From positions 1 to 64,000 of IMG/VR virus record IMGVR_UViG_3300043777_000086: DNA of 64,000 bases. One strand, 5' to 3'. The translations under genes and the position numbers were made by a program. This stretch comes from a virus. Positions 1 through 64,000 of the stretch are shown in pieces. Each line of letters begins with the position of its first letter. Positions within the stretch are counted from its first letter, which is position 1. The notes beneath the pieces are model-generated. The model was not told where the DNA came from. It saw only the letters and a program-made list of their open reading frames with translations, and did not search any database.

Positions 1-486
1 GCGCGGGAATCTAGCAGCGTCGTGGCGCGGGAATCTAGCCGCGTCGTGGCGCGGGAATCTAGCAGCGTCGAGGCGTGGGAATCTAGCAGCGTCGAGGCGT
101 GGGAATCTAGCCGCGTCGAGGCGCGGGAATCTAGCAGCGTCGTGGCGCGGGAATCTAGCCGCGTCGAGGCGTGGGGATCTAGCCGCGTCGTGGCGCGGGA
201 ATCTAGCAGCGTCGAGGCGTGGGAATCTAGCAGCGTCGAGGCGCGGGAATCTAGCCGCGTCGAGGCGCGGGAATCTAGCAGCGTCGTGGCGCGGGAATCT
301 AGCAGCGTCGTGGCGCGGGAATCTAGCCGCGTCGTGGCGTGGGAATCTAGCAGCGTCGAGGCGCGGGAATCTAGCAGCGTCGTGGCGCGGGAATCTAGCC
401 GCGTCGTGGCGCGGGAATCTAGCAGCGTCGAGGCGTGGGAATCTAGCAGCGTCGAGGCGTGGGAATCTAGCCGCGTCGAGGCGCGG
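1..486 (+). repeat. Tandem 24-bp coding repeat, 20 full copies
   Basis: Unit GCGYGGGAATCTAGCMGCGTCGWG read directly. Bases 1-120 are identical to 361-480. Confidence 0.98.
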
Positions 487-996
487 GCTATATCTTGCGT
501 TCATCAGAAGTCTTCGGTGCCTACTCAGGTTTACGGGCAGGCGAGCTGCTACCATCACGACGGCTACGCGGAGCCGGTGAGTAAATCCGATCGCTGTTTT
601 ATCATCCCGGTTCGCCGATTAACGGGAAATGACGGCTGGCTGGAAGAGAACGGGATCGACCCTAGCGACGGCTATGTGGTGCTATTCAAGCGCGTCTCTA
701 AAGACCTTCTCACGCAAGAGGGCACGGAGAACGAAACAAGCTGGCCCATCGGCGAGATGGTCACGCACGCAAACTGGAACCCGATTACAGCCGAGTGCGG
801 GCGCGGAAAATTTCATGCCTGCTCCCGCCCGTACTTCGCCGATGAATTCCGCGATACCATAGGCGATCGTTACATTGCGCTCAAGATCGCCGCGGCAGAT
901 CTACATGCGTGGCCGAATCCCGAGTACCCGCATAAGATCGCGTTCAGGACTGGTCTGGTACTGCACGAATGCGACCGATGGGGAGACAAAATCTAG
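1..996 (+). CDS. 5'-truncated phage protein: 8-aa repeat (A[R/W]ESS[S/R]V[V/E]) solenoid followed by a globular C-terminal domain
   Basis: Frame is open from base 1. At least 20 octapeptide repeats precede a domain with the ...ECGRGKFHACSRP... motif typical of phage repeat-tailed proteins. Confidence 0.85.
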   Translation, partial: ARESSSVVARESSRVVARESSSVEAWESSSVEAWESSRVEARESSSVVARESSRVEAWGSSRVVARESSSVEAWESSSVEARESSRVEARESSSVVARESSSVVARESSRVVAWESSSVEARESSSVVARESSRVVARESSSVEAWESSSVEAWESSRVEARAISCVHQKSSVPTQVYGQASCYHHDGYAEPVSKSDRCFIIPVRRLTGNDGWLEENGIDPSDGYVVLFKRVSKDLLTQEGTENETSWPIGEMVTHANWNPITAECGRGKFHACSRPYFADEFRDTIGDRYIALKIAAADLHAWPNPEYPHKIAFRTGLVLHECDRWGDKI

Positions 997-1004
997 GAGA
1001 TTTT

Positions 1005-1244
1005 ATGCTAAAACCAATCACACTCGCGATCACACGGGCGCTGCGATCCACGCGCCCCGAGGAGCCGATGGGTATGACTAACGATGTGCCTGCGATCGTG
1101 GTCCCGTGGGCGCGCTGGAATCGCACGGTGGATGCAATCGCGTCTGAGTTGGAGCCGTTCAAGGTCGATGCAATCGAGTTTTTGCATCACTGCGGTCTTG
1201 ATCGCCAGGTCCCCTTCGATGATCTGGAGGTCACGCGCTGGTGA
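1005..1244 (+). CDS. hypothetical phage protein
   Basis: AGGAG RBS before ATG 1005; stop overlaps the next start. Confidence 0.7.
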   Translation: MLKPITLAITRALRSTRPEEPMGMTNDVPAIVVPWARWNRTVDAIASELEPFKVDAIEFLHHCGLDRQVPFDDLEVTRW

Positions 1245-1471
1245 CCGCCGCCACCGCTCAAGCGCGCTATCGGCCGCATCGGGTAGTCGTATGCGCCAGG
1301 CGCAATCTAAAATTGGGCTCTATTCAGATCATCGAAAACACACCGGATGGGGAGCCTTGCGAGCAACCGTGCAGGATCATCCGGCGCGTCAGCAAGGCCG
1401 CGTACCTGCTTCAGTGGCCGCATCCGGTCGCGGTGCGCGGCAACTTTTTCTTCGAGGTCGAAACCGATTGA
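1241..1471 (+). CDS. hypothetical protein
   Basis: GTGA coupling, GGAGG RBS. Confidence 0.6.
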   Translation: MTAATAQARYRPHRVVVCARRNLKLGSIQIIENTPDGEPCEQPCRIIRRVSKAAYLLQWPHPVAVRGNFFFEVETD

Positions 1472-1537
1472 GTCTCGCGCCCCCTTATCCGGTGTCGGAT
1501 ATCGGGGCGGGCGGCTACGTCGCTCAAAGGAGAAATT

Positions 1538-1819
1538 ATGGCACGCTTTAGACATCGCGTTGCTTTCAATGCTGATCTGTTTTTGACCATCGAGACCGAT
1601 TCAGGCGATGACGGGTTGGAGCAACTGGAGCCGCTCATAATCGCGCGACTCCAGGAGATCAACGAACACGCCGTGATCAACGATCTGCGGATGCCGATCG
1701 CTGAGTTGTCGGACGTGGATGGCGTTATTTTCCCGCGTATCTCCGTACTGGATCATTCGGCTGATTCGCATCTCGAAAACCTGACGTATGAAAACTGTGA
1801 GGAGGTAACGAATGCCTGA
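1538..1819 (+). CDS. hypothetical acidic protein
   Basis: AAGGAG RBS. Confidence 0.7.
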   Translation: MARFRHRVAFNADLFLTIETDSGDDGLEQLEPLIIARLQEINEHAVINDLRMPIAELSDVDGVIFPRISVLDHSADSHLENLTYENCEEVTNA

Positions 1820-2306
1820 CTGCATGCCGGCTTCGATGGAGATCGGCGGGGAGATTACCAAGGCCGATCTGGAATTTTTGCTCGCGGCTATCGAGAGTGA
1901 TGGCGCGGGAAGCGAGGATGGTGGCAGCGTTGATCTCGACTACGTATTGGACGCCATAGGCAAGGAGCCGCTCAAGATCGCGGACGATGACGCGGCCTGG
2001 GGGTTGTTCCGAAGGACCGAGGATTTTTGCTTCAAGCACGGCCTAGCCTTCCGGCGACAGTCCGACAGCAAGTATGAATACCCCGGTATGATCGCTTGGT
2101 GGCGGTCGGGAATGACAGACCCGGATTGGTGCAAGGCGACCAACGACGGAGACCCGTACATCACACTCGCTACACTGCGCGGAATCCTCGACACCAGTAG
2201 CCTCAAGGACGTGATCGAGATCCTGGAGCGATCCGAAGTACCGCCGGTTCCGCCGCTCATGCTGAAGGTTATCGACGCTCAGTTTGCGGAGGTGCCGGAT
2301 GCCTAG
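1812..2306 (+). CDS. hypothetical phage protein
   Basis: GGAGGT RBS, overlaps the previous stop. Confidence 0.75.
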   Translation: MPDCMPASMEIGGEITKADLEFLLAAIESDGAGSEDGGSVDLDYVLDAIGKEPLKIADDDAAWGLFRRTEDFCFKHGLAFRRQSDSKYEYPGMIAWWRSGMTDPDWCKATNDGDPYITLATLRGILDTSSLKDVIEILERSEVPPVPPLMLKVIDAQFAEVPDA

Positions 2307-2547
2307 GGCACGGAGACCTATGAGACGCACATCTAAACCTCTGAAAATGCCGAACGGCCTAAAGGTTCTCAACAACATCGAGGTTGCGCGCGCTGCCGGT
2401 AAGAGACTCCGCAACCGAATCATCGCAGGGGCGCTGCGGAAGCGGTTTCCCTGGCTCGGCACCGGCGCGGCTATAGATTACCACGATGAGTGCGTGCGCC
2501 TGGCTGAATTTTATGAGGAGGTGTCGCGCGATGACCAACACCTCTAA
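2299..2547 (+). CDS. hypothetical basic protein
   Basis: GGAGGT RBS before ATG 2299. Confidence 0.6.
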   Translation: MPRARRPMRRTSKPLKMPNGLKVLNNIEVARAAGKRLRNRIIAGALRKRFPWLGTGAAIDYHDECVRLAEFYEEVSRDDQHL

Positions 2548-2773
2548 GCCCGTCCGCCGCGAAACGCTATCCTCGATACGGGAGCGCGGCAAGACGCGAC
2601 CGATCATCGTGGAGCTTGCGAGTACGTACGTGCGCTGTAGGCTAAAGGGTACTCGCCGTGTGTTCGTGGCGACTTACGCGCAGGTTTGGATGCTGGCCGT
2701 GAGAAACGAGATCGAAGCCCGTAAGCGCGAGCGCGAAGAGGCCCGCAAGGCCAAACGAAAGGAACGTGAATGA
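2531..2773 (+). CDS. hypothetical basic protein
   Basis: GGAGGT RBS, ATG 2531. Confidence 0.65.
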   Translation: MTNTSKPVRRETLSSIRERGKTRPIIVELASTYVRCRLKGTRRVFVATYAQVWMLAVRNEIEARKREREEARKAKRKERE

Positions 2774-3255
2774 TGAAGTTAATCGCATTGACTAAGGGCT
2801 ATTACGCCCAGGTGGACGATGAAGATTTTAGTACTTTATCTCGCCATAAGTGGTATGCGCGAACGCAGGTATTTTCAAAAACCGGCAGGGTGAGCGTGTA
2901 TGCGGCACGCAGAGATCATGGCAGGTACGTGTCTATGCACCAAGTCATCCTTGGAATCAAGAACGTGGACCACGAAGATGGCGATGGATTGAATAATCAG
3001 CGCTACAACCTCAGGCCATGCACTAATTCCCAAAATATAGCGAACCAGGAGCCAAGGGGAGGCAAGTACTCGCGCTATAAGGGCGTAACGTTTAGCCTAA
3101 GGGACAAGAAATGGATCGCCCAGATAACAGCAAACAACACCCACAGGTTTATTGGATTGTTTAAGGAACAGGCCGATGCAGCGCAAGCCTACAACCTAGC
3201 AGCCTTTGAGGTTTTTGGGGACTTTGCTCGATTGAACCAGACGGTGCCGAGATGA
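2770..3255 (+). CDS. HNH-AP2 homing endonuclease
   Basis: VDHEDGDGLNNQRYNLR HNH motif followed by SRYKGV...KWIAQI...AAQAYN AP2 domain. Confidence 0.92.
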   Translation: MMKLIALTKGYYAQVDDEDFSTLSRHKWYARTQVFSKTGRVSVYAARRDHGRYVSMHQVILGIKNVDHEDGDGLNNQRYNLRPCTNSQNIANQEPRGGKYSRYKGVTFSLRDKKWIAQITANNTHRFIGLFKEQADAAQAYNLAAFEVFGDFARLNQTVPR

Positions 3256-3497
3256 GACGTCTTTTCCAGCTTGTTCGCATCCCCGAGGGCGCGCATCCAC
3301 CCGATGATAGGGCTGTGGAGCTTGGCGTGCCCTGCGCGTCGCTAGAACGCGCCCGGTCGCTCGCACAGGCTATCCATACAGATCATCCCGACTGGCCTCT
3401 GGAGATCGAGGTGCAGGAATACGGGCGCAAGATTGGAAATGCGCCCGTAACTTACTCGAATGGCTTGGCGGTTACCCGTCTCGGGGGTGTGTCGTGA
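3252..3497 (+). CDS. hypothetical protein
   Basis: ATGA coupling. Confidence 0.6.
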   Translation: MRRLFQLVRIPEGAHPPDDRAVELGVPCASLERARSLAQAIHTDHPDWPLEIEVQEYGRKIGNAPVTYSNGLAVTRLGGVS

Positions 3498-3733
3498 CGT
3501 TCTCTGAAGCTCTCATGCGCGCCGGCGCGCTGGTGGATCTAGCCCACAAGGCCGTCAAGAGCAGGCCCACTAAGCCGTGCGGGCACTGCGGCGAGATCCC
3601 GCGCGGTGACCGTGAGGAGTATCTGATGGATCAGCAACTTAAGGCCCTGTCGGACAAATGCCGGAGACTCGCCGGAGGGTCTTTCGGCGGGCGGGAGATT
3701 GGTAGAGTCAATCATGGCAGCGACAGCAACTAA
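3494..3733 (+). CDS. hypothetical protein with CxxC
   Basis: GTGA coupling. Confidence 0.55.
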   Translation: MTFSEALMRAGALVDLAHKAVKSRPTKPCGHCGEIPRGDREEYLMDQQLKALSDKCRRLAGGSFGGREIGRVNHGSDSN

Positions 3734-4202
3734 ACCCCGTGTCTCGGACGACCAATTCGTGGCGCTCGTGCTCGAGCAGCGCGGGCGCTGGAAGGCGTTC
3801 GTTCAGGCGCGCGGGTTTGATGAAGCCACCGCCGACGATATCGTGTCGGAGGCCGTCCTGCGCGGGTACCGCTACCTGGGGGCGTTCCGCGGCGAGGCGA
3901 GCCTGCTCTCCTGGATGCTCACGATCATCCTGCGTGAGACGTACACCCACTTCCGGCGGGCGCGGTATCGTATACAAACGGAAAGCCTTGAGGATGAACT
4001 GGTCGACGGGGATACGCTCTCGCGGCCGGAAACGACTACGCGCGCCGCGCTTTTTTCTCAGGTTATGGTGCATGTGAAACGCTTGACGCGCGGAGAGCGT
4101 TTAGCGATCGCGTATTACCTGGATGGCTGGGATAAGCCAAGCCGGTCCGTCCGAGTTCGGAAGTTTCGAGCAGTGCAGAAGTTGAGGGAGAGGCTGTTGT
4201 AG
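3714..4202 (+). CDS. ECF-type sigma-70 family factor (region 4 shortened or degenerate)
   Basis: ADDIVSEAVLRGY..FRGEASLLSWML region 2; VRVRKFRAVQKLR resembles region 4. Confidence 0.8.
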   Translation: MAATATKPRVSDDQFVALVLEQRGRWKAFVQARGFDEATADDIVSEAVLRGYRYLGAFRGEASLLSWMLTIILRETYTHFRRARYRIQTESLEDELVDGDTLSRPETTTRAALFSQVMVHVKRLTRGERLAIAYYLDGWDKPSRSVRVRKFRAVQKLRERLL

Positions 4203-4232
4203 TTGTAGTTTGTTGGAGTTAGTAAAAATCAC

Positions 4233-4262
4233 TTGACAGAATGGTTCGAATCGGCGAAGATT
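4233..4262 (+). promoter_or_regulatory. putative sigma70 promoter
   Basis: Perfect TTGACA at 4233 in an AT-rich intergenic gap; weak -10. Confidence 0.45.
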
Positions 4263-4304
4263 TGTTGTCCACAAGAATTCACAACTCAGGAGAAAACACT
4301 AGAT

Positions 4305-5408
4305 ATGAATAAGGGAATGGAGTTATCGACTTGCGCTCGGGAAATCGCTAGGCAGCAAGGGTTGAAGCGAGACTTCCGGGCACCGGCGGCGCGCATGCGA
4401 ATGAGCGTGCTCTCGCCGGAACAGGAGCGTCAGTCACCGGATGGGTTCAAGATGCGCTTCGCGCTGAACCTGGATGGGCAAGCGCAGCCGTTCGCGGTCC
4501 GCAAGCTCGCCCACCAGCAGATCGCGGAGCGCGTCAAGGTGCCCTGGAATTACTATGAGCGCTGCATGTCGGAAGCGCCGGAACTGGTCACCGAGAACGT
4601 CAACCACTGGCTCACGCACTCTGACGACGTGCGGCTAGTGCGAACGCTCGACAGTCAAGCCAGGGCCTATCTTGGGGATAAGTACCGGCCGCTCGACAAC
4701 TACGACCTATTCACAGCCGTGGCGCCCACGCTCATGGGCGAGTCGGCGCGCGGCATGCGAATCGAGTCGATCCAGATCACCGAGACGAAGTTTTACATCA
4801 AGGCGTTCACCGACCGGATCACCGGCGAGGTCAAGAAGGGCGATGTCGTGCAGGCGGGCGTGGTCATCACGAATTCCGAGGTCGGACATGGGACGCTGGC
4901 GGTCGAGCCCAGCGTGCTCAGATTACTGTGTTTGAACGGTTTGACCGCAAACGACGCCTCTCTCCGCCGGCGTCACGTCGGCCGGGGTTCCGAGATCCAG
5001 GGAGTTGAAGAGTACTTTTCGGATGCCACGCAGCGCATTACAGACGAGGCTTTCTGGCGTCAAGTCAACGACGTTGTACGTGGGGCGTTTGATGAAATCA
5101 AGTTCAAATCCCTCGTCGAGAAAATGCAGGCGACTCTCGATAACCGGATTCCCGAGGGTGGAGCTACCCTCCAGGAAGTTTCAGAGGTCTTCCAGAAGCG
5201 CTACAGTTTGAGCGCCACCGAGGGCGATATGATTCTCAAAAATCTCATCTCCGGCGGCGATCTCAGCCACTACGGCATTGTCAACGCGATCACCGCGACC
5301 GCGAAGAATGGGGATCTTTCGTACCAGCGGGCGGATGAGTTGGAGCACATCGGTGGACAGGTTCTTGAGTTGTCCCGATCCGAGTGGAAGGAATTGATCG
5401 CCGCATAG
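4305..5408 (+). CDS. DUF932-like phage protein
   Basis: AHQQIA..RTLD..ARAYL..YRPLDN and NSEVGHG..RLLCLNG motifs; AGGAG RBS. Confidence 0.8.
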   Translation: MNKGMELSTCAREIARQQGLKRDFRAPAARMRMSVLSPEQERQSPDGFKMRFALNLDGQAQPFAVRKLAHQQIAERVKVPWNYYERCMSEAPELVTENVNHWLTHSDDVRLVRTLDSQARAYLGDKYRPLDNYDLFTAVAPTLMGESARGMRIESIQITETKFYIKAFTDRITGEVKKGDVVQAGVVITNSEVGHGTLAVEPSVLRLLCLNGLTANDASLRRRHVGRGSEIQGVEEYFSDATQRITDEAFWRQVNDVVRGAFDEIKFKSLVEKMQATLDNRIPEGGATLQEVSEVFQKRYSLSATEGDMILKNLISGGDLSHYGIVNAITATAKNGDLSYQRADELEHIGGQVLELSRSEWKELIAA

Positions 5409-5426
5409 CACCCGCGTCTGCGGGTA

Positions 5427-5455
5427 TTGACCCACACAAGGCTTAGATCCATGAT
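5427..5455 (+). promoter_or_regulatory. putative sigma70 promoter of the GIY-YIG gene
   Basis: TTGACC-17 bp-CATGAT. Confidence 0.55.
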
Positions 5456-5528
5456 GATTTCACCTGCCGACTCAATGTTATCGCGAGGAGTGAGGGTTGC
5501 CTTCAATGGCGACGGCAGGGATTTTATT

Positions 5529-6260
5529 ATGCTTATTTACAAGCTCACCAACACTGTCAATGGTAAGATCTACATCGGCCTGACTACTCAATCCCTGAGT
5601 GATCGCATGTGTGGCCATCGTAGAGCAGCGCGCAAAGGCTCACCTCAATTAATCGCTCGCGCTATCCGGAAATACGGATTCGAGGCGTTCACTGTTGAGG
5701 AAATCGCTACAGCGTCGAGCCTTGAAGAACTCAGATTTCTAGAGGTCTTTTACATAGCTGAGTCACGTAGCGCGGAACGCTCTAGGGGGTATAACAGATC
5801 ACTAGGCGGGGAGGGGGCTTTCGGCGTAAGGGATTCCAAGGCGACGCGCGCTAAGAAATCTGCCAGGATGCAGGGATTTAAACACTCCGAAGAAACTAAG
5901 GCTCTATTATCTAAGCTCGCCAAGGAGCGTGGCGCGTACAAGCAGTTGGTTGCTGGTACTAAACGCGCCTGGGCTGATCCTGAACGGCGCGCAGCATTAA
6001 CAGAGATGCGCAAGGGACGAACATGGAGCGATGAGACTCGAGCTAAGAGTATCGCGGCCAGAGTAGGGCAGAAGCATGGGCGGACGCTGCACACCATAAA
6101 GATGGAGGCACGAATGGCTATTGAGTGCGGCTCCCAGCATCGCACGGAAGTTTACATCAACGCTCGGACGGGAAAGATTTCGTGTGCCTTTTGCAGGAGA
6201 AGGACCGCCACGAGTTACAGGGAGAGGCGAGATTTCAGGGAACAGTTGTACAAACTCTAG
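5529..6260 (+). CDS. GIY-YIG homing endonuclease with NUMOD3-like repeats
   Basis: LIYKLTN..GKIYIG, RKYG, GYN motifs; HSEETKALLS and WSDETRAK repeats. Confidence 0.92.
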   Translation: MLIYKLTNTVNGKIYIGLTTQSLSDRMCGHRRAARKGSPQLIARAIRKYGFEAFTVEEIATASSLEELRFLEVFYIAESRSAERSRGYNRSLGGEGAFGVRDSKATRAKKSARMQGFKHSEETKALLSKLAKERGAYKQLVAGTKRAWADPERRAALTEMRKGRTWSDETRAKSIAARVGQKHGRTLHTIKMEARMAIECGSQHRTEVYINARTGKISCAFCRRRTATSYRERRDFREQLYKL

Positions 6261-6276
6261 GTCTCCGAGTGAGTGA

Positions 6277-6315
6277 ACCCCGTGGGGCATGCACCTACGC
6301 TCCACGGGGATTTTT
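6277..6315 (+). terminator. hairpin plus U-tract, probable intrinsic terminator
   Basis: CCCCGTGG...CCACGGGG followed by ATTTTT. Confidence 0.6.
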
Positions 6316-6326
6316 ATGGAGGGAAA

Positions 6327-6533
6327 ATGGCAAAGCATACTTTATTGCAGATGTTTGATTCGCTCGCGTCAGCCCCGCTGCGCACCTGCAATTCACTGCA
6401 TCATTGCTGCATCTGTAACCGCTCGATCATGATGGGGGAGCGGTATCGAGATCGCGGCTATGGGCGAAGGGCACACGATGCCTGCCTTAAGACAGCGGCG
6501 TCGGATTTGAAGCGCGTTTTGGAGACCGCATGA
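6327..6533 (+). CDS. small Cys/His (Zn-binding-like) protein
   Basis: GGAGG RBS; CCIC...HDAC. Confidence 0.6.
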   Translation: MAKHTLLQMFDSLASAPLRTCNSLHHCCICNRSIMMGERYRDRGYGRRAHDACLKTAASDLKRVLETA

Positions 6534-6958
6534 CTGATCCCAGCCCCAAGCGCACCCGCGCCATGCTCTCGCAGGCCCTGCGCTCGGTGCAGCACCTCGA
6601 ATCGCAGCGCAACCTGCATCAGATCGCCCTGTGCCAGTGGATCGCCGGGAGATTCACCCTGGCGGACTGGTTCCCCGATCCGACACCGGCAGAGATTTCA
6701 CAAGCCCTTAAGGGCGGTGCTGTTGAGATCGCCCGTCACGAGCTGTGGCTGTGGATTCACGACGGCGGCGCCACGGATATCGCGATCGAGATCGTCCGCG
6801 GGCCGGCCGGCCTAGTCATGGCCGCTCACTGGGCGGATGATGTGATCTCGGCAGGAGCGCGGTCCAAAACAAACAACACCGCCGTTCGTTTTGCGGAGGT
6901 TATTTTGAAATATCGAGATCGCTTGGACGGACGCGACGACGTGCAGCCAGGAGATTGA
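6530..6958 (+). CDS. hypothetical protein
   Basis: ATGA coupling. Confidence 0.7.
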   Translation: MTDPSPKRTRAMLSQALRSVQHLESQRNLHQIALCQWIAGRFTLADWFPDPTPAEISQALKGGAVEIARHELWLWIHDGGATDIAIEIVRGPAGLVMAAHWADDVISAGARSKTNNTAVRFAEVILKYRDRLDGRDDVQPGD

Positions 6959-6985
6959 CGCCAAGATCGAAAGGACCATATCCCG

Positions 6986-7273
6986 ATGAGCACCACCAAG
7001 GCCACAAAAGCACAAATGTTGATGGGTGTAAATGTTCAGTTTTGCGGGCACAACGGTTATTTCATTGCTGATGTGCGCCGCGTTGCTGGTGCGGTCGCTA
7101 TCCAGGCAGCGGGTCCTGTTTCGCCAGATAATCTGGTTCGAGATAACAATTTTGGGCGCGCCACGCACATCGTTGTTGATTTTCCGGTACCAGGATTATG
7201 GAAGCCTGCGCTCGGTGTATTTGTGGTTCCAGAAGATCAATTCCGAGAACTCGCAAAGGATGGAGGCCGATGA
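6986..7273 (+). CDS. hypothetical protein
   Basis: ORF coupled to the next gene by ATGA. Confidence 0.65.
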   Translation: MSTTKATKAQMLMGVNVQFCGHNGYFIADVRRVAGAVAIQAAGPVSPDNLVRDNNFGRATHIVVDFPVPGLWKPALGVFVVPEDQFRELAKDGGR

Positions 7274-7440
7274 GCACCACCACCCACACACCCGCAACCG
7301 ATAGGGAGATTTTGAATTGGTTGCAAGAGCAGGTAGTCGATGTAATCTACCTTGATGATGGTCGGATAATCGAAGTTCGCGGCGGAAGTATCCGTAAGGC
7401 ACTTTACGCGGCAATCCTCCGCGCACGGGAAGGCAAGTAA
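7270..7440 (+). CDS. small phage protein (MSTTTHTPATDREILNWL...)
   Basis: GGAGG RBS, ATGA coupling. Confidence 0.65.
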   Translation: MSTTTHTPATDREILNWLQEQVVDVIYLDDGRIIEVRGGSIRKALYAAILRAREGK

Positions 7441-7441
7441 A

Positions 7442-7891
7442 ATGAGCACCAACACACCCCAAGAGATCGCCGCGCGCATCCAGTGCGCGCTCCCTGAAAT
7501 CGGAGTAAACGACTTGGCTGACGTTATGCAAATCTTCCAAGAAGCAATCGTGGCTGAGCGCGCCGCCACGATACCTAATAACACCAATGAGTTAGATGGA
7601 AACCAAGCGTTACCGCGCGCCACGTCTCAAGAACTCGCCGCGAAGGTTTATGCCGATGCAAAAGCGGTCGCTCATTGCGCGCATGGATATCCTACGGGTA
7701 CCGCCATAACCCACATGATTGCAGCGGAAATCGAACGAGAGAGGGCTGTACAGGCTGATTTGCTCGCGGCGCTCGAAGAGGCCATTAAGGATTGCCGTTG
7801 CTCGCTCCGGGAACGCGAGAGCGGACATCTTGTTGATTGTTTCGCGCCCAATGCAATCGAGGCAATACGGCGCGCTCGGGAGGGCCAATAG
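7442..7891 (+). CDS. hypothetical phage accessory protein
   Basis: DLLAALEE motif common in phage accessory proteins. Confidence 0.65.
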   Translation: MSTNTPQEIAARIQCALPEIGVNDLADVMQIFQEAIVAERAATIPNNTNELDGNQALPRATSQELAAKVYADAKAVAHCAHGYPTGTAITHMIAAEIERERAVQADLLAALEEAIKDCRCSLRERESGHLVDCFAPNAIEAIRRAREGQ

Positions 7892-7892
7892 G

Positions 7893-8018
7893 ATGACGAA
7901 ATGGATCTGCATATTTTGCGGCGCAGTGCGCGATCGTCATAACGAAAACGAGCAGTGCTTTATGAACCCTACGCGCAACTGGTGGGGAAATCATCACTGG
8001 TTAAAGGAGGAGCGATGA
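7893..8018 (+). CDS. small Cys-rich protein (MTKWICIFCG...)
   Basis: GGAGG RBS; fills the gap and couples to the next gene. Confidence 0.5.
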   Translation: MTKWICIFCGAVRDRHNENEQCFMNPTRNWWGNHHWLKEER

Positions 8019-8182
8019 GCACCCCACAGCAGGACCCGCTAACCAAGGGACAGCGCATCTGCTTTGATCGTGGCTATCACGAAGACGAAGAGTTTATTGA
8101 CCCACGGTCAGGCGGATTCGTTCGCTGCAAAACCTGTGGTCGAGACGTTGACATAGAAGACCCCGATGGAGACTTAGGATGA
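8015..8182 (+). CDS. small Zn-ribbon-like protein
   Basis: AGGAGG RBS, ATGA coupling. Confidence 0.6.
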   Translation: MSTPQQDPLTKGQRICFDRGYHEDEEFIDPRSGGFVRCKTCGRDVDIEDPDGDLG

Positions 8183-8364
8183 GCGATCTACAGCAGGACC
8201 CGCGCACGCCGCGCATTCTTTATGCCTGCCAAAGATGCGGCGAGGAAGTTGGAGAAGGCGAACAGAGCAACGGTCGCTGTCCATTTTGCAACTGCCCGGC
8301 ACTGGACCCAATCGGAGAATGCGAAGAGGATACCTCACCGACAGCGAGCGCGGAGGACAAATGA
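8179..8364 (+). CDS. small Zn-ribbon protein
   Basis: CQRC...CPFC; ATGA coupling. Confidence 0.6.
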   Translation: MSDLQQDPRTPRILYACQRCGEEVGEGEQSNGRCPFCNCPALDPIGECEEDTSPTASAEDK

Positions 8365-8753
8365 CTGACCCCAAGGAAATCGCCGCACGCATCGTTCAGC
8401 AATTCACTGGGTATATTGAACATCCCCTTCCGGGAGTGTTTCGTCTGCAAGGTTTGATCACAGAAGCAATCTCCGTGCGGGATGCCGAGCACGCAGAAAA
8501 TTTACGATGCTGCCCGAAGGCGTCTCATATTCATGATCTCCCATTACCAGAATCTTGTCCCGCATGTGAGGTTTTAGAATTGCGAGCTGCACAACGCGAA
8601 CTACTTGGTGCGCTGCGCGAGGTTCTAAAAGAATACGATCTGGGGTTCAAAATATCTACCCTAAATTTGCAATTCTACCGTGCGATGCTTGCTAAGTATC
8701 CGGAGGCGGCACAGACCACAAATTTAAAAGGAGAAAAAGATGGCAACACCTGA
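8361..8753 (+). CDS. hypothetical protein (MTDPKEIAARI...)
   Basis: GGAGG RBS, ATGA coupling. Confidence 0.6.
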   Translation: MTDPKEIAARIVQQFTGYIEHPLPGVFRLQGLITEAISVRDAEHAENLRCCPKASHIHDLPLPESCPACEVLELRAAQRELLGALREVLKEYDLGFKISTLNLQFYRAMLAKYPEAAQTTNLKGEKDGNT

Positions 8754-10413
8754 AGGACCAAAGACTGAGATTGTCGCAGCTACAGCGGCGACACCTGCCG
8801 CGGCGGCGCCGGCCTCGGTCCCGGATATCACCAACAAGACATGGTTCCGCGGGGTGCCCCCTGAGGACAAATTAAACCGCATGTACGGGTTCTCGAAGGC
8901 GATCTGCAACGCGGCATTCATCAGCCCTGTTGTGCGAGGCGACGAAGCCTCGGTTTTTTATTTGGTTTCAATGGCGGAGGATCTCGGGGCGCAATGGACG
9001 CACGGGCTTCGGTCGATCTACCCGCTCGTGAAGCGCGGCAAGGATGGTGATGGGGATCAGATCCGTGCCGGCATCCAGGGAGACCTGGCGCTGGCGCTGC
9101 TCCTTGGGCGTAAGTTCAAGGTCAAAATCAAGGAATCCACGGATGAGATAGCTACGGTCTGGATGCAGCGTCCGGACGAAACGATGGAGTTCGAGGACAG
9201 CTTCACGATCGCCGAGGCGCAGAAGTTGGGACTCACTAGCAAGCCTAACTGGGGCTACAAAAAAGACATGCTGCGCTGGAGGGCGATCATGCGAGTAGCG
9301 CGCATTGTGGCAGCGGATATATTGGGTGGCATGTACCTCCCTGACGAAATCGAGGGTCTCCCCGAGGAGCGCGGCGACGCGGGTAACGGGGCCTTCCGGG
9401 ACGAGGCTCAGCGCCAGCTTGATAACCCCTATACCGTTGGCCGCAAGACTACGGATGCGCCTGCTGCCGAGGTCGTAGTCGCGGTTAAGCCTTCCGAGAG
9501 TCCGAAGTCGGACGCGCCCGCAGAGCCCGAAAAGCGAGACAATACCAGCGCTACCCCGAGACCCGCCGAGACCCGCAAACCCAGCGCCCCTCCTGAGGTG
9601 CGTACCCCCAAGGCTCAGGACGACAAGGAGCCACCCCTATTCACGGAGACCGTACCGCCGGAGAAGATCAGCGATCCGGAGCCTGCGCCTGCCGCAGCGG
9701 AGCCGGGCGAGCCAGCCAAGGCCGACAAGTCCAAGTCTCCGATCCCCATCGACGGCAAGAAGACAGTCAAGGACATTCTGCTCGAGATGACGGACCTCCT
9801 GCCGACCGTGTCTCCCGAGACGCTTACGCGTAAGACCTTCCCGGAGTTCCTGCGCGGCTTCATGGGGCGCGATCTGAAGGGGCTCAAGAAGGAGCAGGTG
9901 GACCCGGCGCTAGCGATCCTTCCGCCCCTGCTGCGCGATTACAAGCCTCAGTTCCTACGCGACCCGCATGGGGCGGGCGTCATGTGCGGCGCCGGCTGGA
10001 ACAAGTTCGTCCGGTGGTTCGATGAATCCTGGCCGGAGGACTGCAAGCAACTGGCGATCTCGATCGGCGTCGAACGCTATTCGGACAGCGGCGGGTTTGA
10101 TCTCGCGGAGTTTCTGACGGACCCGGTAGACATCAAGAATATGAACCCCTCCGAGCTTCGGACGTTCATGCAGGTGCTCTCAAAGACCCGTGAGGCGATC
10201 CTGCTTAAGGACGCAGCAACGAAGTACGGCGTGTCGATGCTCGCGATTATGAACTCCTGGGATCTCGACATTTTGAATGCGGACGCCGCTACGGTTGAGG
10301 CGTGCCTGAAGAAATCCCTAATCGAAGGGATTGAAGGCGCTGCCGAGCCGGTGACGGCGGGTGTAGATCCGAATTCGGATGAAGACGATTTGGGTTTGTT
10401 CGATGAAGAGTAA
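8740..10413 (+). CDS. RecT-like single-strand annealing protein with a long Pro-rich linker and an extra C-terminal domain
   Basis: FTIAEAQKLGL..NW..KDMLRWRA..ARIVAADILGG motif; acidic C-terminal tip. Confidence 0.75.
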   Translation: MATPEGPKTEIVAATAATPAAAAPASVPDITNKTWFRGVPPEDKLNRMYGFSKAICNAAFISPVVRGDEASVFYLVSMAEDLGAQWTHGLRSIYPLVKRGKDGDGDQIRAGIQGDLALALLLGRKFKVKIKESTDEIATVWMQRPDETMEFEDSFTIAEAQKLGLTSKPNWGYKKDMLRWRAIMRVARIVAADILGGMYLPDEIEGLPEERGDAGNGAFRDEAQRQLDNPYTVGRKTTDAPAAEVVVAVKPSESPKSDAPAEPEKRDNTSATPRPAETRKPSAPPEVRTPKAQDDKEPPLFTETVPPEKISDPEPAPAAAEPGEPAKADKSKSPIPIDGKKTVKDILLEMTDLLPTVSPETLTRKTFPEFLRGFMGRDLKGLKKEQVDPALAILPPLLRDYKPQFLRDPHGAGVMCGAGWNKFVRWFDESWPEDCKQLAISIGVERYSDSGGFDLAEFLTDPVDIKNMNPSELRTFMQVLSKTREAILLKDAATKYGVSMLAIMNSWDLDILNADAATVEACLKKSLIEGIEGAAEPVTAGVDPNSDEDDLGLFDEE

Positions 10414-10657
10414 ATACGTTTGCATAGAGCTGGTGGGGCCTTCCGATTCCGGGAAGACCGAGGTGCATCAGGTCCTGACGGCTGATCGACTGGTTCGCCT
10501 GGGGATGGTTTCTTGGTACGCGCCATGGCGAAAATACGTGTTCCATCCGAGCGGTGGGACGCTTTACGATCCGAATTGCCTGCGGGATATCGCGGATTCC
10601 GTGGACGGGCTCAACCGGCAGCACCGCGAAGGGAAGAAGGAGGCAGTAGCAAAATGA
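10403..10657 (+). CDS. hypothetical phage protein
   Basis: LGMVSWYAPWRKYVF..CLRDIAD motif. Confidence 0.65.
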   Translation: MKSKYVCIELVGPSDSGKTEVHQVLTADRLVRLGMVSWYAPWRKYVFHPSGGTLYDPNCLRDIADSVDGLNRQHREGKKEAVAK

Positions 10658-10818
10658 AAAACTACATCCTATACCGCGTTCTGGTTGACGGCACGCGCGT
10701 CGAGTGGGGGGCTTCTCCAACGGTCGATGGGCTGGTGCGGTGGGCTCATAACGCCGAGAAGCAGGGCATCCGCGTGGATATCACGGACGCGGACGGGGTA
10801 CTTGTATACCCATGCTAG
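10654..10818 (+). CDS. small hypothetical protein
   Basis: GGAGG RBS, ATGA coupling. Confidence 0.55.
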   Translation: MKNYILYRVLVDGTRVEWGASPTVDGLVRWAHNAEKQGIRVDITDADGVLVYPC

Positions 10819-10949
10819 ATTCTGCCGTTGCTTCACGCCCCTCGCGCGTGGCATACTTTTCTTTCGGGCGTCGATGCCTGAAAGTTTCTCGCACCACGGC
10901 CGGGAGCCCTAACTCCCGGCCAGCGAGAACCCCTTTAGGGAGGGGGAAT

Positions 10950-11879
10950 ATGGAAGAAATTAACCCCCGTTGCGAATGCCATAAAATTCTTGGTGGAACA
11001 GCCAAGAAAAAACCTAGGATATTTAGATGCGCAGCACATTCAGCGGGAATCACTCCGGCTTTTGATCTTAGTGGGCTTCCGTTGGTGCGTAAGTGTGTTC
11101 GGTGCTCCACTCCGTTCTTAGTTATGAGCGGTCAAGTTGTCGGCAGCAACCGCAGAGAGTTCTGCTCGCGCAGATGCGCTTTATTGACCTTTACCCCTAA
11201 CCCAATAAAAGAAATACCAATTAAAGCAGGGGACACATTCGGGCGTCTTCATGTAATCGAATGCCCAGAATCTATGCGTGCTCCGGCCATAACCCTAAAG
11301 ATCAGGTGTCTTTGCGAGTGCGGACGAGAACGTTACGTGCGGGCGAGTGCTCTTCTGGCTCCACGTAAACCGACTCGGTCGTGTGGCTGCCTAGGTAGAG
11401 CACTACGCGTTAATTCAAGAGACGGCTTATCCAAAACTCTTGAATACAATTCCTGGTATTCGCTAAAGTATCGGTGTTGTGTTGTTTCGCCTACTTCGAC
11501 ATACCAGAACTACGGCGGGCGCGGCATCATGGTTTGTGAGCGGTGGCTAGATCCGGTTGACGGGTTTACAAATTTCCTGTCCGACATGGGTCCGCGCCCC
11601 GGTCCTGAATACTCCATTGAGCGCAGAGATAACAACGGGAATTACGAACCGGGAAACTGCAAGTGGGCAACAAAGAAAGAACAGGCTAATAATACGCGTT
11701 CCAACCATTTTTTGGAGCTAGATGGAGAGAGGATCACATTGGGCGAGTTCGCGAGACGAAAGGGTGTTACGATCCAGTGTATTTTGTACCGACTAAAACA
11801 TAAGCGCTCTCTGGATGGACCGTACCGCCCCAACCCACGGCGCGGGATAAAGCTAGGAGCGCGCAATGCTCAGCTTTGA
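10950..11879 (+). CDS. HNH homing endonuclease with Zn-finger N-terminus
   Basis: YGGRGIMVCERW..FLSDMGPRP..SIERRDNNGNYEPGNCKWAT. Confidence 0.92.
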   Translation: MEEINPRCECHKILGGTAKKKPRIFRCAAHSAGITPAFDLSGLPLVRKCVRCSTPFLVMSGQVVGSNRREFCSRRCALLTFTPNPIKEIPIKAGDTFGRLHVIECPESMRAPAITLKIRCLCECGRERYVRASALLAPRKPTRSCGCLGRALRVNSRDGLSKTLEYNSWYSLKYRCCVVSPTSTYQNYGGRGIMVCERWLDPVDGFTNFLSDMGPRPGPEYSIERRDNNGNYEPGNCKWATKKEQANNTRSNHFLELDGERITLGEFARRKGVTIQCILYRLKHKRSLDGPYRPNPRRGIKLGARNAQL

Positions 11880-12522
11880 TCCTTTACTTCATGAGTATCA
11901 CGCATCGGGACGCTTACTTCCCTCAGTCACCACCATCATGCGCGCAACTGGGCTCGTGAACGGATGGAGCATCAAGGAGGATCCGCAGTACCGCATGCGT
12001 GGACAGGCCGCCCATGAGGCTGCGCGCCTGATCGATACCGGGGAGTATTCGGAGGAAGGTACTCACGAGCTAATCAGACCCTACGCGCGGCAGTACCGGC
12101 AGTTTGTGTCTGACATCGGATTTATCGCTCATGGCTGGGAAATTTCCATGGCGCACATCACGCTAGGATTTGCCGGGACTTTCGACATTGTGGGTCTCGA
12201 TAAGAACGGCGATGTTCTTTTGATCGACGTGAAAACCGGATCGTCTATGCCCCAATTGGTTGGCGTACAGTTGGCGGCCTACGAGCAGTTGATTATCGAG
12301 GGGGCCGATATCCCGAAGTCGGATGAGCCTCAACTGCGGAACTGGGCTTCTAAGCTCATCCGGGATCATCCAAAAACCAAGCTGAGAAAGCGCTGTCTGC
12401 ATCTTCCCGGTGGTGATGTCTCTCGTGGCGTCCTTAAGTCCTTCGATGAACCGCGTTGGTCTTCTATTTGGCGTGGGGCTCTGAATGTATACAACGCCCG
12501 CAAGGAAGCGGGGCTGCTTTGA
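11866..12522 (+). CDS. PD-(D/E)XK (RecB/Cas4-like) exonuclease
   Basis: PSVTTI, RG..AH, FAGTFD, LIDVKTG, QLAAY motifs. Confidence 0.85.
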   Translation: MLSFDPLLHEYHASGRLLPSVTTIMRATGLVNGWSIKEDPQYRMRGQAAHEAARLIDTGEYSEEGTHELIRPYARQYRQFVSDIGFIAHGWEISMAHITLGFAGTFDIVGLDKNGDVLLIDVKTGSSMPQLVGVQLAAYEQLIIEGADIPKSDEPQLRNWASKLIRDHPKTKLRKRCLHLPGGDVSRGVLKSFDEPRWSSIWRGALNVYNARKEAGLL

Positions 12523-12615
12523 AAACTCAACCTTGCCCGAAGTGCGGTAAGCGTCGAGTCCTGGCTGATGGCCGACTGTGCTGCATCTGTAGGGAAATTC
12601 CTAAAAGGAGAAAAT

Positions 12616-13377
12616 GTGCCAACTAAGGAGCTTACCGGCGCGATTACGCTGGACCTTTCGCGCCAACCACAAGGGGAAATCGGGGATGCCGCTCGCCTGG
12701 CGCTAGCCTTGAGCCAGATCACCGTCGAGGACGACGTGAGCTTTAGACGCGCCTCTGAGATTGCCCAGATTGCGGCGTCGCGCATTAAGGCCGTGGAGGA
12801 TGAGTTCGAAGCCGACAAGGACACGGCCTATCGGATGCACAAATCGATCACCGGCCGCATCAAGCGCTGGACAGACCCATATAAGGCCATCAGAGAGAAG
12901 GCGGAGGCTCTGATGAAACCCTACATCCAAGCCCTCGAAGCCACCAAGGCCGCGCAGGAGGAGAACATCAAGGCGAGCGGCGAGGATGCCCGCCAGGAAC
13001 TGCTCGAGCAGGCCAAGCAGGCCCGGCGCCGGGGAGATATCAAAGCCGCGCGGGAACTAGAGGAGCAGGCCGAGGCGATCGTGACCGACGTCGTACTCGC
13101 CTCTAATGAACCGGAAGTGGACGGTCAGCAGATCCGCCGTCCGTGGATGGGGCAAGTGGATAACGTGATGGAGCTTATCGTGGCAATCGCAGAGGGACGA
13201 CAACCCCTACTCACTACCATAGAAGTCAAGGGTGAGAAGAAGGAGGTTCCGTTCTTGATCGTCAATGAACAGGCGATAACTTACTGGGCCAAGAAGCTTC
13301 AGGATAGCATGAAGATACCTGGCTGCAAGGCTGTTAAAGACATAAACTTCGCGATGAAAAGGAGCGGAAATGGCTGA
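12616..13377 (+). CDS. coiled-coil phage protein of the recombination module
   Basis: AAGGAG RBS before GTG 12616; C-terminal IPGC motif. Confidence 0.7.
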   Translation: MPTKELTGAITLDLSRQPQGEIGDAARLALALSQITVEDDVSFRRASEIAQIAASRIKAVEDEFEADKDTAYRMHKSITGRIKRWTDPYKAIREKAEALMKPYIQALEATKAAQEENIKASGEDARQELLEQAKQARRRGDIKAARELEEQAEAIVTDVVLASNEPEVDGQQIRRPWMGQVDNVMELIVAIAEGRQPLLTTIEVKGEKKEVPFLIVNEQAITYWAKKLQDSMKIPGCKAVKDINFAMKRSGNG

Positions 13378-13591
13378 CTTTGATATGGTCGCGGTCGATA
13401 GCAGCAACATCGACAAGATCGGATACCGAGAGGAGACTCACTCACTGCGAGTGCTGTTCTCGTCCGGGCAGCTTTGGGAATACGTGGACGTCCCTTCCGA
13501 TGAACACCGTAACTTTATGGCGGCGTCGTCCAAAGGTCGCTATTTTAACGAATGTATCCGTAGGGTCTACGAAGGGAGGAAGATCTCCTGA
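13370..13591 (+). CDS. KTSC domain protein
   Basis: VDSSNIDKIGY..L.V.F.SG..Y.DVP..ASSKGRYFN. Confidence 0.92.
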   Translation: MADFDMVAVDSSNIDKIGYREETHSLRVLFSSGQLWEYVDVPSDEHRNFMAASSKGRYFNECIRRVYEGRKIS

Positions 13592-13782
13592 TGGCGATCC
13601 TCATCGGAGTTGCGGGGCTACTCGGGATGTGGGTACTCGTCTGCCTTGTGCTCGACGGCTACCCATCGATGGTAGACACCTGGGCACTGGCACTCAAGCG
13701 GCATGCCGCAAGCGTGCGTACGATGCAGAATAAGCGCTCGGCTGTGCTAGCCGAGGCGTGGATACGGGAGTTGGAAAAATGA
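13591..13782 (+). CDS. small membrane protein
   Basis: N-terminal hydrophobic segment. Confidence 0.6.
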   Translation: MAILIGVAGLLGMWVLVCLVLDGYPSMVDTWALALKRHAASVRTMQNKRSAVLAEAWIRELEK

Positions 13783-14696
13783 CCCTCAGGTCTCTCAAGC
13801 CCGGCGACTCGCTCGACCAGGTCGTACTGGTTTCGGAATGCCAAGCTAAGCGCACCAAGAAGGACACCGCCTATTGGTCGCTCGTAGTGCGAGATAAGAC
13901 CGCCTCGCTCGACGCGAAGTGTTGGAGCCCGCCGGCGAACACCGAAATCCCGATCGCCGGGAACTTCGTGCGGCTGATCGGCACAGTCGAGGATTATCGC
14001 GGTGAGCCGCAGTTGAACGTGACGGATTTGACCTACGCTGACCCGGCCACCGTACAGATGGCGGACTTCCTTCCATGCTCGGAGCGGCCCGCCGAGGAGA
14101 TGCACCGCGAACTAGTAGAGAAAGTCCGAACCCGGATACAGTCGGAGCCGCTCAAGGCTATGCTCATCGATATGCTCACCGATGAGAAAATCAAGTCGGT
14201 GTTATTGCGGTCGCCGGCGGCCGCTAGAAATCACCATGCAAAATTGGGTGGACTCTTGGAGCACATCCTCTCGCTCTGGTGGCTCTCTGAATCCGTAGCG
14301 ATGCACTACGACAAGCTCATCAACCGGGATCTGCTGCTGGCTTACTGTGTGGTCCACGATTTTGGCAAAACTAAGGAACTCAGCGTAGACCTAGGTTTCT
14401 CCTACACGCCGATCGGGGACCTCGTGGGCCACGTGATCATCGGGGCGCATTTGCTATGGCACTACACGCGGAAGCACAAGCTCCCGGTGGATCTAGAGCT
14501 GAAACTCTTACATGGCGTGAGCGGGCATCACGGTGAGTTTGGGGATATCAAACCGCAGACGATGGAACTGCAAGTCTTTCATTGGCTCGATCAGCTTGAC
14601 GCGAGCGTGGAGGCTATCCGCGCGGCGCTGGCTGAGGATACCACCGGACTGCCGGCTGTCATGGTTCCCATGCTCCGAAGGGAGTTTTACCGATGA
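13779..14696 (+). CDS. yhaM: YhaM/Cbf1-family 3'-5' exonuclease (OB fold + HD domain)
   Basis: OB fold (RDKTASLDAKCW), PAAARNHHA..GGLLEH, HDFGK, GH, SGHHG, LDQLDA. Confidence 0.88.
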   Translation: MTLRSLKPGDSLDQVVLVSECQAKRTKKDTAYWSLVVRDKTASLDAKCWSPPANTEIPIAGNFVRLIGTVEDYRGEPQLNVTDLTYADPATVQMADFLPCSERPAEEMHRELVEKVRTRIQSEPLKAMLIDMLTDEKIKSVLLRSPAAARNHHAKLGGLLEHILSLWWLSESVAMHYDKLINRDLLLAYCVVHDFGKTKELSVDLGFSYTPIGDLVGHVIIGAHLLWHYTRKHKLPVDLELKLLHGVSGHHGEFGDIKPQTMELQVFHWLDQLDASVEAIRAALAEDTTGLPAVMVPMLRREFYR

Positions 14697-15022
14697 CAGC
14701 GCATCAGCTTATCGATAAGTTCGACTCGCTGTGCTTCGGAAAGGAGCGACCCACTCACATATTTGTGGGTGAGGATCTTTTCGAATGGCTCGACGGATTA
14801 GTCGCACGCGAACGCAACCACACTGGCCCGTCTAGGGGGTTGATTGAGGTATACAGGATTAGGACCTCTTCTGGGAATCTCCCCTTTAATGGCGCTGAGG
14901 TTTGCCGCGACAGCCTGATTCCACCCATGGCCGCCCACTTCTGGAATATGAACAATCCGCACGACCCGCGCTACAACGCGTACGTGGACTTTGGGAGGAC
15001 TGATGACCAACGAACAGCTTGA
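14693..15022 (+). CDS. hypothetical protein
   Basis: ATGA coupling. Confidence 0.6.
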   Translation: MTAHQLIDKFDSLCFGKERPTHIFVGEDLFEWLDGLVARERNHTGPSRGLIEVYRIRTSSGNLPFNGAEVCRDSLIPPMAAHFWNMNNPHDPRYNAYVDFGRTDDQRTA

Positions 15023-15221
15023 GGATTTGAAGCGCGAGATCAGGATATCCGTACGGGCGCTGGAGATTTCGAATGTAGCTTCGACCCTACTCTCGGGATG
15101 GCTTCCTAACGGCAATGAAAAGCCTGCAATACACAACGATCGCGTCATGCGTGCGATCTATCTTGCTCGCGACATCGTTTACGATGCCGAGACTACGTCC
15201 GTAGCGAAGGAGTTGAGATGA
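15003..15221 (+). CDS. hypothetical protein
   Basis: GGAGG RBS. Confidence 0.6.
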   Translation: MTNEQLEDLKREIRISVRALEISNVASTLLSGWLPNGNEKPAIHNDRVMRAIYLARDIVYDAETTSVAKELR

Positions 15222-15664
15222 CCACTCGCCGCGTCTTTCTTGCTTTCCTTTCGCTGCCGGTGGTGATGCCGGTGGCGCGCAGAGTGCAGGCGGCTTACCA
15301 TCGCCATAGGAAGGCATGTGCCTACGTCGCCCTAGATATCGAGATCAGCAGTCCGATCTGTGTAACGCTCGACCTTGATGGGGTGCCGCAAACGCGGTAT
15401 GTGTTCCCTCCCGCGTCGGGACGGCAGGCGATCTATCTGCCTATATATCGGCCAGCGAAGCACTTTAGACTCGCGGTGGCTTCAAGCTCTGAGCCGTTTA
15501 AGTTTTATACATACTCGCACTTGGGTGTCGATCCGAACTCAGGTAGGGATGTTTTTGTGGATGTGACGCGCAACAAGGATGGGTCACTCAGGAGCGCTGA
15601 GATATCGCCGCTGAGCGAAGAAGAGATTGAGGATTTAAGGAGGCAGTACCATGGGGGAGCTTAG
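15218..15664 (+). CDS. hypothetical protein with Tat-like N-terminus (TRRVFL) and a beta-sandwich resembling the nozzle repeats
   Basis: AAGGAG RBS; similarity by eye to the C-terminus of 50030..54700. Confidence 0.65.
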   Translation: MTTRRVFLAFLSLPVVMPVARRVQAAYHRHRKACAYVALDIEISSPICVTLDLDGVPQTRYVFPPASGRQAIYLPIYRPAKHFRLAVASSSEPFKFYTYSHLGVDPNSGRDVFVDVTRNKDGSLRSAEISPLSEEEIEDLRRQYHGGA

Positions 15665-16076
15665 CATACTGAATGTGGGCGCAGGCGACACAAAGCTCAC
15701 ATTTGACAACACCAACCCGGCCGAGACGCTTCGCACGGGTAGGATTATCCGGGACATGCTGCGTCGTGGGTACGCGCTTCTAGTGGAGGTTGAGCGTGAC
15801 GGAGAGAAAAAGTTTGAGCGCGCTCTGGGGTTTAACGAAAGCACTAACTGCTACATCATTGCGGATTTCGATCCGATCGTAGCTCAAGAACAAGACAGCA
15901 AGGAGGAATATGGGGAAGGCCTCGAGAAGGAAGCTGGATCTTCGGCAGAGACAGAACAGCCGCGAGCAGAGGTTATGGCGCCGACGGGGGGCCGAGGACG
16001 CCGCGGAGGTCGTCGTAAGGAAGTTAGCGCAGAGGGAACGCGCGCTGTCGCTGTGGGACGAAGCGCTGGCGGCTGA
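15651..16076 (+). CDS. small phage protein ending in di-glycine (…RSAGG)
   Basis: AGGAGG RBS; GDTKL..RGY motifs; terminal GG. Confidence 0.75.
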   Translation: MGELSILNVGAGDTKLTFDNTNPAETLRTGRIIRDMLRRGYALLVEVERDGEKKFERALGFNESTNCYIIADFDPIVAQEQDSKEEYGEGLEKEAGSSAETEQPRAEVMAPTGGRGRRGGRRKEVSAEGTRAVAVGRSAGG

Positions 16077-16806
16077 CAAGGAGTACAGAAACCAGTCCTC
16101 GGACGGGCTGATTTCGATGCACTCAATCGAGCGCGCAGTGAACCTGCTGGCCGAAGACGCTTATGAATGGGCTGGCATTCCCATGCCGCTTCGGGGAGAG
16201 AGTCTTACGATCGAACCATCCTACCCATTCTCTAAGGTTTTATCGGGTCCGATCGCGACTGAGGGTACATCGCTACATGTCTGCCGGAATTCAGACGTTG
16301 ACGAAAGCACTCACCACCGCAACACGTTCTGGTCCTGGAAATACCGGAATCGTATCGAGGTCTGGTCGCAGGGCGGGAAGATTAAGTGGGGTCCTCAGAC
16401 CGTAAAGCGCTCCACCTACGACATGCGGACCATGGGATGTTCAGAGGCTTGGCAGCTCGAGTCAGAATTCAGAGCGCTCGGGACCCTAAAAACCCTAGTG
16501 TCACACCGCGCCTGGAGACAATACTTTCTGACGGGCATGTTTATCGAGACTAGTAAGCGCAGCAAGATCAAGTACGTTTTCCGCAAGTTGCGCCCTACTA
16601 TCGCGATGACCACCAAGGGGGATGAGTTGAGCATCCTGTGCTGCCTTTGCCTTCACCCGATCGGGTACTACGAGAACTCCTTTGCTGGATCCCTAGTCCC
16701 AACCGATGATGTGATCGCTCACCTTATACTCATGCGGGGAGATGAGCATCTATTCTGGAAGCGTTCTAATCAGCATCCCTCATGGACCCCAGAGGCGGCA
16801 ATCTGA
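15910..16806 (+). CDS. phage protein with C-x-HP and D motifs, partner of the GG-terminated protein
   Basis: Perfect AGGAGG RBS at 15901; CLHPIGYY..PTDDVIAHL..DE..FW..NQH. Confidence 0.8.
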   Translation: MGKASRRKLDLRQRQNSREQRLWRRRGAEDAAEVVVRKLAQRERALSLWDEALAADKEYRNQSSDGLISMHSIERAVNLLAEDAYEWAGIPMPLRGESLTIEPSYPFSKVLSGPIATEGTSLHVCRNSDVDESTHHRNTFWSWKYRNRIEVWSQGGKIKWGPQTVKRSTYDMRTMGCSEAWQLESEFRALGTLKTLVSHRAWRQYFLTGMFIETSKRSKIKYVFRKLRPTIAMTTKGDELSILCCLCLHPIGYYENSFAGSLVPTDDVIAHLILMRGDEHLFWKRSNQHPSWTPEAAI

Positions 16807-18591
16807 GTGCCTCTTCGCCCCTATCAGCGCGCGTGCCTCAAGTCCGCCCTGGCTGACTATCGCGCGGGCATCCGGCGGCAGTTATGGGTATTGCCCTGTG
16901 GGGGCGGCAAGACGGAGATCGTATCCCGGATCCCTGATCTCCTCAAGCAGCAGCGCGGCGAGCAGGGGATGTTCATCGTTAACCGGGACGACCTGGTCAT
17001 GCAGGCTGCTCGCACGTTCACACGGAACAATCCAAACCTGCGCGTGGGGATCGAGAAGGCCGAAGAGCACGCAGATCCGAACTCGGACATCGTGATTTGC
17101 TCGCTGCAAACTATCGGGAAGGTCGATGGCGTATCGCCGCGGTTTGCGCGCTTCGATGAAGAACGCGTGCGGTGGGTGGTGGTCGACGAATGCCACGCCG
17201 TCCTGTCGCTCCAGTACCTGCACGCGCTGCGGCACTTGAGGCTGAATAAAGCTGAACCTAATATCGACCATGGCAAACTCCTTGTCGGGATCACGGCAAC
17301 TCCCGATCGCAGCGACGGGGTTGGGCTTGAAGCGGTATTCGACAAGATCACATACGAGATCTCGATCCGCGAGCTGATGGAGGACGGTCCGGTCATCGAC
17401 GGGCGAATGTACAGCTACCTTGCGCCAGTGTTGGGGTATCGAGTCACGACGGACTTCGATGTTTCTATGGCTCGCACGCGTAAGGGAGACTTCCTCGAGC
17501 AGGATCTCAGCAACGCACTCGACAATCCAGAGCGCAACAAGCTAATCCTCGATCGCTACCTCGGATACGGGGAACGAATGCGGGCGATTGCATTTACGGT
17601 TAATGTGCAACACGCACACACCCTTACTGAGATGTTCCGCGCTCACGGGATCCCGGCGGTACCTGTCAGTGGGGATACTAAACGGGCTGAGCGCGATCGG
17701 ATCTATGCCGCGTTCGAGGCTGGCGACATTCGGATGATTGCGAGCTGCTCTGTCCTCCAAGAAGGGTTCGATGCTCCGGCCGCGTCGGTAGCTCTTATGT
17801 GCTCCCCGACTAAGTCGAGCCTGCGGTATCGCCAGTCGGTCGGACGGGTGCTCAGACGTTTCCCGTCCGTCGAGCGGATGACTGAAGGCGGATACGATGG
17901 CTGGGTAAAGCCTCACGCGATCATCATTGACTTTTGTGATCTCCTCGGGAGGCACTCCATCCAGTGTGCTCCGACCCTATTCGGGCTTAAGGCCGACTTC
18001 GACCTCGACGGAGGCAACGCGCTCGAGGCTGCTAAGGAAGTCCAGCAGGTCTTGCAGCGCTACCCCTCGATCCAGGACGCCAAGTCCATCAAGGAGCTTC
18101 GCGCCCAGGTGGATTCGGTGGACATCTTCCGGGCTCCGGTGGTCCGTCCCGACGTCCGCCGCTATAGCAAGTTCTCCTGGCTTGAGATACTGGATGGAGT
18201 GTTGCAGTTGAACACCAAAGCCTGCGCCTTGGAGGTGCGGGTCAACGCGCTTGGACGGCACGAGGTGTACCAGTCCGTGAACGGGATCCGCAGCCTAAAG
18301 GATACGGTCCCGGCGCTCCAGGACGCGCTCAGGATCGCAGACGCACTGGTCCCTAAGGATGAATGGGCGATCCATGTGACGCGTGCTAAATGGCGCGAGG
18401 AAGCCCCCACGGAGGCTCAGTGCTCCCGACTCCACCGCGAGGATGAGCGGCTTCGCAAGAAATGGTCTACACCTGGGGACTTCTACCGGTTTGCGATCAG
18501 CCAGCACGGGGCGGGAGATGTGAACTACTCGAAAGGCGCTTTATCGAGAATGATCGACCGCTACGTTTTGAGTAAGGCGGTACCAGCTTGA
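16807..18591 (+). CDS. SF2 DEAD/DEAH-box helicase
   Basis: LRPYQ, PCGGGKT, DECH, TATP, EGFD, QSVGRVLR. Confidence 0.95.
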   Translation: MPLRPYQRACLKSALADYRAGIRRQLWVLPCGGGKTEIVSRIPDLLKQQRGEQGMFIVNRDDLVMQAARTFTRNNPNLRVGIEKAEEHADPNSDIVICSLQTIGKVDGVSPRFARFDEERVRWVVVDECHAVLSLQYLHALRHLRLNKAEPNIDHGKLLVGITATPDRSDGVGLEAVFDKITYEISIRELMEDGPVIDGRMYSYLAPVLGYRVTTDFDVSMARTRKGDFLEQDLSNALDNPERNKLILDRYLGYGERMRAIAFTVNVQHAHTLTEMFRAHGIPAVPVSGDTKRAERDRIYAAFEAGDIRMIASCSVLQEGFDAPAASVALMCSPTKSSLRYRQSVGRVLRRFPSVERMTEGGYDGWVKPHAIIIDFCDLLGRHSIQCAPTLFGLKADFDLDGGNALEAAKEVQQVLQRYPSIQDAKSIKELRAQVDSVDIFRAPVVRPDVRRYSKFSWLEILDGVLQLNTKACALEVRVNALGRHEVYQSVNGIRSLKDTVPALQDALRIADALVPKDEWAIHVTRAKWREEAPTEAQCSRLHREDERLRKKWSTPGDFYRFAISQHGAGDVNYSKGALSRMIDRYVLSKAVPA

Positions 18592-18989
18592 GGTTGATGG
18601 CCGCGCTACTCTTCGCGGCCCTTCCACTATGGGAGCAGGACCACCCGCCGAAGGTCTCTGCGGCCCTTCTGAGCCCGCACGCCGTCCAGGACCGCATCGT
18701 GGCCGCCGCCGGCCCGCGGCTGGCACCACTGGCGCTGGCGATAGTGGCGCGGGAGAGTGGATTCGACCCCAGTAAGCTCTCTGATACTGATGATGGTGGC
18801 CTATTCCAGCTTCACCGATCTACTGCCGCGTGGCTGGGTGTTGTGGATTGGCTGGACCCGGATCAGAACATTGCAGGTGGCGTCAGGCTGCTGCGTGAGG
18901 GGTTTGAGATCTACGGCACCGACCGCGGGGCGGCGTGCTACTTCGCCCACCCCGCGCGGTGCAAGTTCGAAACCGGATCTACGGAATAA
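18588..18989 (+). CDS. lytic transglycosylase (SLT) with hydrophobic N-terminus
   Basis: ARESGFDP catalytic Glu, GLFQL, DPDQNIAGGVRLL. Confidence 0.85.
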   Translation: MRLMAALLFAALPLWEQDHPPKVSAALLSPHAVQDRIVAAAGPRLAPLALAIVARESGFDPSKLSDTDDGGLFQLHRSTAAWLGVVDWLDPDQNIAGGVRLLREGFEIYGTDRGAACYFAHPARCKFETGSTE

Positions 18990-19524
18990 CGACAATCACC
19001 AGGTCTTTGCGCGGAGCTTTGGACCCCAAGCTGTCGCTGGCTTCGACCGCGAATGGAACCGTCCCCGGCTGCGTCGGCGTACCGGTGATCACCCCACTGT
19101 GCGTGTCGAGGCTCAGCCCTGTGGGTAATGAACCCCCCAGCCTGGCGAGTGTGATCGTGAATGGACCCTGCCCGCCGGCGACCATGATCGCCGCGTTGTA
19201 GGCATCCCCCACCTTAGCGTTCGGCAGCTTGGTGGTCATGATCTCCATGTGCTCGACCGGATGCGGGTGCGGAGGAAGCGGCTGCGCCGGGACCTTGAGC
19301 ACATCACCCGGAACCGACACAAAGATTTCCCCGCCCTTGATCTCGGTTGACTTGGTGCTGAATACTTCCATCAGCCCCAGCGGGACTGGTTCGATCGTGG
19401 TGGGCGCTTCTGGATCTTCCGGGGGCGGCTCGATCTTGGCTTTGGCCGCCAGCTCCGTAAGTGTGTAATGCCCCGGCGGGACCGTGTAATTCAGCCCGTC
19501 AATCGTGATCTGCACTTCTTTCAT
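18979..19524 (-). CDS. multi-ubiquitin-like domain fused to a putative Ig (He_PIG) domain
   Basis: VQITIDG..L..GGEIFVS N-terminus; TTKLPNAKVG..GSLPTGLSLD..GVITGTPT Ig signature. Confidence 0.7.
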   Translation of the reverse strand: MKEVQITIDGLNYTVPPGHYTLTELAAKAKIEPPPEDPEAPTTIEPVPLGLMEVFSTKSTEIKGGEIFVSVPGDVLKVPAQPLPPHPHPVEHMEIMTTKLPNAKVGDAYNAAIMVAGGQGPFTITLARLGGSLPTGLSLDTHSGVITGTPTQPGTVPFAVEASDSLGSKAPRKDLVIVVIP

Positions 19525-20309
19525 TGGACCCCCTCGTACTTGATAGTACTGCGAATCAATTCTCCGTCCGAGAACCCAGGCTCATCCCATTGGGAGATTA
19601 TCCAGATCTTCCCTTCCGGCGCCAACTTCCCGGTAGTCACGCACAGAAACGGATCGGGTTTGACGGTCTCGTAGTCGGAGACCATAAATACGGCGTCGGG
19701 CATCTTCTCGAGTACCGCCCCGATCGTAGCTAGAACCCCAGCCGGGATCTTCTGGGCGTACTGCTTACTCTCCACGGTTCCCATGCCGGAACGTTGACTG
19801 ATCCACCCTCCTGGAGATACCGCGGCAATCGCGTGCATATCTGCCTCGCGCATCGGCTTCCATACCCAACGCGTGTTCGGGTTGATTTTGTATGCCTGGT
19901 CGAACAAGTACTCGTCGACTTTATTGAAGTCGTAAACCTTCAGTCCTAGATCTGAGATTGCCATAGTCAACCTAGCTTCGTCGGTCGCCGCGGAACTGAG
20001 GCCGATCGATGCAGCCAGCTTGAGGTAGGTAGAGGGCGCAAGCGCTGTCGCCGGCAGGGGTTTGGCTGAGTTGCGAACCAGTGCGATCGTCATAAGTGGG
20101 GTTTTTGGTTTGCGGGTATTGCCGACGACGCCTGCGCCGCTGATTATCATCCCATTATTGTCGACCCAAACAGCGTTACTTGCATTGTTCCATGTAGCTG
20201 TTATAGCTCCAGCGGTGCCGCTACTACCCCCGCAGGGTCCGGAGCACGTCAATGTCGTCTGTCCAAACGCTGTGAGCGCCAGAGCCAGAATTCCGATTGC
20301 AATTTTCAT
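19521..20309 (-). CDS. signal-peptide protein with C-terminal DPFL...WDEP phage domain
   Basis: MKIAIGILALALTAFG-Q; AGGAG RBS. Confidence 0.75.
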   Translation of the reverse strand: MKIAIGILALALTAFGQTTLTCSGPCGGSSGTAGAITATWNNASNAVWVDNNGMIISGAGVVGNTRKPKTPLMTIALVRNSAKPLPATALAPSTYLKLAASIGLSSAATDEARLTMAISDLGLKVYDFNKVDEYLFDQAYKINPNTRWVWKPMREADMHAIAAVSPGGWISQRSGMGTVESKQYAQKIPAGVLATIGAVLEKMPDAVFMVSDYETVKPDPFLCVTTGKLAPEGKIWIISQWDEPGFSDGELIRSTIKYEGVQ

Positions 20310-20391
20310 GATTTTCTCCTGTGTAGGCCCGACGCTTCGGTAGACTTCGGAGCGCCGGGCCGCCTCGCTGCTTACGGTATTGATTTAGACT

Positions 20392-21608
20392 ATGGGAATT
20401 ATATACATGAGTACAGATTTTGAAGGCTTACGCCCGCAGCGCTCATCCCGAGCGCAGAAATTCCTAGTTGCAAGATGTTAAGCGCGGCGTTGTGATCGCG
20501 GCCAAGTTCAAGGCCGCAGTTAGGACAAGAATGGACGCGTTGCGAGAGTTTTTTAGAAACAGGCTCTCGGCAATTACTACAACGCTGCGAGGTGCCGCGT
20601 GGATTGACTGCAACAACATGCACACCAGCGTATTCTGCTTTGTATGCGAGTTGAAACAGCACGATTCCCCATGCGGCATCCATGATTGATTTATTAAGGC
20701 CGCGCTTCTGCGCGACATTCTTACCAGGGTTCTCGACCGTACCACTGGCTGATCGAGTCATGTTTGTGATCGCCAGATCTTCGTGAACGATGAGATCGTA
20801 AGCAGCCACGAGTTCCTTGGATTTGTGATGCAGGTAGTTAAGCCGCGCATTGGCGGCTTTCTGATGAGCGCGCCTGAGAGCCTCACGTGCTCTGGCCCGA
20901 TTCCGCGAGCCCCGCTTCTTGGTCGCTAACGCTCGGTTCTTTTCAGCGATGTTGTCTTCATAGTGCTTGGTCCAGCGCGGATTGTCGATCACTTGACCGT
21001 TGCTCAGCGTCGCGAGCGTGGTCAGCTCGACATCGATGGCGGTGGCGCGCGATATAACGCGCTTGGGCGGCGCTTCACCGATGTCGCAGACAACCGACGC
21101 TGTCCAGCGCTTCCCTTCGCGCTTAACGGTACATACCTTGGCTTTGCCGTTAATCAGCCGGCCGCCCTTTGCGCGAATGTCCCCGACATTGGGGATCTTG
21201 ATCGAGCGAGCGCGCCATGTCGGCAGGCTAAACGCGAAGGAGTCGTACCGCGCCCGCGCTCTGAATCTAGGGAATCCGGGTTTTTGACCTGATTTGCATC
21301 GACGAAAGAAAGCCCTGAAAGCGAGATCAACTCGCCTCAGCGGGTCGCGCATGATGTCGCACGCCATCCATCGAAAGCGTTCGTCTTGGCGAAGTTCGGT
21401 CAGTTCCACCTGCTGGTCATAGTACGAGACTGACTTTTTATCGTACTTGTACGCGTTGATCCTGTGTTCTAGACACGCGTTGTACGTCTCGCAATTGTCC
21501 GCGAGAATGCGTTCCAGCATAGCGGTTTGGCTCGCGTTGGGCTTCAGGCGGAACTGAAAAGCTCTAAGCATTCTACGACTTCGCTGTACTTAAGTATATA
21601 AGTCCCAT
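20392..21608. mobile_element. tnpB-only element bounded by 25-bp imperfect inverted repeats
   Basis: 20392-20416 ATGGGAATTATATACATGAGTACAG versus reverse complement of 21584-21608 ATGGGACTTATATACTTAAGTACAG (22/25). Confidence 0.7.
20399..21571 (-). CDS. tnpB: TnpB RNA-guided nuclease (solo, no tnpA)
   Basis: N-terminal RAFQFRLKP HTH, GFPRFR, RuvC-I AIDV, RuvC-II HEDL, CSNC/CPNC Zn finger, RuvC-III RDHNAALNI. Confidence 0.95.
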   Translation of the reverse strand: MLRAFQFRLKPNASQTAMLERILADNCETYNACLEHRINAYKYDKKSVSYYDQQVELTELRQDERFRWMACDIMRDPLRRVDLAFRAFFRRCKSGQKPGFPRFRARARYDSFAFSLPTWRARSIKIPNVGDIRAKGGRLINGKAKVCTVKREGKRWTASVVCDIGEAPPKRVISRATAIDVELTTLATLSNGQVIDNPRWTKHYEDNIAEKNRALATKKRGSRNRARAREALRRAHQKAANARLNYLHHKSKELVAAYDLIVHEDLAITNMTRSASGTVENPGKNVAQKRGLNKSIMDAAWGIVLFQLAYKAEYAGVHVVAVNPRGTSQRCSNCREPVSKKLSQRVHSCPNCGLELGRDHNAALNILQLGISALGMSAAGVSLQNLYSCI

Positions 21609-21622
21609 CAGGATCATGGACG

Positions 21623-21805
21623 CTACTTCCCCAAAATCATCGGCACGAATTCCATACCGAACAGCCAGAAAGCTAGCCCGGCTGAAATGAACGTAGGGTA
21701 ATAAGGCTGCGGAGCAGACCACCACCACCTCGACCCCACACCCAGAATAAAGCATCCAAGCGCGAAGCAGTACGCTAGCATCGAAAGAACAGGAGGTTGG
21801 ACCAT
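21623..21805 (-). CDS. small 2-TM membrane protein
   Basis: AAGGAG RBS; two hydrophobic segments. Confidence 0.7.
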   Translation of the reverse strand: MVQPPVLSMLAYCFALGCFILGVGSRWWWSAPQPYYPTFISAGLAFWLFGMEFVPMILGK

Positions 21806-21864
21806 AGGAAACTCCTTACGGATCAAGCGTATCACCAAGTTCCGACCGAGGCAATGAAATAATC

Positions 21865-22025
21865 CTTGACGGCCACGTTTATATGGGTTTATGATGTAGG
21901 AGTTTTCTCTTGAGTTTGGCAGGTGAGCGGGGTTTGGTGCTCCCCGCTCAGTCTGCCAAGAGAAGACGGTCAGCGATTGGCTCAGAATCGCGGACGTCCC
22001 GCCGGTGCTCTTTTAGAGTACCCCA
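21865..22025 (+). promoter_or_regulatory. putative promoter plus structured leader or ncRNA of the replication operon
   Basis: TTGACG-18-TATGAT; stem TTGGCAG-TGAGCGGGG/CCCCGCTCA-CTGCCAA; two further small hairpins. Confidence 0.5.
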
Positions 22026-22100
22026 GACGCCCCCTCCTGTACAATACTTGACCACAAAAATTTCAGGTTAAATTTGTCCGAGTTCGGACATGGAGGCTCT

Positions 22101-22739
22101 ATGCCCACGGAAGATGACATTGACGAACGGATACGCGAGCAGCTATCGAAGCGCGCGGATATATTCCGTCTTTCTGATTCAGAAAACCCATTCATGAAGG
22201 CCGCTAAGTTGATATGCCTAGTGGATGAACTTTTGGATTTTTACAATGAGACAGTGCGTGAACTATGGAAACTTGGATACAACCAGTTTCCAGAGGCGGA
22301 CGGCGTTTCTGGATTTGACCTCACTGAAAGAGGTGGTTGTATGTCGTTTTCATCTAAAGACATCCTAGGGATGCTCGCTGATGGTCCTAAGAAACAAGCG
22401 TTTATGTGGCTTGAGAATGAAGTAGAAGCTGAAAGACGGCGCCGGGCGGACGCTAATCCTAAGCGACAAAAACCGCCGATTAATTGGCGTCGGCGCATCG
22501 CTAGGAGGTTGGGTTATGAGCCACAGGAGTGGGTGTGTGTCTACTGCCGGAAGTCTGGTGACTGTGAGCTTGGGCCTGACGGGCGTCGTTGGCATGTGGA
22601 CCACATGTACCCTCGCGTTCATGGTGGTGATGATAAAAAAGACAATAAAGCCCTATCCTGCGCTAGTTGCAACCTTAGTAAAAATTCCAGGACCGCTACG
22701 GAATTCCTGGCGGGAGACAAGAGGGAGGTTGTCCAATGA
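22101..22739 (+). CDS. HNH endonuclease
   Basis: CVYC..HVDHMYPRVHGG..N...SCASCNLSK; GGAGG RBS. Confidence 0.88.
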   Translation: MPTEDDIDERIREQLSKRADIFRLSDSENPFMKAAKLICLVDELLDFYNETVRELWKLGYNQFPEADGVSGFDLTERGGCMSFSSKDILGMLADGPKKQAFMWLENEVEAERRRRADANPKRQKPPINWRRRIARRLGYEPQEWVCVYCRKSGDCELGPDGRRWHVDHMYPRVHGGDDKKDNKALSCASCNLSKNSRTATEFLAGDKREVVQ

Positions 22740-23893
22740 ACAACCTTCCATACTACCGTCTCTATCCTAAGGACTTCGACACCGACGAGAATGTTCGCCT
22801 TATGAGTATGTGCGAAAAGGGGCTTTACATCGCCCTCTTGAACCATTCCTGGGTGAATGGATCAGTCCCAAACGACATCACTAAGATCGCCCGGATCGCC
22901 GGGGAATCGGTACGAGTTGTGAAAAAATGTTGGGTTCAAGTTTCAAGATGCTTCAATGAAAATGCAAGTGGTGGTCTAGTCAACCGAAGGCTTGAAGATG
23001 AACGTATCTTAGCGGAAACAAAGGGAGAATCTTATTCCGAGAATGCTAAAAAGCGTTGGGAAAAACCATGCAATGGCATTGCACGCGCGTCTGAGTCTGA
23101 ATCTGACTCTAGTTCTCTCTCTTCTGAAACTCAAACTACAAACCAAGAAAAAACTTCTTCGCGCGCACGAGGAGTTTTTGTTGCCTTTGAGGATTTTCTA
23201 CACCAATGGCGCCGGCATCGCGGGTTCAAAAAACCCAACAAGCCGATCCTCGAGCGGGCGGCACAAAAGTGGGGTTCAGTCGAGATCACCGAAGATGAGC
23301 TAGCAGAAGCGCTCGACGGGTATTATGGTTCGGATTGGGCGAAACGCGAGGGGTATCCGATGCTGGGGTTTGTGAAAGACCCTCACTCCTGGCGTGCAGG
23401 CGGGCTTATTGAAAATTCACCCCCACCGCAGCGCACGCCCGCGCGCCCTGCGATCGAAGTGCCGGTGCCGAGGGGTAACCCTACCCCGGAAGTATCCGAT
23501 GCGCCTAGCGACGCCCTGCCGCTACGGGATCATCCCGCAGAATGGAACCGGATGGTACCGGCCGCCAAGTATGAATGGGGGCGGTACGCCCCGATCGAAG
23601 CGCTCCGGTTGTGTCAATACCGCGGCGATGACTTTGCGGAAAAATTTGATGAGGTTTGCGAGCTAGCTCAGGCGATTCATGTGGCGCGCGGCAAGGAGGT
23701 GGGATGGTTAACGCTTCCCTGGATCCTCAAAGTCGGGGATGAGAACCGACCGAACTGGTACAAACTTCTGACAGAGATGCGTTGGATGGCCACGCCCGCC
23801 GGTAAGCAACCCCCACCAGACCCCATCGCCTCAGCCCGAGAAATGCTACGTAAACGTAAAGAAGAAAGGGAGTTAAAAGAACGCAGTGTATAA
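22736..23893 (+). CDS. DUF1376/YdaU-like replication initiator
   Basis: PYYRLYPKDF..EKGLYIALL..W.NGSVPND..LVNRRLEDE; lies upstream of dnaB. Confidence 0.82.
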   Translation: MNNLPYYRLYPKDFDTDENVRLMSMCEKGLYIALLNHSWVNGSVPNDITKIARIAGESVRVVKKCWVQVSRCFNENASGGLVNRRLEDERILAETKGESYSENAKKRWEKPCNGIARASESESDSSSLSSETQTTNQEKTSSRARGVFVAFEDFLHQWRRHRGFKKPNKPILERAAQKWGSVEITEDELAEALDGYYGSDWAKREGYPMLGFVKDPHSWRAGGLIENSPPPQRTPARPAIEVPVPRGNPTPEVSDAPSDALPLRDHPAEWNRMVPAAKYEWGRYAPIEALRLCQYRGDDFAEKFDEVCELAQAIHVARGKEVGWLTLPWILKVGDENRPNWYKLLTEMRWMATPAGKQPPPDPIASAREMLRKRKEERELKERSV

Positions 23894-24296
23894 CTTTAAC
23901 GAAGAAACACTTGACTGGGGAATACAGCGGATGGACCGCATGAAGCACCTCAAGGGATTCCCGGCGCTCGACGTCGGCGTGGAGGCGGTCGCCGGGGCGC
24001 TGCTACGGATCGCACACCCGGTTATCGTAGAGGCCCGGCTGGACTGGGCGATCAAAGGCGGATCACTTGACGACTTTGATCCGAGTTCGGATATAATCAA
24101 CCCCGGTGCGGAGGCGCTTAGTTTAGTGACGCTAATCCACCCAAAGATAAAAACTCCCATTAATCCAATGATTTGGATGGTGGATATGGCGCTGGATAAG
24201 TACAACTGGTTCCCCGCCCCCATCGACCTACGCCGGATCTTTGTGGAGAAGTTCCCGCCGGCGGACGGGCAGGAACCGGCACCGGCGGAATACTGA
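23886..24296 (+). CDS. hypothetical protein, possible helicase loader or inhibitor
   Basis: Follows the initiator; WFPAPIDLR motif. Confidence 0.6.
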   Translation: MYNFNEETLDWGIQRMDRMKHLKGFPALDVGVEAVAGALLRIAHPVIVEARLDWAIKGGSLDDFDPSSDIINPGAEALSLVTLIHPKIKTPINPMIWMVDMALDKYNWFPAPIDLRRIFVEKFPPADGQEPAPAEY

Positions 24297-24320
24297 ATCG
24301 CTCGACAAAAAGGAGTCTAA

Positions 24321-24434
24321 ATGTACGTGCCAAAACACGATGAAGACGACCTCGAGGATGACGAACTCCTCGACGACGAAGAAGGCAGTGAGGAATTGAA
24401 TGAGGATGATCTCGACGACGAGGATGACGAATGA
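24321..24434 (+). CDS. 37-aa hyperacidic peptide
   Basis: AAGGAG RBS, ATGA coupling; MYVPKHDEDDLEDDELLDDEEGSEELNEDDLDDEDDE. Confidence 0.7.
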   Translation: MYVPKHDEDDLEDDELLDDEEGSEELNEDDLDDEDDE

Positions 24435-24598
24435 GATGGCTTTGTAGGCTCCTGGGGCACCGATGGGCGCGAACAACAATCCCACTACGATGCCTGCGCT
24501 GTCACGATGTCCACTGGGTATGCAAACGTTGCGGTTACAGCGAAATCACCACAGGATTCCGTTACTGGTACTGCCCAATCCATAATGGAAGTCACTAA
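24431..24598 (+). CDS. 55-aa Cys/His prophage protein (DUF1660-like CRLLGH..CKRCG)
   Basis: Translated manually; coupled to the acidic peptide. Confidence 0.6.
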   Translation: MRWLCRLLGHRWARTTIPLRCLRCHDVHWVCKRCGYSEITTGFRYWYCPIHNGSH

Positions 24599-24608
24599 GG
24601 GGACTTTT

Positions 24609-24851
24609 ATGGGGCTGCGTAAACCGTACGGGCTGCCGGGAGATCCGAGTTCGGATATCTTCTGGCCGGAGGTCTCCCGGTTTTATTCCGACTGCACCAC
24701 AGACGAACAGATGCTCAAGCAGCGAATTCGGAGGGCTTTTGAGAAACTTCATCTGGAGCACGAGGAGCACTTCGAGCTTGCTGAGCTTATCTATCAGAAA
24801 CTAAAACCGTTTGCTGTTATGCGGCAGACACCTAGAGGGCTCAATGACTGA
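24609..24851 (+). CDS. hypothetical protein
   Basis: AAGGGG RBS before ATG 24609. Confidence 0.55.
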   Translation: MGLRKPYGLPGDPSSDIFWPEVSRFYSDCTTDEQMLKQRIRRAFEKLHLEHEEHFELAELIYQKLKPFAVMRQTPRGLND

Positions 24852-25074
24852 ACCAACCCCAATACCGGGACCCGCCACGAAGGATAACCCCATTACCTTC
24901 ATCATGTTTCCGGAGCGCTGCCTTGGTTGCAAGGCGGCCCGTATCGGAATCCAGGAAGGCCGATGTTATTTCGCGTGCAAGACCGTGGTCCAGCACATCA
25001 AGCTAACCGGACGCCTGCACGTTAAGCGCAGCCACGAGTGCTTCGTCAGGCAGCGCGAGGGGGCCACGGCATGA
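24844..25074 (+). CDS. small Cys-rich protein
   Basis: Overlap-coupled on both sides. Confidence 0.55.
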   Translation: MTEPTPIPGPATKDNPITFIMFPERCLGCKAARIGIQEGRCYFACKTVVQHIKLTGRLHVKRSHECFVRQREGATA

Positions 25075-25400
25075 GCGCGCCGATCCTGCCGCCGCGGATC
25101 CGGAATGTGATCCAGGCCCACGCCACGGACCACCACACCACAGTCGAGGAGATCCTATCCTCCAGCCAGATGAAACACACCTCCATGGCCCGCCGGCACG
25201 CCTGCCACTCCCTGAAGCGAATGGGGTTCTCTGAGCCCGAGATAGGGCGGTTCCTCCGGAAGGACCATAGCACAGTCCACTACGCGCTCACGCAGCCGCT
25301 GCTGAACCTGGAGGGTAAGGTGGTCGGAGCCCCGCTACGGCCGCAGCACAGGCCCGCGGACGTGCCCGTACCCGACCTCAGCGGGGAGTGGGCGGTATGA
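25071..25400 (+). CDS. DnaA C-terminal (domain IV)-like HTH protein
   Basis: ARRHAC..GFSEPEIGRFLRKDHSTVHYA. Confidence 0.8.
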   Translation: MSAPILPPRIRNVIQAHATDHHTTVEEILSSSQMKHTSMARRHACHSLKRMGFSEPEIGRFLRKDHSTVHYALTQPLLNLEGKVVGAPLRPQHRPADVPVPDLSGEWAV

Positions 25401-25675
25401 TGGCATACATCAATCTAGGGCGCCCTAACCCTCACTTCAAGCCCGACCAGCAAGTTTTCGATCCTGCCGCGGGAAAGTACCGGAAGGTGTCCACCGGACA
25501 CCACCTCCGCAACTGGAACGGTTCGCTACGGATCGAGGAGTCTGCCTTTGTGGCCGCAGTATGCGGACGTCACGACATGCAGTACGCAGGTTTCGGGTTC
25601 ACGGAGGATATCGCGCACACCCGGTTCGAAGTGTGGCGCTGCCCGCAGTGTCGGGTGGAAGAGCACAGGTTCTGA
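25397..25675 (+). CDS. hypothetical Zn-ribbon protein
   Basis: CGRH...CPQC. Confidence 0.55.
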   Translation: MMAYINLGRPNPHFKPDQQVFDPAAGKYRKVSTGHHLRNWNGSLRIEESAFVAAVCGRHDMQYAGFGFTEDIAHTRFEVWRCPQCRVEEHRF

Positions 25676-27073
25676 GTGAGCCAACCCCGCAAAACCCACC
25701 AGCAATCCGCCGGCGACCTCGCCCTAGAAAAAGGTATGCCCGCTTCCCCGGAGATCGAGAAGATCATCCTTGGGGCGATCCTCATCAAGCCCGACTGCTT
25801 CGATGCGGTCAGGGGCCTGCTTGAGCCAGACGACTTCAGCACGGAGCGCAATCGCCGCTGCTACCGCCGAATGATCGACCTCAAGGAGCGCGGCGACCCG
25901 ATTGACAGGGTTATGCTCATGGATGAGCTTCAGCGGCATGGGGAGTTGGAGTCGGTGGAACTCTCCTACCTCATGGAACTCGACACCGACGTTCCTGAGG
26001 TCGTTGAGACCTCGCTCGCGACGTACTGCCGGTCGGTTAAGGACCGCTCCGGGTTACGGCAGATCATCTTCGCCGCCCGCGACCTGGCGAAGCAGGCGCT
26101 CGATGCGGTGGATAACCCGCAGATTTTGGTCGAGCAGGCCACGAGTGCCCTCCAGGACATCGCGTCACGCGTGCAGGTGCAGCAGGATGACGGCGGGCAG
26201 ACGGTCATGCAGGCTATAGAATCCTTCCCCGGAGGGCTAACAGCGTTCCTGGAACCATCAAGCAGAAAGTTGGGTCTGCCGACCGGGTACGATCGCCTGG
26301 ATGATATGCTCGGCGGGCTACATGACGGGGAGTTGATCGTGATCGCCGGGAGGCCGTCCACCGGTAAGAGTTGCTTTATGAGCAACATCGTAGAGCACTT
26401 GACGATCAGGAAGCGAAAGTACCCGGCGATATTCTCGCTTGAGATGTCCGCCGAGTCAATCCTCACGAGGATGATGTGCTCCGCCGGCCACGTGGACCAC
26501 CAGAAGTTTCGCGCCGGATACCTCAACAAGGACGAGCGCTATAAGCTACAGGTGGCCGTCGACCAGCTATCCGATGTCCGACTTCGGATTTATGACAAGG
26601 CCGGGATTCGGGCTCCGGAGTTGATCTCAACGATACGCCGCCTTGCGCGGGACGAGGGCTGTCACGCTGTATTTATTGACTACCTGGGCCTGATCGGATC
26701 CCACGAAAAGACCGAGAACAAGAATCAAGAGGTCAGTCGGTTGACGCGCGACCTGAAGCTCCTGGCTATGGAGTGTGAGATTCCGATCGTACTGTTGTGC
26801 CAGCTATCCCGAGCGCCTGAGCGCCGAGGGGGGTCTTTTCGCCCAATTCTGTCCGACCTGAGGGATTCGGGATCGATCGAGCAAGACGCCGACACCGTGC
26901 TGTTTATCTTCAGATCCGAACTCTACAACCGGGATCGCGAGGACTACAAAGGCAAGGCGGAGATCATCATTAGCAAACAGAGGAATGGACCTGTGGGTTC
27001 CGTTCCGCTTAGGTTTCTATCGCACCTGATGCGGTTTGAGAACGCAAGTGCGGATGACGAGCCCGCCTCATGA
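25676..27073 (+). CDS. dnaB: replicative DNA helicase
   Basis: AGRPSTGKS, FSLEM, IDYL, QLSR, LSDLRDSGSIEQDAD, KQRNGP. Confidence 0.97.
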   Translation: MSQPRKTHQQSAGDLALEKGMPASPEIEKIILGAILIKPDCFDAVRGLLEPDDFSTERNRRCYRRMIDLKERGDPIDRVMLMDELQRHGELESVELSYLMELDTDVPEVVETSLATYCRSVKDRSGLRQIIFAARDLAKQALDAVDNPQILVEQATSALQDIASRVQVQQDDGGQTVMQAIESFPGGLTAFLEPSSRKLGLPTGYDRLDDMLGGLHDGELIVIAGRPSTGKSCFMSNIVEHLTIRKRKYPAIFSLEMSAESILTRMMCSAGHVDHQKFRAGYLNKDERYKLQVAVDQLSDVRLRIYDKAGIRAPELISTIRRLARDEGCHAVFIDYLGLIGSHEKTENKNQEVSRLTRDLKLLAMECEIPIVLLCQLSRAPERRGGSFRPILSDLRDSGSIEQDADTVLFIFRSELYNRDREDYKGKAEIIISKQRNGPVGSVPLRFLSHLMRFENASADDEPAS

Positions 27074-27077
27074 ATAA

Positions 27078-27407
27078 ATGTGGACAAGATGCGCGTATTG
27101 CGATATTCTGGTTCGGTCTGAAGGCACAATAAATCCGAACTCGGACATGCAATCCACCACCCTAAAGGAAACGATGCTTCAGATGCTAGAGGAGGCCCGC
27201 ATCGAAGTCGAACGCGGCCGGCTGGAGTCTCTGGCAATCTTCTCTCGCCGAACTAATGGATCCCATGTCCAATGGTTTACCTGCGAGCCTGACGCGGATA
27301 TCTGTTCGCTGTACGGGTTCGCGCTCGTGGCGCTCCAGCGCTCAGTCGAAGTCAAGAGCGAAACCGAGATCCGTCCGACCGGATCGAATAAAGGAGATGT
27401 TCAATGA
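27078..27407 (+). CDS. hypothetical protein (true start may be 27174)
   Basis: AAGGA before ATG 27174. Confidence 0.6.
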   Translation: MWTRCAYCDILVRSEGTINPNSDMQSTTLKETMLQMLEEARIEVERGRLESLAIFSRRTNGSHVQWFTCEPDADICSLYGFALVALQRSVEVKSETEIRPTGSNKGDVQ

Positions 27408-27673
27408 TAGATCAGTTCGAGGTGTGGTGTATCGCCGCTACTAATTCCTGCGTGACCTTCGTGGGCAAGATCGACGGGATCACCGCGGAAACACCCGAGG
27501 CCGCCGGCATAGAGGGAATCACAAGCGCTCTAAAGTTCGGGTTGAACATGACTCCGTCATTGGGGATGCCGGCCGTAAAGGTTCCTGTGCTTAGTTGCAT
27601 CCCCTTCAGAATCGAAAAAGTAACCCAGGTCGTGCTCGCGCAGGCCATGCCGCAGAAGAAAGGACAATCTTGA
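27404..27673 (+). CDS. hypothetical protein
   Basis: AAGGAG RBS, ATGA coupling. Confidence 0.65.
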   Translation: MIDQFEVWCIAATNSCVTFVGKIDGITAETPEAAGIEGITSALKFGLNMTPSLGMPAVKVPVLSCIPFRIEKVTQVVLAQAMPQKKGQS

Positions 27674-27674
27674 A

Positions 27675-28391
27675 ATGTTGACCCCAACCGCATCAGAAAC
27701 CGACGTGATAAAGGATTTGTTGCGTGCAGGAAAAAATATCACATTAGCCGTACCGGACGATCTCGACGCCCGCGACGTCAGCCGGTACATCAAGAGCACG
27801 TGCTCCTTGCTTGTTAAGTCCGAGATTGGGCGCGACAAGCTCACGGCCGTTCTTGGGAGACTACTAGTCCTGGCCCGCAAAAACAAGGAAGTGTGGGGCA
27901 AGGCCGGGTACGACTCCTTCAGTGAATTCCTCCAGAAGGAGGTGGTGGAAAAGTTCGGGATCTCCCGCAGCACGATGTATGAAGCCAAAAAGATTCTCAC
28001 GGCCTTCCCGGATCTCACGATGGAACAGTACGGAGCCGCCGGAAGCCAGAAGCTCCTACTGCTTTCCAAGTTCACCTCGCAGTCCGACTCCGGCTCCACC
28101 AAGCTAATCAAGGCTGCTTCAGAGAAAAGCTACGATCAACTCAAGGAGTACTGCGAGGAGAAGGGGTATCTGGGAGCCGATGACGCCACCGGAGCTTCCT
28201 TTGTAATTAAAGGCTCTCTATCCAAGATCAAGGAACTCCGCAAGTTTCTGGCGCGTGAGGATATCCGCGCTGTGGCTGAGAGTGACGACCCCCTAACGAT
28301 CATCCTGGCTATGACCCAGGAGGTCGACTCCGAGTGGACCGAACAGGGGGCCGAGGCCCTCAAGGGCAAGAAGAACGCCGCGGCCGACTAG
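27675..28391 (+). CDS. putative HTH DNA-binding protein (DUF3102-like)
   Basis: LGRLL..GYDSFSEFL..FGISRSTMYE pattern. Confidence 0.6.
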   Translation: MLTPTASETDVIKDLLRAGKNITLAVPDDLDARDVSRYIKSTCSLLVKSEIGRDKLTAVLGRLLVLARKNKEVWGKAGYDSFSEFLQKEVVEKFGISRSTMYEAKKILTAFPDLTMEQYGAAGSQKLLLLSKFTSQSDSGSTKLIKAASEKSYDQLKEYCEEKGYLGADDATGASFVIKGSLSKIKELRKFLAREDIRAVAESDDPLTIILAMTQEVDSEWTEQGAEALKGKKNAAAD

Positions 28392-28789
28392 TGAATCCAG
28401 AGAGCGCCATCCGTAAGGTCGAGAAGATCACCGGATGCAAGATCACCACAATCCAGGACTATGCGGATGGAAAGTGGTTCCCGGTGGCTTTCGCGGCGCA
28501 CGATCCGGAACTGGATAGCAACTTTCTGTCCGCTGTGCGCCGACAAACCAAGGAGCAGATCCTTGCGGCTATTAAGCGTCTGCATGCGATGGTATACCGA
28601 GCCAGGCGCGAGGAGCTGTACGCTAGACAAAGAGGTAGATGCTCCCGTTGCGACCTAAAAACGCAGCACCTAACATGCCACCATAAAAAACACCGGGCGG
28701 TAAATGGACGAGACGATCGCTTGAGTAATATGGAGCTGCTCTGCACTGGGCCGGGCACGAATGGCTGTCACGACGCGGAGCACTCATGA
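28391..28789 (+). CDS. HNH endonuclease
   Basis: CSRC..HHKKHR..DDRLSNMELLC..CHDAEH. Confidence 0.8.
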   Translation: MNPESAIRKVEKITGCKITTIQDYADGKWFPVAFAAHDPELDSNFLSAVRRQTKEQILAAIKRLHAMVYRARREELYARQRGRCSRCDLKTQHLTCHHKKHRAVNGRDDRLSNMELLCTGPGTNGCHDAEHS

Positions 28790-29169
28790 CCTACGAACTA
28801 ATTTTGCACGGGCAATTAGTCTCTAAGAAGAACCTGTACATGCCCCGAATTGTTGGCAAGGGTTCCGCGCAGAAGGTGATCTTTATAAAAAATTCAGAGC
28901 TTCAGTCCAAGCTAGACTCTCTAGCCTGCCAGATCCCGGCCGACATGAGAAATCTTAAACTCGAAAGTCCCGATATCCACGTGGAAATGACCGTAGCACA
29001 CCAACAGGGAGATCAGGACGGGGCTTACACTACTCTGCTTGATATTCTCGTGGAATATGGCGTGCTCTACAACGACAACATTAAGCGGTGTAACGGCAGA
29101 AAGATACTGGAGCCCTGCACGATAAGCGACCACTGGAAGACTGTGGTTACCCTGACCACCAGATCCTAG
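28786..29169 (+). CDS. RusA-like Holliday junction resolvase
   Basis: SKKN, DQDG..LLDILVEYGVLYNDN. Confidence 0.75.
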   Translation: MTYELILHGQLVSKKNLYMPRIVGKGSAQKVIFIKNSELQSKLDSLACQIPADMRNLKLESPDIHVEMTVAHQQGDQDGAYTTLLDILVEYGVLYNDNIKRCNGRKILEPCTISDHWKTVVTLTTRS

Positions 29170-29172
29170 CCC

Positions 29173-31140
29173 TCACTGCACCTTGGCATTCCCGCTCACT
29201 GTAGCCTTTCCGGAGATCACCGATCCCCCGCCAGCCGGGGCTGCTCCGGAGAACTCAAACACCCCGATGCTCGGTGGATTGGGTCGCGTTAACCCGTCAG
29301 CGTCATACGTGGGGGCACCAGTGTGCGATCCGGCTCCATTCGCCGGGCTCGAGGAGGAGGATAGGTGAAAGTCTGGGGTGCTAGTAGAAACGATAGAAGG
29401 ATTCGAGTTTACCGTAGAAGTGATGGACGCGAACGACGGAGGAGCACCCACTCCGAACATCAGGTTTTTAGTTCCACTCACAGTCGTGCAGGTGGTTGTG
29501 CAATCCGACCCAGGCCCGGCCGCCAAGATGGTCACATACGATTCAGTGTTGGCAGGTTGATAGATGATGTTGTTCGTAAGTGTCAGCGTGCCGAAGCCAT
29601 TCTCTGGATAGAAGATGAAGCAGGAGTCCGCGCTCGCGTGTGCCGTTCCGCAGTTATACATCGTGTTGTTAAACACGTTGGTATTCCCATTTGCTAGCAC
29701 CTGCCACGCCTGAAGATACATGCCATTGGTAGCCCCGCCATCGGGTGGTTGGGGGCCTTGGCCGACATTATAGAGAATGTTGTTGTAAATGCTGATCCCA
29801 GTACCCTGCGACGAATCCATGTTGATGTAGACGATGCCATCACACGCGGTGTCGTGGATCACGTTGTCGTGGATCGCCACGCTATAGGACGTGTCCGGGT
29901 CGGTTGAACTGTTCTGTTGAAACCCGCGACATGCGGGCACATTGGCGATTGTGTTCCAACCAAACTCGATAACCGATGAGCCGTCTCCGAGGTAGAAGCC
30001 CTGCTGAAGCGCAGTAACCGTGCCGCTGGCGACGTTGGTCGATATATTGTGGATGTTGTTTCCGTGCCACGTCGCATTGTTCGAGAAGAACGTGGACGCC
30101 CCGCCCTGCTCCCCATTCGCATAGCTAGCGGTCGCTTCATTTCCAACTACCGTCATGCGCCTGGTTGAATAGAGGCTGACCGATTCATTTGGCCCTCCGA
30201 GAACCTTAAACGCGCCGATGACCCAGTCGGTAACCACATTTAGAACGGTCCAGACCGAGAATGTTCCACTGCCTCCAACCGTATCAACATTGACCACCAG
30301 CGTCGTCCCCGAGTCGCTGGTTACAAACCCCTCCATGAAGTCCGCGATGTTGGAGTTGTTGTAGATGAATACCCGATTCCCCGCGTTTATCCCGTCAGCG
30401 CTGTGCGTGGTGAAGGTCTTTGATCCGGTGCCGATTGTGACTGAGCTGCTCGGTATAGCGTCCCCTCCCGTTCCGATGACCTGGATACCTCCAGAGCAAG
30501 AGGGACTCGCCACGTCCTGACCGACCGTGACCGTATCCCCTGGATAGACCAACAGCGCCTTAGGTGTGCCGCTAGCTCCACTCAGGTTTTGATTGATCTG
30601 AAGGTAGGGATTTTCTCCGCCGATTGCGTTCGGGTCGCATGTGGTCAATGTCAGTGTCTCCACATAAACCGTATCGCCTGCCACAATCGTATTGGTTGCA
30701 TGCGAGATCGTCAGCCAGCATCCGCCCGCGAAGGTTCCGGGATTGGAGTCGCTGCCGCTGGTCGAGACGCAGTAGATGTTTCCAGATCGCACCGTCCACG
30801 GCACGGTGTTACTCGTGCCCGCTGCGGTCGTAAGCGTGATATTCCCCGTCGAGCATCCTGATCCGGTTTGGATTACGACCTTGTCGTACTCGGTCCCTGA
30901 AACCCCGCCCCATACGCCAGCCTGCCAGCTCTTGTATTGCGCGGGCGCTCCCCCTCCGCATGAAACCGTTGAAGAGCCTCGCGTACTTCCGAAGTTCTTC
31001 CCGTAGATGGTAACGTACACGCCTGAGCCTGATTCGCCCCCCGCATTCGGTCCACTGGAGATGTCCGTGAAGAAAATATTAGGAGGGCTCGCCCCAAGCG
31101 CTAGTTGGATGGAAAGGATAAAAACTAGAGCGCGCTTCAT
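29173..31140 (-). CDS. secreted-type IPT/TIG plus right-handed beta-helix (pectate-lyase-like) protein
   Basis: Signal peptide; VTIYGKNFG TIG domain; N-rich helix rungs (GNNIHN, NNILYN); DFHL..YDADGLTRP..GVFEF end. Confidence 0.85.
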   Translation of the reverse strand: MKRALVFILSIQLALGASPPNIFFTDISSGPNAGGESGSGVYVTIYGKNFGSTRGSSTVSCGGGAPAQYKSWQAGVWGGVSGTEYDKVVIQTGSGCSTGNITLTTAAGTSNTVPWTVRSGNIYCVSTSGSDSNPGTFAGGCWLTISHATNTIVAGDTVYVETLTLTTCDPNAIGGENPYLQINQNLSGASGTPKALLVYPGDTVTVGQDVASPSCSGGIQVIGTGGDAIPSSSVTIGTGSKTFTTHSADGINAGNRVFIYNNSNIADFMEGFVTSDSGTTLVVNVDTVGGSGTFSVWTVLNVVTDWVIGAFKVLGGPNESVSLYSTRRMTVVGNEATASYANGEQGGASTFFSNNATWHGNNIHNISTNVASGTVTALQQGFYLGDGSSVIEFGWNTIANVPACRGFQQNSSTDPDTSYSVAIHDNVIHDTACDGIVYINMDSSQGTGISIYNNILYNVGQGPQPPDGGATNGMYLQAWQVLANGNTNVFNNTMYNCGTAHASADSCFIFYPENGFGTLTLTNNIIYQPANTESYVTILAAGPGSDCTTTCTTVSGTKNLMFGVGAPPSFASITSTVNSNPSIVSTSTPDFHLSSSSSPANGAGSHTGAPTYDADGLTRPNPPSIGVFEFSGAAPAGGGSVISGKATVSGNAKVQ

Positions 31141-31952
31141 TTCACCACCGCCTTGCCTGAGATTGTAGCTGAACCGCTTATAGTCGACCCTCCTCCTGTT
31201 GTTGGGAGTGTGATATCGAAAGAGGTGAAGATGCAGCCCACGTCGCTCGAAGTACTCGCTACATTACTATAGGTCCCATTCCCAATATAGGAGCTGATCG
31301 ACGTTATCTGCTGCCACTCGTCGAACATATTCGCGTCGTCCAGGGATGTTACACCGGCGGTCCATCCGGAACCGGCCGCGTAGCTCACGGGCTCCTCGGC
31401 GGTCGTATCCGCACATGTGACCCAACCAAATTCATTCGCCTGGTGATTTATCCCGCTGCCAGCATTCCACGCGCAGTTGGTACACGTACCTCCAGTGAAT
31501 CCATTGTCATTGGACTTCAGGATGTCCGTACTCCCCCAGGTAGCTCCCTTGAATGCCGCGCACAGAACCACGATGGCCGTGCCAGTTGAGGTCGATATCG
31601 TCACCCCGCTGATCGATGAGGAATTGATTTTGTAGACCTGCTGGTGATACCAATGAACCGCGAGCGAGGTCCCGAAGGTCCATGTCTGCGACGCGGAGTC
31701 CGTGATCGTAAACGAACTTGCGTTTGAAAGCTCTACCGCACAGGCCACGAAATCCCCTGCTGTGGTGTTGACTGCCGTGCCAGTGGAGCTTCCTGCTGAA
31801 TTAGTGTGTAGTCCGAAATTACAGCCTAATGATGTGGCTGAGTCGGTCGCCGAGTCATTGACACAATCTACGATCGTGCCGCTAACTACATCCCGCGAAA
31901 CCGCCCCAAAGGCGACTACAGAAAATAGGATGGCTGCAACCAAGCATCTCAT
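31137..31952 (-). CDS. signal-peptide Ser/Thr-rich beta protein (virion decoration or fibre-like)
   Basis: MRCLVAAILFSVVAFG-A; TAGDFVAC..ITDSASQTW pattern. Confidence 0.75.
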   Translation of the reverse strand: MRCLVAAILFSVVAFGAVSRDVVSGTIVDCVNDSATDSATSLGCNFGLHTNSAGSSTGTAVNTTAGDFVACAVELSNASSFTITDSASQTWTFGTSLAVHWYHQQVYKINSSSISGVTISTSTGTAIVVLCAAFKGATWGSTDILKSNDNGFTGGTCTNCAWNAGSGINHQANEFGWVTCADTTAEEPVSYAAGSGWTAGVTSLDDANMFDEWQQITSISSYIGNGTYSNVASTSSDVGCIFTSFDITLPTTGGGSTISGSATISGKAVVK

Positions 31953-32728
31953 CGGATCGAGGGAGGCATCACGGGGTTATTCGTACCGGATGCTTTGAAT
32001 GCCGCCACCCCGCAACGATAATTGTCTGAGGAGTTGATACTAAACTGCATCGAGGCGGTGTAGTTGGTCGCCACGGATACGATTTGATCCTGACTTGCAG
32101 CAGGCTGAAAGCTTGAATCGTTGGTTTGCTGATTCTGAATGGTGAACCCGGTTGCCGCCGTAAAGGTTGCTGTTCCGCTACCTCCGTTTGAAACCGAGCA
32201 TGCTCCTATAATCACGTCATTGGCGTTGGTTGTGGTGATGGATCCGGGACTCATTGGAGTTCCGCCGGTACACGGAGCACAAGTGCCTCCCGCCCCGGCT
32301 GAGGTATCCACGGGAGAGGAGCTTACCACGCCGGAGTACTCCATCACTAGCGCCGTCAGGAATGCTGTGGTTCCGGCCTTGCAGGTCACTGTGAATGTTC
32401 CGGTTGACCCGCTCACTATACTCCACCAGAGCCCTATGCTTACATCTGTGGAGCCGGCCTGGTTGCCGGTAGCGGCAGCTACGTTGTTGTACGTATTACC
32501 GGACTGATTGTCGGTTGGGGTCGTCCAGGTCTGCGTCGTGGCAGCCGAGCACCAGATTACGATTAGATTCCCAACTGTTGGGGTTGACGTGAATGAACAT
32601 GCCTCGGAAGTAACGGCACTACTAGAGGAGCACACGCCTTGGGTTGTGGACCCGGATGTAGCTGGCTGAATGCGCGTAATTGTCGCCCAGGCGGGCAGGG
32701 AACATAAGACCAATAGAAGAGCCTTCAT
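31949..32728 (-). CDS. signal-peptide Ser/Thr-rich beta protein, same general family as its neighbour
   Basis: MKALLLVLCSLPAWA-T; GNLIVI..TDNQSGNTY..MEYSGV..ITTTNANDVII. Confidence 0.75.
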   Translation of the reverse strand: MKALLLVLCSLPAWATITRIQPATSGSTTQGVCSSSSAVTSEACSFTSTPTVGNLIVIWCSAATTQTWTTPTDNQSGNTYNNVAAATGNQAGSTDVSIGLWWSIVSGSTGTFTVTCKAGTTAFLTALVMEYSGVVSSSPVDTSAGAGGTCAPCTGGTPMSPGSITTTNANDVIIGACSVSNGGSGTATFTAATGFTIQNQQTNDSSFQPAASQDQIVSVATNYTASMQFSINSSDNYRCGVAAFKASGTNNPVMPPSIR

Positions 32729-32729
32729 A

Positions 32730-35700
32730 TTAGTTCGCCTGGACCGCCAGGAGCCTGGGGATCGTTACCGTAACTAACTGAAGATTAGCCACCGCGGTAG
32801 CCGACGAAGTCGAGGCAATCTTGATATTCATCACATTACCTCCGGAGCAATTAGTCATGCTGGTCGAGTTCAACTGAAGCGTTTGGGTGTATGGCGTGTT
32901 GGCTGTGGTGCCCGTCGTCGTGGTGGTGAATGTCTGTGCTGTCTGAAAGCTAGGGTCGTCTGTGGTGGTAGAGCATCCGATCGCCACCGAGAATGCGATC
33001 ACCTGGGATCCAGTTGCTGCGTTCTGCGTGTAGTTGATGCGGACGTAGGGGTCGGTGGCGGTATCCCAATCCGAGGGAACCTCGAGCTGGGATTGGGCGC
33101 TCTGGACGCTTGCGGCGAACTGAAGATAGCCGGTCTGTAGATTGGTGCCGGTGCGGCAAAACGGGGTCGGTGCCGCGCTGGTTGGTAGCGACATTCCAGC
33201 TCCCGCCGTGGTGTTATTGCAGTTGGCCGGGACGATCTGCTTGACGTCAGGGAAGTCTATGAAGGTTGGGGATCCAGCCCCCCCGGATAGCGCTACCTGC
33301 TTGGCTGTGCCCGCAGCGCTTGAGCTTATGGCGGACGTGCTTGATCCGTATACGATCCCTCCGCTGGTTACCGAGGCCGGAATCGTTAACCCATTAATGC
33401 TCGTCTGATTCGCAAGGGCGGCCGGTAGATCAGCAGTCCCGATCGACTCATAACCCGGTGCCGCGGTCGACCCGGTGTTATTCATCCAGGCTTTATGGGC
33501 ACCGGCCGTGGCGAGCGTGGCGGTGATCGCCCCGGTCGAAGAAGAGTTCGAAATAAACGTTCCGTCCCCGCTGAATGAAGTTACCGGGGCTCCACCGATC
33601 GTCCCGGTGGCGATCTGCCCGGTGATCGAGGGCGATCCCGTTGCTGTGCTCCACGTAGCCTGGAAGTCAATCGTATGGCTCGTAGTGGTGTTAATGCTGA
33701 ATGTGGCGGTGTTAGCTAAGGACCCATCCGCTGGCGTCAGGGATGTTACTGAAGACGGATTGATCTGGAATGCACAAACAGCAATCGCCGTTCCTCCGGA
33801 TCCCGTGGTACGCGTGGTGATCTGACAGCCAGGCGTATTCCAGGATCCGTTCGTGACGGCTGTGGAAGGTAGAGTCAGCGCGCCGGTAGTGGCGATCGAA
33901 GATCCGTCGATTAATAACGTGATCGTCAGCGTTCCGATGTAAGCGCTCGGGATCGATACAACCCCTCCGAAGTTCAGGCTAAGCGGAGTATTCGTGATCA
34001 GCGTATTAGCGGGGATAGTCTGGGCTCCTCCGCCGATTAGGGAGGTGGCGGAAGTTCCTGTGTCCGTAGCTGAGGAGGTCGCATTGAATACGCTCGCTCC
34101 GGCAGATCCACCTCCGCCACCCCCGCTCGATGCGATCGTGAGTCCATTGGAGGCCGGGGTGAATGTCACGTTCGTGCCAGCTACGGGGGGAGCATTTCCG
34201 AAATAATTGGTGCCGTCCGACCAGAACGCGATCGGCTGATAGGAGATCAAGACAGGGACGCTCGATGCCCCATTGAAGTTCTTGGAATTTAGGGAAACCG
34301 TAGCTACTGAACTGCCGATGGACTCGATCGCCCCGTAGTATCCGTTGGTCGGGGATCCGTACAGGGTAACAGAGCAGGGAGAAGCGCAGTTCATTACCAC
34401 TGTCTTTCCAAGGTCCCCGGCAACTAGAGTGTAGTTTCCGGTCTGGGTATTTTCAGCCCCGCTCACCGTGCAGGTTGATCCGAGGGTGCAGGTCTGTCCG
34501 TTTACCGTGGAGGAGCTATTTGCCAGGGCTGCGTTCGGTACCGCCTCGTATGTGACGGTATTCGAGGCGGTGACCACAGGGACCGTATTTGTGGATGGCG
34601 TCGCCCCGTAGCTTACCCCGTTGACTTTAGCCACAGTGGCCGCCAGGGATCCGGCCGAGCTTATCACATCTCCGGTCAACTGAAGAGTGAACCAGGCGAA
34701 TTGACTAACGTTCGAGGTCGGCGCCGGGAACAACATGATCTGATTGGCGGCTGGAACAGCATTAGGAGTCTCAAGTAAGACCGAAGTGGTTATCGTTGTG
34801 GGGCAGGTCCACCCAAACGAGTTGCTACCTGCGGTTGCCGCAGTGCCCTGCGCGCACTGCCATGCTCCGGCTACGCCGCTGCCGGATCCTGTCGTAACTG
34901 AGGAGGTGGTGGAGATTGGCTCCGTGGTCGAGACCGTGGTTCCGTTGTCGGTTATGGAGGTGTTCTCGCAAGCCGAAGAGCCATTAGATGCCTGAACAAC
35001 CCCCGCTGATCCCGAGGGGATACACCCAGATCCAGACCCGGTGTACTGCGGGATATTCAAAGTCCCGGAGGTGAACGTGGCTGCACCTGAAGTACCCGTG
35101 GTGGTGAGGGTGAATGGTGCCGTGAAAGCCCCGTTGCCGTTCAGGAACGTGGTCGTGGTTCCTGGGAGGATCGGAAGGAATCCGTGGGCGCTAGTGGAGG
35201 CGTTGTTCGTGGTGATATTGGTCAGTGCCAATGCCGCTTCCGCTAAAGTTCCCCCTCCGGCCGAGTTCTGATGGTTATGGTTGGCATTTACGAACGAGGC
35301 GATCGTAGGCGTGGTCAGGGTTTTATTGGTAAGGGTATCGGTTGTGCCGCGACCGACAAAAGTGTCCGTCGCATCCTGAATAGTCCAGACCCGATTCGCC
35401 GTAGGAGTGCCAGTCAGCTCAATCGAATCGGTACCAAAGGTCGACGACCCATAGAGATAGATATTTCTCCACGCAGTCGCCGCGGCGCCGAGGTCGAGGG
35501 TGGTCTGCGGTATCAGTGATAGGTTAATGGAAACAGAAGCCAAGTTCGATAGGGCTGTATTAGCACCACCCCCACCACTGCCGCAATCCGATCCGGTACC
35601 GGTGATCAAACCTGCGGAATTGGCGTGTAGACATTGGATTCCGGAAGCAACATCACTGAGCGTCAACCCCGAAGCCGTGGGGTTGGTCAACGTCTTGTTG

Positions 35701-36806
35701 GTTAGTGTGTCCGTGGTAGCCCGACCCACGAATGTGTCAGAGGAATTCTGGATGGTCCAGACACGCGCAGCGGTCGGGGTCCCGGTGATTTCGATCGAGT
35801 CCGTCCCGAAGGTGGTCCCTCCGTAGAGAAATATATTAGTGAACGGAGTTGAGGCGGCGCCCAGCGCTACTCCGGCCTGCGGCACGAGCGACGTGTTGAT
35901 CGAAACGGACGCGAGGTTTGACAGTGCCGTGTTAGCTCCGCCGCTACCCGTTCCGCAGTCAGTCCCCGTGCCTGTTATGAGGCCGGCTGAGTTGGCATGC
36001 AAACACTGTATCCCAGAAGCCACATCGCTCAGCGTCAGCGCCGATACGCTCGGGGCTGTGATCGTTTTATTGGTTAGAGTTTGCGTAGCTGCGATTGCAG
36101 TCAGAGTCCCACCCCCCGTAGGGAATGTCCACGTACTCGAAGAGGGGATCGCAAAGGTGGGGTTGAAGGCGCCCGTGAAGGTTACGTTCCCGGATAGGGT
36201 CAGAGTGTCTGATCCGTTATTAACCCCCGTCCCTCCGTTGGTGCCCCCAAGGATCCCGGTTACGTCTGCGGTAAGGGACACCAGCGAGCTAGTACAGACC
36301 TGCGTGCTGCCCGCGAAGTGGCAGATGCCCACACCTGGCGCGATTGCCGTCACCACATTGGCCGTGACGATGCCACTGTCCACTGGTGTATTGGTGGCTC
36401 CGAACCCGACCAGGTGGCCGTTGGTCCCAGCAAAAGCCGTGCCGTTCAATAGACCGGCATTGATAATTCCACCGCCCGTAAAGGTCAGCGTCGTCCCCGT
36501 GCCGACCGTGTACGTGTTGCCGGTGGTGTTGGTCCCTCCGGTTAGCGTCGTCCACGCCGCGGATACCGTGCCGCCGCCCATCGTACTCCAGGTGTTTGTC
36601 GCAGAGCAGTAATAGGGTGTGGCGGCCCCCGCCGTGAAGACCACATACACCTGACCGTTACCAGGTACGCAGGTGGACGGAAGCCCAGACCCTGTGACGA
36701 TCCGGCGAGTGATAGCAGATCCTCCGCCTGGGGTGATCTGGGCCTGCAAAAGTCCGAACCCGGACAAAAGCAGGACCAGAACCTTAAAGTACGTCGCCAT
36801 CCGCAT
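32730..36806 (-). CDS. long tail-fibre-like protein (1358 aa) with N-terminal signal peptide
   Basis: TLTNKT repeats, GGTG motifs, internal ~125-aa duplication. Confidence 0.8.
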   Translation of the reverse strand: MRMATYFKVLVLLLSGFGLLQAQITPGGGSAITRRIVTGSGLPSTCVPGNGQVYVVFTAGAATPYYCSATNTWSTMGGGTVSAAWTTLTGGTNTTGNTYTVGTGTTLTFTGGGIINAGLLNGTAFAGTNGHLVGFGATNTPVDSGIVTANVVTAIAPGVGICHFAGSTQVCTSSLVSLTADVTGILGGTNGGTGVNNGSDTLTLSGNVTFTGAFNPTFAIPSSSTWTFPTGGGTLTAIAATQTLTNKTITAPSVSALTLSDVASGIQCLHANSAGLITGTGTDCGTGSGGANTALSNLASVSINTSLVPQAGVALGAASTPFTNIFLYGGTTFGTDSIEITGTPTAARVWTIQNSSDTFVGRATTDTLTNKTLTNPTASGLTLSDVASGIQCLHANSAGLITGTGSDCGSGGGGANTALSNLASVSINLSLIPQTTLDLGAAATAWRNIYLYGSSTFGTDSIELTGTPTANRVWTIQDATDTFVGRGTTDTLTNKTLTTPTIASFVNANHNHQNSAGGGTLAEAALALTNITTNNASTSAHGFLPILPGTTTTFLNGNGAFTAPFTLTTTGTSGAATFTSGTLNIPQYTGSGSGCIPSGSAGVVQASNGSSACENTSITDNGTTVSTTEPISTTSSVTTGSGSGVAGAWQCAQGTAATAGSNSFGWTCPTTITTSVLLETPNAVPAANQIMLFPAPTSNVSQFAWFTLQLTGDVISSAGSLAATVAKVNGVSYGATPSTNTVPVVTASNTVTYEAVPNAALANSSSTVNGQTCTLGSTCTVSGAENTQTGNYTLVAGDLGKTVVMNCASPCSVTLYGSPTNGYYGAIESIGSSVATVSLNSKNFNGASSVPVLISYQPIAFWSDGTNYFGNAPPVAGTNVTFTPASNGLTIASSGGGGGGSAGASVFNATSSATDTGTSATSLIGGGAQTIPANTLITNTPLSLNFGGVVSIPSAYIGTLTITLLIDGSSIATTGALTLPSTAVTNGSWNTPGCQITTRTTGSGGTAIAVCAFQINPSSVTSLTPADGSLANTATFSINTTTSHTIDFQATWSTATGSPSITGQIATGTIGGAPVTSFSGDGTFISNSSSTGAITATLATAGAHKAWMNNTGSTAAPGYESIGTADLPAALANQTSINGLTIPASVTSGGIVYGSSTSAISSSAAGTAKQVALSGGAGSPTFIDFPDVKQIVPANCNNTTAGAGMSLPTSAAPTPFCRTGTNLQTGYLQFAASVQSAQSQLEVPSDWDTATDPYVRINYTQNAATGSQVIAFSVAIGCSTTTDDPSFQTAQTFTTTTTGTTANTPYTQTLQLNSTSMTNCSGGNVMNIKIASTSSATAVANLQLVTVTIPRLLAVQAN

Positions 36807-37191
36807 GACATGAATCTCCTGCGCTCTCGATCACGATCTGAAACTGACCCGCCCAATACACGTTTGCTTTTTGAGAATCGCCTATCGCCCAAGCTTCACC
36901 GGGGTCGATCGCTCGAATTACGCCGCCCGTAATTGGGCCACCGGGGGTCTGTATGAATGTGCTGCCTTCATTGAAGGGGGCAACCCCCCAGCACACAAAA
37001 ATACGCCCGGTGTTATTTGCATTCGCCTTGATCTCCAGTTTATTGAGTTGTAGATCATCCTGGCTGTTAGGGTTGCCGAAGGCATTGGCTGGTAGATTAG
37101 AGGTGAGCCGTAGCGCATGCGTGTCTCCGATCCCGGTCGGGGCCAGAAGTCCAAAGAACACCGGCTTAGAGAGTGGTTGAAATTGTGCCAT
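36784..37191 (-). CDS. hypothetical virion-region beta protein
   Basis: IKANANNTGRIFV..IDPGEAW motif. Confidence 0.65.
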   Translation of the reverse strand: MAQFQPLSKPVFFGLLAPTGIGDTHALRLTSNLPANAFGNPNSQDDLQLNKLEIKANANNTGRIFVCWGVAPFNEGSTFIQTPGGPITGGVIRAIDPGEAWAIGDSQKANVYWAGQFQIVIESAGDSCHADGDVL

Positions 37192-37194
37192 ACT

Positions 37195-37395
37195 TTAATC
37201 CCTGCGCTTTGCGCGCTTCCCTTTCCTCTTACCTGAAGATCTTCCGACAACCGCATTGGCGGCCCTAATGGCGCTACCTTCGGATGCCCCGCGCTTGAGC
37301 ATCGAATCCGCTACGTGCGACCACTGCCTTTTCTTCTTTGGGCTACTGGCTTTACGCGTGAACCTCTTGGCTGACTGTGGAGTCCATGGCATCAC
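37195..37395 (-). CDS. small basic phage protein (ChaB-like MPW..RQW..AIRAANA)
   Basis: Recognisable motif; Lys/Arg-rich. Confidence 0.7.
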   Translation of the reverse strand: MMPWTPQSAKRFTRKASSPKKKRQWSHVADSMLKRGASEGSAIRAANAVVGRSSGKRKGKRAKRRD

Positions 37396-39065
37396 TGCAC
37401 CCTAGCTTTCGGCGGAGTACTTGGCCTACGCGCGTACAGCAATAGGTCAGTGATCGCGGAGATGTACTTGTCGAGATCATCAACCAAGTCCGCCTTGTGG
37501 ATCGGATACTCACGCCCCTCGCTTGGCCGTTCTCCCATCTGGCTTTGAATGTGCGCCTCGCCTACCCTACGCGTAACCGATGCCTTCGGCTCGTCCTGCG
37601 CGATACTGAACGTGATCTCACCCTCATGGCCTAGAAGCGACCGCTTGATGACCTGGAGTCTCTGAACCTCCTGCACGAGCTGCTCGTTTGGGATCGAAGA
37701 GAAATCCACGATCGCACTCGCCGGTACGCCGTGTTTTTCTGCGATCTGATTCGCTTCGTTGGCGGATACCCTGGTCTGCGCTCGGGGGTCTGGCACGTAC
37801 CCGCTCGGACCTTCTTCAATCGCACCGCGCACGGGTGGCGGTCCGCCGATTGATTCCTGAATCCTGCCGGGAGTGGGGATAGTCTCCCCCGAGGCGCTGC
37901 TGCCGACAATCTGCCTGGATCGTGGCGCAGGCGTTGGGGGTTCTTCGTAGCCAGGACGTACGGTAGGCGGTCCGACTTTCTGTTCTGGCTGCCTCGCTAC
38001 TTCCCTAGGTCCCACTCTGACTAGCTCTCCGCCTGGGGGCCGCTTGGATTTAGCTTTGGAAGGCGCCGGGATCTCCTTGGGTTTTTCTCCTTCGCGTACC
38101 GGACCCACTTCCTCGCTCTCAATCCCCATCTTTTTGATCGTCTCGGACACCTGAGAGTTAAGCTGCTTAAACCGCGCCTGCGCCTCCGGGGGTAGGGATT
38201 GGGAAGACTTGTACTGGTCCATCTCGCGCAATAGATCACGGAGCTTGGAGCGCGCTTCGCGGGCGGCTGGGGGTATTCCCTCGTCTGCTTTCGAGAGCGG
38301 TCCGGATTCCTTATCGAGACCCATTGCCCGCTGCCCTGTCTTTGTGAATGGCAACGCCGCGAGAGTCTGGCTGATCGCGGAAATCACCTTAGCCGCGCCC
38401 TCTGGGGTCCTATTAGGATCCTGAGCCCATGACAGAGCCATATCAGCAGAGTCTGCCGCCTTGTACGCCGAATAGAGTCCTGCGCCTTTTTGCCCGATCC
38501 ACTTCATGAGACCGGCGATCCGCGGCGCATACTTTCCGAGCACGCCTTCGATGGGGCCGGCTACTAACGCGGTCGCTATGCCGGCAGGAGTTTGCGCGGC
38601 ATCCATCGTCTTGCCCGTCTCGCGCATCAATCCCTCAACAAACCTCCCATGGCTAATCAACGGCAGCGGCCCGTACATCGTCGATTCGACCGCCGCCTTA
38701 ACCACAGGAGGAGCTTTCTCGGTGAATCGCTTCACAGCCCCTTCGGCCGATACATCCGAGACTCCCGCTGCATTCCCGATCTGCTGGGTTACGGGAGTGA
38801 AGGCAACATCCTTGGCCTTCTGGGTCCCCGCTCCCGGTCTGACCTCGGGAGGTTTGGATTCATCAGCCAACTGGTAGCGGCTCGCAAAACTAGGCTCGGA
38901 GGTGATCGCCTTCAGGAGTTGATCCCTTGATACCCCGCCGGGATTGCTCGACTGGAGCTGGCGGAACAACTGCCGCGCGTGATTGTTCTGCGGGTCGGGA
39001 TCCTTAATCATCCCCACAAACGATTCGATCACCTGATCCGAGCCAATTTGTTGCTTATCGGCCAC
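37392..39065 (-). CDS. putative internal virion/ejection protein
   Basis: Helical and Pro-rich; lies in the ejection-gene cluster. Confidence 0.6.
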   Translation of the reverse strand: MADKQQIGSDQVIESFVGMIKDPDPQNNHARQLFRQLQSSNPGGVSRDQLLKAITSEPSFASRYQLADESKPPEVRPGAGTQKAKDVAFTPVTQQIGNAAGVSDVSAEGAVKRFTEKAPPVVKAAVESTMYGPLPLISHGRFVEGLMRETGKTMDAAQTPAGIATALVAGPIEGVLGKYAPRIAGLMKWIGQKGAGLYSAYKAADSADMALSWAQDPNRTPEGAAKVISAISQTLAALPFTKTGQRAMGLDKESGPLSKADEGIPPAAREARSKLRDLLREMDQYKSSQSLPPEAQARFKQLNSQVSETIKKMGIESEEVGPVREGEKPKEIPAPSKAKSKRPPGGELVRVGPREVARQPEQKVGPPTVRPGYEEPPTPAPRSRQIVGSSASGETIPTPGRIQESIGGPPPVRGAIEEGPSGYVPDPRAQTRVSANEANQIAEKHGVPASAIVDFSSIPNEQLVQEVQRLQVIKRSLLGHEGEITFSIAQDEPKASVTRRVGEAHIQSQMGERPSEGREYPIHKADLVDDLDKYISAITDLLLYARRPSTPPKARVQ

Positions 39066-42000
39066 CGACCACCTGTCCCTTTACGTTGTACACCTCCGGC
39101 AGGGGCTGCGCTCTCTTGCGCTGCGTGCCCAAGTACTTGCGCCATTCCTGGATGATCGCGCGAGGGCTCAGCTTATTCGAATCGGCAACCTTGAGGATAA
39201 TGTTGGCCGCCTCTATATCGTTGGATTTCATGGCTGAAATATAGGCTTCTTTTGCGCGAGTATAGCTGAGTCCCTGCCTCGTCGGTAGACCGGCCACATT
39301 AAATAGCATGCTCGCCCCGCCCGGCATCGGGTAGAGCTGGGAGAAACGCTTATCGTTGATAGCCCTGATGGGATCCCTGGCGGAGAAGGGCACGAACATC
39401 GGAAGCGCCAACTCCATGCGTTGAATGTTCTTCTGGAGGGGGGTGCCGTACTTATCGACGTACTCGAATCCGGTTACGGGATCCACGCCGTACGCCGCGG
39501 CTCCGGCCGCCTGTACCGGCCCAGAGAGGGCGTTCATCATCCAGTCGTGCGGGTCCATGGCGAGCTTCACTGGATCCGTAAGGCCCTTTCCCCAGTTGAC
39601 ATACCGCTCGGATCCGTTCGGCATGTAGCCCATCGGAATCGCGAAGGAGTTGGATGTCAGCCCGGTGTCGTGACTCCCGAACCTAATCGGCACTCCCGGA
39701 TTGTCCCAGGTGAAGTGCCCGCCCTCCTTGCCGTTCTTGTCCTTGTTCTTGAAGATCGAACTCGATAGATACGATCCAACCTGCATACTGAGGAACCAGG
39801 TCAGAGCCGCGCCGCGAGCATAATTCGTAGCGACCTCCCGGCCGAGCGACCCCTCAAACGCCTGAGTGAATACCCGAAGGTTTGAAATCTTCCATCCAGG
39901 CGCAAGAAAGATCCAGTTCATCATTTGGGCGACCTTGGGGTTGACGAGCATTTTCTCCCAACTGATGGCTCCGTATGCGTCGTTCACCTGGGCGGCCACG
40001 GCGCGCTTGATCGCCGTAACCTCCGCAGGAGTTCGCGGCTGGGCGCGCTCGATCATACTCGACACTCCGGATTCGTAGGAGTGCGCCATATTGGCCGGCA
40101 AATAGAAATCCCATAGAGACTTCTCGATCACGTGGTTCATGTGCCCCATGGCGCGGATGGGGGCCGTCACGGCCTTCTTCCATCCGGTCTGGTCCTTGCC
40201 CATGTTCTGCATGAAATTACGTGAAGATCGTTCGGCATCATCGATCTCTAGGCGCACGCCGTGATGCAGCATGTCGCGAACAAAATCCGAGTTCAGTCGG
40301 AAGATCGGAAGCTCATCGCCCTTGCCTTTGCCTATCACTTCCGCGATGCCTGTACGTGCGCCCTTGTAGATTTCAGGATCCGCGAACCACCATCTCGTGA
40401 GACCCTTGAGGGCTCCGGATGTAGATGCCGTCATAGCCTGGGACTGCTCGGTGATCGCCCAGTTGTGGAATAGTGAACCATAGAGGTTTAATCTCTTCCC
40501 AAATGAACGGACCTGGTCGATGGTCTTGAACGCAGGGGAATTGAATCGGCTTCCGAAGATTGCCTTTGCGGCCATCGCCATCTGGGGGTGAACGTACACC
40601 GGCTGGTAGCGATAGAAGGACTTTTCGATACGAACGTCCTTGCCGCGGATCTGCTTGATCTCTTCCTCTGAGGCTTGGAATGCCGCGCGGTTCAGTGCCG
40701 GGGCATCGTCTAACTTTACCCAGTCATCCAAATGGAGCGCGTTCTTCTGCTGCTCGGTGGCGACTGCTCCGATGTCATTTAGAGTGTTAGCCATCCTCTG
40801 GTTGGCAATGACGCGCGTCAGGTAGTTCCAGCGTACGCGTACGACGTCGAGGACGTCATTGTACTTAGGGACCCATCCGGCCTTGATGCCAGCCTCGTAG
40901 TCCTCGAACACCTTTTGTTTTAGGAAGCGATCGTGCATCAGCGTCTGTGCTGCGCGACCAGCCGGAGTTCCGCGGTTGGGCATCTCCCAGATCTGAGTCA
41001 GGTACTCATTGGGATCGGCCAGTTGCAGATCATTGCCGTAGTACTGCTTCAGAAGATTAGCGGATTCGTGATTTAGCTTCTGAATCACCTCAACGGCCTG
41101 CTGGCCCTTCGGCGACAAAGAGCTTTTGGGGGCAGTGCCCTGGATGACCGCCGCCATCTGGTTAGTGGGCTCTGGCTTGCCGTCAGCACCCATTTTGTAG
41201 ATGGTGCGCTCCTCCGCTGGAACAGATTCCTTAATTGGATGGAGTACGCTTTCAACCCGGAACTTATTCTCAGACTCAAATGCAGCTCGGTCCTCGACAA
41301 AATCCTTAGAGATGGACACCAACTCCGGGGTCTTTATATGAAGCATACGGGCTACGTCGCCCACAATCGGAGTCTGATGAACCGCGTCGAGTTTGAGCTT
41401 CTTCTCCCAGAATCCCTTGGGCGCAGCGATCTCATTCAGGACGTCGACTTTACTCTCAAGGATCTTGGTAGCGCTTGGGGGTTTGTCGCCCTCTTCGGTG
41501 TACGGCGCCGTACTCTTTAGGCGCTCCACTGCCTCACGGCGTCCGACTTCGGATTTTGCGCGCTCCCCCACGGACTCCTTGAGCCTAGCCGCTGCGGCAG
41601 GCGCTTCGATCTTCTCGATCGTCTTTGCCCCTTTGACGCCCGAGTACGCTTGGGCAAGGGCCACAACCACATGCGAGAGGTTCTCGGGACGAGGATCGTC
41701 CCTGTAAGCCTTAAGCGCATCCACAGCCTGCTTCCCCGCAAAGGCCGTGAATCCATAGTCGAGGATCGGCGCGAAGCGTCTCGTCTGCGGAGTAACGTGT
41801 AGCGTGATAAGCCCGATACCGGCCGGGGAGGTCATGAAGTCCAGCGCGCCAGGGGCCGCCTTGTAGGTTTCCGCCAGGAACCGGGAGATATAGTCCCCCT
41901 CATGGGACTGCCGCACAGACTCGGGGATAATGGCTTCGAGCGCTTTACGGAACCCAGAGTCTTCGTAGCGTTCCGAAAACCCCTTACCGCCTCCAATTGT

Positions 42001-42228
42001 CAGCACGGACTTAGTCAGAAACGAGCCGGTCGTTTTCGCTGGACGCTCCGGCGGAGGGGACGCCGCGGAGTCCTTTTTTAGGTAACGATCGAATGAGGAT
42101 CCGAAGTCGCCGACTGGAGCGGGGGGCTTGTCAGGCTTCTTGGGTTGGCTATCAGGCGGGTTCCCAGCCTTTTTTTGCGACAGATAGCGATCAAACGCAG
42201 ACCCGAAGTCACCCTGCTGGTCCGCCAC
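39055..42228 (-). CDS. large putative ejection (DNA-transfer) protein
   Basis: 1057 aa, helical; VNDAYG..FLAPGW C-terminal region. Confidence 0.65.
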   Translation of the reverse strand: MADQQGDFGSAFDRYLSQKKAGNPPDSQPKKPDKPPAPVGDFGSSFDRYLKKDSAASPPPERPAKTTGSFLTKSVLTIGGGKGFSERYEDSGFRKALEAIIPESVRQSHEGDYISRFLAETYKAAPGALDFMTSPAGIGLITLHVTPQTRRFAPILDYGFTAFAGKQAVDALKAYRDDPRPENLSHVVVALAQAYSGVKGAKTIEKIEAPAAAARLKESVGERAKSEVGRREAVERLKSTAPYTEEGDKPPSATKILESKVDVLNEIAAPKGFWEKKLKLDAVHQTPIVGDVARMLHIKTPELVSISKDFVEDRAAFESENKFRVESVLHPIKESVPAEERTIYKMGADGKPEPTNQMAAVIQGTAPKSSLSPKGQQAVEVIQKLNHESANLLKQYYGNDLQLADPNEYLTQIWEMPNRGTPAGRAAQTLMHDRFLKQKVFEDYEAGIKAGWVPKYNDVLDVVRVRWNYLTRVIANQRMANTLNDIGAVATEQQKNALHLDDWVKLDDAPALNRAAFQASEEEIKQIRGKDVRIEKSFYRYQPVYVHPQMAMAAKAIFGSRFNSPAFKTIDQVRSFGKRLNLYGSLFHNWAITEQSQAMTASTSGALKGLTRWWFADPEIYKGARTGIAEVIGKGKGDELPIFRLNSDFVRDMLHHGVRLEIDDAERSSRNFMQNMGKDQTGWKKAVTAPIRAMGHMNHVIEKSLWDFYLPANMAHSYESGVSSMIERAQPRTPAEVTAIKRAVAAQVNDAYGAISWEKMLVNPKVAQMMNWIFLAPGWKISNLRVFTQAFEGSLGREVATNYARGAALTWFLSMQVGSYLSSSIFKNKDKNGKEGGHFTWDNPGVPIRFGSHDTGLTSNSFAIPMGYMPNGSERYVNWGKGLTDPVKLAMDPHDWMMNALSGPVQAAGAAAYGVDPVTGFEYVDKYGTPLQKNIQRMELALPMFVPFSARDPIRAINDKRFSQLYPMPGGASMLFNVAGLPTRQGLSYTRAKEAYISAMKSNDIEAANIILKVADSNKLSPRAIIQEWRKYLGTQRKRAQPLPEVYNVKGQVVGGR

Positions 42229-42229
42229 T

Positions 42230-43906
42230 TCACGGCCTCTTCTTCAGCCACGGTAGCGTTGAGTCGATCTCGTCTTCTGGAATAGGGGCGTCTGCGTGAT
42301 CGGCATCGTCCTTAATTGAGTCAGACTCATCCTTATTCAGGAAGGCAAGCCCAGCGGTACCGAACGCCGCCCCAATCGCATTGATCCTTCCCCTGGCATC
42401 CTGCTTAATGAGATTCGCGCGCTCCTCGATCTCGCGCTGGATCTGATTCTGCCGGTTATTGAATTCTTCCGAGGTGAGTTGGCGCTTAACTGGGGGATTC
42501 TTCGTGGTGTCAAGGATCGTTGGATCTTTTCGCAGTGCATCGATTTTGGACTCGCGCTCCTTGTATAGCGCTTCAAGCCGACGCGAGGTGTCCGCTTGCT
42601 CAGCTATCGCGGCCTTGCGTGCGTAGTTGAAGTTTGCCTGGAAAGTGTTGGTCTGATCCTTCCACTGACGGAGTGGCTTGCCATTATCGTCTTTGGCTAC
42701 CCGCCACTTACCCTCAGGACTTCGTTCCTCGATAACGTTCTTTCCGGGGCTATCCGGGTCCTGAACCACGCGCGTGGCATAGGGGGCCTTGTCTGGTTTG
42801 CGGTAAACCGAAGGCTGCTCGCTCGGCGGTAGGAACTGCCCGGTCTGCGCGTCTACAAACCCCGCCGGGATCCCCGGTCCTCCCATTGAGTACTGAAGCT
42901 GCCTGGGCTTACCATCGACCATCATCTCCTTGGGCTCAGTGACTAAGTTATTGGTGTTTAGCCAGTCGCGCTCCTCATCAGCCAGCCGCTGTGTACGGAC
43001 CGCTGGCAGCGCAGGCTCCTTAGTCGGCGGCGGCGCCGCAGAGCCGGCCTCCACGGGAAGCGGAGGGGCGCCCTGCGCAGCCGTAGGGGCGGATTGATCT
43101 GAACGCACAGGAGGAGGAGCGCCTCCCGCAGTACGGTTATGAAATTCCGCAAGCCTCTTATCCGCGTCGATCTTCTTCTGCTCGGCCTCGGTTGGCTGCC
43201 GCGGCTTGGGCTTCGTGTCATACGGAGATAGGATCTGAGAGATCGATTCCTTACCGCCGCCGAAGCGATCGAAGGCGGGGATGAACGGCTGCACCGCCTT
43301 GGCGGCATCCTCCTTTGTGAATGGCTGCCCAGCCTGCTTGGCTGCGTCCTCGGCATCCGCCACGGCCTTCTGGGCCTGTCCTACCAGTTGCGTGCGCTGA
43401 CCTTGAATTGTATTCTGCGGAAGCGATAGCTTCGCACCCCAGTCCGCCATGACTTTCTGCATTGCCCCGATGTCGGACTTGGATTTAGAGACCTCACCGC
43501 CAGCTAGGCCGCTGAATACCTTATTGAGCGTTCCGAGGATCGGATTCTGTTTGGCTCCGTCCTTAGTGGCGTCCTGAGCCTCAGAGATCATCGCTTTGGC
43601 GGCATCGCGCTCAAGCTGCGACTTGAGTTCCGGAGGCACCTCTGGGTTCGACATCTGCGCGTTCACCCAGTTAGAGAAACCCTGAGTGAATTGGTACTTC
43701 TGCATCTCAGTCGCCATGGCCTTTTGTGCGCGGCCCTTGCCGACGCCTTCTAGGAATTTAGATAGGATGCCGAGCGTTGCACCCCCCTTACCTTGATAGC
43801 CACTGAATGGTGTGGTGCTCTCATGGGGCGACTGAACGATTTGGGGTTGGATCGCCTGAGCGAATGGTCCGGTAAATTGCTGAGGTCCGTAGGGATTATC
43901 AGGCAT
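42230..43906 (-). CDS. putative ejection protein
   Basis: GGAGGT RBS before ATG 43906; Q/A/K-rich coils. Confidence 0.65.
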   Translation of the reverse strand: MPDNPYGPQQFTGPFAQAIQPQIVQSPHESTTPFSGYQGKGGATLGILSKFLEGVGKGRAQKAMATEMQKYQFTQGFSNWVNAQMSNPEVPPELKSQLERDAAKAMISEAQDATKDGAKQNPILGTLNKVFSGLAGGEVSKSKSDIGAMQKVMADWGAKLSLPQNTIQGQRTQLVGQAQKAVADAEDAAKQAGQPFTKEDAAKAVQPFIPAFDRFGGGKESISQILSPYDTKPKPRQPTEAEQKKIDADKRLAEFHNRTAGGAPPPVRSDQSAPTAAQGAPPLPVEAGSAAPPPTKEPALPAVRTQRLADEERDWLNTNNLVTEPKEMMVDGKPRQLQYSMGGPGIPAGFVDAQTGQFLPPSEQPSVYRKPDKAPYATRVVQDPDSPGKNVIEERSPEGKWRVAKDDNGKPLRQWKDQTNTFQANFNYARKAAIAEQADTSRRLEALYKERESKIDALRKDPTILDTTKNPPVKRQLTSEEFNNRQNQIQREIEERANLIKQDARGRINAIGAAFGTAGLAFLNKDESDSIKDDADHADAPIPEDEIDSTLPWLKKRP

Positions 43907-44000
43907 ACGCCACCTCCGCGGTGGTAATCTTAGTATCGAGCTGCCGTAGCGGGCTAACGCCACGGCAACTCTCACCAGAGCGATCTACAGGGAGACCGTC

Positions 44001-44588
44001 GTGGCTAAACGTAAGTTTATACCGATGCCGACCATAAGCCCCGAAGAGGAAAGACTCTTCTGGAGTTTGGTCAGGAAATACGAAGATCCAAGGAAGTGTT
44101 GGGAGTGGCTGGGGAACCTGCATAGCGACGACAGAGGCAGGATCTGCCTCAGGAGTCAACACTATATAGCTCCGCGCATGTCCTTCCACCTCACCTACGG
44201 AGGTGATCCGGAGTGGCTCTTTGTGTGTCATACATGCGACAACCCGATCTGCGTAAATCCCGATCACTTCTTCCTCGGTACGCACGGGGACAATAACAGA
44301 GACTCTATCGCCAAGGGTCGCAGGTGCGGCGTGTATGAAAAATGGAGGAATGATAATCCACAGGCAGCGCACGCCGCCGCCCAGCGCGTAGTTCAATGGA
44401 GACAGCAGCACCCAGAAAGTAATCGCGGTGAAAACGCAAACGGAGTAAAGCTTACAACGGAGTATGTTCTCGCTATACGGGCGAGAGCAACTAAAGGAGA
44501 AACTCATACTTCTCTCGCTAGGGAATATGGAGTTGCACCGCAAACCGTGGATGGCATAGTCAGCAGAAAACACTGGAAGCATATTTGA
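44001..44588 (+). CDS. HNH homing endonuclease inserted antisense in the virion operon
   Basis: CWEWLG, VCHTCDNPICVNPDH, GENANGVKLT..LAREYGV HTH. Confidence 0.93.
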   Translation: MAKRKFIPMPTISPEEERLFWSLVRKYEDPRKCWEWLGNLHSDDRGRICLRSQHYIAPRMSFHLTYGGDPEWLFVCHTCDNPICVNPDHFFLGTHGDNNRDSIAKGRRCGVYEKWRNDNPQAAHAAAQRVVQWRQQHPESNRGENANGVKLTTEYVLAIRARATKGETHTSLAREYGVAPQTVDGIVSRKHWKHI

Positions 44589-44592
44589 AATT

Positions 44593-45411
44593 TCAGCATT
44601 TTGCATGCAGCGCTGTGTTCTCCGTTACCTGAGTGGAAATCGCGGTTCGTAAGGCGAAATCAAACACTGGCCTAAGCGCCCAACGCATGACTACGCTGTG
44701 CTTTGCCTTAGCGGCAACCGACTTACCAACCCGGCAGTACAGCCACATAACTATTCCACCAAACACCGTCCGCCTGAACGGGCCGTTAAGGAATTCGCGC
44801 ACGATAAATGTACGCGGATCATGGGTTCCATAAATCACTTCCGCAATCCAACATCCGACACCCGGAGCAAATACGCTACCAAGAGCACCACCGGCGCTTC
44901 CTGCCAACTCTCCGAGGAAAGATAGAGTTGACGCCTTACCTTGACTCTGCGCCTGCATCGTAGCTGCATTGGAACTCGACGCCCCTCCGGCCGCTGAGAT
45001 CGCAGCGCCCACGTCGCTTAGGCCGAAGGACTCAATACCCTGCCCCAGTTGCGCAAGCTGCGCCGGAGCGCCTTGAGTTAAAGCATTCCTAGTCTGCGCG
45101 ATCTGCGTCTGCGTTCCGGTGTCCACGTTCGCCAGAGCCACCTGCTGTGCGGCCCCTGGTCCAATATCCTCCATAATCTGACCCTTAGCTTGCGAGGCCC
45201 CCTGCGTAATGTTTGTGAGGTACGGAGCGAGGGCTGTAGAGATCGCAGTGGGGTTATTTGAAGAGAGGGCCGTAAGTTGACTAATAAGCGGCTGCATCAA
45301 CTGGGAACCCTGCGCCTGGTTGTCCTGAGCCAACTGATTTTGCTGGCTTTCAATTGCCAACTGCTGGGCTGTGATTTGCTGCTGGGTTCCTGTGCTACTT
45401 GGTGACGACAC
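44593..45411 (-). CDS. Gln/Ala/Gly-rich pilot/ejection protein with a C-terminal CWIA (CFI-box-like) domain
   Basis: Low-complexity N-terminal part, then GVG-CWIAEVIYG..R..L..Y. Confidence 0.7.
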   Translation of the reverse strand: MSSPSSTGTQQQITAQQLAIESQQNQLAQDNQAQGSQLMQPLISQLTALSSNNPTAISTALAPYLTNITQGASQAKGQIMEDIGPGAAQQVALANVDTGTQTQIAQTRNALTQGAPAQLAQLGQGIESFGLSDVGAAISAAGGASSSNAATMQAQSQGKASTLSFLGELAGSAGGALGSVFAPGVGCWIAEVIYGTHDPRTFIVREFLNGPFRRTVFGGIVMWLYCRVGKSVAAKAKHSVVMRWALRPVFDFALRTAISTQVTENTALHAKC

Positions 45412-46327
45412 GTCGCATCACCTCCTCTGCTTTTGCCTGATCCTCTGGATGATGCTCTAGCCAATGTCTTAGGCGGTGACAGACAACGCACAGCATGTCA
45501 CATTTAACGACTTCTGCCTGGTAATCTTCACGTGTCAAACACTGAGATAAACACCTAACCTTGTCTTGCGGATCCCGATGGTCAAAGTCGAACACCGCCG
45601 GAATCGTTGAATGTAGGCCACAGGACTGGCAACGGTCATGCCTGGACTCCATAGCCGCTCGCTTCCACTGCTCTCTTTGTATTTGATTGGCGGTCTTCTT
45701 GCGTGGGGCTATATTCCGTTTACGTTGCTCGCGTAACTCATTTCTAACCTGCTGTTTAGATCTGAGGCGACATTTCATACATACTGAATTGCAAGTCTTC
45801 ACTCGATCACACCGAGAGCACAAATGACATTTACGCTGTCTCAGCTTGTCGAATTCACCTCTACACGATTCGCATAAGCGAGCGCGGTATTCCTCAGGGG
45901 TGGTGTATACCACAACGCGGCAGAGTGAGCACAATGGCGGAAGTCTGTATTTAAATTTATGGAGATCAGCGAAGCAATCGGAGCAAAACCTTCTTCGGTA
46001 CTGTACGCCCTTGAATGTAGCTACCGGAAATTGATCGATGGGTTTTACTGTAGCGCACTTTATGCATTGCCCTTCTGTAGCTCCGGTATCCCAGCGCCTT
46101 CGGCGTGGAGCGGCAGGTTTTTCTCCTACGCTAATTCTGTACCTCTCATGCTTATATTTACTTTCGCAGGAGCGACACATTCTTCTACGATTGCCAGATC
46201 TACTGGCCAATGCAAAGTTTTCAATTGGTTGGCGTTGGCCGCATTTTAAGCAGGAAAACTCCAGCAATCCGGTATCCCAACGACTTCCACGGCGCTTAGA
46301 GTAATCGTGTTGGGCGGTAGCTTGCAT
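45395..46327 (-). CDS. multi-Zn-finger HNH endonuclease
   Basis: Duplicated RWDTG-CxxC modules; CQSCG..DFDHRDP..KCDMLCVVCHRLRH. Confidence 0.8.
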   Translation of the reverse strand: MQATAQHDYSKRRGSRWDTGLLEFSCLKCGQRQPIENFALASRSGNRRRMCRSCESKYKHERYRISVGEKPAAPRRRRWDTGATEGQCIKCATVKPIDQFPVATFKGVQYRRRFCSDCFADLHKFKYRLPPLCSLCRVVVYTTPEEYRARLCESCRGEFDKLRQRKCHLCSRCDRVKTCNSVCMKCRLRSKQQVRNELREQRKRNIAPRKKTANQIQREQWKRAAMESRHDRCQSCGLHSTIPAVFDFDHRDPQDKVRCLSQCLTREDYQAEVVKCDMLCVVCHRLRHWLEHHPEDQAKAEEVMRRVVTK

Positions 46328-46999
46328 CTAAACCTCCACGAGATCCTCTGCGTGAATCATGTTCTTTGCGAGCCCCCACTGCTCCCTTGTCATCACGGCA
46401 GATTGGTAGTCGCAGGGCTCGATAGTGCCGTCCTCCTTCATCCAGGGTCCGTACACCGGCAACACTCCGACCACCTGGAATCCCACGCGCTCCGCAAACC
46501 GGCAGGCCATTTTATTGGGCTTCGGTGTGGTGCCGTACAGGACTTGTAGGTTCAGGGTCCTGAATCCCCAGTCGATCATCATCTCGGCGAACTGGTACGG
46601 CAGCATCGTGCGATGAGCGAAAGGTAGGAACGCAAATCCAACTTCAGCTTTGAATCGCGGCTGCTCCTTGATGTTCCCGAGGAATGTGATCGTGGCGATC
46701 GTCCCGAACCCAGCGATATCCAACTTCTCTCCGTTCTGGATCAGGCACCCGATTACCACATTCCTTGGGCTGCCGTCAGCGTTCGCATCCGTGGCCCAGT
46801 CAAGTAGCCAGCGCAACGTCGGGACGTGGCCGGGCCACACGATATGCAAGAGCTTGGCGGTGCTCAGGGCGATCCAGATCCGCGCCATCATGATCTCGGA
46901 AACGGCGCTCTTATCCATTCTCAGGATGTGCAGGATCGTCCCGTCTTCGAGCTTCTTAGAATCCGTCCAGTTCCAACCGTTTGCGTCAGCCATTGGCAT
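46328..46999 (-). CDS. GNAT-fold protein of the podovirus tail/ejection cluster
   Basis: EVGFAF..LYGTTPKPNKMACRFAERVGF. Confidence 0.75.
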   Translation of the reverse strand: MPMADANGWNWTDSKKLEDGTILHILRMDKSAVSEIMMARIWIALSTAKLLHIVWPGHVPTLRWLLDWATDANADGSPRNVVIGCLIQNGEKLDIAGFGTIATITFLGNIKEQPRFKAEVGFAFLPFAHRTMLPYQFAEMMIDWGFRTLNLQVLYGTTPKPNKMACRFAERVGFQVVGVLPVYGPWMKEDGTIEPCDYQSAVMTREQWGLAKNMIHAEDLVEV

Positions 47000-47010
47000 T
47001 ATGATACCCC

Positions 47011-47039
47011 TTGACGATGACGGTATACTCGTCCACAAT
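47011..47039 (+). promoter_or_regulatory. putative sigma70 promoter, possibly leaderless transcript
   Basis: TTGACG-17-CACAAT, 8 nt before ATG 47048, no RBS. Confidence 0.5.
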
Positions 47040-47047
47040 TATTAGAT

Positions 47048-47707
47048 ATGACCCCCATCCGTCGCGCCCTCGCTGCTATCTCCCGCTTTGTCCGAGTTCG
47101 GATCTTTAGGCGTCCGGAACCTCCGATCGTAGAGCGGCCACCTGACGGCGCGATCGTATTCCCAGAGCTTCCCTCAAGTAGAGCGCTTGAAGAGTATGGA
47201 TCCGGAACTCAGGCGGTGGCTATCAGCACACTTCCTCGGCCGCCGATATCTGACCTCATTCCGCTTAGGCCGGCGTCCTGTCTCTATGAGGTCACCTTCC
47301 AGCCACGGCCGTACTGGCTATTCGACTCGATCCACCTAACGGCTATCTGCGGGTCCGCGCTGCGGGTGATCGCGTTCCATGAGGACGTTTCGCACTGCAT
47401 CTTCCAGGTGACCGTCACTCCGATCCCGATGCAGCTCGACCACGCGATGCTATTGGGGTTGCATCGCGCGCGGGCAGAGGCGCCAGTCACGCTACGGATT
47501 GAGAGCCGGGTTACGTTTGAGGTCTACGAACTCCGCGCCACCTACCTGCGACCGGACTTCCGGCGCGAGCAGGCTTCGGACGGGACGATGATGCTGGTGT
47601 TCAACGACCCGTTCTACAAACCGATAGCCGAATCCGAATTCGGATTACTTCCCTCAGCGCCGCACCACCGCAAGATCTACGGACCCGGCGCGGACGTGGG
47701 GTACTAG
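47048..47707 (+). CDS. antisense-oriented hypothetical protein with a nozzle-repeat-like beta-sandwich
   Basis: Fills an otherwise empty gap; has its own promoter. Confidence 0.7.
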   Translation: MTPIRRALAAISRFVRVRIFRRPEPPIVERPPDGAIVFPELPSSRALEEYGSGTQAVAISTLPRPPISDLIPLRPASCLYEVTFQPRPYWLFDSIHLTAICGSALRVIAFHEDVSHCIFQVTVTPIPMQLDHAMLLGLHRARAEAPVTLRIESRVTFEVYELRATYLRPDFRREQASDGTMMLVFNDPFYKPIAESEFGLLPSAPHHRKIYGPGADVGY

Positions 47708-48021
47708 GGCTTAGTGACAGCCGGCGGGACTGTAGGGCAATTCCAGGTCTTGTCTTTGTTGACATGACATCCGGGACCGGCCCCATATTCCTTTATGAGC
47801 GTATTCTCGTAATCGACCCAGATCTTTTCTTCTTTTTGAGCCTCTTCGCGAGCCGCCACAAGGCGCAACTGGGCCTGCTGAAGCTCTAACTCCGCGCTCT
47901 GTACCGCCAGCATCTTCCTGGAGATTTCCTCATAGCGCTTCTCTGGGATAGGCGTAGGGGTGGTCGTAGGGGCAGCCTTATCATCCAGAAACATACAGAT
48001 CGCCGCAACGAATAAAATCAC
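47704..48021 (-). CDS. coiled-coil protein with hydrophobic N-terminus (fibre chaperone-like)
   Basis: GAGGT RBS; follows the fibre gene. Confidence 0.65.
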   Translation of the reverse strand: MILFVAAICMFLDDKAAPTTTPTPIPEKRYEEISRKMLAVQSAELELQQAQLRLVAAREEAQKEEKIWVDYENTLIKEYGAGPGCHVNKDKTWNCPTVPPAVTKP

Positions 48022-48031
48022 TAGGTCACCT

Positions 48032-49417
48032 CTAGCAATGCGTTATGATTCCGTCAGAGCTTGCGAACAAGGAGGTCGGGGTTCCTGTACAGGTAACTCC
48101 CGCTACTCCGCCGATTGTCATCCCCGTGGGCGTGAAGTTCCAGATTAGGGACCCAAACCCAGAGGTGTAAACCTGTAAGGCAATTGTGGATTGCGTACCA
48201 TTAGGCCCCATGTCCGCGATAGCAGCGCCGGAACCATTGAATATTTCCACCGCCCCTCCCGACCCTGAGAAACTTATCTCTACCTGGTTGGTGCCCGCAT
48301 TCTGCATGAAAATTCCGGTGGAGTTCGCAACCACCATATTCTGACCGGATGAGTTATTCAGGATCAACTGTCCCGCGCCCGCTCCACTAGGGGTAATAGA
48401 AGCTAGTTCGATACTAAATCCTGAATTCCACAACTCTAGGTCGGTGCTGGATTGAACTCCGGTAGAGGCACCCATAGATGACTTAGCCGCCCCAGTGTTG
48501 TCGAAAACTATTAATCGACCTCCCACGCCGGCTGTGAATGTGCCTTCGATCTGATTTACGCTGGTGTTTTGAACAAAGAATCCAGAGGAGTTAGCTATAA
48601 ACGTATTACTTGCTACGTCTAAATCCACAGCTACATCGAGCTGATGAGCCGGGTTAGTGGTTCCAATTCCCACGAGACCTCCGGAGGTGATCCTCATCTT
48701 CTCGATGTTATTACCACCACTCAGGGCAGTAGCGAAGATAAGAGTTCCAGAATAGTCTCCCGCTATAGAGTTCTCCTTATACCCCCAAATTTCGGCGGAA
48801 TCCGCAAACGACCCGGTGCCTACGTAATCAAACCCGAGAGAGATATGCCCACCAATTCCAGTCGCATGAGTTGAGGAACTATCCCGGATGACTGCCTGGC
48901 CGATGTTGGCAGAGCTTATACCCTGTACAGTTAGAACACCTATGGGGGCTACTCCGATTCCCACCTTACCGCCGAAGAAGTCGAAATTAAAGGCATTGGT
49001 ATTGAATGTCATATCGCCGGCGTTTGAATCATCTATAGACCACACAGTACCGCCAGTGGGATTCTCTAGGCGAATTCCATTCGACGCATTCAGAACATTA
49101 TCCTGTAAGACCAACCCAGGTTCCGTGGGACCCGGAGAAAGAACAATGACCGAAGACAGGTGAGCGCCGCTTACATTTCCAGGACTCAGTACGATCGATC
49201 CATTACTGGACGAACGACCGGTGATTACTGAGGCGTTATTGCCGGATATCCCAAGGTCCATATAGGTTGCGCAGGAAGGGGTCTCATCACAGATCCGCAA
49301 TTCTCCAGGGGCTGGCCCAGTCGGAACGGCTAGGATTTTTACCGGAGAGGATAGGCTTATCTGTGCGTGAGCGCACGAAGCCAGCGCTAGAATGGAAAGA
49401 ACTAATGCGTATATCAT
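48032..49417 (-). CDS. tail-fibre-like protein with signal peptide
   Basis: MIYALVLSILALASCAHA-Q; GKVGIG and EKMRITSGGLVGIGTTNP fibre motifs. Confidence 0.8.
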   Translation of the reverse strand: MIYALVLSILALASCAHAQISLSSPVKILAVPTGPAPGELRICDETPSCATYMDLGISGNNASVITGRSSSNGSIVLSPGNVSGAHLSSVIVLSPGPTEPGLVLQDNVLNASNGIRLENPTGGTVWSIDDSNAGDMTFNTNAFNFDFFGGKVGIGVAPIGVLTVQGISSANIGQAVIRDSSSTHATGIGGHISLGFDYVGTGSFADSAEIWGYKENSIAGDYSGTLIFATALSGGNNIEKMRITSGGLVGIGTTNPAHQLDVAVDLDVASNTFIANSSGFFVQNTSVNQIEGTFTAGVGGRLIVFDNTGAAKSSMGASTGVQSSTDLELWNSGFSIELASITPSGAGAGQLILNNSSGQNMVVANSTGIFMQNAGTNQVEISFSGSGGAVEIFNGSGAAIADMGPNGTQSTIALQVYTSGFGSLIWNFTPTGMTIGGVAGVTCTGTPTSLFASSDGIITHC

Positions 49418-49424
49418 AAAACCC

Positions 49425-50033
49425 CTACACTCCTAATTGAGTTGCAAACTTCCACCAGTTTCCATCTGACCGTCCGACGAACAAGTAAAAGTTCTTTTGG
49501 TTTGCGGCATTCCCTATGTCATTAACTGACGTGTTTTTTAGATGTGAATCCCAGGTAATCTGATCCCCGTCAGTTCCGTCACAGGTTAGCACAATGAGAA
49601 GTAGGGCGGCGACCGTTGGGGAGATAGACGCTACGATGTTCGTGGTCGAGCTATGAGATAGTGCAATCTCCTGGAGGGTAAGACTGCCGCTACCGCCACC
49701 TCCTCCGCCGCCACTGCCGCCACTGGGAAAAGGCACTGGATTCTGGCTGAGCGCTGTATTTACCAACTGATTACTCGATCCGAACAGCTTCTGTGCGGCG
49801 ATAAGCGTCAGTAGCGCAAGCGGGTTGGTCGGGACCGAATCGTCCTCGGAGAAGAAATCCGGAGCCGTCACGGTATTCCCAAGGGTGATCGGGCCTGTAC
49901 CGCCCTGTACCGATGCGATCTGCTGCGCCAGGAAGTTCAGAACGTAGTTTAACTGGAATAGTTCAGGATCTTGAAGGTCTTGCGGCGTGATCCGTATATT
50001 GACGCCCTGCTGCTCTACGGTGGGCATCTTCAA
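49425..50033 (-). CDS. tail-associated adaptor or short fibre
   Basis: Downstream of the nozzle gene; poly-Gly hinge; C-terminal beta domain. Confidence 0.6.
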   Translation of the reverse strand: MKMPTVEQQGVNIRITPQDLQDPELFQLNYVLNFLAQQIASVQGGTGPITLGNTVTAPDFFSEDDSVPTNPLALLTLIAAQKLFGSSNQLVNTALSQNPVPFPSGGSGGGGGGGSGSLTLQEIALSHSSTTNIVASISPTVAALLLIVLTCDGTDGDQITWDSHLKNTSVNDIGNAANQKNFYLFVGRSDGNWWKFATQLGV

Positions 50034-53000
50034 TTCACCTGCGGCTGCGTCAACTCAGACCACTTGAATTCCGCATACGATGCACGCTGCTGCCCTGAGA
50101 GCGGCAAGGACTCGACTCGGCTACTATCGGCGTAGATCTTAAACGGCGTGACCCCGTCGATCGAGGTCACCACGATCCGGTATACCTTGCTCTTGTTGTA
50201 CTGACCGTTCGCTTGATCCGGAAGGAAGAACCGTTCAATGTCCCGGTCGGCGTGCGCCGGTAGCTCCACCTGATAGAAAAGCGCATCGCCAGCCACGTAC
50301 ACAGAAACCACGATTGCCGCCGCGCATAGATACTCCACCCACATCTGCCGGATCACCTTGAAGCCGACGTAGCCAAGGGTGTTCTCGTAAAGGTCTAGGA
50401 TCGTGCGGTAGCACGGCTCATTCCAGACGTCGTAGGTGACCTTGAAGATCTGAGCTTTCCCTCCGGAGCCTGGAGTTGGTATCATCCGTGCGAGGCGCCC
50501 GATCAGGTTTGAGTTGCAGGTCAGAATCCTAACTCGATCCACGTCGGTGGTTGTGATTGTCCAGGTCTGGACAATTGACCCATCCAGTTCTAGTTGGAGC
50601 TGGCAGGCTACCCCGCCCGTATCGATATCCACTTCGATCCCGCGCCAAACCTTCTCGCACTTCCATCCATTATCGGACCACTCGGTTGCCGGTACGATGT
50701 CGGGCGGATAGTCGATCTTGGTAAAGGTGTACTTCCATACGCGCAGTGAAACGGTGGTCGATTGCGGGTAGATCCGAACCATCTTTACGATCGTGTCGAT
50801 TGTGATCGAGAACGACTGCTTGCAGCGCCCGGTTCCAGATAACACGAAGGATTGTACGGCCGTATTCAATGTGCTGCCCTGCACTCCGGTGACGGTATCC
50901 ATTAGCATAGTGGTCGTGGTGCCCCCGGTATCGTACTCAAACGAGACTGTTATGAGGCGCTTGTCGAACGGACTCCCGAGATCGTCGTAATCAAACGAGT
51001 GGTCGACCGCGGCCTTATCGGCAGGCATCGTCACGAAACTCGCCCCCCACAACTGGAACATGCCGTTCGTGGGGACCGTGCCCAGTAGAATCCGCGCCTT
51101 GCGCCCCATGATATCCGGATTGAGGGTGATCGTCACGTCGCGGGTATTTAGGGTTGCGGTGACGGTAACGGTTTGTACGATTGTGCCGTCGACCTCGATC
51201 TTGACGGGAATTGCGATGCCATTGGTATTCACATCCAAAACGAGCTGTTGGAAGTATTTCTCGAACGGAGATTTGCTATCGTCGTACTCCGTGAAGTTTA
51301 CGATGTCCGGTGGGTAGTTCTCGGCCTTGATCTGATAACCGAAGATCTCGAAGTTTGTGGTGGTTGTCTGGGCGCGCAAGCGCAACTTCTTGGCGATGAT
51401 CCCGTCTATGATCGCAAACTCTTGCTGTGACCGATCCGCGCCGGAGATCTGGAGCGTTTGGACTGCGAGTGTCTGTGTGTTCCCTCCAACGCCTCCGATT
51501 ATGTCCAAGAACAAGTCGATCGCCTGCCCGTACGTATTGTAGTCTAGGGTGATCGCGTAGATTCTCTTATCCCAAGGGTGTCCGTTGTCCTGCCAATCCG
51601 TGATCCGGCCTCGCTGAAGTTCAGCGAGGGGGATGTAGGTCATCTGAACAGAAAAGATCTGGACTATTCCGATTGAGCTGCCAGTGAACTGAATAGCAAA
51701 AACTCGGGCCTCTTTACCAAATACAGTTCCGCCCGACACGCCAAGCTGCAACGGTACGAAGCGTCGGTTAGTAGTCGCAGTCAGGGTGAATTGATCTACC
51801 GGATCGAGAGTCCCGGAGTAATCGTAAAATAAGCCAACCGTGACCGTGTCATGGGGGTTGCTTAATTCAACCAGCAGCTCCACGTATTGCTTATTGAGGG
51901 CTCGTCCCTCCGGGGCCATAATCCCAGTTGTGCCGCTCCATACGATCGGATTTCCGCTATTCGGGGCACCCGTGTAATGATCCGAGGTTCCCATCTCAAG
52001 CAGATGAAGCTCGGAGGTTCCGGGACCGTTTAGGAAGATTGCTCCAACGAGGCGCCCGGTGTCCTTCTCAACCATCATGGATGTTAACGCACCCTGCGCG
52101 GCCACGCTTGTGTAGACCACCGGCTCCCAGCGTTTGTAGATCAGGCTGTAGCGGAGTTGATTGATCAGATTCGACGTGTCCCGGTAGCTTAGGTACACGT
52201 AGTTATCGAATGATTGAATGAATATCTGATCCAGTTGAGTGAAGTCGATCGGATTGAGCCCCTCCGCCCCTATGCCTACGAAAATAAGGTCAAGATCCTC
52301 AGTGACCTTAACGCACCCGCCGCCGGCCCAGGCGTAGATGCCGTCGTAGGAAACGAACCAGATCTGATTGTTGACCTTGCACCACAGGTGCTTTCCGATC
52401 ATCCCGCGGTCTGCTGGCGTCTCGGTGATGTTCAGGAACTGACCGAGCCAGATCTGGAAGATGAAGATTGATTTCAGATTGAGCGAGACGTATCCGCCGC
52501 CGTAGTCCAACAGACCCATGATCGGGTTGTCGGGGCTACCGATGATCTGCTGGTGGGAATTCCCGGTCTCCAGATTTATGATCGGCCACTCTCCGGGATA
52601 TCCGGCCTTGGACCGGTAGCAGATATGCGGGTTGTTGACGTCACCGGCGAGTAGTAGGCTGTTTCCTGCCTGGCACACAATATCGCAAGGCTGCCCGATT
52701 CTTACGCCGCAGGTGAGGGTCTCGCCCACGAAGTGTTGATTCTGGAGCCACACCTGCACGAACCCAAGTCCGACCGAGAATACATTGGCGATCTCCTGAT
52801 TGGATCCGGATCCGATCGTAAGCTGGGATCCGACCGTGAAATATAGGTGTGCGGATCCACCGATGTCTACCGAGTAAAGATTCGGATACGGATTGGATCC
52901 TCCGACAGGAGTCGGGGCTATCCCTAGCGTGGTGTTTAATGGCGTCGGCAGAGAACTCGCTACGGGTGGGTAATTGTCCACCTCAAGCTCGTCGTTACCG

Positions 53001-54700
53001 GCAATTAGCAGATCCGGGAAATTATCCACAAAGGTGGCGGTGAGCGGGAACCCATTGGAGTCCACACCCGGATTAGTGGAATACCCCAGGAACCTGAAGA
53101 GTCCGTCTGCGAACGTGCCTCCAGCGCGATACACAGCGATCGACCCGAATCCCGTTAGCGCAGGATTCCCGGTGGCACTATTATCGAAACCGTAGACTGT
53201 TACCTGTACAGCCCTGAGCTGCACGGTCACCATGTTCTGGGTGGCCATGTATGGGCAGGGGTTACCCATCTCGCCGGTCACTGGATTGCGGAGGATGTAC
53301 ACGTATTGATACGGCAATGCCGCCGCATCGGTGACATTGTCAGGCCCCTGCGCGCCATGTGCGTAGATCGCTCCGACTTCTACTGAGAACGCCGGCGAAC
53401 CCGTCACGGTCGCCGAGAGCGCCCACACCTGCACCCCGGTAACCTGCTTCCAGGAAAACGGACCATTCCCGGCGTTGCCCACCGGCAGGAAGTCGCTCTT
53501 GGCGATGTCGAACTCCATCCATACCGGGGCGGCCTGCGGGGCGATCTGGATAGGCTCCAACTGAGATCCGAACTCGGACGGGAAGATAACGTTTCCGATT
53601 GATCCGGCGGTGATCGCCGCCGCCACGGCCGCCTGGATCTGGGCTGCCAGGGTGGCGTTGTTGACGTAGGTCTGCACCGAGGAGGGCGCCACAGCCTTCA
53701 GGTAGTAGTCTGTATGCGAGCCGTTCACCAAAACCTGGATGTTGAGCTGCGTGATGTATGCCGGGTTTGAAACCCAAAGTCCGATATGCACCAGGTCGTC
53801 GCTCGAGTAACCGTCGTCGGGGCTCCCGGTAAACGACCAATCGACGCTGTTGTCCCACTCTCCGTAGTAGTTACTTCCGTTGGCGGTGAGCGTCGGAGCG
53901 GATCCGCCGGTCGAGGTCAGGTTTACAAGTTGGTAATACGAAACGATGGATCCGGTTGGAATGACTGTAGAGTACACATTAAAGGTGGTGGCGGTGATCG
54001 TGTCAACGAGCCCAAGCACCCCGTTCATGTACAGGTACATGCCGCTCAGGATTCCGTTCATGGACGACGGCGTAACCTGAAAGTAGTCCTGGCTGATCTG
54101 TGTCGCGCTTGTGACGGTCGGAGATCCGCTGAGCCGGTTAGACCCTCCGATCTGCGTCGTGAGGATCACGTATCCGGGATTCCCTGGCAGGGCTGGGTTT
54201 GTTGGCGTAGCCGTCGCCGGGAATAGCGCGGCCGTGATTCCCCATGGATAGAGTTGGGTGAATGTTCCGTTATCCCACCGCATAGCAGTGGCCTGAGCAA
54301 AGAAGATGTACGGGGTGCCTGATGTCCCTGAGTTAAACGTAGCCGACTCCCAACGCGAGGTCGGTAGTGATGAAGGAGCTAGGAAGGTGGTGGCGTATGT
54401 GTTCACGGTTGTGAACGTCGTGTACGGCCCCGTGCAGCGCCTCATCAAGGAGCCATCCCCGCAGTAGCGTGGATCAGTGGCGTCGTTGCCAAGGGAGAGC
54501 TTGGCAAGCGAGTGGATCACACCCAGAGGCGTATTGGCCGTGAACATCTGGGATCCCCGGCGCGGCCCGATAGCCCCCTCTTGTAAGCTAGTCAGGTTTA
54601 TGGTCGAGGAAAAAGCGCCCTCGGGCAGCAGGGCCGGCTCTTGCTTGAGGTTGACCCCTTTGAAGATTAAGGGGAAAGCCTTGTTTTTGGTCTCGGCCAT
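50030..54700 (-). CDS. tail nozzle / tubular protein B-like (stabilisation protein) with repeated C-terminal beta-sandwiches
   Basis: FKGVN..GAIGPRRG N-terminus, propeller-like region (WFVSYDGIYAW), upstream of GNAT and ejection genes. Confidence 0.7.
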   Translation of the reverse strand: MAETKNKAFPLIFKGVNLKQEPALLPEGAFSSTINLTSLQEGAIGPRRGSQMFTANTPLGVIHSLAKLSLGNDATDPRYCGDGSLMRRCTGPYTTFTTVNTYATTFLAPSSLPTSRWESATFNSGTSGTPYIFFAQATAMRWDNGTFTQLYPWGITAALFPATATPTNPALPGNPGYVILTTQIGGSNRLSGSPTVTSATQISQDYFQVTPSSMNGILSGMYLYMNGVLGLVDTITATTFNVYSTVIPTGSIVSYYQLVNLTSTGGSAPTLTANGSNYYGEWDNSVDWSFTGSPDDGYSSDDLVHIGLWVSNPAYITQLNIQVLVNGSHTDYYLKAVAPSSVQTYVNNATLAAQIQAAVAAAITAGSIGNVIFPSEFGSQLEPIQIAPQAAPVWMEFDIAKSDFLPVGNAGNGPFSWKQVTGVQVWALSATVTGSPAFSVEVGAIYAHGAQGPDNVTDAAALPYQYVYILRNPVTGEMGNPCPYMATQNMVTVQLRAVQVTVYGFDNSATGNPALTGFGSIAVYRAGGTFADGLFRFLGYSTNPGVDSNGFPLTATFVDNFPDLLIAGNDELEVDNYPPVASSLPTPLNTTLGIAPTPVGGSNPYPNLYSVDIGGSAHLYFTVGSQLTIGSGSNQEIANVFSVGLGFVQVWLQNQHFVGETLTCGVRIGQPCDIVCQAGNSLLLAGDVNNPHICYRSKAGYPGEWPIINLETGNSHQQIIGSPDNPIMGLLDYGGGYVSLNLKSIFIFQIWLGQFLNITETPADRGMIGKHLWCKVNNQIWFVSYDGIYAWAGGGCVKVTEDLDLIFVGIGAEGLNPIDFTQLDQIFIQSFDNYVYLSYRDTSNLINQLRYSLIYKRWEPVVYTSVAAQGALTSMMVEKDTGRLVGAIFLNGPGTSELHLLEMGTSDHYTGAPNSGNPIVWSGTTGIMAPEGRALNKQYVELLVELSNPHDTVTVGLFYDYSGTLDPVDQFTLTATTNRRFVPLQLGVSGGTVFGKEARVFAIQFTGSSIGIVQIFSVQMTYIPLAELQRGRITDWQDNGHPWDKRIYAITLDYNTYGQAIDLFLDIIGGVGGNTQTLAVQTLQISGADRSQQEFAIIDGIIAKKLRLRAQTTTTNFEIFGYQIKAENYPPDIVNFTEYDDSKSPFEKYFQQLVLDVNTNGIAIPVKIEVDGTIVQTVTVTATLNTRDVTITLNPDIMGRKARILLGTVPTNGMFQLWGASFVTMPADKAAVDHSFDYDDLGSPFDKRLITVSFEYDTGGTTTTMLMDTVTGVQGSTLNTAVQSFVLSGTGRCKQSFSITIDTIVKMVRIYPQSTTVSLRVWKYTFTKIDYPPDIVPATEWSDNGWKCEKVWRGIEVDIDTGGVACQLQLELDGSIVQTWTITTTDVDRVRILTCNSNLIGRLARMIPTPGSGGKAQIFKVTYDVWNEPCYRTILDLYENTLGYVGFKVIRQMWVEYLCAAAIVVSVYVAGDALFYQVELPAHADRDIERFFLPDQANGQYNKSKVYRIVVTSIDGVTPFKIYADSSRVESLPLSGQQRASYAEFKWSELTQPQVN

Positions 54701-54741
54701 TCCTTATAGTGTACCCCTCGGAATAAGGGACAATAATCCTA

Positions 54742-55446
54742 ATGTTTCCAGCCGCGCTAGCCTTTCTTGACGTCCACCACCCTACCCCCATAAAATACAC
54801 GTGGCTGGCGCTAATCGTAGCTGCGGCTGTATTGAAACTCCTGATTATAGGCATGCTCACGCTTCGCTCCACGAGATTCCCTGCCTTCAGGATTTTTCTG
54901 CTCATATCAGCCTGGGGCGGGCTAATACAGACGAGCAGACTGTGGAATCTTGAATGGGAGATCGCCCTGGCTGGAGCACTAGGACTCTTCGTACTCGAGA
55001 TTCTGTTCGTATCGGGATGGAGTGTGCGCGGACAATTCGTGCGCCGCTACGACAGGAACGTGTCGGCGTTCGCCGGTCTGATCCTATTCGCCGTGATGCT
55101 CATCGCGGCGCCGGCTCCGTATCCGGGGTATCCCCCGCCTCTATATTACACGCGACTCTATACCGCGATCATTGCGGAGGGGATGGTGATTGCGGCGGCG
55201 ATCTACTATTGGTTCGATCGGATCGGAAGGGAGGCGTGGGTCAAATGGCATAATGCCTGCGCCATTTTCTACATCGCCATCCCGCTGGCGGCAGCCGGAT
55301 ACCGCGGGTCGCATCGCTGGGAGGCGCGAATTGTCATCACCTCCCTGAATCTCGCCTGCCTTTCGGTGTGGCTGTGGCTCAGTCTTGCCCGCGAAGATCG
55401 CGTATGTCCCGATGTAGGTCCTGTATGTTCTGCCTCCATTCAATAA
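54742..55446 (+). CDS. polytopic membrane protein (about 7 TM), divergently transcribed
   Basis: Multiple hydrophobic segments. Confidence 0.75.
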   Translation: MFPAALAFLDVHHPTPIKYTWLALIVAAAVLKLLIIGMLTLRSTRFPAFRIFLLISAWGGLIQTSRLWNLEWEIALAGALGLFVLEILFVSGWSVRGQFVRRYDRNVSAFAGLILFAVMLIAAPAPYPGYPPPLYYTRLYTAIIAEGMVIAAAIYYWFDRIGREAWVKWHNACAIFYIAIPLAAAGYRGSHRWEARIVITSLNLACLSVWLWLSLAREDRVCPDVGPVCSASIQ

Positions 55447-55711
55447 CCAGGAGGGCATCCTTGGACTCTTTGTCGCGTCTCTCGCGATCCATATCATCCA
55501 GTCTTTGCAACACCGGCCTAAGTTCGCTGGCGATAGTCGCCCTGATCACAGCGTCCACTGTAACAGGCTTACCGTTACCGTTAGACTTGGCAAGTTTGGA
55601 CTTCATGCGTGCCAATAAACCACCCAGCACGCTGATGACCAATAGCAATGCGCCGATGACCCGCTCAAGTAAATTATTGGTATCGGCGCTGTTCTGGTTG
55701 GAGTCAAGCAT
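55379..55711 (-). CDS. 1-TM plus coiled-coil protein (holin-like)
   Basis: N-terminal TM, charged coil. Confidence 0.6.
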   Translation of the reverse strand: MLDSNQNSADTNNLLERVIGALLLVISVLGGLLARMKSKLAKSNGNGKPVTVDAVIRATIASELRPVLQRLDDMDRERRDKESKDALLVIEWRQNIQDLHRDIRDLRGQD

Positions 55712-55712
55712 C

Positions 55713-55976
55713 TCAAGGCCATGGGGGTCCGGGCGGGTCGTACAGCACGTGCGCGGTGGCGACCTCGTACACCCATTCTCCCACGAGCACGTCCCCTTCT
55801 ATAACTTTTACTGCCTTGACGTTAAAAAATTTCCTGTCAGGGCTGTGCTCGAGCACGGCAATGATGATGGCCGTCCAAAGATTACCCTGATCGTCTTGAT
55901 AGGGCGCGAACTGATCCGGTTTAGGCGGTTCGCCCGTAACAGCAAGAGGTGGATTGGCAATGTAGTTTTGTGACAT
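55713..55976 (-). CDS. hypothetical protein
   Basis: Tight packing. Confidence 0.6.
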   Translation of the reverse strand: MSQNYIANPPLAVTGEPPKPDQFAPYQDDQGNLWTAIIIAVLEHSPDRKFFNVKAVKVIEGDVLVGEWVYEVATAHVLYDPPGPPWP

Positions 55977-55978
55977 TT

Positions 55979-56320
55979 CTATTGTCCCTTTCTCAAGAAA
56001 TACAAAATTAACGCGCCTATCAGCATCTGAATAATAACCCCAGCCCCCAGTCCGATGTAGATGAACTTCCAGACGTTTTCCATTTGCTCGACAACGCGTT
56101 GATGTCGGCTATTGTATTCGTCCTTCGAGACCATTTCTTTCTGCATCTCGCGGTTCTCCGAACGCAGATTGTTCATGTCCCGAAGGCGTTCGTCCATGAG
56201 CTTTTGCAGCAGCGCCGTTTGTCCGTCGCGTAATTCAAAGACCTCCCTTAGGTGTTCAAAACGAAGCCTGATGATCTCGGTTAATTGCTCAACGTCATGA
56301 CTCCTTGTTCCCGAAGGCAT
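55979..56320 (-). CDS. coiled-coil plus C-terminal TM protein (haemolysin/holin-like)
   Basis: WKFIYIGLGAGVIIQMLIGALIL TM. Confidence 0.65.
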   Translation of the reverse strand: MPSGTRSHDVEQLTEIIRLRFEHLREVFELRDGQTALLQKLMDERLRDMNNLRSENREMQKEMVSKDEYNSRHQRVVEQMENVWKFIYIGLGAGVIIQMLIGALILYFLRKGQ

Positions 56321-56326
56321 TGCTCT

Positions 56327-56770
56327 TCAGTGCTCAACGGAAACCACCAGATGCTCATCGATCGGCTTGCCAGCGGCATCGTCCTTTTCGGCTGGCACGA
56401 GCGTTACTTCTTTCGGTTTCTTTACGACATTTTGAAACATCCACTCCTGGCCAGCCCGCTGCGCAGCGAAACGAATGAAGCCGTCGTAAAGCGCATGCAG
56501 GGATGGGGTCGATCCCGTGAAGTGCCATCCGGTTGACGCGTCTCCGCTGGTTATGCTAATCGTGCCTTGTACGAACAGCGCCGTCCCGAGTGCGGCTCCG
56601 GTGGACACCCAACGCGTCACGCGATCGGAGTTCGCACTAAGCCACGGGAACCAGCGCGCACGCTTCAACCACTGAATCACGTAAACTGTGATCACTACCA
56701 AACCGGCTTGGTGCGCCATCGCGTCTAGCGCGCGCATCAGATCCGGGTTGGAGATATCTTCGGATTGCAT
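56327..56770 (-). CDS. holin-like membrane protein
   Basis: VIQWLKR..WL motif, 2 TMs. Confidence 0.6.
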   Translation of the reverse strand: MQSEDISNPDLMRALDAMAHQAGLVVITVYVIQWLKRARWFPWLSANSDRVTRWVSTGAALGTALFVQGTISITSGDASTGWHFTGSTPSLHALYDGFIRFAAQRAGQEWMFQNVVKKPKEVTLVPAEKDDAAGKPIDEHLVVSVEH

Positions 56771-57051
56771 TACTTTACTGGCGGGATGGGGTCTACCTGT
56801 TCAACTTTTATGACCGGCTGCTGGGTGTTCGCTGCAATCACCTCCGGGCTCGATGGTTGAGGGATCTTTCCGCCCGACACCTGCGAATCCTTGGCATTCA
56901 CCCCGAAGCTCGCTAACCCACCCGCCATCGCGAACATAGCGATCGCCATAATCCAATTCGGAAACGTGATGAAGTGGAGCTGCTGAGCGAATAGAACAAA
57001 AGACGCGGCAGCCGATATGGATGCCGCTACTGTGGTTCTCCAGCTCTTCAT
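56770..57051 (-). CDS. holin-like membrane protein
   Basis: MKSWRTT..2 TMs..AKD motif; AAGGAGG RBS. Confidence 0.7.
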   Translation of the reverse strand: MKSWRTTVAASISAAASFVLFAQQLHFITFPNWIMAIAMFAMAGGLASFGVNAKDSQVSGGKIPQPSSPEVIAANTQQPVIKVEQVDPIPPVK

Positions 57052-57125
57052 AGAACCCTCCTTGATCCTTACCAGGATCTGCATTTGGCTAACGATAACA
57101 TAGCCCTACCGGGCTCGAATTAATG

Positions 57126-57155
57126 TGGACAAAAATATCCGAGGCGTGATATCCT
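57126..57155 (+). promoter_or_regulatory. putative promoter of the GT/sulfotransferase cassette
   Basis: TGGACA-18-TATCCT with extended TG; the same AATGTGGACAA occurs at 27077. Confidence 0.45.
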
Positions 57156-57177
57156 AGCCCCCAGAAACCGCACAGAC

Positions 57178-58767
57178 ATGCCGATAAATCCCACCATAAT
57201 CTTCTGCACAACCTGCAAGGGACGCACGCAGCATTTAGCGCAGACGCTCCCTATGAATCTTCGCGACAACGCCAACTACCCGAACTGTAAATTCGTTGTG
57301 CTGGATTACGGAGACCCTGGTGAGTTGAAGGAATACCTGAGGGCGGTTCATCCTCCTGACATTGCCAGCGGCCGCCTTAGCGTTTATCGTTTTGAGACAG
57401 AGGAGCCCTTTCATGTCTCGCACGCCAAGAACATCGCGGCCCGTTGCGGTATTTTAGAGGGCGCTGACATCCTCGTCACGCTCGATGCCGACAACTTCAC
57501 CGGGCCAGGCTTCGCGCAATACATTGCGGATCACTTTCAAGTTTTAGACTACGCACCACCGGGGCAGTTTTTGGTCCCCAACCACCTCTACATCCAGAGC
57601 CTTCCGCACGGCCCCGGACGACCCTGCCGGGGTTTCGCCGGCCGCTTGGCGATCCGCGCACAGGACTTCATCAAGATGGGCGGGTACGACGAGACTTACA
57701 ACACCTGGCGCGGAGAGGACATCGACCTGATGTTTCGAATGATGCGTTCCGGCTACGCACTGCGGCATATCGACAACCGATTTCTGAATACGATCCCGCA
57801 CAACGCCGCGGTCCGATTCAAGGAGTACCCCGAGGCTCGGCAGTACGAGAATCCGGATGAGGTCAAGGTGATCCGCGCCCGTACGGAAACCGTCGTCAAC
57901 TATGGCAAGTTTGGTATGGGAACGGTTTACCGCAACTTCAGCTCCAGACCCATTGAACTTACTGCCGTTCCCACTAGGATCTTCGGAATCGGAATGCATA
58001 AAACCGGTACCACTAGCCTGAACGCGGCGTTTCAGATCCTCGGTTTAGATAGCCTCCATTGGGGAGCCGGTGAAGCGCCTCGGATCTGGCAGGAGATGAA
58101 CTCTGGAGAATTTTCTAAGACGCTCGAGCAATGGTACGCGCTTTCCGACCTTCCAATCCCTCTGCTTTACAAGAAGCTCGATCGCGCTTACCCTGGATCG
58201 AAGTTCATCCTCACGGTGCGCAACGAGGAGAAGTGGCTCCGGAGTGTCGAACGGCTATGGAGCCCGAGGTTCAACCCGACCAGGCACCTCTGGAACATCT
58301 GGCCGTTTAGCAACACCATCCATCGCGTGCTGTACGGACAGGATACGTTCGACGCAGATATATTTCTTGAAAGATACCGGCGGCACAATCGAGAGGTGAT
58401 AGAGTATTTCCGCCAGCGCCCGCAGGATCTACTCGTGCTAGATATGGACGCCGAGGCGAAGTGGGCGCCTCTTTGCATGTTCCTCGGATTGCGCTATCCG
58501 GCAGTCGAATTCCCTACGCAAAATCAGACTCAGGCGTTTGAGTCGCTAAAGGTATACTCTGCCCCCGAACCGTGCGATGACGTCGACAGCGATGAAGAGC
58601 TTCTCGCAAGAAGCCTTCGTGAGTACTGGAGGACCGCACCCCCAAGTGGACAGCCGACACCAACTCAGCCGATGACCACGCATCATAAAAGAAGAATGCG
58701 CCGGATCCGGCGTAGGAGAGAGGTGGAGGCTAATACCCCGATCAAGGGACCGGAGGAAATAGCGTGA
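57178..58767 (+). CDS. GT-A glycosyltransferase (GT2/GT7C-like) fused to a PAPS-dependent sulfotransferase
   Basis: AKN, LDAD (DxD), GGYDE..WRGEDIDL; then GMHKTGTTSL (5'-PSB) and LTVR..W..S (3'-PB). Confidence 0.9.
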   Translation: MPINPTIIFCTTCKGRTQHLAQTLPMNLRDNANYPNCKFVVLDYGDPGELKEYLRAVHPPDIASGRLSVYRFETEEPFHVSHAKNIAARCGILEGADILVTLDADNFTGPGFAQYIADHFQVLDYAPPGQFLVPNHLYIQSLPHGPGRPCRGFAGRLAIRAQDFIKMGGYDETYNTWRGEDIDLMFRMMRSGYALRHIDNRFLNTIPHNAAVRFKEYPEARQYENPDEVKVIRARTETVVNYGKFGMGTVYRNFSSRPIELTAVPTRIFGIGMHKTGTTSLNAAFQILGLDSLHWGAGEAPRIWQEMNSGEFSKTLEQWYALSDLPIPLLYKKLDRAYPGSKFILTVRNEEKWLRSVERLWSPRFNPTRHLWNIWPFSNTIHRVLYGQDTFDADIFLERYRRHNREVIEYFRQRPQDLLVLDMDAEAKWAPLCMFLGLRYPAVEFPTQNQTQAFESLKVYSAPEPCDDVDSDEELLARSLREYWRTAPPSGQPTPTQPMTTHHKRRMRRIRRRREVEANTPIKGPEEIA

Positions 58768-59279
58768 CGGTTTTGATGACAGGTCTACCGTGCTCTGGAA
58801 AGACGACGCTCTCCTTAGCGCTCTGTAATCTTCTACGCAACTCCGGACGCCGCGCCGAGATCCTCGACGGTGACGTGGTGCGCTTCGAGCTATGGAAGGA
58901 GCTTGGGTTCAGCCAGTCTGATCGCGAGGAAAACGTTCGCCGCCTTGGTTATCTTGCGCGTATGCTCTCCCGGAACGGCGCTATTGCCATCATAGCGGCG
59001 GTGTCCCCCTACCGCGCCTCCCGCGACCATATCCGCAAAATATCCGACAACGGATTTATGGAGGTATACGTTAAGGCGCCTCTTTCTGTTTGCGAGACCC
59101 GCGACGTAAAGGGAATGTATGCCCAGGCGCGCGCCGGTAAGCGACCACACTTCACCGGCATCGACGACCCCTATGAGGCGCCGGTCAATCCCGAGGTAGA
59201 ATGCCTAACAGATGAAGAGAGCGTCGCGGAGATCGTCGCCAAGATCGTGATCGAGCTTAAAAAGCAAGGAGCCCTCTAA
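58764..59279 (+). CDS. cysC: adenylyl-sulfate (APS) kinase
   Basis: TGLPCSGKTT, LDGD, LGFSQSDREENVRR, SPY, RDVKGMY, FTGIDDPYEAP. Confidence 0.96.
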   Translation: MTVLMTGLPCSGKTTLSLALCNLLRNSGRRAEILDGDVVRFELWKELGFSQSDREENVRRLGYLARMLSRNGAIAIIAAVSPYRASRDHIRKISDNGFMEVYVKAPLSVCETRDVKGMYAQARAGKRPHFTGIDDPYEAPVNPEVECLTDEESVAEIVAKIVIELKKQGAL

Positions 59280-60106
59280 TGAACTACCGCCTCGGAAAGC
59301 GCCCGCCGGTTGTCGACGCGCGCACACTTAAATTCAGGAAGTACACTACTACTTTACCGCCAGTTCCGCTATTAGTTGATTTCATGTCCAAGGTCCCGAG
59401 TTTCCCGATGTATCTCAATGATGTTGAGGGCGACTGTGTATGCGCCGCCGCGGGCCACATGATTCAGAACTGGACGCAGTATTCCGGCAAGTACTTCCAG
59501 CCAACCGACGCTGACATTCAGACGTTCTACGAGTTCAGCGGATTCGATCCCGGCAATCCGTCGACCGATCAGGGATGGGAACTCCTGCCTGCATTGAAGG
59601 TGTGGCGCAACAAAGGCATCGGCGGTCATAAGATCGTCGCCTTTGCGCAACTCACCACCGGAGACTTCGGGGAACTCCTGGATGCGATCCGGATCTTTGG
59701 AAATGCCTACCTGGGGTTCAGCCTTCCGGATTACGTAGTGCCCAACTCCGGACCGGACTGGACAACCATCCGGTGGCTGTACGAAGAAGGCAACCCTCCC
59801 GATCCAAATAACGGCCACTGTGTGCCGGCTATGAAATTTTCCCTTAAAACCGCATACGGTCATCGCGTGTGGTTCGTTTCCTGGGCGGCAAGGATGGTGA
59901 TGAACCCCCCGTTCTACCAAGCCTATAGCGATGAAGCCTGGGTGGCGATCACGCAGGACTGGATAGATGCGGATGCTAAGTCTCCGAGCGGGTTCAATAT
60001 GGCAGCGCTTACCGCCGACCTGGCATTAATTACCGGGAAACCGCAGGCGGCGACCGCGATCCAACCCAAGAGTGCTGATAGAAAGAAATGGTGGAGCCGG
60101 CTATGA
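59279..60106 (+). CDS. papain-like cysteine peptidase
   Basis: ND..GDCVCAA..H catalytic Cys, GHCV His, VSW. Confidence 0.75.
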   Translation: MNYRLGKRPPVVDARTLKFRKYTTTLPPVPLLVDFMSKVPSFPMYLNDVEGDCVCAAAGHMIQNWTQYSGKYFQPTDADIQTFYEFSGFDPGNPSTDQGWELLPALKVWRNKGIGGHKIVAFAQLTTGDFGELLDAIRIFGNAYLGFSLPDYVVPNSGPDWTTIRWLYEEGNPPDPNNGHCVPAMKFSLKTAYGHRVWFVSWAARMVMNPPFYQAYSDEAWVAITQDWIDADAKSPSGFNMAALTADLALITGKPQAATAIQPKSADRKKWWSRL

Positions 60107-60471
60107 CACCCTCTCAATTCAGAACCGATCGCAACAATAACCCCACGGCCATGATCGTGCAGTTGGCCCAGGAAGGCGGGCTCGTTGAAGGTACCGACTA
60201 CACCCAGGGGGACGCTTTCGAATCCGGAGGTAGGACCTACTACACCGCCAAGCTCCTTGGGGATCCGGTAGCCCTCACAATCAAAGTGATCGACGAAGTG
60301 GGATTCTACTCTGAACCGCCGCATGCCCGCTGGAACTACATCGCTATACCGCACGCCCTGTGGATGAGCCTGAATACAATCCAGAAGTCTTACGTGATCG
60401 GCTGGATGTATTCACAGGAGGGTGGAGTGGCGATGAGGAATCTATTTCCGGTTGCGCCTTATAGCGCGTAA
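60103..60471 (+). CDS. small protein with RNNNP motif (lysozyme-like family, tentative)
   Basis: RTDRNNNPTAM ... QEGG. Confidence 0.5.
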   Translation: MTPSQFRTDRNNNPTAMIVQLAQEGGLVEGTDYTQGDAFESGGRTYYTAKLLGDPVALTIKVIDEVGFYSEPPHARWNYIAIPHALWMSLNTIQKSYVIGWMYSQEGGVAMRNLFPVAPYSA

Positions 60472-60492
60472 CGCGGATACGGCGGATTTGGA

Positions 60493-61167
60493 TCACGGAG
60501 CCACCGCGTTAATCGCCTGAGCGTACAGCGCAGAAGAATGCCAGGCGATCGGGTCGATGTCCTTCAGGTCCAAGAATCCGTCCGGTGCCTTAGTCACGTG
60601 CGTGAGCGGGATGTTCTTGTACGCGAATGCAGGCGGCAAAGGTAGGGGCAGCATAGGGACTGGGTCGCCATAGAAGCCTGCCGCGTTCCTGTAATTGCGC
60701 CATTCCACTTTGGACAGGAAGTCGAGGAATGCTTGGAATCCCGGAGCTGGGCCTGCCATTCCGATTATGCGAAGCATCGAAGGATCGGGTTGGTACTGAT
60801 CTAGGAAGATCGCGCCGGCTTCCGCCGCGCGTTGGCTTCCTAGGCTGTGTCCCGTTAAGGTGGTCTTCAATCCCAAGTTCAAGAGGGGGACGATCCGCGC
60901 CATCGTCTCGGGCATCCCACAGAATGATCCAGAGTGGACAGGTCCGAATCTGGCGTGCTGGTAAGGCTGTGGGTAGGCCATAAGATCCTGCAACCAATTC
61001 TGAAGCTCAGAGGGAAGCGTGCCGCGAAATACTACTACGTTCTCATCTGGGGTCAACAATACCGCACAGCATATGGAGAAGCCCTCCTCTGGGTAGTATT
61101 TGGTGAACCCCGCCGCGCCAGAGTAGATTGCGTGGCTAAGTTGCGCGGCCTGTGCGTCTGATATCAT
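60493..61167 (-). CDS. class-3 lipase (alpha/beta hydrolase)
   Basis: VVFRGT, VHSG, TGHSLG nucleophile elbow, DPVP, H near the C-terminus. Confidence 0.9.
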   Translation of the reverse strand: MISDAQAAQLSHAIYSGAAGFTKYYPEEGFSICCAVLLTPDENVVVFRGTLPSELQNWLQDLMAYPQPYQHARFGPVHSGSFCGMPETMARIVPLLNLGLKTTLTGHSLGSQRAAEAGAIFLDQYQPDPSMLRIIGMAGPAPGFQAFLDFLSKVEWRNYRNAAGFYGDPVPMLPLPLPPAFAYKNIPLTHVTKAPDGFLDLKDIDPIAWHSSALYAQAINAVAP

Positions 61168-61289
61168 GATCGCCACTGAATCGCCAGCCAACCAGCCGCC
61201 CCAAGAAGTGCCAGCAATGCAAATACAATCCAGCATGCCAGCCAGAAGCGCTGTACGTCGTTAGGGGTGTGCGGGGATTGGTGGGTCAT
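61164..61289 (-). CDS. 41-aa single-TM peptide
   Basis: MTHQSPHTPNDVQRFWLACWIVFALLALLGAAGWLAIQWRS; coupled on both sides. Confidence 0.55.
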   Translation of the reverse strand: MTHQSPHTPNDVQRFWLACWIVFALLALLGAAGWLAIQWRS

Positions 61290-61693
61290 TAGGCCACGCT
61301 TTCGTTCAATAGGTTATCGGACGCCCATTCACGCATCCGCAACCAACGGTGCTCTGGTGTCTCAGGGCCGCCCTCATCATTCTGATAAGCGATCTCCATC
61401 GCGAGCTGTCGCGCGATATCGAATACCGCAGCAACCTGCTCGGGTTCCTCTGGGTCGATCTCCTGCATTTTTATGCCACGCATCCGACCGACAGCACCGA
61501 GAGCGCAAACTTGACCGTCTGGGGTTTCCAATTCCGAAGATACGAGAGCCTTTTCGGGCATTAGATCGAGCGCAGCAACCATATCAGCGAGTAGTTTTTG
61601 GCCGCGCTTGCCACGAATAGCGCTCGCAACTTGGCCGCGCCATTTAATAAGATCCCATTGGTCAAGATCTTCAGAATATCCCGATCTGCTCAT
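61289..61693 (-). CDS. conserved hypothetical phage protein
   Basis: MSRSGYSED..SAIRGKRGQ..VCALGAV..EIAYQND..RWLRMR. Confidence 0.8.
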   Translation of the reverse strand: MSRSGYSEDLDQWDLIKWRGQVASAIRGKRGQKLLADMVAALDLMPEKALVSSELETPDGQVCALGAVGRMRGIKMQEIDPEEPEQVAAVFDIARQLAMEIAYQNDEGGPETPEHRWLRMREWASDNLLNESVA

Positions 61694-61788
61694 GGACACA
61701 CTCCTATTTCATAGCAGAACCATCTCACGGGCACGTCCCAGTCTTCTGCCACGTCACGGTAAGTGCAGGCAGAGCAATCGTCATTGAA

Positions 61789-62526
61789 TCAGTCATTGCA
61801 GACCACCTGCTGATCGCACAGCAGAGCGCTAGTCGATTCTAATACAGATCGTACGGCCTTCATGTCCAGCGCTCGGTCGTCTTCGGTACGCACCCGTCGC
61901 TCCATGTCGATCCAGTATGGTCGCGAGAACCCCTCCTCGAATAGCGCCTCAATTTTCTGCACCTGATTTACTACATTCTGTGGACCTAACCCACCAGCAT
62001 AGCCGCACCAGAAGGGCACGTTCCGTGAAGAAGGCCACTTATCAGGAAGAATCCCCGCGCCTCCCGACGTGTCGAATAGTGCCGCCACATCAAGGCCGTG
62101 TGCGTGGACGCCGAGCGATAGGTGGTTGTTGACGCCGTCCCACTGAAAAATAAACTGCTTGCCTGAAAGCGAGCGCAGGCAATCGATCAATCCCATCGTC
62201 GAAACGTGCTCCTCGGCGTGCGTGTTGATTTGAATGCGTTGCGAAATATGCACGCACTCGGGCAAATCCGGCCAGTTCAATTTCCCGACGAACATGTCCC
62301 GAACCCAACGCCCGCACACATGCGTCGAAACTTTGAGTTTTTTCGCAAACGCAACGGTAGAAAATCGATCGATCCAGTCACGGCCCGGAAAGCGCGGAGA
62401 ACCCTCCAGTCGCTGCGACACCAGAATGCCCCACTCCACAAATGGAAACTGATGAGCCAAATCAACCAGCTCGATTATGCTCGTGCTGTCATCGGCTCCA
62501 GTAATCGTAACCGCCTTCAGGTTCAT
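61789..62526 (-). CDS. TrpF (PRAI)-like TIM-barrel protein
   Basis: TITGADD, LFDTSGGAG, GYAGGLGPQNV, WIDME..VR. Confidence 0.8.
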   Translation of the reverse strand: MNLKAVTITGADDSTSIIELVDLAHQFPFVEWGILVSQRLEGSPRFPGRDWIDRFSTVAFAKKLKVSTHVCGRWVRDMFVGKLNWPDLPECVHISQRIQINTHAEEHVSTMGLIDCLRSLSGKQFIFQWDGVNNHLSLGVHAHGLDVAALFDTSGGAGILPDKWPSSRNVPFWCGYAGGLGPQNVVNQVQKIEALFEEGFSRPYWIDMERRVRTEDDRALDMKAVRSVLESTSALLCDQQVVCND

Positions 62527-62544
62527 GTTATTCTACCTTTCTCG

Positions 62545-63999
62545 TTATGGGCACTTCACCGCTTGCCACGATGGCGTGGTCACAATCGTAAGCACCAGTG
62601 GTTTCCCGTTCGGACCAGCAGGGAAGGTCTGCGTCGTAGTCACGGCCTTGCCGGGGCAGGTCTGGTAGGTGGTTGTTGCCGGCGTAAGCGTAACCGTCGC
62701 GCTCGCGGAGACACCCGACACCGTGGCCGTAATCAAGGCCGAAGATGCTGTCGGGATGCTCGCAGGGGCCGTGTACAGCCCCGAGCTTGAGATTGCGCCG
62801 ATGTTGGCGCTCCACGTCGCGCCCGATGGCGTCGCCGTGAACTGCTGCGTTTGACTGGCGCTCAAGGTTGCCGTGGAGGGCGAGATCGTCACGGTAACGG
62901 GCGTAGGCGGCGTCAGGCTGATCGTGGCCGTCGCGCTCACACCAGACGCTATCGCCGTGATCGTCGCGGTGCTGGCGCTGGTGATCGACGCGGGCGCGGT
63001 ATACAGTCCGGTCGCGGAGATTGTCCCTGTAGACGCGCTCCAAGTCACGGCGGTGCCACTCGGCGTCACTGTGGCCGTGAACTGCTGAGTCCCACCCTGC
63101 CCAAGCGTGGCGCTCGTCGGCGAGATTGTAATGCTCACAGTCGGCGGCGGGGTTGCTCCTCCGAGGTTCGCGCCGATGCCCGCAAGCGCGGTATTGCCCA
63201 CAGGAAATGTCGTCAGGTTGCCGAACGTCGGGTTCAGGTTTGTGCTGCCCGTCAGGTTCTTGACTGCGGTCGGAACTCCCGCGCCGAAGAAATTGTTCGC
63301 GGCCCCGCTTACTGTACTACTGGTGGTCGTGATATCCGAGCCCGATCCGCTGCTCAAGATCTGCATGTACGGCGTCGTGCCATCCAGAATGTTCGATCCG
63401 AAATTGACCGTCCCTACGCCGCTTTCCGGGTAGTAAAGGAACTCGGGCGCTCCCCCCAAGGCTCCGTTATTGTAGAGCGTGTTGTTTTTGAATGTCGCCG
63501 CCCCGTTGCCGGTCACGGACCACGTCTGCAAATACACGCCCGCGAATGCCCCGCCATCAGGAGGTTGAGGACCTTGGCCGGTGTTATAGACCACGTTATT
63601 GTATATCTGCACTCCGGTCCCCCTGGACGCGTCCATATTCACGTAGACAATGCCGTCGCAGGCCGTGTCGTGGATGATGTTGTTCGCGATGATGACCGAA
63701 TACGAGGTATCCCCGCTTACCGATGAATTTTGCTGAAAACCTCGACATCCGTTAACGTACGCAATTGTGTTCCACTCGAAGTCAAACGAAAAACTTTCGT
63801 CACCCAGGTAAAAGCCTTGCTGAAGAGCCGTAACGCTGCCTGCCGCGAGGTTCGTGCTGACGTTGTGGAGATTATTGCCATACCAGGTCGTGTTTGTCGC
63901 ATTGAAGTTGCTTGCTCCTCCCTGCTCTCCGTTGGCGTAGGTCGCGGAGATGTTATTGCCAATGATCCGAATCCGCTGCGCTCCGTTCGGCCCCCAGCC
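62545..63999 (-). CDS. 5'-truncated beta-helix protein with two C-terminal Ig-like (Big_2-type) domains; paralogue of 29173..31140
   Basis: Frame stays open to the window edge (..YANGEQGGA..TALQQGFYLGD..CRGFQQNSS..HDTACDGIVY..); ITISPTSATL..QQFTAT..GLYTAP twice. Confidence 0.88.
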   Translation of the reverse strand, partial: GWGPNGAQRIRIIGNNISATYANGEQGGASNFNATNTTWYGNNLHNVSTNLAAGSVTALQQGFYLGDESFSFDFEWNTIAYVNGCRGFQQNSSVSGDTSYSVIIANNIIHDTACDGIVYVNMDASRGTGVQIYNNVVYNTGQGPQPPDGGAFAGVYLQTWSVTGNGAATFKNNTLYNNGALGGAPEFLYYPESGVGTVNFGSNILDGTTPYMQILSSGSGSDITTTSSTVSGAANNFFGAGVPTAVKNLTGSTNLNPTFGNLTTFPVGNTALAGIGANLGGATPPPTVSITISPTSATLGQGGTQQFTATVTPSGTAVTWSASTGTISATGLYTAPASITSASTATITAIASGVSATATISLTPPTPVTVTISPSTATLSASQTQQFTATPSGATWSANIGAISSSGLYTAPASIPTASSALITATVSGVSASATVTLTPATTTYQTCPGKAVTTTQTFPAGPNGKPLVLTIVTTPSWQAVKCP

Positions 64000-64000
64000 C

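What the first reader, a model, noticed from the sequence alone, without database searches (positions are those of the whole stretch)
57178..59279. Phage glycan-sulfation module: glycosyltransferase-sulfotransferase fusion coupled to APS kinase
Seen: a GT-A domain and a PAPS-binding sulfotransferase in one polypeptide, translationally coupled (GTGA) to cysC, on the opposite strand to the late operon with its own promoter-like sequence. No ATP sulfurylase is present in the window. The fusion ends in an Arg-rich tail (HHKRRMRRIRRRRE). Established: CysC converts APS to PAPS, the sulfotransferase donor. Inference: cysC here supplies a dedicated sulfo-glycosylation rather than sulfur assimilation. 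The target could be virion proteins, host surface glycans (receptor masking) or DNA, which the basic tail hints at.
Basis: partly seen in the sequence, partly recalled or inferred. Interest (0 to 1): 0.75.

Follow-up and report, generated by a model that had tools for sequence, protein, structure and literature searches.

The report
Phage sugar-sulfating enzyme with PAPS kinase
A complete soil phage genome carries a two-in-one enzyme (sugar transferase plus sulfate transferase), its own kinase for the sulfate donor and a lysin-type protease in one coupled operon; the enzyme belongs to a large, almost purely phage-borne family not described in the papers I could search, and its target is still unknown.

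Summary
57178-58767 encodes a 529-aa GT-A plus Sulfotransfer_4 fusion. The complete 106-kb phage has no ATP sulfurylase and no PAPS reductase, and natural ST-APS-kinase fusions exist. So cysC here feeds the sulfotransferase, not sulfur assimilation.

New findings:
- The fusion is the conserved core (43-75% identity) of a family of more than 1,296 proteins. The family is 97-100% viral and sits in unrelated phage backbones.
- cysC is an optional add-on, present in 4 of 25 near-complete genomes.
- The peptidase is the commonest partner (10 of 26, plus one natural GT-ST-peptidase fusion). Elsewhere it is a module of phage lysins.
- The Arg-rich tail is not conserved. In relatives the same position holds a transmembrane anchor (15 of 179) or the linker to a fused kinase.
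- Known routes to DNA sugar acceptors are absent, so DNA is an unlikely target.

My best reading is a late-expressed sulfo-glycosylation of a membrane-proximal envelope acceptor, but the target is unproven. This scan met the same family before in another phage genome.

The parts
57126..57155 (+). Weak sigma-70-like promoter match (TGGACA, 18 nt, TATCCT, with TG before the second hexamer) in the 93-nt divergent intergenic region
   Evidence: 9 of 12 matches. Such sites are only about twice as frequent as in shuffled sequence, so this is a consensus match and not evidence of function.
57178..57963 (+). GT-A glycosyltransferase domain (residues 1 to about 262) of the 529-aa fusion. Invariant motifs: DxD (D103-A-D105-N106), WRGEDID (E180-D181) and N-terminal TTCKGR.
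   Evidence: Pfam Glyco_transf_7C 35 bits over a cut-off of 23. Invariant columns in 33- and 43-sequence alignments. AF2 model pLDDT 87. Z 18.3 to the PmHS2 GlcNAc-T domain and Z 17.2 to K4CP chondroitin polymerase. Foldseek hits to beta4GalT1 and ppGalNAc-T. The profile hits beta4GalT1 at E 4e-3.
57970..58539 (+). PAPS-type sulfotransferase domain (Sulfotransfer_4, residues about 265-454). It has the 5'-phosphosulfate loop GxHKTGTTS (G270-S280), the 3'-phosphate motif R348...S356, and invariant H294 and D324.
   Evidence: PF17784 E 1.7e-36. The profile hits Schistosoma SULT-OR at E 8e-20, with both PAPS motifs aligned. Z 19.7 to Cpz8 with PAP bound and Z 18.5 to SULT-OR. Invariant columns.
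58540..58767 (+). Non-conserved C-terminal extension, including the polybasic stretch HHKRRMRRIRRRR (nt 58681-58719) and the TGA stop
   Evidence: Outside the conserved core. Mostly low pLDDT, apart from a helix at residues 501-518. Of 179 family members, 119 have no extension, 15 have a TM anchor at a terminus, 3 have a polybasic tail, 3 have a fused APS kinase and 1 has a fused c1. P0031 has RKMRRRRRHHHHKK as the linker to its fused kinase.
58764..59279 (+). APS kinase (cysC), 171 aa, GTG start overlapping the fusion's TGA (GTGA)
   Evidence: PF01583 E 3e-56 and TIGR00455 206 bits over a cut-off of 138.7. The P-loop GLPCSGKTT, LDGD, VSPY, KGMY and FTGIDDPYE motifs are visible in the translation. 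GGAGGA lies 6 nt upstream.
59279..60106 (+). c1: papain-fold Cys-His peptidase (275 aa, phrog_19005), translationally coupled to cysC (TAATG)
   Evidence: Junction. Invariant N47, G51, C53, H180 and W202 in 15 sequences. AF2 pLDDT 79.6. Foldseek: xylellain 3ois at E 3e-8, TM 0.58, then cathepsins. Found next to the fusion in 17 of 67 loci and in 10 of 26 near-complete genomes. Natural GT-ST-c1 fusion P0075. Elsewhere fused to Phage_lysozyme + Lipase_3, to Rv2525c-like glycoside-hydrolase domains and to PLDc_2. Atlas structural neighbours include a viral PG_binding_1 + Peptidase_C1 cluster.
60088..60471 (+). Last gene of the plus-strand island (127 aa), overlapping c1 by 19 nt; no family, not conserved in related loci
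   Evidence: no Pfam, PHROG or locus match.
60493..61236 (-). Convergent neighbour: class-3 lipase-like protein (247 aa), possibly part of the same lysis or envelope-attack region
   Evidence: Pfam Lipase_3 E 3.7e-9. The same domain is fused to lysozyme and c1 in P0144.
55979..57084 (-). Divergent neighbours: three small proteins (113, 147 and 104 aa). Two of them carry one predicted TM helix each and look holin- or spanin-like.
   Evidence: Hydropathy scan and ORFs. No family hits. The lysis role is an inference.

Best explanation
This is a translationally coupled operon of an apparently virulent 106-kb soil phage that makes a sulfated sugar conjugate during infection.

Step 1 (inferred from intact motifs and folds): the GT-A domain, an inverting enzyme of the beta4GalT / GAG-synthase type, transfers one sugar from a nucleotide sugar to an acceptor.

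Step 2 (inferred): the fused Sulfotransfer_4 domain sulfates that sugar with PAPS.

Step 3 (well supported by gene content and fusions): the phage APS kinase turns host-made APS into PAPS, so the donor does not run short. It is an optional booster that most relatives lack, not a sulfur-assimilation gene.

The acceptor is not shown. My best guess is a lipid-anchored or membrane-proximal envelope molecule at the cytoplasmic face of the inner membrane: a polyprenol-linked glycan or peptidoglycan precursor, the LPS core, or a membrane lipid. Four observations point that way. Independent relatives are tethered to the membrane. The enzyme is far more conserved than any phage protein around it, across phages found in MAGs of different host phyla. 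The cellular relatives of the ST domain sit in multi-GT wall-polysaccharide synthases. The commonest partner, sometimes fused, is a lysin-type peptidase.
For: Enzymes intact:
- Pfam and NCBIfam scores are above cut-off.
- Catalytic motifs are invariant in 43 sequences.
- The two-domain model is confident (pLDDT 87, pTM 0.82).
- Fold matches: Z 18-20.

cysC serves the sulfotransferase:
- The complete genome has no ATP sulfurylase and no PAPS reductase.
- cysC lies within 10 kb of the fusion in 6 of 67 related loci, always downstream on the same strand and one to three genes away.
- Kinase-fused forms exist: P0012, P0031, P0032.
- phiRSL1 likewise places its APS kinase in an operon with a sulfotransferase-like gene and NDP-sugar enzymes.

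The fusion is the core of the system:
- More than 1,296 relatives at 43-75% identity.
- No neighbouring gene except c1 is shared by more than 10 of 67 loci.
- Only 4 of 185,579 species genomes hold it, all of them MAGs.
- Atlas clusters are 97-100% viral.

Membrane or envelope lean:
- 15 of 179 members carry terminal TM anchors, with the catalytic part on the cytoplasmic side.
- The ST domain is 37-39% identical to those in 1,448-1,524-aa GT2+GT4+ST proteins that a source names as cell-wall biosynthesis.
- The GT is closest to capsule and GAG polymerases.
- c1 is coupled or fused to the fusion and is a lysin module elsewhere.

Lytic use: a tyrosine integrase is found in only 4 of 26 near-complete genomes, and not in this one.
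Against: - No acceptor has been identified by any test.
- Two thirds of family members have no membrane anchor.
- The neighbour census found lysis genes other than c1 only once or twice (one glucosaminidase, one peptidase) among 150 ORFs. A general lysis-cassette location is therefore not shown, and in many phages the gene lies beside terminase, HNH or replication genes.
- c1 is a huge family (7,105 representative clusters) that mostly occurs without the fusion. The adjacency could be positional, since both could be accessory genes at a module boundary.
- The solved relatives of the ST domain sulfate small molecules (SULT-OR, Cpz8, SgdX2).
- In this phage the operon sits among structural genes, as virion-glycosylation genes do in mycobacteriophages.
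Confidence: 0.42

Rival explanations
1. Virion decoration. The fusion O-glycosylates and then sulfates the phage's own structural proteins (capsid, fibres) in the cytoplasm before assembly, giving the particles a sulfated sugar coat.
For: In this phage the operon lies inside the structural and late region, between a 1,556-aa virion protein gene and fibre genes. The GT also resembles ppGalNAc-transferases, which start mucin-type O-glycans (Z 16.2). Virion glycosylation by phage GTs next to structural genes is reported for mycobacteriophages (cited in papers listed; the primary paper was not read here). Most carriers look virulent.
Against: The enzyme is 43-75% identical across phages whose neighbouring proteins share no detectable similarity. 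Its position varies between replication, packaging and structural modules. Membrane-anchored variants fit poorly with a cytoplasmic virion-protein substrate. No conserved acceptor gene travels with it.
Confidence: 0.25
2. Action on a soluble host protein or a small molecule. Examples are take-over by glycosylating a host factor, inactivating a defence signal or an antiphage metabolite, or activating sulfation that creates a leaving group.
For: High conservation across phages of different hosts fits a universal soluble target. The closest solved sulfotransferases act on small molecules, and SgdX2 is an activating enzyme. Two thirds of members have no anchor. GT-A enzymes with DxD motifs include protein-glycosylating enzymes (established knowledge).
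Against: No partner gene suggests a metabolite pathway. TM-anchored forms and the multi-GT polysaccharide relatives point elsewhere. There is no match to PADLOC-type or anti-defence families, but I did not run that library.
Confidence: 0.2
3. DNA hypermodification. The sugar and sulfate are put on phage DNA, with the basic tail binding DNA.
For: The polybasic tail. In several relatives the gene lies next to HNH, terminase, DNA methyltransferase, helicase or polymerase genes. Other phage sulfation cassettes lie in DNA-glycosylation operons; this comes from unchecked notes of this scan and from the phiRSL1 operon.
Against: The tail is not conserved and is replaced by TM anchors or a kinase linker in relatives. 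ThyA-type hydroxymethylase is in 3 of 26 near-complete genomes, TET/JBP in 0 of 28 (that search had no positive control), and C5-methylase in 3 of 26; this genome has none of them. A membrane-tethered DNA-modifying enzyme would be odd.
Confidence: 0.07
4. cysC is an ordinary sulfur-assimilation auxiliary metabolic gene that only happens to lie next to an unrelated transferase.
For: Viromics papers routinely list phage cysC as a sulfur AMG (papers found). One jumbo phage has cysC with no sulfotransferase within 5 kb.
Against: The genome has no ATP sulfurylase and no PAPS reductase. The genes overlap (GTGA). Three independent ST-kinase fusions exist. When cysC occurs in related phages it lies just downstream of the fusion on the same strand.
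Confidence: 0.04

Closest known systems
Bacterial GAG and capsule polymerases with GT-A domains (E. coli K4 chondroitin polymerase K4CP, 2z86; Pasteurella heparosan synthase PmHS2, 8viw) and beta-1,4-galactosyltransferase 1
   Same: GT-A fold (Z 17-18), DxD motif, and a W-x-G-E-D-x-D motif at the place of the beta4GalT catalytic base.
   Different: Only 11-18% identity. A single GT domain, not a two-domain polymerase. Fused to a sulfotransferase. Phage-borne. Donor and acceptor unknown.
Sulfotransfer_4 (PF17784) enzymes with solved structures: Schistosoma SULT-OR (5tiv, 4mua), Streptomyces Cpz8 (9kf2), SgdX2 (8y9p)
   Same: Same Pfam family (E 1.7e-36), the same PAPS-binding loops, and Z 18.5-19.7.
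   Different: Those are single-domain enzymes acting on small molecules. Here the domain is welded to a glycosyltransferase, and its nearest long cellular relatives sit in multi-GT polysaccharide synthases.
Rhizobial sulfation systems (NodH sulfotransferase with NodPQ ATP sulfurylase/APS kinase; LpsS LPS sulfation), recalled from established knowledge and not tested here
   Same: A dedicated PAPS-supply gene is kept beside a glycan sulfotransferase instead of relying on housekeeping sulfur assimilation.
   Different: The phage brings only the kinase step, with no sulfurylase. The sulfotransferase family differs. There is no homology evidence.
Ralstonia phage phiRSL1 ORF232-ORF238
   Same: An isolated phage has its APS-kinase gene in one operon with a sulfotransferase-like protein and NDP-sugar enzymes.
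   Different: Separate genes, not a GT-ST fusion. The kinase matches over only 55% of the query at 34% identity. A different genomic setting.
Mycobacteriophage virion glycosylation loci (Che8 and cluster O type)
   Same: Phage-encoded glycosyltransferases expressed with late genes. A few relatives of this family also have TylF or Methyltransf_24 O-methyltransferases next door.
   Different: No sulfation is known there. The GT families differ. Here no virion acceptor is identified, and some members are membrane-anchored.
Papain-family (C1) cysteine peptidases, e.g. xylellain (3ois), and peptidase modules of phage endolysins
   Same: c1 has the papain fold and an invariant Asn...Cys...His...Trp pattern. 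It occurs fused to lysozyme, lipase and glycoside-hydrolase domains.
   Different: No Pfam Peptidase_C1 match for the window's protein at E <= 0.1. 10-15% identity to solved enzymes. Substrate unknown.

Membership tests
GT-A fold glycosyltransferase (GT2/GT7-like) | GT-A Rossmann-like fold | tested here: met
   AF2 model with pLDDT 87. Z 18.3 to PmHS2, Z 17.2 to K4CP, and many GT2 enzymes at Z 13-17.
GT-A fold glycosyltransferase (GT2/GT7-like) | DxD metal and nucleotide-sugar binding motif | tested here: met
   D103-A104-D105-N106 is invariant in 33 and in 43 sequences.
GT-A fold glycosyltransferase (GT2/GT7-like) | Pfam family score above the curated cut-off | tested here: met
   Glyco_transf_7C scores 35 bits against a cut-off of 23. 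The GT2 models all fall below their cut-offs, so no CAZy family is assigned.
GT-A fold glycosyltransferase (GT2/GT7-like) | Sugar transfer activity, donor and acceptor | not testable with these tools
   Needs an enzyme assay.
Sulfotransfer_4 (PF17784) PAPS-dependent sulfotransferase | Family score above cut-off, and the fold | tested here: met
   126.5 bits against a cut-off of 22.8. Z 19.7 to Cpz8 with PAP bound.
Sulfotransfer_4 (PF17784) PAPS-dependent sulfotransferase | 5'-phosphosulfate-binding loop and 3'-phosphate-binding motif | tested here: met
   GxHKTGTTS (G270, G272, T278 and S280 invariant) and R348...S356 align with the same motifs of SULT-OR.
Sulfotransfer_4 (PF17784) PAPS-dependent sulfotransferase | PAPS-dependent sulfate transfer | not testable with these tools
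   Needs a 35S-PAPS assay.
Adenylyl-sulfate kinase (CysC, TIGR00455) | Equivalog-domain model score above cut-off, with P-loop and APS-binding motifs | tested here: met
   206 bits against a cut-off of 138.7. GLPCSGKTT, LDGD, VSPY, KGMY and FTGIDDPYE are visible in the translation.
Assimilatory sulfate-reduction gene set (sulfur AMG reading) | Companion steps present: ATP sulfurylase (Sat or CysDN) and PAPS reductase (CysH) | tested here: not met
   PF01747 and PF01507 have no match at E <= 1 in the complete genome, while both searches ring in the control genomes.
Phage DNA sugar hypermodification systems | An enzyme that creates the hydroxymethyl acceptor: a ThyA-type dNMP hydroxymethylase | tested here: not met
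   PF00303 is absent from this genome and from 23 of 26 near-complete carrier genomes.
Phage DNA sugar hypermodification systems | Alternative route: C5-methyltransferase plus TET/JBP dioxygenase | tested here: inconclusive
   PF00145 is in 3 of 26 genomes and not in this one. PF12851 is in 0 of 28, but that search rang in no control genome either, so its sensitivity is unproven.
Temperate-phage surface conversion (Gtr/Oac-type seroconversion) | Temperate lifestyle (integrase) of the carriers | tested here: not met
   A tyrosine integrase is in 4 of 26 near-complete genomes and not in this one. Serine recombinases and GtrA/GtrC-type membrane partners were not searched.
Papain-like cysteine peptidase (clan CA, C1-like), for the coupled 275-aa protein | Papain fold with a catalytic Cys and His | tested here: met
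   Foldseek hits xylellain at E 3e-8 and then cathepsins. C53 and H180 are invariant, together with N47 and W202.
Papain-like cysteine peptidase (clan CA, C1-like), for the coupled 275-aa protein | Pfam Peptidase_C1 sequence membership | tested here: not met
   No Pfam family at E <= 0.1. Only look-alike Atlas clusters carry PF00112, in part. It therefore works like a C1 peptidase but is not a sequence member.

The most novel reading that the evidence does not exclude
A whole phage-only enzyme family puts a sulfated sugar cap on a universal lipid-anchored envelope precursor: lipid II, an undecaprenyl-linked sugar, the LPS core, or diacylglycerol. It does so at the inner face of the membrane, as part of the late or lysis programme. 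Such a cap could terminate wall or glycan synthesis, or re-charge the cell surface. That would be a new way for phages to manipulate the bacterial envelope, and the first sulfation chemistry assigned to a phage.
Probability: 0.2. Interest if true: 0.85.

Novelty: new variant of a known kind. Interest (0 to 1): 0.68.

Why it matters
Sulfated glycans are central to eukaryotic cell-surface biology but rare and poorly studied in bacteria. No paper in the library I searched describes a phage sulfotransferase. Here a tightly conserved, almost exclusively viral two-domain enzyme turns up in more than a thousand metagenomic proteins and in phages of 39 to 265 kb, so many soil phages probably make a sulfated sugar conjugate during infection.

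The finding also changes how phage cysC should be read. In this setting cysC is a donor-supply gene for a transferase, not a sulfur-cycle auxiliary gene as viromics surveys usually score it.

The family is easy to test: one soluble 450-residue protein with commercially available donor candidates. Finding its acceptor would reveal either a new virion modification or a new way of attacking or re-coating the bacterial envelope.

Tried and rejected
Gene contexts therefore came from the search for related loci and my own ORF calling. That calling is crude: it is greedy by length and missed at least one c1 gene, in L014 (compare).
- A single-sequence locus search found only 1 locus; the alignment-based search found 63.
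- INPHARED phages hold no close relative of the fusion. The one hit covers the GT part only, at 27% identity.
- Complex prediction of the fusion core with c1 returned 'no answer' (score 0.00). I use it neither for nor against binding.
- Neighbour census. I expected a general lysis-cassette location. Among 150 immediate neighbours, only one glucosaminidase and one peptidase appeared, and no family occurred more than 3 times. I dropped that generalisation.
- The 127-aa gene after c1 has no relative in any locus.
- Prediction that fusion-carrying cellular genomes without an adjacent cysC have their own APS kinase: 4 of 4 MAGs gave hits, but only 2 were strong and 1 was at threshold. This is weak and uninformative.
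- Reverse check of phage cysC against sulfotransferase: phiRSL1 yes; a 462-kb uncultured phage no; Pseudomonas phage Y4 is an unannotated, unverified record and I did not pursue it.
- Literature searches for PF17784 gave only family listings.
- I considered a programmed frameshift joining the fusion to cysC, because fused forms exist. I found no need for it: cysC has its own Shine-Dalgarno sequence and GTG start.
Full report
OBSERVATION

- The first carries a Glyco_transf_7C match (residues 153-208, 35 bits, cut-off 23) and a full Sulfotransfer_4 domain (residues 267-454, E 1.7e-36).
- The second is an APS kinase (PF01583 E 3e-56; TIGR00455 206 bits against a cut-off of 138.7).
- The junction reads GGAGGA, then 6 nt, then GTGA.

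The window is the first 64 kb of a complete 106,152-bp virus record with direct terminal repeats. Neither ATP sulfurylase nor PAPS reductase/CysD is found anywhere in that genome, although both searches ring in the control genomes.

The promoter-like site is only a weak consensus match.

The unit is longer than reported. The cysC stop overlaps the start of a 275-aa gene (TAATG, with GGAG upstream). A 127-aa gene then overlaps that one by 19 nt.

THE FUSION PROTEIN

An alignment of 33, then 43, relatives shows a conserved core spanning residues 1 to about 448.
- GT invariants: the DxD motif (D103-A-D105-N106), a WRGEDID motif (E180-D181) and an N-terminal TTCKGR motif.
- The TTCKGR motif supports the ATG at 57178 over the 504-aa model held in the protein collection.
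- ST invariants: a GxHKTGTTS loop, R348...S356, H294 and D324.
- The profile aligns both PAPS-binding motifs with Schistosoma SULT-OR (E 8e-20) and weakly hits beta4GalT1 (E 4e-3).

The AlphaFold model is confident (pLDDT 87, pTM 0.82).
- The ST half matches Cpz8 with PAP bound (Z 19.7) and SULT-OR (Z 18.5).
- The GT half matches the PmHS2 GlcNAc-transferase domain (Z 18.3), K4CP (Z 17.2), ppGalNAc-T and beta4GalT.

Both domains therefore look catalytically competent. That the WRGEDID motif corresponds to the beta4GalT catalytic-base motif, and that the GT is therefore inverting, rests on my recall of that family.

THE FAMILY

- The protein search returned more than 1,296 relatives. The best 120 are 57-75% identical over about 85% of the query.
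- An alignment-seeded scan found 63 IMG/VR loci at 43-67% identity, in records of 4 to 265 kb. The near-complete genomes among them span 39 to 230 kb.
- Only 4 loci turned up among 185,579 species genomes. All 4 are MAGs: Solibacteraceae, two Alphaproteobacteria and a Deltaproteobacterium.
- The ESM Atlas clusters for this architecture are 97-100% viral.
- Split forms are rare, for example P0277 plus P0290, both from a 94.6-kb contig. Most short hits are contig-end fragments.

GENOMIC CONTEXT IN RELATIVES

I called ORFs in all loci and clustered them.
- Nothing within +/-10 kb is shared by more than 10 loci except the 275-aa protein (c1). c1 is found in 17 of 67 loci, always on the same strand and within 1.5 kb.
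- cysC lies within 10 kb in 6 of 67 loci, always downstream of the fusion on the same strand and one to three genes away.
- At whole-record level, APS kinase is in 4 of 25 near-complete genomes and c1 in 10 of 26.
- Other neighbours are terminases, HNH endonucleases, helicases, a PolA-UDG polymerase, DNA methyltransferases and a malectin protein.
- A census of 150 immediate neighbours shows no dominant family. A few sugar-chemistry genes appear: Methyltransf_24/TylF, GDP-mannose dehydratase/epimerase, GT2 and GT_PLOD.

The fusion is therefore a mobile single-gene cassette, far more conserved than its surroundings. cysC and c1 are optional partners. Only 4 of 26 near-complete carriers have a tyrosine integrase, and this phage has none. 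The fusion is the only GT2-like sequence in this genome.

ROLE OF cysC

Four independent lines say it feeds the sulfotransferase:
- The rest of the assimilation pathway is absent.
- The genes are translationally coupled.
- The position just downstream of the fusion is conserved where cysC occurs.
- The kinase is fused into the same polypeptide in three ways: C-terminal in P0012 and P0031, and N-terminal behind a TM helix in P0032.

phiRSL1, an isolated phage, shows the same logic: APS kinase, NDP-sugar enzymes and a sulfotransferase-like gene in one operon. The link is not universal, because a 462-kb phage has cysC beside NADAR and PNK-phosphatase genes. APS itself must come from the host. That cysC is kept where host PAPS is scarce is an inference I could not test properly.

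THE Arg-RICH TAIL

The tail lies outside the conserved core. Of 179 family members:
- 119 have no extension;
- 15 have a hydrophobic TM-like anchor (13 C-terminal, one of them a DUF2061 domain; 2 N-terminal and followed by Arg/Lys clusters, which places the catalytic part in the cytoplasm);
- 3 have polybasic tails;
- 3 have a fused kinase;
- 1 has a fused c1.

P0031 uses RKMRRRRRHHHHKK as the linker to its kinase domain. The tail is thus better read as a remnant linker or a membrane-affinity element than as a DNA-binding device.

c1

- c1 has invariant N47, G51, C53, H180 and W202.
- Its model is confident (pLDDT 79.6), with xylellain and cathepsins as the best structural matches.
- P0075 is a natural GT-ST-c1 fusion. 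Its residues 473-714 align with c1 residues 4-251 at E 3e-16.
- The family is very large: 7,105 representative clusters, 3,085 of them at E <= 1e-30.
- c1 occurs fused to Phage_lysozyme + Lipase_3, to Rv2525c-like glycoside-hydrolase domains, to PLDc_2 and to DUF4214.
- Atlas structural neighbours include a viral PG_binding_1 + Peptidase_C1 cluster.

c1 is therefore most likely a lysin-type peptidase. In the window it is flanked by a Lipase_3 gene and, across the divergent promoter region, by small proteins, two of which carry a single TM helix. The local region looks like a lysis and envelope-attack region. The census above does not let me generalise that to the whole family.

TARGET

DNA. 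ThyA-type hydroxymethylases are absent from 23 of 26 near-complete carriers and from this genome. C5-methylases are in 3 of 26. TET/JBP is in 0 of 28, but that search had no positive control. Together with the tail analysis and the membrane-anchored variants, I put DNA at about 7%.

Virion proteins. This remains plausible, given the position in this phage, the ppGalNAc-T likeness and the mycobacteriophage precedent. It is weakened by the lack of any co-travelling acceptor and by the anchored variants.

Envelope. This reading is favoured by several observations:
- the membrane anchors;
- the ST domain's long cellular relatives (37-39% identity), which sit in 1,448-1,524-aa GT2+GT4+ST proteins that a source names as cell-wall biosynthesis;
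- the GT's likeness to capsule and GAG synthases;
- the c1 link;
- the need for an acceptor common to hosts of several phyla.

None of this is proof, and I give the full best explanation 0.42.

COMPARISON AND NOVELTY

Each enzyme belongs to a known kind. The combination is new in three respects: it is a phage-only GT-ST fusion family, it has an optional private PAPS kinase, and it has a lysin-type peptidase as a partner. My literature searches found no paper that describes it. Viromics papers list phage cysC as a sulfur AMG.

This scan had already noted the same family in another phage genome (e1-3264597) and other phage sulfation cassettes. I treated those notes as leads and tested the ones that mattered.

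Noticed in passing
window 58699-58712: A perfect 14-bp palindrome, CGCCGGATCCGGCG, lies inside the codons of the Arg-rich tail, about 50 nt before the cysC start. It differs from the genome-wide RTCCGA-NN-TCGGAY palindrome noted by others. It could be a hairpin that affects cysC translation, or chance.
   Followed up: no
window 57178-57252: The protein collection holds this gene as a 504-aa product (P0001), 25 residues shorter than the 529-aa ORF. If it starts at Met26, that model removes the family's conserved N-terminal strand and the TTCKGR motif, so the ATG at 57178 is the better start.
   Followed up: yes
window 60493-61236 (-): A class-3 lipase-like gene lies convergent to the operon. 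The same domain is fused to phage lysozyme and a c1 domain in P0144. This suggests a lipase arm of lysis or envelope attack in this phage.
   Followed up: partly
window 61789-62526 (-): A 245-aa protein whose only match is a faint one to PRA isomerase (TIM barrel, E 0.099). Function unknown.
   Followed up: no
L007:12960-13802 and L008:12143-13012: The c1 homologues of two related phages start with long His/Arg runs (for example MRTHRRRRHHHH). These recall the His/Arg-rich stretch at the end of the window's fusion and the linker in P0031. Such low-complexity basic segments recur at gene junctions of this cassette.
   Followed up: no
P0034 (relative of the fusion, 503 aa): It carries a Cys/His-rich insertion of about 45 residues inside the sulfotransferase domain, possibly a zinc-binding module.
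   Followed up: no
P0002 (relative, 608 aa): GT-ST fused to a C-terminal DUF2061 membrane domain (E 1.4e-13). An unchecked note of this scan (e1-6001256) also reports DUF2061 in another phage sulfation operon. DUF2061 may be a recurrent sulfation-linked membrane partner.
   Followed up: partly
P0167 (c1 relative, 604 aa): A c1-family protein is interrupted by an intein-like splicing domain (below the Pfam cut-off). This is unusual for a lysin-type gene.
   Followed up: no
L072 (LR756500.1, 462-kb uncultured phage) 3005-5489: Here a bona fide APS kinase lies beside NADAR and PNK-3'-phosphatase-like genes and not beside a sulfotransferase. Phage APS kinases may therefore have a second, nucleotide-related use.
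   Followed up: partly
L067 (Alphaproteobacteria MAG, 3.1-Mb contig, around 2.57-2.59 Mb): The copy in this chromosome-sized contig matches only residues 6-417 (a 410-aa ORF). It is probably a prophage copy with a shortened sulfotransferase end.
   Followed up: no
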